From positions 51,622 through 85,063 of the forward strand of contig MU619330.1 of assembly GCA_025201805.1 (NCBI GenBank): a DNA stretch of 33,442 bases, written 5' to 3'. Below are positions 1 through 33,442 of this stretch, piece by piece. Numbering within the stretch: the first letter of the stretch is position 1; each line of letters opens with the position of its first letter. The position numbers and the translations under genes were made by a program. The notes under the pieces are model-generated. The model had not been told where the DNA came from, ran no database searches, and saw nothing but the letters and a program-made list of their open reading frames with translations. Source of the DNA: Parasitella parasitica NRRL 2501. Lineage: Eukaryota; Fungi; Mucoromycota.

Positions 1-284
1 GTAAAGTCTATCTCCTCACTCAAATAGATTTAAGTTATCTTGAGTCTGCTGATATGTCGGTTAGCACAAAGTTAAGACGCTAGTTACGCAGTATTGTCGT
101 ACATGTTAAATTGCGAGAATAGAACATTTATCCACAGTTTAAGTATATAAAGGTTCATCTACCTGGCCAGTAGATGAACGGGAGCTTTATACACCTGTCG
201 ATTTGATAATAAAACCTATACCTTATCAAGTTGACTTTATTGTTTTTTTTATTATAATTTTTTTCCGTGAATCCATATAACAAT

Positions 285-926
285 TTATACTGATTCCACA
301 GTCTCCATTTTGAAATGTGGAGCTTCCAAGTACTGGTTCAATTTCTTGAGGTTGAAGACGGGACGAATGCCCCCGTCCTTCTTGGGGATGACAAATATTG
401 AGCTGTAATAGCCTGGGATTTCCTGGACTTGCTCTGGTGACACTTTCTCGATTGCTGACTTCTGTAACAGGTCTTGAATTGCTTGGTCTATAAGTTGTGA
501 TTGTTCTGGAGAAAAGGGAACTATTGATGTTGGGTTTGTAATTACTGGTGGTTGTGTGTGAAAGAGAATTTGATATCCATGTTGAATTGTGGTGTTGACG
601 AATGAGTTGTTTGAGATTGTTATCCATTTTGTAAAATACTTGCTGAGACGACCCCCGACTGGATCGTTGTTGGTCGTTGTGATTGCCGAATCTACTGGCG
701 AAAAGGATTGCTGGACTTCTTGTGGTTGTTGTTGTGGTTGGCTTGGCGAAAATTGGTGTTGGCATTGTTGTTGAATGAGGCCTCGTTGCTGCTGTTGTGG
801 GAGTTGTTCTGGAAACCACCCTGCTGAGAGGGTGGACCTGGCCGAAAAAAAGATTGATCGAAGCCATTGGAAGTAGAGCTGGTACTGTTGTTGTTGCCAG
901 GTTGAAAGCGACGTCGTTGACGACGG
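285..926 (-). pseudogene. Reverse transcriptase N-terminal fragment in the -1 frame relative to gag; absent from the ORF track
   Basis: Frame open from TAA(927-929) to TAA(285-287). RT motifs start at PVGGRL (662) and stop after HFKMETVESV, before the catalytic YxDD region. No in-frame ATG precedes the RT motifs. Confidence 0.85.
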
Positions 927-1570
927 TTAACAGTTGCTTCACGACTAGCCTTACGAGCTGCTGTTTGTTGAATCAACGTGTTTTGGAATTCATCCAGAGG
1001 CAAATTATAGTTTACTTCTGAATCAGATTTCACCGAAAACGAAGGGTTTACAGCCCTAAGGGCTATGTTGTTATGAGACTGAGTCATTGCAGCACAGATA
1101 TGAAGCAACAGCTTACGCACATCGCTTAACTTGGTACAATAACGTTCCAAATTAGGATTGCCAGATTCTGAGGATACAAGTTTATGACTGAGGATATCTA
1201 ATGGACGGAAGACAGCCGATAAAAGATATTGCAGGTGCTTGAGATTGTTGTCCTCATAACGTTGTCCTTTATTCATGAGACGTTCTGCCGTAGGAATGGT
1301 CGCCGGGGCCTTGTATTCCATGTGAGCCATTGGAGGGTAAGACTCAATGATGGTCTTACGTTCCGAATCTGAAAGCATAGGAGAGGTTTGTAAAGGAGCA
1401 TCCAAATTCATGACTTCAGTAAGTGCTTCCGAAGGTGACCAGTCGTAGTGAGGTTGAGTTGCAGTGCCATCCGCTGACTGCATAGGTGCCAAATTGGTGT
1501 TGTTGAGTTGTTCTTGTAAAGCAGCAATTTGTTGCTGCATCAATTGGAATTTTTGTTCAATAGAAGACAT
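692..1570 (-). CDS. DIRS-like gag/ORF1 protein
   Basis: Intronless ORF, likely start MSSIEQKFQ at 1570. N-terminal coiled-coil-like segment, RRQRRR basic patch, N/Q-rich tail; lies directly upstream of and overlaps the RT frame. Confidence 0.75.
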   Translation of the reverse strand: MSSIEQKFQLMQQQIAALQEQLNNTNLAPMQSADGTATQPHYDWSPSEALTEVMNLDAPLQTSPMLSDSERKTIIESYPPMAHMEYKAPATIPTAERLMNKGQRYEDNNLKHLQYLLSAVFRPLDILSHKLVSSESGNPNLERYCTKLSDVRKLLLHICAAMTQSHNNIALRAVNPSFSVKSDSEVNYNLPLDEFQNTLIQQTAARKASREATVNRRQRRRFQPGNNNSTSSTSNGFDQSFFRPGPPSQQGGFQNNSHNSSNEASFNNNANTNFRQANHNNNHKKSSNPFRQ

Positions 1571-1949
1571 TATAAATTTTGCTAGTAATGACCGAGCGAA
1601 AAAGAATATTGATAGTATAATGATCAAATTTATTTCCTTTATATATCTTTGAATTCGCTGCGAAATAAAGGTTAAAGAAGATTCCAGCACAATCATATTT
1701 CCTATTTTGTTCTGACGGTCTCAAGAAATTCTTGCGAGAAATTTCTTTCGACCTAGAATTGATTTTTACCCTTCTGGATGGCTTCATTTTGGCCCTCTAA
1801 ACATAGGACCGGAAAATCCTAGATTCATTTTGGTCGAGACAAGATTTTGATTTTTGGGAGAAAAAATAAAGCCACAGTTGTAAACAAAATATTAATGTGT
1901 AGGTATCGACATGGAGGTTTGTTTGGTCAACTTTATAGAGCTGAATATG

Positions 1950-2510
1950 CTTAAAATATGCTTGATTTTACTCAAAAACTATCAAAAAAGGCGTTTTTTG
2001 AATATTTGAAAATTGATAATAAGAAAATTTGTTTCTATAGCTTTGTAATTTATATGGTTAGATGTAGAATTTACTCTTTGTAATAAAACACTTAGTATGC
2101 ATATCCGATATACCTATTACGTTCTTGAGATATCCAGCAAGGGACTATGCAAAAAAAAGCTTGAAACTGGTTTGGCTCAAATGGAAACACAGTGCTGAGA
2201 TTCAATCTACTGCCTATTTTTTTGCTGTAAAATGAGGGCACCAACTATTTTCAATTCAAGAGCAAAGTATAATTCTATTAGGTAGCTTGGTTAAGTCTTA
2301 GTATGAATCGATAGCTGAGATAGTATATAATACGAGCTCAAAAACCATCTCTGTATACCTTCATTTTTTGATGAAGAAATTACCACCATATCTGAAATAT
2401 TACCTCTTTTCCCACTTTAACACCTATAATGCAATTTCTGATATCTTTGCAAACTATTAAGTGATAGAGACACAACCTTCAGCCAAAATCTTCTTTTTTT
2501 GCACCATTCT
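1950..2510 (+). repeat. Dispersed non-coding repeat, copy A (probable non-autonomous transposon-derived family)
   Basis: 2043-2207 matches the reverse complement of about 33259-33423 with 5 mismatches by eye; weaker similarity continues to about 2510. Also aligns with the diverged copy at about 3995-5030. Ends approximate. Confidence 0.85.
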
Positions 2511-2658
2511 ACAACATGTCGGAGTTTTATGTACGTATGGCCATTTTCCAGATTTTGCTATGTTTGGACCCCAAACCTCATTTTCGATTTTTAATTTTCA
2601 ACTTTGGGTAAACCTTAGAGTCACTTTTAGGTGGTACGGATTTGCGTTTTAAGGAAAG

Positions 2659-2872
2659 TGTTATATCAATAACATGGCAAGGTCTTACATCAGGATCTCA
2701 GATCAGTCCCAGGGTCTAACAGTAAATCATGGGCAGTCATGATTCACATTATGCAGCTAGACAGTAGAACCCTAGTGTAATGAATGTGTATATAATACAT
2801 CGAGAGATGTATTATGAATAAAAGTGTAATTCTTTGGCAGATTTATTTTATCAGACTTTTGACATCATAACA
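2659..2872 (+). mobile_element. Solo LTR (214 bp)
   Basis: Begins TGTTAT and ends ATAACA (TG...CA, 6-bp inverted ends), flanked by the perfect 5-bp direct repeat GAAAG (2654-2658 and 2873-2877). Internal TATATAA (2789-2795) and AATAAA (2817-2822) give the orientation. Confidence 0.85.
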
Positions 2873-3994
2873 GAAAGTATACATCCTTATACCAGTACAA
2901 TAACTGTACCTCCACACCACACTTTCCGAATTCCAATATCTACTTTATTTAGTTGTCGAGATACTACCAAAGCAAGAACTTGCTGATTTTATAGCAAGTT
3001 AGGTGGATAATGATTGATCAACACTTACGTCTATAAAAGTCTCCAGTTGTGTACTTGTAGTTTTTTTTAAAAAGTGTTTATCGCGTTAAAATAACGTTAT
3101 TGTATCCATAGAATACCATGTTTACCACCATTTCAACTCAGCTCTCATGGCAACCGTTCCTGATCGGATCTAAGGTTAAATGGCATCGATTATTCTATCT
3201 AGTAAAAAGAAGTATTCAATAGAATTTCTTGTATAAGAAACCATCTATTTAGGTTCTATTTATCCTAAATTGCGAAGCTCAACTTATCGATGAATGATTC
3301 ACATTCATAACGATTAGCTGATTAAATATAGAAATAGGTCTTGTTCTGACTACTACTGTGTTATAATCTTGTTTGACAATTACTTTAAATGTCAAAAAAC
3401 ATGACCTGATTGTATTTTACAGATTGATTTATATAGATATATTATTCTAATGTAAATAGACAGCTTCTCGTCGATCAGTAAAATCAATAGGTCATATTTG
3501 GTAAATTAAGTCTTTATTACTATCTTATTTTCTTTTGGTCATATACAATCACATGCTGTGCTCATTTAAAAACCTGGCACAATACTTATAAGATTAAAAT
3601 TGATCAGATATCGTTTATTAATGGGCTAATTTAGACGGTTTATATAGTGGTCTAACTAAAGCAACTAATCTGAGCATAAGATATTAGATTGTAAGATTTG
3701 AATAAATTAGATTGTAGATTGTATCTGATCTGGAACGACATTTGATATTTGACATTTGACTTCCGCAGTTTGTAAATGATACATCAGATTATGTCTTCTG
3801 CTACAGATAAATTTTTAGAAATCAATGTGGAAACATTGACGAAAATATTCCTGCCAGATGGCTCCAAGACACTGCAATGTTTTTCTAAGTTAAATCTCGA
3901 TTTTTCGGTTCTTTTAGCCGAAGTTATAACCAAATATCTATTATTTATGATCATTTATAAAAAAAAAGAAAAAGAAATTTTGCATGTTACTTTT

Positions 3995-5030
3995 GAGGGA
4001 CACAAAACACATGTGTTTTTTCTTAAAAACAATCAAAATACTGCAAGAGCAAGATTTGGAAATTGCTAGTTTTACAAAGGGTGGTGTATGTAAAGCCTAG
4101 CATTTTTTACGGTTCAATGAAGAATTTACAATCTGACAAAAAATGTTTATTACACATGTTCAATATACCTATTGATTTGTAAAATATTAAATGATAAAGC
4201 GTTTTATAGGATATATTCAAGCTCAAATGGAAGCATACTGCTGAGCTGGAGCTTACCACTGAAAACATAGGCTTTTACCGTTGAACTCCTATTGACAATT
4301 GTGGAGCAAAACATGAACTTCATAAGTAATCTAAGTATGTCTTGAAATCAGCCAATAGTTTTTTGTTTTTGTATGTGTGGTAACTTTATTAAATGATATT
4401 CAAAGACATGGTAGCTGTGTATAAGGTCTAAGTAGTAAGGGAAGAAGCAAGAGGTAGACGCAGAACAAAGCAAAACAGCGAGGGATTAGCCCTGTTTAAT
4501 TGCCTTTATGGCCCTATCAAGAGGCACTTGGTGAACCCAAGTGGCATTTGAGCATCCCAAAGTGCATTGATAGTGGTATGTCCAAATAGTCGAAAAGACC
4601 TGACCCAAAATCAAGAGATGGTCATCCAAAAGGGGAGGACAATTGGGATCAAAAGTCAACCCCATCCAAATGACCTCAATATTGGGAAATGCCGCAGAAA
4701 AGTTGAAATGTTGAATCAGCTCAAGCCATAAATATGTCTTGAATGGGCAGCCAACAACTAAGTGATACCGATCCTCATATCCAGAGCAAAAGGAACAAAT
4801 AAGAGCAACGGTACGATTAAGAAGGTGTCTATAAGAATTGCATGCAATGGAATGATGTAGTAGACGCCACCAACGTTTTAGATCTTTAATCAGCCAATAG
4901 TTGATATGCAGCAATAGGAAAACCATTGTTGTATATTTTGATTTATAGCCAATATAATATTTATACAATATAAAACATTACCCTTTTGCCGCTTACAGAC
5001 ATAATTAATATCTTTGTGTGCACAATATTA
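3995..5030 (+). repeat. Dispersed repeat, copy B (older, diverged), interrupted by a non-LTR insertion
   Basis: Collinear blocks shared with copy A: aaaaac(a/t)atcaaaa, agaatttac, atatacctatt, gctcaaatggaa..ctgag, gagcaaa; similarity resumes after 4902 (aaaaccat, attacc..tttt). Confidence 0.65.
4361..4887 (-). mobile_element. 5'-truncated L1/Tx1-like non-LTR retrotransposon (3' end only, zf-RVT domain)
   Basis: Encodes WWRLLHHSI...CSFC...EDRYHLVVGCPFK..LW (CCHC zf-RVT-type motif), stop at 4486, then AATAAA and an A-rich tail (4361-4370). Flanked by a perfect 15-bp TSD AATCAGCCAATAGTT (4346-4360 and 4888-4902). Confidence 0.92.
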
Positions 5031-6485
5031 AGGAACGATCCCTTTTGTTTAGTCAAAATTTACTATTCTACGACATATTCATATTCTCTCATATACATTT
5101 AATTTCTTTTTCTTTTTGCAAAAACGTATTTAAGAGCTCCTTAATCGACCTTGCAAAAGCTTTTCAACATCTAACGATATTTATTATATGCTTATCAAGT
5201 TTGAAATCAATAAATTAAAGCTAATTTGGTCGTTTTGATCGAAAATCAAAGCATCTAATAAAAGGGAATATATACCTTGTCAGCGGAATTTCTTGGAGAA
5301 TGTGATATAATATATCCCAATTCATATCAGTCCCTCTTTTTTTCGGTACATATGAGGCCAAAGGAGAATGCAACAAGTTTACATTTGTATAGTACTAGTC
5401 GATTATTCCTACTGAGATATCGGCTGCAAGAACAACATGTTTTAATGTACACAGATGGACATGATTAGACATGTATAAAACTGCTCTTATTTCTGCCATA
5501 TTAGTGCAATGAGGAGTACTTAGTTGTACAATTATCCAAAAACTGTTGGTTTCCCGCGATAATGGTATGATGCTAAATTTTTAAGAAGAATAAAAAGAAC
5601 CGATCATCTAACATATTTCTATCTTTTATTTTGGAAAGGAACATCAATTAATGGTGCCACCATATATATTGAATGGAAAAATCGTTGGTGTCATGATTAT
5701 AAAAAACGATTTTGTAGGTTAATTATTCAAGTCTTAGATAACAAAAACATTAGGCCAAGATGAATAGACTAAATTTTTCTTAACGGTAAAGAAGTATCCA
5801 AATCGTTACTCCATTTAGTTACTCTATATATTATATATATTTTGAAATGTCACCGAAAATGCCTATGCGACCAAACAAACTTAGTAAAACAGATTACGAT
5901 ATGATAGTTAAGCGGATGTCATGTGGCTTATTGAACTGATCTGCTTTTTGGAAAGTAAGCAATGAGTCATTAGATATCCAGTCATCAGTAGTTTATAATA
6001 TTCATTAATTTATATATTGGAGATAACTGATATATTTGCAAATAATTTTGAGAAAATTTACTGCAATAAAGAGAATGAGATGAGAATTTTAATGCATTGT
6101 AACATGCTAAATATAGTTTGTGCGAATGCATGTATAAATATTGAATATTTCGGGTGAATGTGATTGTAACACAAGATGATGTTTATCAAGAACATCTTGA
6201 TTCTATTAACGTGCCCAAAAAATTTGATACTAGGAAGGGTTTTGTTGATTTTTAATGATGTAAATCTTGAATTTTTGCAGAGTATCTCTTTTTTTGCGAT
6301 TTAGCTCAACTTAATGAAAGGCAAGAGAAGATAACATAGGCAATCAAATAAACTTTTTCATAGCCATATCATTGGACAAGTTTATTATTGTTGGTCCACT
6401 GATTTTATTATTATAGAAATGGAAACCGGAAGCAGCATATTTTTGTTCTACCCCAGTTTTTTCTCAATCTTTTTCTTCCCCTACT

Positions 6486-6543
6486 CTTTTCTTCATTTTA
6501 AATTTTTACCCTTTTCTTCATTTTAAATTTTTACCCTTTTCTT
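6486..6543 (+). repeat. 25-bp tandem duplication (about 2.3 copies) just upstream of the 7TM gene ATG
   Basis: CTTTTCTTCATTTTAAATTTTTACC at 6486-6510 and 6511-6535, followed by a partial third copy. Confidence 0.95.
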
Positions 6544-6557
6544 TAAATCTTGACTAA

Positions 6558-7821
6558 ATGTCATCACCTTTGGCTATTGCAACAATAGCTTTACAAGGTG
6601 CATCTGTTGGCGTATCTGGTGAACTTGCTATCCGCAGTTTATTTCGAAAAAAAGATAAAGCGACTCAGGTTAGGATTGCAAAATTCTTTCTTGGGTCATG
6701 TATGGCAATAAAAGCGATCCTATTTCTATCATTTCATTCCAGGTAGGGTAACCAATTAGTCCTTTTAATTACCATGGCACTAACCAATATATTAGCCAAG
6801 AAAAAAAGTGTCAAATCACAGGAAGAGTTGCCGATTTGTTTTATCATCTGGCAATGACAGCTGGTACTCAAGTATTGGTCACAAGAGTCCAATCTATTGT
6901 GCCTATTAATTGGAGGAAACGATCCCTTGTCTTTCATACACTGATTACAGTTTTACGATTGTTTGTTGGTATTGTAGATGTTGCCTTGATTCATATTAGT
7001 AACTACCCTAATGGTACATGTGAATACACAGATGAAGAATTTGTGAGTATTATGTATGTATATGCAATGTATGTCTAATAACACCTATACTATTAGTGGG
7101 GTCCTGTATACACACTATACGATACACTTATTGACTTGTATGTCACCATCGTGATCTCTGGCATCTTGATTAGTCATATTAGATCGCTACTGTCTGACAA
7201 GATGAAAGTAAACAAGTTGCTGTACACATCTGTCATATCTCATAATGTGATACGAACTATTTGCTTAACTATTGTCAACCTGATATCAGCGATATTTATT
7301 ATCATGGTAAATGCAATTTTCTATAATTCGCACTGTGGCAAATTTCACATACTGACTATTAATGTTAGAAAAACCAAGCAGATGTAATTATGCTTCTATG
7401 GCCCATCATCAACATTTTTTTTGTTACACTTGTTGGATACGATTCTGATGTGACCAAAGCCATTAGACAATTAAGACAAAAGCGCTGGCGCTCCTTGTCC
7501 AATGTGACAAGTACCATTGATCTCGGCAATGTACCATCAGTAGCAAGACATTCAATGAAGCAACCTTTATCATTTAGCCATTCTGACCCCGAATTAGCCG
7601 TTCCAGTAAATGATACCAATGAAAACACAGAAGAAGATGATGGTACGAGCGTATTGCATATCGAGAAATGGAGATCCAGACTAAGCACAAACACACAGCA
7701 AAATGTGAACCCTGATGATGCAAATACTCTACCACATGCGTCCAAAGCACACGCCAATTCAGCTAATCTTTATTCCAATGATGGAACTACTTCAGATGAT
7801 ACAGATCATACTCGTATTTAA
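6558..7821 (+). CDS. Seven-transmembrane, GPCR-like membrane protein of unknown function (4 exons)
   Basis: Exons 6558-6742, 6796-7042, 7097-7306 and 7369-7821 join in frame over GT-AG introns. Seven hydrophobic segments, Cys before TM3 (KKCQITG) and in the TM4-TM5 loop (GTCEY), long S/T/D-rich C-terminal tail. Confidence 0.75.
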
Positions 7822-8746
7822 GAACATTTAATAATATACCCAACACAAAATAAAGCAAAATTACTCTTTTTGAATGAAAGCTCTGGTAAAAGCGTTGTAT
7901 GGTATCCATATTTGACCCAAATAGATGCTGCCCTGTTCAGGATAATGCCAATCTTCGCGATAGCGACAAGTATAATTATTTAGAGTATACAAAAAAGAAG
8001 CTTGTTTTGACAACTAGTAAGGATATAATACCCTTTATAATGGATAATATCGATATACAGTATATCTCGCATATGAGTCTTCTATATATCTTAATAACAG
8101 TATTTTTGTAAGTTGTTAGATTAGGCTAAAGCTTCAACACTCCGCAAACGCCTTCCGAAAATATTATGCCTTTTAGAAAATATATGCTAAGAAATATCAA
8201 TACTGTTAGCGCAAGGTTTTCAATTACCCTGGGACATCTGTCAAGCAAAAAGGAGAACTGAAAATTGCAAAATTACGTCAATCAACTTAAAAAACTCTGA
8301 TACGAGGATACTACTATTGAGTTTGGTTTTCTGTTGGAGTATTTTAATAGAAATATATCATTGTCTGTTATGCTTAGCGTTGTAAATATCGAGTTTGAAT
8401 AGAGTAAATTTTATAGCTAAATGCATTTTATCAAGTTGGTTTATGAACACTCCAATAGCTGCTTTTGCTTCTTCTTTTGATCTCAGTCGCAAGTTGCTTT
8501 CTTTTTCTTCTCCTTCTTTCACTTGAAAAGAGAACTCGATATTTCTTTTTCTTTTATTTACTTTCATACAGAGTCTACTCTTTATAATTTCGCAATGTAA
8601 ATACAATGAAAGCTTTCAATAATATGTCATCTGATCTTCGTTTTATTCCAATCCATGTAGTGTCGAGACATTCTATTTTTTTCAACTCACAACAAAAGAT
8701 TTCAATACCTTTATAATCCTCCTTTTATTTCTAAACAAACTATATA

Positions 8747-11175
8747 ATGAAAAGTTGGACTGGAAATGTAAAATAAGAAATGATGCTTGAAGTAACGGAA
8801 TGAGAGGGTTTAAAATATATTCTTTTGATTGCTAGAATTCTCCAGCTGGAAGCCATTCACCGACATCCGCTAATTCACCACTGCAGCAGCCTATTATATT
8901 TGTACCTGCGCAACAGCAACAACAACAACAACAGCAGCAGCAGCAGCAGCAGCAGCCATCATCGCAGTCCAGCTCTCCTCAACAGGTAGTGTTCATTTTT
9001 GCGTCATAATCTCTCCCATTTATTCATACTGTAAAAGCTTCGCTCTCCCAATTCTTTACATAAATCCACCGGTGAACGAGATATGCCTAAAGCAGGACCT
9101 ATCAACCGCTTGAAAAATGCAACAAGAGATCAAATTCCTGTTAGCAAATCACCTAGACGTCAAAAATCATCTCGATTCTATGCAAAAGAAAAAATTCAAT
9201 TGGAAAGAACGCCAGGTTTTCATGGTAAGTCATCATCTATCATCGCTTCACGGTTCCCGGGACTTGAACGTTTTAAACTAGAAATACCGCCTCACCTGAG
9301 AAATGATTTGTTTATCCAAAAGCTGCGTCAATGTATGGTTATCTGCGACTTCTCAGATCCTTCATCTGAGCTGAACGAGAAAGAAATCAAACGACAAACA
9401 CTCCAAGAAATTCTGGAATACGTTGGGAATAACTTGGGTGTTTTGACATCTGAAGCGCCGTACTCTGAAATAATAAAACTATTTGCCATCAACCTGTTTC
9501 GGACTATTCCGCCTCAAGTGAATCCAACAGGTGATGCCTATGACCCAGAAGAAGACGAACCCGTATTGGAACTGGCATGGCCTCATTTGCAGATCGTGTA
9601 CGAGTTCTTTTTGAGATTCTTAGAATCGCCCGATTTCAACATTAATTTTGCAAAACGATACATTGATCAAAAGTTTATCTTGCAGGTAGGAGTATTTGGT
9701 ATTGGGCGTCATTTGGTTAGGTTTTTAACTGCTTATTAGTTACTCGAGCTGTTTGACAGTGAAGATCCACGGGAACGAGATTTCCTCAAAACAACACTGC
9801 ATCGCATTTATGGCAAATTCCTGAATTTGCGTGCATTTATTCGCAGATCTATCAACAATATATTTTTCCAATTTATCTATGAAACAGAACGACACAACGG
9901 CATTGCCGAACTACTCGAGATTCTGGGTAGTATTATTAATGGATTTGCATTACCTTTGAAGGAGGAGCACAAGCTATTTCTTAGACGTGTCTTGATCCCA
10001 TTACACAAGGTGAAATCCTTGGCCGTGTATCACCCTCAACTGGCCTATTGCGTAGTCCAGTTTTTGGAAAAGAGCCACACATTAGCACAGGAAGTTGTGA
10101 ATGGACTATTGAGGTATTGGCCCAAGGTCAACAGCCCCAAGGAAGTCATGTTCTTGAATGAACTGGAAGAGGTATTGGATGTCACAGAAAATGCAGAGTT
10201 TCAGCAATTTATGGTTCCTCTATTCACAAAACTGGGACAATGTGTATCCAGCACACACTTCCAAGTGGCTGAAAGAGCGCTTTATTTTTGGAATAATGAA
10301 TATGTTGTTAATCTGATGGCTGAAAACATGAATGTGCTTATGCCCATAATATTTCCTACGCTGTACAAGACTTCAAAGACACATTGGAACAAGACAATTC
10401 TCGGTTTAGTCTATAATGCCCTGAAATTATGTATGGATATCAGCCCCGAATTATTCGATGAGTGTGCTAATCAGTACAAACAACAACGGCAAATGTAAGT
10501 TTGTCCCATCCTACAAGTGAAATAAGTGCTGACTACAAGCCAATTTAGCGAAAGAAAAAGACAGAGGGATAGAGAAGAGAACTGGAAGACTTTACAGCGC
10601 AAAGTCTCTGGAACAAGTGCAGTTGCCATCACAACCTCTGCTGATGATGATTTTTACAGCTTTTCCTTCCCTCCGAGACCAAACTTTGGTCAAGATGATG
10701 AGGAAGATGATGATGAAGACGCATACGAAGACGAAGATCATGATCATCAGATACAAGATTTTGACATCATGACTGACGAAGAAACAGATGCTGAAGTGGA
10801 TCAAAGTAACAGCCAGCAGCATGAAGAGCATGATGTTATTCATCCTGATATGGTATGTCTGTTCAGATCCCTATATATCTTAACATGCAAGTTTAACTTA
10901 AGTGTGATATATCATAGCAACAATTCAACCCAGGTCCCCAACAGCAATTCCAACAATTTAGACGTAAATCTATTATACCCGTCGATGAAACTGTAAGTGA
11001 CAGAAATAGAGAGGATCTTTCAAGTCTTGGGCATTGTGTACTCAACCTCAAACTTTAGGTTTTCAATGAATTATCTCGCCACATTAGTTTAGATGAAGTG
11101 ATGAACCAAGCTCCGGGAGCAGCTTCGTCTTCATCAGCAGCAAGTAGCCCTATAGATAACAACAATAATTTTTAG
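8747..11175 (+). CDS. RTS1: Protein phosphatase 2A regulatory subunit B' (B56 family, Rts1/Par1-like), multi-exon
   Basis: B56 motifs [102 protein letters not shown] and C-terminal RRKSIIP. The first exon (ATG 8747) is inferred from splice phase. Confidence 0.95.
8911..8955 (+). repeat. CAA/CAG repeat encoding Q15 in the PP2A B56 N-terminus
   Basis: 15 consecutive CAA/CAG codons in the frame of predicted exon 2. Confidence 0.9.
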
Positions 11176-11656
11176 ACTGGTCAATTACAAGGACATTTCT
11201 CTCTCTTTTTTTTTTATTTTTATTTTTTATTTTTTTGTTATACACATAGAGTTAATCGAGCTATTTACCATTCTTTAATGAAAAAAAAAATTGTCGCTCA
11301 TACATTTGTTGCAACAAATTCGAGCACTTTTCATCTTTTGCATAAACTACAACTGTCGAGCTATGGCTGTCAAAGTACGTCCGTTGGCTAAAAGCTTATA
11401 AATAAAGACAGCATCCTATCTTGAAAGTTGCATTAAATTAATCAAATTTACCACTGTGGGTTCGTTTTTTGAAATGTACGATCCTCGTAACTTGGTTGCA
11501 ACTTTTACTATTTTCGTTTGCTGCACAGTGCATGGTAATACACAAAAACGCGCGGACAAGAGAGGGCTTACGTGTCCCCCAAACTGATTTGAAATTTGAG
11601 TTATAAACAATTTTGTTTGAGCAGGATTTATCAGTTCTTTAATATAAACGAAACAA

Positions 11657-14600
11657 ATGAGCAACGAAATTCAATTACTCGGTAAGCTAAACAGAAAATG
11701 AAAAAGAAGCCCCCCAAAATGACCCAACTGTTAATGTAGAAAATGTTCAGTTCAAGCTCGCAATCTGTAATACAGATGAAGATTTAGAAAAGACGATAAA
11801 GACCTTTCTCCCACCCGTTTTACTCAAACTAGCCAGCACCAGTACCGAAACTAAAGGCAAAGTAGTTGAAATCCTTTCCCATATCAGTAAAAGAGTAAAG
11901 ACCAACGACAATGTCAAATTGCCCTTCGATACGCTTTTATCGCAATTCACAAATCCATCTGTGCCCACATCGGTAAAGAATGTCACTTTAATATATCTGG
12001 GGATGGCTGCAAGTCGTTTATCTCCAGAGGAAACTGCTCACCATGTGCCTGAATTGTTGAGAAACATTAGTAAAAGACCTAATCAACAAAGGATTCCATT
12101 ACTCCACATCGTATTGCCTGTAAGTGCTGATTAGGAAAGAAGGATGTTTCGAGCACACTGTAGCGACATACTCACGTATTATATAGGTTTTGATTAAATG
12201 GAAAATGGATCATGGAAAGCAATTAACAGCAAGAACCACCATGTTTCATTTCGATGAGAATCCCGACGATATTCCAGTTATTTTGGGCTTCTTTTTAGAT
12301 GTCATGTTGTATCAACCTTTGACAGCCAGAGAAATTGAAGAGCAACAAGAAGAAAATACCGTACCAAAATATCCTGGATTAAGCCCCTTGGCAGTAGAGG
12401 AGGTCACCAACAATGGGAAAGTTCAGTGGACAACTTCCAAACTGAAAGATGCAAAGTTAGGCATCATGAACCTGATCTTGACCCCAATTTTTACAGATAG
12501 CGAGAGATTACCCTTACTGATCGCGGGTGTATGTGATCCCAATCATCAGGTTGTCTCTGCCTGCGAAGATGGCATGCGTAGATGGACGGGAAATGTGAAT
12601 TACGAGGATGATACAACTATAAAATCCTTGTATAAGTTGTATTTGGGCTCTAAACCTATAGACAAAGAAGCAAATAAGGACGATAGATCTCAGGCACCAA
12701 ATCCTATCAAATTGCGTATTCTACAATATTTGGCAAAATCAATTACTGCTACAAACATGGTAGCACCCATGATCCAGGTTATTTTTGATGGTATCTATGG
12801 TGAATCGACAACTGCCAAGTTGCAAAGATCAGCCATGTCATTTTTGCAATGGTGTGCTCGGATGGTAAGCGAATTAGGGGCAGTAACTATGGTACATGTG
12901 TTTATACTGAAGCATGGTGTGTAGAGCAAAGAATCAAGCATAGGTCCCGTCGCACCTATCATTATTTCTGGTTTGCTAAAGTTCATAAATGAGAACGAAG
13001 AAACTCAAGGTTATGATGCAGAAAGTATCAAGGGGTATGCCTATATTGCCTGTGGCCTTGTAGCCAAAAAGGTCCCTAAAGTGGGATTAGAGGACACCCA
13101 CATGCTCTCTCTCTTTTTCGACAATTTAGAGCAAGAACAAAAGAATGTTCGTACTTATGTTCAGGATGCGCTTTCCTCCATGATTGAAATCTATGTGGAT
13201 ATTGCGCCGGAAGCACCTATATACAACGATTTGCAACAAATTATATTGAAAGCAGTTCAAAAGAGCGATTCGTATTCTCGTTACATGGCACTGAAATATG
13301 CTAATGCCATTTACCCATTTTCATCTGTATTTGCTCGCTATGTGTGTTTACTAGGCAGCTCTAATGCTGTTGTCAAGCTTGATGTGAAGGAAGAGGCTCG
13401 CCGTGGTTTAATTCCTTTTATGCGTAACAAGTATGGCCTTGTAGAAAACGTAGATGTGATTTCTGCCTCAGAGCTACCAAAATTGAACGAGTTGATCACC
13501 TATATCCATGATCACCGACCCGACGAAAACTATACGCTGCTGTCTAAAACACCGGTTGTGAAAGGATATCCTGTAGAAGTCTACTCTGAAATATTGCGCT
13601 TCTTGCGTATGGTTTGGATCCTGCAAGTGAACCCTACCAACATTTTAATAGATCAGTACGTCGCTGATAAGGTGGAAAACAGCATGTCTGAGGATCCTGT
13701 CACCATGTTAAATTTCAAGAAAAGCGTTACAGAGATGTGGTCAGATAATGACGACAAACAAGTGCTTCAATACTGGCTTGAGTTTGTTGAAAGTGGGTTG
13801 AATCCTGAATTAAAAGGTACTTTCAAACTACTGGCATATTCGTACTTGTTTCGCTAATAATAAGAGGCCTATAGATTCTCTCCTGCTCGCGACATCTGCT
13901 AAATGTTTGTTGGAGATCATTTCGCTTGGCCCGTCTTCTATTACAACTACTTTTAAAGATAGACTCTCATTTTTCAAATCGCTGTCGCTCTCAGATAAAC
14001 TTGATGCCCGCATCTTAGTGTCCCATATATTTGGTATCATTGCTAGTAATGATAGCGTACCGCAAACAGAGATTGAAATCATGTTGTCCGAATTCTGTGA
14101 CATCTTAGAGGCTCCTGAGGGCAAACAACAGCAGGCCATGGACCATCGTCATGGTGCTACGCTTTCCATCGGTTATTTAGTGGGTCGCTGCCATTATCGA
14201 AAACGCGACTTACCCCAGGCACTCAAGCAGCGCTGTGCCTCCAATCTTGTGCCTCTTTTGGAAGGCCCAGCTAGTTCACCTTTTTACATGATGGCCAATG
14301 CTGCGTGTCAAGCTATTGCCGAAATCGGTCGCTCCCAGTTGCTGCCCTTCCCTACTGAAAAGAGCGTTGATGACTCCATGGACGTTGGTACCACCATCGA
14401 GGATGTCATTGAAAAATTGACTAAATTAGCAAATACGTGCAAAGAAGCCAAAGTTCAAGAAAAGGCCACGCTTGCTTTGGGCCACCTTACTATTCCTCTT
14501 GTGCAGCAAAACCATACTGCACTCGTCCAAAAGATTGTTGATGCTCTTTACACTACTGCTGATACCAAACAAGTTGAACTAGCATTTGCCAGCGGCGAAG

Positions 14601-17600
14601 CGTGGTCTGTTTTGGCATTTGGTTGGAACTCCCAGTCGATGCAAAAGTATAAGGATATGAGTGACATGCCCATGCTGCAAGATCGAGACCTTAATGAAAG
14701 CTGCTATGCGTTCCAATCCGTAATTGATAAGATGATCCGCACATTTGTCACAAGCAATCGCTCATGGTATCGCAAAGCTGCCTGTATATGGTTGCTTTCC
14801 ATACTCAAGTTTGGTAAAGACCAAAAACTTGTCAAGACCAATCTGGGCAACATGCATGCCTCCTTTTCTCGCCTCTTGGCTGATCAAGATGACTTTACTC
14901 AAGAATGTGCTTCCAAAGGTCTTGGTTTAGTCTATGAGTACGGCGATGTCAAGATTAAAGAGGACATGTTGTACGCGTTGGTTGGCACTTTCACTGAGGG
15001 CCGACAAATCCAAGCACAGTCCGTCACCGATAACACTGTCTTGTTTGAAGAAGGTGCTTTGGGGGAAACGCCCGATGGCAACTCCATCACCACCTACAAA
15101 GAGCTGTGCTCATTAGCATCTGAACTCAACCAGCCAGACTTGATATACAAATTCATGAACCTCGCCAACCACAATGCCATGTGGACATCACGCCGTGGTG
15201 CAGCATTTGGATTCCAAAATCTGATGGCATTAGCAGAAAAGGAAATGGAGCCCTATCTACCTCGTTTGGTCCCCAAACTCTACAGATATCAGTTCGATCC
15301 CAACCCTCGCGTCAACCAGACTATGAAAGCTATCTGGAAATCTCTGGTCAAGGATAATCAAAAGACGGTAGACACTTACTTTAACGAAATTATGAAAGAT
15401 CTGTTGACTGGGCTTGGCAATCGTCAGTGGCGTATCCGCGAGGCCTCTTGCGCTGCAATCACTGATTTAGTTATGGGCCGTCAGTTGGCTCAAATCGAAC
15501 CTTACCTTGAACAGCTGTGGCAAATGTGTTTCCGCGCCCTGGATGATATCAAGGACTCTGTTCGCCAAGCGGCCACTGCAACCTGCCGTTCATTGACAAA
15601 GCTAACTGTACATTATTGTGATCCTACCATGGTGGCTATGGCTGATGGCGTAAAGGTCATGGATATTGTGATGCCTTTCTTGCTTCAAAAGGGTATTGTC
15701 TCTGATGCTGAAGATGTGCGCAAATTTAGTTTGGATGCTGTATTGCGTGTATGCAAAACCGGCGCTGCATTGCTAAAGAAATATGTTCCTGAACTCGTTG
15801 ATACACTGCTGCAGTCTCTATCATGTAAGACTCGTTATTGTCAGTGTATTGACATTGCTCGCTAACAAATATATTTTATAGCTCTGGAACCGCAATCTAT
15901 GAATTACCTCAGTTTCCACGTAGACAAGTACAATATCTCCCAAGAGCAACTGGATAATGCACGTTTGAGTGGCGCTAAAAACTCGCCCATGATGGAAGGA
16001 ATCGAACATTGCGTTACTCAAATTGATGAGCAGGTAATGGAAGAACTGACTCCTCGAATCCTCCATATTGTAAGAAAGGGTACTGGCCTTCCCACCAAGG
16101 TATTTAAATTTGCGCATTATTCTTTCTGTTTATTGATCGTGATAAATTTCTAGGCTGGCTGTGCGCGATTTATTGTCACGTTGGTGATGAACCGTAGATC
16201 TGCATTCGAGCCGTTTGCTGATGCTTATTTGAAGGCGCTGAGTGGCACTATCCGTTCGAAGAACCCTGTCATCCGAAAATCGTATGCCACTGCTATCGGC
16301 TATGTTTGCCAATTAGCTACCTACGATCGGCTGGTCTCTGTTGTCAAGCATTTAAAGAAGCTCTATATTGATGAAGAAGGTAAATTTTTACCGAAATACT
16401 AGAACTACGGCGCTGCTTAACACCATATTTAAAATCTGTGTAGACGAAGATGGCAAGGCTGGCAGTGCTGTAACAGCCGTTGAAATTACGCGGTTTGCTA
16501 CAGACCGAGCCAACTCAATTGCGACAGCCATTGTGCCTCTCATCTTTTTTGGTGAACATGATCCTGAAAAAGGTCTGAGCAAATTATGGAAAATGGCATG
16601 GGAGAATCTTACTTCTGGTACTCGCAGCATGGTCACCATGTATGCTAATGAGATTTTGGAGTTTGTCCATCCTTTATTGACATCCCCGTCTTGGAAGATC
16701 AAACAAACTGCTGCCCTTACTATCGCCGACATGTGCAAGACTGCTGGCAAGGGTGTACAAGTGCATGCCCGGAAACTGCTGCCTGTACTAGTTTCTACTT
16801 TGGCAACTCGTTCTTGGGCAGGCAAAGAGAATGTGTTGGATGCATTTGTCCAGCTCTGTATTTCGGTCAAGGAATCGTTTGGTCACCCTGAAACAGAACT
16901 CTCACTTGCAGAGGTTACCAAGATTATGGTCCGAGAGGCTAAGCGTAAAAACAGAGCTTACCAACGCCACGCGTTGGTTTCTTTGATCAGCTTCAATGAC
17001 TGTTTTGCTGAAAAGGTGGATGTGCTCCAAAGCGAGCAGGAATTTTTGACCGAATTATGCGAAATGGATGAAGCAGAGGCAATGGAAGACGAAGATCATG
17101 ACAATGCAAAGCCTTTGCTGCTTATGATCAAGGCCAATGCATTCAAAGCAATCGCATCAGCTTATAGACCCAAGATATTCGTTAATCAAGAAGCTCAAAC
17201 AGCACCTCTCGCAGAGATGATCACAAACTGCGTTCGAGGAAACGTTTGGAATGTGCAATTATCAATTCTGCAGAGTCTCAGAACATTTGTGGAACATGCA
17301 ACCTCGTCCGGATTGCTTAATGAAACGGTGATGGGCGCTTTATTGAAAGCTGCATTTGATTCTTTAGACGATTTAAAGTACTCGGCTATTCGATCAGCTG
17401 CCGTTGACCTTTTAGAGCAACTGGTGTCAAGCGGATCAGGTAAATATAAACGTAGACCAGAGAAGGGCCTTTTCATGTATTTTATACTCACATATACTCA
17501 TAGTCCAAGCAAACGCAAAGATTGTATTTGCACAAGGTGTTTCTAAATGTGTGCAGCAGGAACCTATCGCTTTGATTAAAGATAGATTACAGAAACTCTC

Positions 17601-17613
17601 TTCGAAACTATAA
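11657..17613 (+). CDS. ECM29: Proteasome adaptor/stabiliser Ecm29 (HEAT repeats), 9 exons
   Basis: N-terminus FLPPVLLKLAS...VVEILSHISKRVK; TYKELCSLASELNQPDLIYKFMNLANHNAMWTSRRGAAFGF; LVPKLYRYQFDPNPRV; WRIREASC; LSSLEPQSMNYLS. ORF fragments join over 8 short GT-AG introns. Confidence 0.95.
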
Positions 17614-17666
17614 TTTTTAATAAAAAGAGTATATAAAGAGTAAATAAATTTGTGATAACATGTAAA

Positions 17667-18545
17667 TTAAAAGTCATAATCTAGCTCCCCTTCCGAACTC
17701 TATCTCTAATGATTAGTACTTTTTCATCAATAGATTTGCTGCGAATTGTTACTTACATCTTCATCTGGCCTGTAATACCACATGTGCATCGAAGAATATG
17801 TTAGTATCAGTTAGGATGATTTGTTCATGTAGCCCTACATTTCGCCCAGCATTAATTGAAGTTCACGAGCTCTTTCTTTCAATAGCGACTTTGATTCTAC
17901 CAATTGCCGCAAGTGCTCAACCGCTGTTACATGTAGGTTATAATGTAAACATTGAGCCTTTTAGATATACTTGTATCCATTTGTGACAAAAAATACTCAC
18001 ATTTTTGTAATATCAATGCCTCACTTTTATGCCCACTGCTTAACGTAGGCACTACAGCTACTAATTTTTCGAATCCTATACGGATATTTGCTCTCCTTTT
18101 CTGTTCCGAAGCAATGTGATTAGCTCTCTTTTGATCGTCGCTCAACAGTTCCACTGCCTTCTTTTTACTAATAGCTTTTGATTTCGGTCCAAGTCGTAGT
18201 TCATCTGATGTGGCTGAAGACGGTGACGACTGAGGTGAATTTTGTCGATGTTTCTGTGTATCATTAAGCTTTTTTGACTCCTTTTTATTGCCATTGCAAG
18301 TAGGGGGAATAATTAAGGCATTGATCTGTATGCCACCAGTTGTAGTTGTGTTGAAAGCAGTTGATGGTGCACTAAAAGGAGAAGCAGGTACAGACGGTGA
18401 TCCTATATGCATAATTATTTCCATTTAAGGTATAATACCAATTTGTCATTAGAATATGACAAGATGTAGAATAGCATCTGTAAGCTTATATACCTTCATA
18501 ATCTTCAAACCCGTCAAGAAATTGGTGTAATTGATTTCGTTCCAT
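17667..18545 (-). CDS. bHLH-zip transcription factor (Mlx/Ino4-like), 5 exons
   Basis: KRANHIASEQKRRANIRIGFEKLVAVVPTL...SEALILQKSVEHLRQLVESKSLLKERARELQ. ATG at 18545; ends MPDEDSSEGELDYDF* via a 13-nt micro-exon (17757-17769). Confidence 0.88.
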
Positions 18546-19375
18546 TTCTGAGAAAAGCGAAGTGTCTTCACGTATTGTAGTTTGATTCAATTGAATAGGC
18601 ATTAAAAGTAAATCTTCTTTGCACAACAATGAACATTTAAACGCTTTATTCACTTACTAGAAGTTCCCATCTTTATGATTTATCAGCAGTATCAATGTAG
18701 CAACGTGTATATATGTAGAGATCAATGAAATCAGAAACACAAAGCGGATACTAAGAGAAGGAGAGGGAATGGGAAGAGAAAGATAAAAAAAAAACTTTTT
18801 GATCACAAAACGTGGGGGATAAATACTAAATAAATGATATACTATCATATTGTAACATGAGAATCAGTTACACCAGTGAAATCATATTTGACTTACATTT
18901 GATACTTTAATCTCGGCTTGCATTGAATGTTAGGTTCTTACACTCGGTATTAACCAATCTCGAATTTTGGAGGTAATTGAAAAGATACTGTCTCTCCATG
19001 TATATGATAACCCAAATCATGATTGCATATGCCGAAGTAAAATACTCAACAATAGCTTTTAATTTAGATACTAAATTTAAGTATTCTAATTGGTGTGAGA
19101 AAAGAATATGGCTAATTCAGTCAGTAGGTAGCATGTCTTGCATCATTCAAGCATATTTCTAGCTGCCACTTTCAAATTACCAAGGGCTCTAGGGTATTAC
19201 TTGCTTATTTATTAATGGAAGCAACAATTTCAATAGGCTTGATCATGCATGGATGGTGATCTGTTGAATGCCGTACGAGTCACGACCCATTCACTTTGGT
19301 TGGCGCGAATTATTGTTTTCTTCAATGTTCTTTTTTTCTCGAAAGCTTTCTTGCTTGATAGTCTAGAAACCTACA

Positions 19376-20187
19376 ATGTATCTGGCCTTAACTATCTTTT
19401 TATTAGTCTTGGTGACCGAGTCTATCCTATTTTTGGGCTATTCATACATTACATCTCTCGTAAGTTCAAGTATTCTTTTTGATAGACATTGTCTCATCAA
19501 ATGTATCCTACAAACAGACATATGATCTCTACGTAAAAATCACCAAAGATGCTCGAGTTGTCAAGCAGCAGAAAATGAAGCGAGACACTTTTAAATTGAA
19601 GACTGAATTATCAAAGACGAGCTCTCAAGTAAAGACGGGATAGGAGGAGATTTTTTTTTTTTTTATTATTATTATTATTTAACAAAAACATTAGGACGAA
19701 TTTGCCAAATGGGCAAAATTGCGTAGAAAATTAGATAAATCTGTTGCTGATCTTGAGAAAATGAGTAAGTTTCGATAGTTGAGGTGCAGCTACAGCATAG
19801 TTATTAAGCAATAAGTTGAATAGATGCTGACATTGCATATTCAAAAACTGCTTTTGAGCTCAAGGTCAAATCTGCTCTTTGGTTTTTGGTGCATGGATCA
19901 CAGTTGGTGATGATAATGTGGTTTAGAAAGAGTGCTGTATTTTATCTGCCTCCTGGGTGGTTTGGGCCTGCTCAACGCTTCTTGTCATGGCCATTTGCAC
20001 CTGCAGGTAAAAGAATCTTAAACTAATATAATCCTCGATAGAAAATGTTGACATTTGGGGCAAAATAGGTTCAGTCAGTGTGGCCATTTGGTTCGCTGCT
20101 TGCAGACGTATGATTAAAGCCTTGGCTCTTACAGCGAATGACTTTGTCTTTACTCCAGCTGCTGAAAAGAAGGTGGCAGCTGCTTAG
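19376..20187 (+). CDS. GET1: Tail-anchored protein insertion receptor Get1/WRB, 5 exons; absent from the ORF track
   Basis: Spliced product MYLALTIFLLVLVTES...TSSQ|DEFAKWAKLRRKLDK...WFRKSAVFYLPPGWFGP...SWPFAPAG|SVSVAIWF, containing the Get1 signature. Confidence 0.93.
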
Positions 20188-20242
20188 ATGTGTATATATA
20201 AACTTTGAATAAAATTAGCTAAAATTGCATGTAGTATTTTAT

Positions 20243-22520
20243 TTATTTGTCCAAGTCAATGTTCTTTTCGGTCAACGTTTTTTGCAATTCATGAAACATT
20301 TCGATGAATTCTTCTCTTTCAGTCCTCAGGATGGCTAATTCTCTCGACAGCATGTTCTGGATTGAGATGGAATCATGAGCATCAGAAATATGTAGATAAA
20401 AAGTGAATAAACCTCATTTTTCTCCCGTAATTTGGCTGAGTGCTTGCACTTGAGCCTCAACTGCTTATTTTCTTTCTCGCCTTGCACCTGTAGATTAGCA
20501 AATTGCGCGTTATATAGCGTATTATAGTATCGAGTGTGGGCTTACAAACAAATGTTTCCATCGGTCCCTTTCCTTCTGCAACATGTCCTGTAAAATTTAG
20601 AAATTAATATAAATAGTGAACGCAATGCCTATAAAATGTGATCTACATTTACCATTTTCTTTTTTAAAAACGACATTTTTGATAATGTGAGATCCTTTAT
20701 CTTGTTGAATGTGCTGCGGTGCCTATTAAGCAGCAGGGCTCTTTTGCGGTTTACTTTGGATTGTATCTTTGCCATATCCTTCTCCCACTTTCGTTCTTGT
20801 TGAGCTATCAGAGGAAAGATCGACTGTAACGAAAAGGCTTTCATTTGCAATGACAATATACTCCATACCTGCGAATTCTTTTTGCTGTGTTTCCTTTTTC
20901 CCCAGTAAACTGGATAGTTGCTCGCTGGTGTTTTTTAAACGTTGGATAAACGATTTTTTCTCTTCAATATCCTGTTCATTACATCCACATGTATCATGAA
21001 AATGTTGCTTCTAGATTGATTTGAAATTATGCACATACGCTGTAAGCATCCTGCAATTTATCCTTTGAAAAGGAATTTAGTCGCCAGAAGTAAGCAATCA
21101 ATGGTACGAACTTTGTATTCGTCCAGCTTGTAGTTATGCCTATCGCTGTCTTTGGATACCGCAAACTCATTAGCAAGCGATACAACCCTTATTCTTTGTA
21201 ATTTTTCCAGTAAATCTAGTGTCATTAGGGTCTCTCTCTTGTGATATTTTAGGCATTCCTATTCAAATGTATCCAATGCTTTCAGTAATTGCATAAAATA
21301 CATTTGGGATAGACACACTCACATTCATGTGTGCAAAGACGGCGAATTGTCCTTGCGAGCATATGAACCTGGCCACGGTATGTGTTAGAAAGTAGTAATC
21401 TGTAATCACTGGTACTCCTGGTGAATTTTCCCCAGTTTGAGTGTCTGCAATATACTTGATCAAGGATCCTACAGCGACAACAAGTGTCAGCTAGCCAAAA
21501 AAGCAAAATATCTCTCTTCTTTTACTTAGATTGTCGAAACAATTCGATATTCCATTCACATTTGCATCGGCAGCTGTGCTTGCGCTTGGTAACAATTCGA
21601 TAAACTTGGGTTCCAAAAGGTCGAATAAGAAAAAACTGCCAAACCTATTCGTTGATGAATTGAATGTATTGATTTTTAATACACTGGGTATCTTTGAGCC
21701 CTTTAAAACCAATTTCCATATTTCCTCGATGCTGTTTACTTGCTTCATCCAATGGTCAAGGCCCTTTTTAATTAATGAGCTGCCTATGGTAGCAATGTAT
21801 GAGTAAGCGTTGGTTTATGCATGTATATTTGAAAAGGGTCATCCTACTGGCACAAACCACATTTCTTCTGAGATCATAGCAATACGTGTCAGTAAAACCA
21901 AAGAAAGCATACTCGATTTTAGTGTTTATCGGATCCAACTCGGCAGCCAAGCCGTCAAGGAGCGATTTCTTCTGCTCCTGCCTAAGGAATACATTCGACA
22001 CATTTATACAATGCAAATGGCTTACTACGTACTTTAACTTGAATGTGGCAAAACTCCCTCTGAATTGCTTTAGTTGCAGTTATATTCATACGCATTATTA
22101 CATGTACACCCACCCTACTTCCATAAACAAAGCGGCAACATTATGTCCTGTTCGAATATATGAAATACGGCACCCTAATTTACTTATAAAATCGCATTGT
22201 TATACCTTTTGCTACTAAATTTGCTAATGTATGTTTCTCTTCGTCAAAAGCCATCTTGTCAGGGTCATTACAGCATTTATCCACTTTCCATTCCAACCTA
22301 TTCTCTAACGCATTAGGGTCAGACACAGGAGATATATACAAGTTGTATACTTTTGGTGGACTTGTGCTTGAAGAATATCCTGCGAGCCTTCCTTCTTTTT
22401 AATAGACAGACAAGTGGAATGATCATGCGGATATAATTCTCGCAACTCTGCTTGCGTCTTATGGAGATGAACAAACGTTTTTATGCTGCTAATATGGACA
22501 GTAGCTAAATTTTTAAACAT
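20243..22520 (-). CDS. Multi-exon (about 15) protein with a degenerate N-terminal kinesin motor-like domain and a C-terminal coiled coil
   Basis: Exons join in frame over GT-AG introns from ATG 22520 to TAA 20243. Kinesin-like elements occur in canonical order (IKTFVHLHK, WKVDKCC, KGHNVAALF, IEYAFFGF..CYDL, GL....VNSIEEIWKLVLKG, GSFFLFDL, ETLMTL). The gene itself is well supported; the kinesin assignment is by-eye. Confidence 0.7.
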
Positions 22521-22596
22521 GAACGAAAACGAAAGAAAAAAACATTTTTTTATCATTTTGATGGAGTATCTACATAAAAAAAAAAAGGCTCCAAAT

Positions 22597-24325
22597 CTAG
22601 TGTGAAGGAAGATACTTGTAGGGGTTCATGATGCCATTAGGATCAAGCATGTTCTTCATTGTTTTCATCATCTTGATCATGACGGGAGACTTGGAATAGC
22701 CCAAGAATTCATTCTTTGCTACACCTAAACCATGCTCAGCACTAATGGATCCTTGATGATTAGCAACCCATTCAAACAGGTAGGGCTCTATCAGAGCAGA
22801 AACACGGCTTTCAAGACGACTGGCAGCAATGTTCAAATGCAGATTGCCATCACCAACATGACCATAGGCAACTACATCAGTTACTGGTGAATCAGGATGT
22901 CCAAATACACCGCCGTCTCTCAAATGCTGGCGCATATCTTCAACACACTCGTATAATTTGGGCACAGGCATAGAGATGTCATACTTGTAAACTGCAGGTT
23001 CCTTTCCAAGCGCCTCGGTAAAACCTTCACGCAGGCTCCAGAGTTCACGAATTTGTGTTTCGTCCTGTGCAACAACACCATCCTCTGCAACGCCATCCAC
23101 CATCATATTCTCGAGGTAATTTGTTAGTTTCTACAGTTGCTGTGTCAGCCTTATTTTTGCACGCAGAGACGACAATATTCGCACATTACCTCATCGTCGT
23201 GGTCCTTATTCGAACCGCTGGTTTCAATCAAAATATAGAATGGATATTCCTTTTCCATGACATCCTTGGGAGTAGCGTGCTTTTTAAACATCTCAAGGGC
23301 GTTGGCATCCCAGAATTCGAAAGCTATAGATGTAATTCAATCATTAGCCGCCATTGTCGTCATGGCATGTTATTGACTTACCAGACAAAATTTCTGAAAG
23401 CTCTACACGAGATTGCTTGAACGCCTTTTGGACATCTTCAAAAGAGTTCAAGCCCAAAAGAGCGACATTCACAGCCTTCGAACGGTGAGGGGTAAGGATG
23501 GACACGCCTGTGATAACACCAATTGTACCCTCAGATCCAATAAAAAGCTGCTTTAAATCGTAACCCGTGTTGTCCTTTCTCAAGGTGGACATGTTGTCTA
23601 AAATAGTGCCGTCAGGGAGCACAACTTCCAACCCAAGGACAGTGCCATGAAGAGATCCGTAGCGCAATAGTCTCAAACCGCCTGCGTTGGTAGCGATATT
23701 GCCGCCAATATGACAACTGCCCTTGGCTCCTAAATCCAATGGCATCATATAACCTTTTTCACCCAACCAATTGTCAAGTACTTCAAGCACACAGCCAGCA
23801 TCAGCTGTCAAGATACCTGCAAAGAAAATTGTATTACTAACTGGCTTTTCCCACCCCTTAAAAATTTGGAAATTTACCTGATACATTATCGAATCCGCGA
23901 ATTTTATTCATGCCCTGCAAACTCAAAACCACTTCGTCGAATACGGGAACCGATCCACCGACTAGACCAGTATTACCGCCTTGAGGTACAACAGCCAATC
24001 TGTACGGGCAATCAAGGATCAGTAACTTGTCGGCGACAAGATTCAAAAAAAAAAAGAGGACACTTACTTTTGTTGGTTACAGTATTTCAGGATAGCAGAT
24101 ACTTGTTGTGTAGTCTTTGGCTTCAATACAAGCTGTGATTTACCGCGAAACTTGTGCATCCAGTCGGTGTTGAAGGCGAATAAGTCGTCCTGATTGTCAT
24201 AGATAAGGCCATTTCCACCCACAATTGTTTTAAAATAGTCTACATCTTGGCCAGTGAGCTTTTTGTAGCAGCAACAACAAGTTAGTATTTCCTTGCAAGA
24301 GCCGCACAGCCAACAAAACTCCCTC

Positions 24326-24362
<37 letters not shown>

Positions 24363-24564
24363 AGTTACTCACCTTTTTGAAATTTTCATTGCGAACGTAA
24401 CCCGGGAACTTGTCGACAGTATAAGACACTTCTCTAGTTGCATAGGAACGGCGAGCACATAGCATAGGCACGGTTTTAACTGCAGTGTTTTGGACAATGG
24501 GCTTGATGGATGTCAAGGCTACTCTGCGGGAAGCCAATCGTAGGCGCGAAGCAATTGACAGCAT
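22597..24564 (-). CDS. DLD2: Mitochondrial D-2-hydroxyglutarate / D-lactate dehydrogenase (FAD-linked oxidase), multi-exon
   Basis: Arg-rich presequence; [93 protein letters not shown]. Confidence 0.96.
24331..24360. repeat. (TC)15 microsatellite in DLD2 intron 1
   Basis: Seen directly in the sequence. Confidence 0.95.
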
Positions 24565-25340
24565 GGTGTAATGAATGCTTATAAATATATATATATATGA
24601 AAAGAAAAAGAGAGAAGAGGAAGAAAGATGCAGGATCCACTATTAATTGACGAAAGCGGGGTGGATTTATGTAACTATCCAAAAGCGAGGGGGTTGTGTG
24701 GTGAGTCAGTCGTCTACTTTTATGGGCCAAAAAGATGTGCTTTGGGTTTGACTCCCGCAAAGAAAAAGGATGATCCTTGTGATACTGCACCGTATAGCAA
24801 CTTTTTGAATTGCATAATCTAACATACTTTTCAATCAACTACTCTATAGTGAACATGTCTATACAACAGATGCTGCTAAATTGAATCATCTTTCATCTCG
24901 CTGCCTTATCTAATCTTGCTATGTTACACAGAACGATCTTTTTTGATGTTGACACTAGTCAAGGTGCCAACGACGATGGCGTCAAATCTTATAAAGTTGG
25001 TGCTGTTTGAACGACGATAGGTCGAGTTTTTCATTAGGGGCTACTCGTTAAAATGTACATGAATCGATGGTGATCTTGATTCAGGATTTTTAGTGCTATT
25101 TAGCGGTAGCTTTTCAGAATTCTCGCGGATATGCATTTCTAATATAACTGACTCTTGCTTTATTGGCTAGTGGACATCTTCCACCAGACAATTGCGAATT
25201 TTTTTCAAGTTGTTCATGTGGGTGAACCGTGGGCTGCTGATGCTTTTTTCACGCCCAGTAGTGGCAATATATTTTTGAAACAGATTTATCCTTTTTCTCT
25301 CTCCTTTTTCTTTATATCATCGTTCTGCTTATCTGTGGAA

Positions 25341-28014
25341 ATGACCAGTAGTCCCCAAGGGCGCATTATCAATGTTACTCATCAGATTCCCTACGAACTA
25401 GCCTTGGAAAATGAGATTTGGAACATCACTCCTCGACGAGGACATGGCGCAATGTATGATGGAATTCATTCATTGCAACATCAATGGGAGATTCTGTTCA
25501 TTGGCTGGACTGGCCACATCAATCAAGTAGAGCAGGAATTGGATGGGCACATCAGAGGACCAGCCCATCATTTCAGCAAGTCGCAAAAGGCGCAAGTGTT
25601 CAAGATATTGAAAGATAAATACCAGTGCTTGCCACTATTTATGGGCGGGGAGATTGTTTCTGGCCATTACGATGGTTACTGCAAAACGAGTAATGATAAA
25701 GCAGAGCAAGGACAGAACATTGTTATATTCTAACGCGCCGAAAAACACTAGTGCTGTGGCCCTTGCTACACTATATGATTTGGAATAATGCCACTGACGG
25801 TAGATTGGAGCGAAAACAATGGGAAGCGTATGCAAAGGTCAACCAGCTTTATGCTGATTTTGTATCCGACGTGTATCAGGAGGGAGACATCAGTATGTGT
25901 AGTAGCTCAAGTTCTACATAACTCAAGCTAATCTCTCGATATTCACTGTAGTCTGGGTGCATGATTATCATCTACTGCTAGTTCCATCCATGATAAGAGC
26001 AAAACATCCAAAGGCTCGGATTGGATTATTCGTCCACTCGCCCTTCCCCACCTCCGAGATCTTTCGATGCTTACCAAGTAGGACACTTTTCCATTCATGC
26101 AAGTGGTCGCATGTACTCACACCTGATTATTATTATTGTTATTATTATTATTATTATTATTATTTAGAGAGACAAGAAATTCTAAAAGGCATCATCGGAG
26201 CCAATCTCGTCGGATTTCAGGTACGTTGACACTACTTTTCTGCGTGACAACAGATCACCGCCTCAACGTTCTTTCCCAGACATACGCCTATGCTCGACAT
26301 TTCCTTTCAACGTGCACACGAGTGCTTGGGTACGAATCTACACCTGAAGGATTGGGATGTCTTGACGGGCATTTTTGTCATGTGGGCACATTTCCCATTG
26401 GAGTGGATCCAGTGGAGATCGCATCACGGTGCCAGGCACTCAGCGTACAATCCAAAATCAAAGCAATAAAAGAAATGTATGCCGGCAAAAAGATCCTGGT
26501 CGGCAGAGACAAAATTGATCTTGTCAAGGGGGTGCTTCAGAAAATGGCTGCGTTCGAAAAGTTTTTGGTTGATTTTCCAGAATGGAGGAACAAGGTGGTC
26601 ATGATTCAACTGACTGACGGTTCCACTAACGAATCTGCAAAATTGGAACACAAAGTCTCTGAAATTGTAGCACACATTAATAATAAATATGGAAATCTAG
26701 AGTTTTCGCCGGTCTATCATTTTCATCACCAAATTCAGTTGGACGAGTATTATGCCCTGCTATCCACTGCAGACGCTGCAGTCATTACCGCCAATAGGGA
26801 CGGTATGAACACTACCAGTTTAGAGTATGTCATTTGCCAGGAGGATCGGCATGGTCCTCTGATCCTGTCCGAATTGACAGGCACGGCTGGTTCTCTTAGT
26901 TCTGCTTTAATGGTGAATCCTTGGGATTATGCTGATGTTGCAAAAGCTATAAATGAATCCTTGCTTATGTCAAAGGAAGAGAAACAATCAAGGCATATGG
27001 TGAGTTGGCTATGTGCGCATTGGATTGCAAAGTGTCGCTTAAGTGCCTCCTTTTTTTTTCTATAGCAAATGCTGGCACATGTAAAGACGCATACTGCATC
27101 CTTCTGGGCTCAATCTTTTGTCAAAGTGCTTCAAGAATCTATCGCTGCCTCAGAGCAATCAAGTTATACCCCGATTTTAGAAAAGAACGAGCTCTTGAGG
27201 CGCTATCATGGCTCTAAAAAGCGTCTTTTATGCTTTGACTACGATGTAGGTGGATACGACCAGTGGTAATTCAAACTTGATACTGACGAAATGACAGGGC
27301 ACATTATCGGCAGTGAGAAAGACGCCAGGATCGAGGGCGCCTACTCCAGCCATGTTACAAGCCCTTCAATCGCTGTGCAACGATTCTAGGAATCAGGTAT
27401 GGGCTATTTCAGGTAGAGATGAAGCGACATTAGACCAATGGCTCGGCCAAGTGAAAGGACTAGGATTAAGTGCAGAACACGGCAGTTTTGTCAAATATCC
27501 CAAAAGCAATCGCTGGATTAATCTGCTAGAGCATTTTGACATGAGCTGGAAGCATGATGTGTTGGATATCTTTACATATTATGCAGAGAGAACCACGGGC
27601 AGCTTTATCGAGCACAAAAGGTGTTCTGTTACATGGCATTATCGACTTGCCGATCCTGAATACGGGGCGTTTCAGTCAAAAGAATGCCAAAACCATTTGG
27701 AAAACGCTATCCTCTCAAAAATGCCTGTGGAAGTTTTGGTGGGTAACAAGAATTTGGAGGTTCGGCCTACAGCTACGAATAAAGGCGAGATTATCAAGAG
27801 ACTTTTGTCTGCGAACCAAGACATCGACCTCATCATGTGTTGCGGCGATGACAGAACAAATGAAGACATGTTCAAGATGTTGAAAAAGATAGATTCGCCT
27901 GAATTACCTGTGTTTACGGTCGTTGTCGGCATGGAAGACAAAAAGACAATGGCGGCCTGGAGACTGCCAACTGTGGAAGATGTGCTGAGCACTATCCAAG
28001 GCCTGACAGTTTAA
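25341..28014 (+). CDS. TPS2: Trehalose-6-phosphate phosphatase/synthase, Tps2-type (GT20 plus HAD phosphatase domain), 7 exons
   Basis: RIINVTHQIP, WVHDYHLLLVP, HSPFPTSEIFRCLP, GRDKIDLVKG, RDGMNTTSLEY (Tps2-type rather than Tps1), FDYD|GTL, ISGRD, LSAEHG, KNLEVRP, GDDRTNEDMF. Confidence 0.92.
26126..26164. repeat. (ATT)n microsatellite at the 3' end of a TPS2 intron
   Basis: About 13 imperfect ATT units ending just before the tttag acceptor. Confidence 0.9.
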
Positions 28015-28472
28015 TGAATTCAACAAAACCGTGCATTGTTTTGGAACATAATGATAGTCGTCTTGTACATTTTTAGTTATACATCTTTATATGGCAATTG
28101 ATCATCACTGCTATAGTATTTACATGACAACACTTTTAATAAAAATCAATCCTTTTCGCTGATAAATTGACGTGCATTCCTCTCTACTGTATATCTTGCC
28201 TATTACTGAGGACAAGTGCCTAATACGACATCATCTTACATCAATTGAATAGTATCCCTTTGCTTCGACAGCTGCCACATACTATCTGTCAATCTATAAC
28301 TCATACATTCTTGTATACAACCTCAACTTGTATATAACAATAGGAAATTATATCATCTATTTAAAACAGAACCCATCCAAAGAATGGAACAGCCTTTTTT
28401 ATATATGAATTTTTTCCAGAAAACGAGAATGATAATTTCCTTCTTCTTCTTCTCTCCTGGTATTCATACAAT

Positions 28473-31400
28473 ATGGGTAGTTCGGAAAATAAAAAAGCAG
28501 AAGAGAAGCCATTGCCATCAACAACACCAGCAGCAGCAGCATCATCATCATCATCCATAACCAACAGCCATGAAGAAAATCTTAAAAAAAAGCCGCTGCC
28601 CAATGCCAATCTACGAGTAGAAACAAACAATATAGGAACACCACAGTCATCGCAGAACACAGGATCACAGAGAATGTATCCAGCAGCAGCAGGGTCGATT
28701 ATGAGCAATTCAGCTACTCCAATGACTACTACAACAACTGCTACAAATAGAACTCGACATTACTCGACCAACAACAATACTCGACCTAGGAAAACCGAAT
28801 TGCCTACAGATACTAGGCCAGAACGGACACAGAGGCCTGAGGATTTGAGACGGGCTCAATATTTGGTCAACTCATCTAGTCATTCCAATGCCCCTAAAAG
28901 CGCTGATGACAAGGATAAAACAAACAGGTCAAAAAGAAAGCCTGCAAACTGCTGGACAACAACTAGTTGGATTTTGACGTGGTGGGCACCTCCCTTTATG
29001 TTGCGAACATTTGGTGAATATTATAGCTTAACCGGAAGAGATATCAACCAAACTAACACTGCATATTACAGGTATTAAAGATAAAAACATGCAGCAGGCA
29101 TGGCGTGAAAAGGTATCTCTAGTCCAGGTTATTATCTTTTTATGTGGTGTTGTTGGCTTCTTGACATTTGGCTTCAATGCCACCGTGTGTGGTCGACAAG
29201 CTAATCGCATTCGTCCTACGGGCGTCGAGTACAACCATATTGTCATTTCTGGAAGAGCTTTTGACTTGAAATCGTTTAGACACCCAACACCTGTGATTGA
29301 TATGCCTGGCAGTGGCGACCTGCAAGAGTTGGGCGTCGGTGGTCGTGATTTATCATTTCTTTTTCAGACTGTGAATTATAACTGCAAAGGCATTCTGAAG
29401 CCTATTCAGTCTGATGATGACAATGGCAATGTAGTTAACTATTTTCCTTGCGTCACACTAGATAGACTAAATCCCAAAGTCAATTCTACTGACAATCCTC
29501 AGCGCAATGGCTGCCATATCAGTACAAAATCTCGCTTGGCTCTGCGTCGTTTGGATGTCGTCGGCGATGTGTACTACAACTGGACAGACATCCAAAAACC
29601 AGGCACTAGTTTGGTCGCTTTCAATGGGTAAAGGGCTTCTTTTATGTACAATTGGAATGCCAACTAAATTTATGACCTAGAAATGTGCTGGACTTATCTC
29701 GTTTACGTTATCTCACGCCAAACATCCCTCTGCCAATCCAGGTAGCTCAAATTGTAGGCCCTGGTAGTGCATTCATCGGCAGAGACGCCACCTACTGGCT
29801 CAGTACAACGGCTGATCGACTACAGATTGGCAAGTGCCTCACTGATATCCTTAAAGTGGGCGTAGTCGATACAAGGTCAACTGGCTGCATTATTTCCGAT
29901 ATTGTTTTGTGGGTATCGCTCGCCGTCATCTTGGGCGTGGTCCTGATCCGCTTCTTTTTGGCTCTTGTTTTTGGCTGGTTTATATCCTGGAACCTTGGCA
30001 GTATTCGAGAAGAAACCGACCAAGACCGGCGAAAACGGCAAGAAAAGGTGCTTGAATGGGAAATGAACAATGCGGAAGAAATGCACTACCCAAGAACACA
30101 AAGCATTGCTTCTATTCCGGTTGCGTCTGTAGTCTCTCAAACAGGGCCTGCTGTGCCAGCACCTTTGACGGCTGCTGATGTGCGAAATTCATTTGCTACC
30201 GATGAGATGCCTCATTCAGCCATCAACTCGCCGCAATTGAACCAGCAGCAGAAGGCCAAGCGCCGTTTCTTCCCTACCACTTCAAGATTCACGCAGCCTA
30301 ATTCGCCGCGCTCCCTCAGCAGCTCGCGCCATTTTGGCACACCTGCTAGTATGCTGGATGGCAGCTACAGCAACATGGCTTCACCAAACGTACCTTATAC
30401 CCTGGGCTCGCAATTCTTTCGGAACATGGACGACAATCAATCGCAAAACAACGCTTCTATCCTGCAAGCACAAACACACAATTTTAATTTCGACCTCATT
30501 CACACGTTTATGGTAGTTACCTGTTATTCTGAAGGCGAGGAAGGGTTGCGCACCACACTGGACTCCCTAGCCAACACGGATTACCCTAGTTCGCACAAAA
30601 TGTTGCTGGTCATCTGTGATGGCATCATCACTGGCTCTGGAAATGGCAGCTCCACGCCTGATATTGTCCTGTCCATGATGAAAGATGATCTCGTACCTCG
30701 CGAACAAGTGCAACCTTCGTCGTATGTCGCCATTGCAGACGGTACAAAGCGCCATAACATGGCTAAAGTCTACGCGGGCTATTACAGCTACAACACTGAC
30801 TCTTCCAAGAATCCGGAAGTTGTCCCCGAAGACCAGCAGCAACTGGTACCAATGATTGTAATCGTAAAGTGCGGCACAGAGGCTGAAGCATCAGACAAAA
30901 AACCCGGCAATCGTGGCAAACGTGATAGTCAGGTCATTTTGATGAACACCATGCAGAAGGTATATTACGGTGAGCGCATGTGTGATCTAGAATATCAGTT
31001 TTGTAAAGCCATTGTCAAATTAACTGGGAATCATCCTTCACGATTTGAAACATGCTTGATGGTAGGTTTATCTCGAAAGATCATGCCGGCTCCAATTAAT
31101 CGTTTTTTTTTTTGGGGGGAAAGGTCGATGCTGATACCAAGGTATATCCAGATTCTTTAGCACGAATGATAGCCTGCATGTCTCGAGATCCTTATATTAT
31201 GGGTTTGTGTGGCGAGACCAAGATTGCGAATAAAGGTGATAGCTGGGTCACTGCTATTCAAGGTTTGTGCACAAACGAACACAGAATCGTTTAGTTTTTT
31301 TCCAAATTCTCACTCTTTTTTTTTTCCTATAGTGTTTGAGTATTATATATCTCATCATATGAGCAAAGCCTTTGAATCAATCTTTGGGGGCGTTACATGT

Positions 31401-32294
31401 TTGCCCGGATGTTTCTGTATGTACCGAATTATTGCTCCCAAGGGCGACCGCTACGTGCCCATCTTTTGCTCGTCGGATATTGTTGAAATGTACTGCGAAA
31501 ACGTGGTGGATACGCTTCATAAAAAGAACCTGCTTCTTTTAGGCGAGGATAGATACTTGACTACATTGATGCTTCGAACGTTCCCCAAACGAAAGATGAT
31601 TTTTGTACCCCAAGCAGTAAGTCTATAGGCCCTAGGTGCTGCATGATTTGCTGGCTGCTTGCCTAATTCATATTTTTAGGTGTGCAAAACTGTTGTCCCT
31701 GATACCTTTGAAGTCCTGCTATCGCAAAGACGCAGGTGGATCAACTCGACTGTACACAACTTGCTGGAGCTTGTTTTAATTCGAGATTTATGCGGTACAT
31801 TTTGCTTTTCAATGCAGTTTGTTGTGTTCATGGAACTGGTGGGCACGGTTGTTCTACCTGCTGCTATTTCATTTACAGTGTATCTAATCATCATCTCCTT
31901 CTTTGTCACCCCCATTCCAATTATCCCTCTCATGCTGCTGGCTGCTATCCTTGGTTTGCCTGCTGTTTTGATAGCTTTGACTACTCGAAAGATGGTGTAC
32001 ATTGGTTGGATGGGCGTTTATTTGCTCTCGCTACCCATTTGGAACTTTATCTTGCCTGCTTACGCCTATTGGCACTTTGACGACTTTTCATGGGGTCAAA
32101 CTCGAATGGTGGAGGGAGCAACTACAGAAAAATGCGAAGACCATGGACGAAGAGAGGGAGAATTCGATAGTACGGGTATTATCATGAGAAAGTTTGAGGA
32201 ATGGGCAAAGCAAGAAAGAAAATTAATGGCAGAAGAGAGAATGTCGTCCTCGACTATGATTAGAAATTATCCAAAAGTGTATTATGGTCATTAA
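28473..32294 (+). CDS. Chitin synthase, division 2, class IV (Chs3-like), 6 exons
   Basis: [87 protein letters not shown]; no myosin motor domain. Confidence 0.96.
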
Positions 32295-32959
32295 TTATCT
32301 ATCCACGAACACACAAACATTACACTACTACTGGCAAATAAAATATAATAGACATTTTGCTCTTCTTATGTAAATAAAAGTTTTACTGGAGCTTACGGAA
32401 ATCTTAAATGGCGGATTTGATAATTCAACCTTCTCTTGCATTAGAGGATAATCCTAGTACATTTCAAAACAGTTCATGAAACGTTAAATCATGTACAAGA
32501 GAGTGGAAGCACCTATTGTTATAGATATCTCAGATAATTGCCTTTAATGAGCTTTACTTGAAAAATAACAGAGCCTGCCGGTATATGATGCATTAAGATA
32601 AAATATTCTTGAATATTTACATGGAATCAATGATTCGACGGTAAATAAATATGGGAGGGCAGTTTTTGCGAATTTTAATCAAGTGTTGCTAGTCATAGTC
32701 TTGGTATCTTAGGATCAAGCCTCGATAAGATCCCTTCGAGCTTCATGATTTGGGGTGGTACTTGATAGTACAAAAAAATTATCAAATTCAGTCATTGGGT
32801 CTTAGAGCAAGCAAACAGGAGGAGAGTAACGCAATCTAACCTTCAAGATAAACTCAGAGATATCGAGTAATTCTAACAAAAGGCATTTGCTTCCTTTTTT
32901 TCAACTATGCGTCAATTTGAGCTGTAGTATTGCAAGCATTTTAATAGTAATCGGCAAAT

Positions 32960-33442
32960 TAGTACAAACGGAAAATATTTTGGCTGAAAGTTGTGTCTCC
33001 ATTGCTTAATAGTTTATATAGATAGTAGTAATTGCAATTTATGCCTTCAAGCGCGCGGAAAAGGGTTACATATTTAATTTGGTTGTATTTACTTCATCCA
33101 AAAAAGAAGGTATATAAAAATGGTTTTTTAGCCCATATACTCTCTCTCAGCTATTGATTTGCATTGAGACATACACAAAATAACTTAGAGTCGTGCTTTG
33201 CTCTTCAATTGAGAACAGGTGTTACGCTCATTTACAGCGAAAAAAAAACAAGGCTGAGGATTGAATCTCAGCACTGTGTTTCCATTTGAGCCAAACCAGT
33301 TTCGAGCTTTTTTTTGCATAGTTCCTTGCTGGATATCTCAAGAACGTAATAGGTATATCGGATATGCATACTAAGTGTTTTATTACAAAGAGTAAATTCT
33401 GCATCCAGCCATATAAATTACAACATTACAGAAACACCTTTT
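32960..33442 (-). repeat. Dispersed repeat, copy C (inverted relative to copy A, runs off the window end)
   Basis: Reverse complement is collinear with about 2025-2510, with a near-identical core of about 165 bp and shared blocks such as aaactattaag..gagacacaac.ttcagccaaaat. Confidence 0.9.

What the first reader, a model, noticed from the sequence alone, without database searches (positions are those of the whole stretch)
20243..22520. Putative pseudo-kinesin: intact gene with a kinesin-like fold but all four nucleotide-binding motifs lost
Seen: about 15 exons splice in frame, so the gene looks maintained. Kinesin elements appear in canonical order. SIKTFVHLHK matches (N)IxVxVRxRP with RxRP lost. 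LEWKVDKCC matches FxFDxVF. LVAKGHNVAALFMEQFRGSF matches GYNxTIFAYGQTGSGKT with the P-loop lost. IEYAFFGFTDTYCYDL matches VSYLEIYNExIYDLL. GLDHWMKQVNSIEEIWKLVLKG runs directly into SKIPSVLKI, so switch I (NxxSSRSH) is deleted. GSFFLFDLLEPK matches GKLxLVDLAGSE with switch II lost. FDNLRSLIKYI and YFLTHTVARFI match the alpha4/alpha5 region, and RETLMTLDLLEKLQRIRVVSLANE matches ETLSTLxFAxRAKxI...NE. A coiled-coil-like tail follows. Established: Vik1/Cik1 are non-catalytic motor-homology partners of Kar3 but carry the domain C-terminally, and yeast Smy1 is a divergent non-motile N-terminal kinesin. Inference: an apparently undescribed ATPase-dead N-terminal kinesin homologue that may act as a microtubule tether or heterodimer partner.
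Basis: partly seen in the sequence, partly recalled or inferred. Interest (0 to 1): 0.8.

Follow-up and report, generated by a model that had tools for sequence, protein, structure and literature searches.

The report
Catalytically dead kinesin-like gene, Mucorales-specific
This fungal gene encodes a protein with the three-dimensional shape of a kinesin motor head that has lost the residues needed to bind and burn ATP. It belongs to a conserved, unstudied family found so far only in Mucorales moulds.

Summary
On the minus strand, 22520..20243, lies an intact gene of 14 exons (505 aa). All introns are GT..AG and 49-67 nt long. Without the 27-nt exon 4, the model is identical to a public protein of Parasitella parasitica (P0075, 'hypothetical protein'), so the window comes from that mould.

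The kinesin reading is supported, though only by sensitive methods. Pfam's kinesin model misses all 27 family members, and P0075 alone finds nothing among PDB sequences. Family profiles, in contrast, hit kinesins and little else: E 8.6e-9 against PDB sequences, and hhalign 93.7% against this genome's own kinesins. AlphaFold models of P0075 and of its Mucor orthologue match kinesin motor domains over about 285 residues (Z 26, rmsd 2.9 A).

- **P-loop:** the lysine and both glycines are gone.
- **Switch I:** reduced to GSKIP after a 15-residue deletion.
- **Switch II:** DLAGSE has become DLLEPK.
- **Tubulin contacts:** the basic residues of alpha4/L12/alpha5 are also lost.

The gene is under purifying selection (pN 0.20, pS saturated). 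A paralogue lies on contig C16. Every named relative is from Mucorales.

Function was not tested. The closest analogue is trypanosome KIN-B. This is a new family of a known kind (pseudo-kinesins), and UniProt already auto-names two orthologues 'Kinesin motor domain-containing protein'. The scan's index holds this stretch only once.

The parts
20243..22520 (-). Whole gene, start codon to stop codon; 14 exons, 505 aa
   Evidence: Frame check by coordinates. Identical to public protein P0075 apart from exon 4.
22351..22520 (-). Exon 1, aa 1-57. Includes the beta1 strand, where kinesins carry RxRP; here the residues are ..FVHLHK..
   Evidence: Fused with exon 2 in orthologue L001.
22206..22297 (-). 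Exon 2 (beta2, alpha1)
22114..22147 (-). Exon 3 (beta3; ends ..MEVG)
   Evidence: same length (34 nt) in L001.
22033..22059 (-). Exon 4, 27 nt, the P-loop position and start of alpha2 (GSFATFKLK). The public model P0075 skips it. It is conserved in L001 and in the Mucor, Choanephora and Benjaminiella proteins.
22044..22121 (-). P-loop remnant EVGGSFAT (spans intron 3). It aligns with GxxxxGKT; the first Gly is Glu, the second Gly is Phe and the Lys is Ala.
   Evidence: hhalign; column table
21848..21981 (-). Exon 5 (alpha2, beta4)
21526..21783 (-). Exon 6 (alpha3, switch I remnant, beta6, beta7, switch II remnant, start of alpha4)
21686..21700 (-). Switch I remnant GSKIP, aligned with SSRSH; a 15-residue deletion lies just upstream
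21605..21622 (-). Switch II remnant DLLEPK, aligned with DLAGSE. Asp and Leu are kept; Gly and Glu are lost.
21323..21468 (-). Exon 7 (rest of alpha4, L12, alpha5, beta8)
21365..21412 (-). L12/alpha5 equivalent. The kinesin Arg, Lys and Arg of PYRDSKLTR are Asp, Phe and His here.
   Evidence: HMM alignment to kinesin heavy chain
21112..21258 (-). Exon 8 (alpha6, neck-linker-like strand ..VVSLAN.., start of the coiled coil)
21039..21062 (-). Exon 9, a 24-nt small exon. It is present in the public model and conserved in L001 and in Mucor circinelloides.
20869..20971 (-). Exon 10
   Evidence: L001 has an in-frame stop just upstream of the equivalent acceptor.
20653..20804 (-). Exon 11
20546..20587 (-). 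Exon 12
20413..20487 (-). Exon 13
20243..20356 (-). Exon 14 with the stop codon
20267..21141 (-). Region coding for the C-terminal long helix (P0075 residues 318-489), a presumed dimerising coiled coil. The tail has 42% charged residues and no proline.
   Evidence: AlphaFold secondary structure; composition

Best explanation
**What is shown.** The gene encodes a pseudo-kinesin. Residues about 8-312 adopt the full kinesin motor-domain fold. A neck-linker-like strand follows, then a helix of about 170 residues that is presumably a coiled coil.

The residues that bind and hydrolyse ATP are gone. The P-loop lysine and both glycines are lost. Switch I is reduced to GSKIP, and switch II DLAGSE has become DLLEPK. 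The protein belongs to a family seen so far only in Mucorales. The family has at least two old paralogous groups and is under purifying selection.

**What is inferred.** The head cannot hydrolyse ATP and is not a motor. It acts as a non-catalytic subunit that dimerises through the coiled coil. I put the partner options together at about 0.5: its paralogue, a catalytic kinesin, or itself as a scaffold, in the manner of trypanosome KIN-B with KIN-A or yeast Vik1/Cik1 with Kar3. The basic tubulin-contact residues of alpha4/L12/alpha5 are replaced. I therefore rate a canonical microtubule-binding role lower, at about 0.25.

The confidence given below is for the shown part: a kinesin-derived, ATPase-dead, maintained gene.
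For: - **Gene model:** intact, and equal to public protein P0075 apart from exon 4.
- **Sequence profile A3 against PDB sequences:** the eight best hits, and most hits with E below 0.01, are kinesins; the best is E 8.6e-9, aligned from switch II through alpha6.
- **Sequence profile A5 against PDB sequences:** all 13 hits at E <= 1e-3 are kinesins.
- **Profile-profile:** hhalign against kinesins of the same genome gives probability 93.7%, E 1.8e-7, 247 columns, including the P-loop and switch I positions.
- **AlphaFold of P0075:** pLDDT 82.7. It matches OSM-3 at Z 26.4, rmsd 2.9 A over 285 residues, and the top 50 entries are all kinesin motor-domain structures.
- **AlphaFold of orthologue P0005:** gives the same result.
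- **Motif columns:** none of 20 members has GxxxxGK[ST], and all have DLLxP-type switch II.
- **Selection:** against the L001 orthologue, pN is 0.20 and pS is 0.77, which is saturated.
- **Paralogue:** one lies on contig C16.
- **Tree:** the window's group is well supported, 96/97.
- **Precedent:** KIN-B (PMC10987093).
Against: - No experiment stands behind the claim of catalytic death. It rests on motif loss alone.
- Pfam PF00225 does not recognise any family member.
- P0075 alone finds no kinesin among PDB sequences. Homology therefore rests on profiles and predicted structure.
- The AlphaFold model of P0075 lacks the nine residues of exon 4 at the P-loop position.
- No partner has been identified, and no expression data were available.
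- Vik1 and Cik1 bind microtubules despite poor sequence conservation, so the loss of basic residues does not exclude microtubule binding.
Confidence: 0.88

Rival explanations
1. It is a static microtubule tether or cross-linker. The dead head still binds microtubules, as a nucleotide-free kinesin head does, and a homodimer anchors or bundles microtubules without moving.
For: The whole motor fold is kept, including alpha4, L12, alpha5 and a docked neck-linker-like strand. The best structural matches include microtubule-bound, ATP-analogue states. From the literature, Vik1's motor-homology domain binds microtubules without a nucleotide site (PMC3384419, listed).
Against: The basic residues that contact tubulin in kinesin-1 are Asn, Asp, Phe and His in this protein: the Lys of NINKS, and the Arg, Lys and Arg of PYRDSKLTR. 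The comparable KIN-B head failed to localise to the spindle (PMC10987093).
Confidence: 0.25
2. It is an active but very divergent kinesin that binds and hydrolyses ATP with non-canonical residues.
For: The switch II aspartate is kept in all 26 members aligned there. A Ser-Lys pair persists at the switch I position in the window's group and many other members. The fold is intact.
Against: No family member has a P-loop lysine or the GxxxxGK[ST] pattern. The switch II glycine and glutamate are absent in every member, and 15 residues of L9/switch I are deleted.
Confidence: 0.03
3. It is a decaying kinesin pseudogene or an annotation artefact without function.
For: Public gene models disagree on small exons. 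Exon 4 is skipped in P0075 and P0074, and the Mucor circinelloides model differs at alpha4. No expression data were available.
Against: The open frame is intact across 14 exons, all with canonical splice sites. Orthologues occur across several genera of the window's group, and relatives in other Mucorales families. pN is 0.20 against a saturated pS. Family-specific motifs such as GSKIP and DLLxP are conserved. The AlphaFold models are confident.
Confidence: 0.02

Closest known systems
Trypanosoma brucei KIN-B, an orphan kinesin and partner of KIN-A in the chromosomal passenger complex
   Same: It has an N-terminal kinesin-fold head lacking the P-loop, switch I, switch II and many alpha4-L12 tubulin-contact residues, followed by a coiled coil. 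It is lineage-restricted (PMC10987093).
   Different: It occurs in kinetoplastids, not fungi. Common descent of the two dead heads was not tested and is unlikely given their distributions. No partner kinesin or complex is known for the Mucorales protein.
Saccharomyces Vik1 and Cik1, motor-homology-domain partners of the kinesin-14 Kar3
   Same: They have a kinesin-fold domain without a nucleotide site, joined to a coiled coil that pairs them with a catalytic kinesin (PMC3384419 and PMC4338441, listed).
   Different: Their dead domain is C-terminal, after the coiled coil; here it is N-terminal with a neck-linker-like strand. Vik1 and Cik1 structures were not among the 50 best structural matches, which were all catalytic kinesin heads.
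Yeast Smy1, animal KIF26A/B and Costal2/KIF7 (N-terminal kinesin heads with impaired or absent ATPase)
   Same: They have an N-terminal kinesin head that no longer works as a conventional motor, with a scaffold or tether role (my own knowledge; KIF26B is described as lacking ATPase activity in PMC3387196, listed).
   Different: As far as I know, those proteins are still recognised as kinesin domains by standard models and keep more of the motifs. This family scores nothing with PF00225. No direct comparison was made here.
Canonical N-terminal kinesins (kinesin-1, -2, -8, -12)
   Same: The fold, the order of secondary-structure elements, the neck-linker position and the following coiled coil are the same. 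These are the best sequence and structure matches.
   Different: All ATP-binding motifs and the basic tubulin-contact residues are lost. There are deletions after the P-loop position (9 residues) and before switch I (15 residues). The parent kinesin family could not be identified.

Membership tests
Kinesin superfamily (motor domain) | Kinesin motor-domain fold (beta1-beta8 core with alpha1-alpha6 in canonical order) | tested here: met
   The AlphaFold model of P0075 matches OSM-3 at Z 26.4, rmsd 2.9 A over 285 residues, and the top 50 entries are all kinesin motor-domain structures. Orthologue P0005 gives Foldseek E about 1e-13 and Z 26.9.
Kinesin superfamily (motor domain) | Significant sequence similarity to kinesin motor domains | tested here: met
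   Family profile against PDB sequences gives E 8.6e-9, with the eight best hits kinesins. Profile A5 gives 13 of 13 hits as kinesins. hhalign gives 93.7%, E 1.8e-7. Similarity is seen only at profile level; P0075 alone finds nothing.
Kinesin superfamily (motor domain) | Passes the Pfam PF00225 gathering threshold | tested here: not met
   There is no hit at this locus in the six-frame scan of the genome, none exon by exon, and none in 27 full-length family members even at E <= 10.
Kinesin superfamily (motor domain) | P-loop GxxxxGK[ST] | tested here: not met
   The aligned residues are EVGGSFAT in the window, and no family member has the pattern.
Kinesin superfamily (motor domain) | Switch I (NxxSSRSH) and switch II (DLAGSE) | tested here: not met
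   Switch I is GSKIP after a 15-residue deletion. Switch II is DLLEPK, with only Asp and Leu kept.
Kinesin superfamily (motor domain) | Microtubule-stimulated ATPase and motility | not testable with these tools
   Needs purified protein.
Vik1/Cik1-type motor-homology partners of kinesin-14 | Dead kinesin-fold domain at the C-terminus, after the coiled coil | tested here: not met
   Here the dead domain covers residues 8-312 and the long helix residues 318-489.
Vik1/Cik1-type motor-homology partners of kinesin-14 | Heterodimer with a catalytic kinesin-14 | not testable with these tools
   No complex prediction or interaction data were available.
KIN-B-like inactive N-terminal kinesins | [quoted passage not shown] | tested here: met
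   The description of KIN-B is from PMC10987093. This is a likeness of architecture, not shown common descent.
KIN-B-like inactive N-terminal kinesins | Orthology with KIN-B, or pairing with a KIN-A-like kinesin | not tested
   No kinetoplastid sequence was compared. Every named relative found is from Mucorales.

The most novel reading that the evidence does not exclude
The two old groups of Mucorales pseudo-kinesins pair through their coiled coils into a motorless 'kinesin'. One is the window's group. Several members of the other, wider group carry a long coiled coil and C-terminal GRP-type, AT-hook-like motifs. The pair would link chromatin or centromeres to the spindle. Mucorales have lost CENP-A and CENP-C (PMC9252888), and such a complex would be part of how they replace the usual kinetochore linkage, much as the dead kinesin KIN-B serves the unconventional trypanosome kinetochore.

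Nothing here tests this. The AT-hook hits are below Pfam's threshold (E 0.12), and no localisation or interaction data exist.
Probability: 0.06. Interest if true: 0.85.

Novelty: new variant of a known kind. Interest (0 to 1): 0.5.

Why it matters
Dead copies of motor heads are rare. Where they have been studied (Vik1/Cik1, KIN-B) they act as regulatory or targeting subunits of real motors or mitotic complexes.

This is a whole family of such proteins, with at least two old paralogous groups. It has been seen only in Mucorales, the order that includes the agents of mucormycosis and that has an unusual CENP-A-less kinetochore. The standard Pfam domain model (PF00225) misses it. Nearly all members are labelled 'hypothetical', and no paper in the searched library mentions it.

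The family gives a concrete, tractable target. Orthologues exist in Mucor species, including a partial public model in the genetically workable Mucor lusitanicus. That makes it possible to ask what a kinesin head is used for once ATP hydrolysis, and probably canonical tubulin contacts, are gone.

The work also corrects public gene models: exon 4 is skipped in two of them, and a wrong intron is likely in the Mucor circinelloides model.

Tried and rejected
**Searches that found nothing**
- A six-frame scan of the whole genome with PF00225 gave 86 exon hits in true kinesins and none on this contig or at the paralogue.
- A Pfam scan of each exon by reference gave nothing. The same held for the paralogue and orthologue pieces.
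- The profile of exon 6 alone against PDB sequences gave no kinesin.
- P0075 alone against PDB sequences gave nothing.
- Literature searches for the accession numbers and for pseudo-kinesins in Mucorales found no paper on the family.

**Alignments and gene models dropped or revised**
- An alignment mixing exon 6 and exon 7 rows with the paralogue (A1) was misaligned by MAFFT and dropped.
Comparison with L001, P0005 and P0075 replaced these.

I redid the step with coordinates only.
- The earlier script had used such anchors.

**Not resolved**
- The parent kinesin family cannot be named from the hit lists. Kinesin-8, -1, -12, -2 and -14 all appear near the top.
- I looked for an AT-hook in the own-genome paralogue's 3' region by eye and did not see one.

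**Joined translation**
- I did not hand the joined (spliced) translation of the window to any search or folding tool. Exons were searched one by one by reference.
- Whole-protein work used the public proteins P0075 and P0005, which the database searches returned.
- Exons were concatenated by coordinates inside scripts only to check the frame, to compare with P0075, and for pN/pS.

Full report
**The gene**

The window is eukaryotic, with short GT..AG introns. It is contig C94:51622-85063 of a 32.8-Mb assembly.

On the minus strand between 22520 and 20243, three-frame reading gives a chain of open pieces joined by canonical introns. My first model had two very short introns. Comparison with relatives corrected it.

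The final model has 14 exons and 505 aa, with no internal stop and introns of 49-67 nt. Leaving out the 27-nt exon 4 gives exactly the 496-aa public protein P0075, 'hypothetical protein BD408DRAFT_435390 [Parasitella parasitica]'. The window is therefore from Parasitella parasitica, in Mucoraceae, Mucorales.

Exon 4 is skipped in P0075 and in one Mucor model (P0074). It is conserved, with the same length, in the Logan orthologue L001. It is also present in the Mucor circinelloides, M. fragilis, M. ambiguus, M. velutinosus, Choanephora and Benjaminiella proteins, so I keep it.

In L001, exons 1 and 2 are one exon of 262 nt (170+92). That confirms the splice and shows a precise intron gain or loss.

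The neighbours are ordinary genes:
- PP2A B56
- ECM29
- an FAD-linked oxidase
- trehalose-phosphate synthase
- chitin synthase

The FAD-oxidase and trehalose-synthase neighbours are also next to the orthologue in L001.

**How the searches were run**

I did not hand the joined translation to any search or folding tool.

Whole-protein analyses used public proteins that the searches returned: P0075, which equals the model minus exon 4, and P0005. Inside scripts I concatenated exons by coordinates only to check the frame, to compare with P0075 and to count substitutions.

I replaced it with a coordinate-only version.

**Is it a kinesin?**

Standard tools say no:
- PF00225 finds 86 exon matches in the genome's true kinesins but none here or at the paralogue.
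- No exon hits any Pfam family.
- None of 27 full-length family members hits PF00225 even at E <= 10.
- P0075 alone finds no kinesin among PDB sequences.

Sensitive tools say yes. Exon 6 found exon-sized relatives and a paralogue on contig C16. A profile of exon 6, run against 1.84 billion representative proteins, found 64 relatives, including full-length annotated proteins.

- A 29-sequence family profile (A3) against PDB sequences puts kinesins on top. The eight best hits are kinesins, with E 8.6e-9 for a Candida kinesin-8 and 1e-7 for Drosophila kinesin heavy chain. The alignment runs from switch II through alpha4, alpha5, beta8 and alpha6 into the neck.
- A second profile headed by P0075 (A5) gives 13 hits at E <= 1e-3, all kinesins.
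- hhalign of the family against kinesin pieces from the same genome gives 93.7% probability, E 1.8e-7, over 247 columns. It extends the alignment to the P-loop and switch I positions.

AlphaFold models agree:

| Model | pLDDT | Structure search result |
|---|---|---|
| Orthologue P0005 | 78.8 | Foldseek E about 1e-13, listed matches all kinesin motor-domain structures; Z 26.9, rmsd 3.0 A over 283 residues |
| P0075 | 82.7 | Z 26.4, rmsd 2.9 A over 285 residues against OSM-3; top 50 entries all kinesin motor-domain structures |

In both models the order of strands and helices is that of a kinesin head. It is followed by a short strand where the neck linker docks, and by one long helix (residues 318-489 in P0075).

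**State of the motifs**

- **P-loop:** GxxxxGKT aligns with EVGGSFAT. The first glycine is Glu, the second Phe and the lysine Ala. Nine residues after it are deleted.
- **Switch I:** fifteen residues of L9 are deleted, and SSRSH aligns with (G)SKIP.
- **Switch II:** DLAGSE is DLLEPK. Only Asp and Leu remain.
- **N-terminal strand:** it has no RxRP.
- **Family-wide:** no member has a Walker-type P-loop. All have the DLLxP-type switch II, and most have a GS/C-K-x-P switch I remnant. The replacement motifs are themselves conserved.
- **Tubulin contacts:** the basic residues that contact tubulin in kinesin-1 are Asn, Asp, Phe and His in the window's protein. These are the Lys in NINKS, and the Arg, Lys and Arg in PYRDSKLTR.

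**Is it maintained?**

Against the L001 orthologue (364 codons, 64% identity), non-synonymous sites differ at 0.20 while synonymous sites differ at 0.77, which is saturation. That means strong purifying selection, although a ratio cannot be given.

Every relative that carries a name is from Mucorales: Mucor, Parasitella, Choanephora, Gilbertella, Benjaminiella, Mycotypha, Helicostylum, Cokeromyces, Pilobolus, Rhizopus, Radiomyces, Phycomyces and Lichtheimia.

A tree of the head region gives a well-supported group (96/97) holding the window's protein with Mucor, Choanephora, Gilbertella, Benjaminiella and Mycotypha. The remaining sequences include the Lichtheimia, Phycomyces, Rhizopus, Pilobolus and Radiomyces proteins. 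Their wider spread suggests, on an unrooted tree, that the window's group is a later duplicate.

The own-genome paralogue on C16 keeps more kinesin-like residues, for example GYN at the start of beta3. It has a 287-aa coiled-coil exon.

**What it probably does**

Shown: it is a kinesin-derived head without the ATP machinery, fused to a dimerising helix, and conserved.

Inferred: it is not a motor. It works as a non-catalytic subunit, pairing through the coiled coil with itself, with the paralogue or with a real kinesin.

Its architecture and pattern of losses match trypanosome KIN-B. KIN-B has lost the P-loop, switch I, switch II and alpha4-L12 residues. Its head does not go to the spindle, and it works together with KIN-A (PMC10987093).

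Vik1 and Cik1 are the fungal precedent, but with the dead head at the other end of the protein. A static microtubule tether remains possible and is the main rival.

**Novelty**

No paper in the library mentions the family or its accession numbers.

The kinesin likeness is, however, already picked up by an automatic pipeline. UniProt names the Mucor circinelloides and M. ambiguus orthologues 'Kinesin motor domain-containing protein'. Pseudo-kinesins as a kind are also known.

I therefore class this as a new variant of a known kind, of moderate interest.

The scan's own index holds this stretch only once. It also holds unverified first-reader notes on other candidate pseudo-motors and a 'headless kinesin-14' elsewhere in this genome. 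I did not test those notes.

Noticed in passing
window 22033-22059 (exon 4); P0075 and P0074: The public gene models of Parasitella parasitica (P0075) and Mucor bainieri (P0074) skip a conserved 27-nt exon at the P-loop position. This is either an annotation error at a small exon or alternative splicing.
   Followed up: partly
P0005 (Mucor circinelloides EPB82547.1), residues about 214-236: The public model seems to use a wrong in-frame intron at alpha4. It lacks the conserved ..NGIxNCFDNLR.. segment. That segment is present in the genomic read-through fragment P0003 and in other Mucor species.
   Followed up: partly
G000:C16:325270-327600 = L002:3277-5593: A paralogue lies in the same genome. 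It has the same head-plus-coiled-coil layout with more kinesin-like residues (GYN before beta3; ..VLTNIL.. at alpha5) and a 287-aa coiled-coil exon. PF00225 misses it as well.
   Followed up: partly
P0016, P0030, P0059 (C-termini): Several members outside the window's group end in basic GRP-type, AT-hook-like motifs. The Pfam AT_hook hit is only E 0.12, below threshold. This hints at DNA or chromatin binding.
   Followed up: no
window 22298-22350 versus L001:5332-5593: Intron 1 of the window's gene is absent in the orthologue, precisely: 170+92 nt against one exon of 262 nt. This is a clean intron gain or loss between related species.
   Followed up: partly
window 9083-17546, 22597-24600, 26136-27065, 29685-31160: The neighbouring genes are PP2A regulatory subunit B56, proteasome adaptor ECM29, an FAD-linked oxidase (D-lactate-dehydrogenase-like), trehalose-phosphate synthase and chitin synthase. 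The oxidase and trehalose-synthase neighbours are syntenic in L001.
   Followed up: partly
window 1-1700: Long ORFs lie at the window start. A first-stage note (s1-787899) reads them as a DIRS-type retroelement. The 334-aa ORF at 692-1696 had no Pfam hit at E <= 1e-5.
   Followed up: no
elsewhere in the genome (first-stage notes s1-685906, s1-694345, s1-787946): Other first-reader notes claim further kinesin genes with eroded switch motifs and a 'headless kinesin-14' in this genome. If real, the headless kinesin-14 would be a candidate partner. None has been verified.
   Followed up: no
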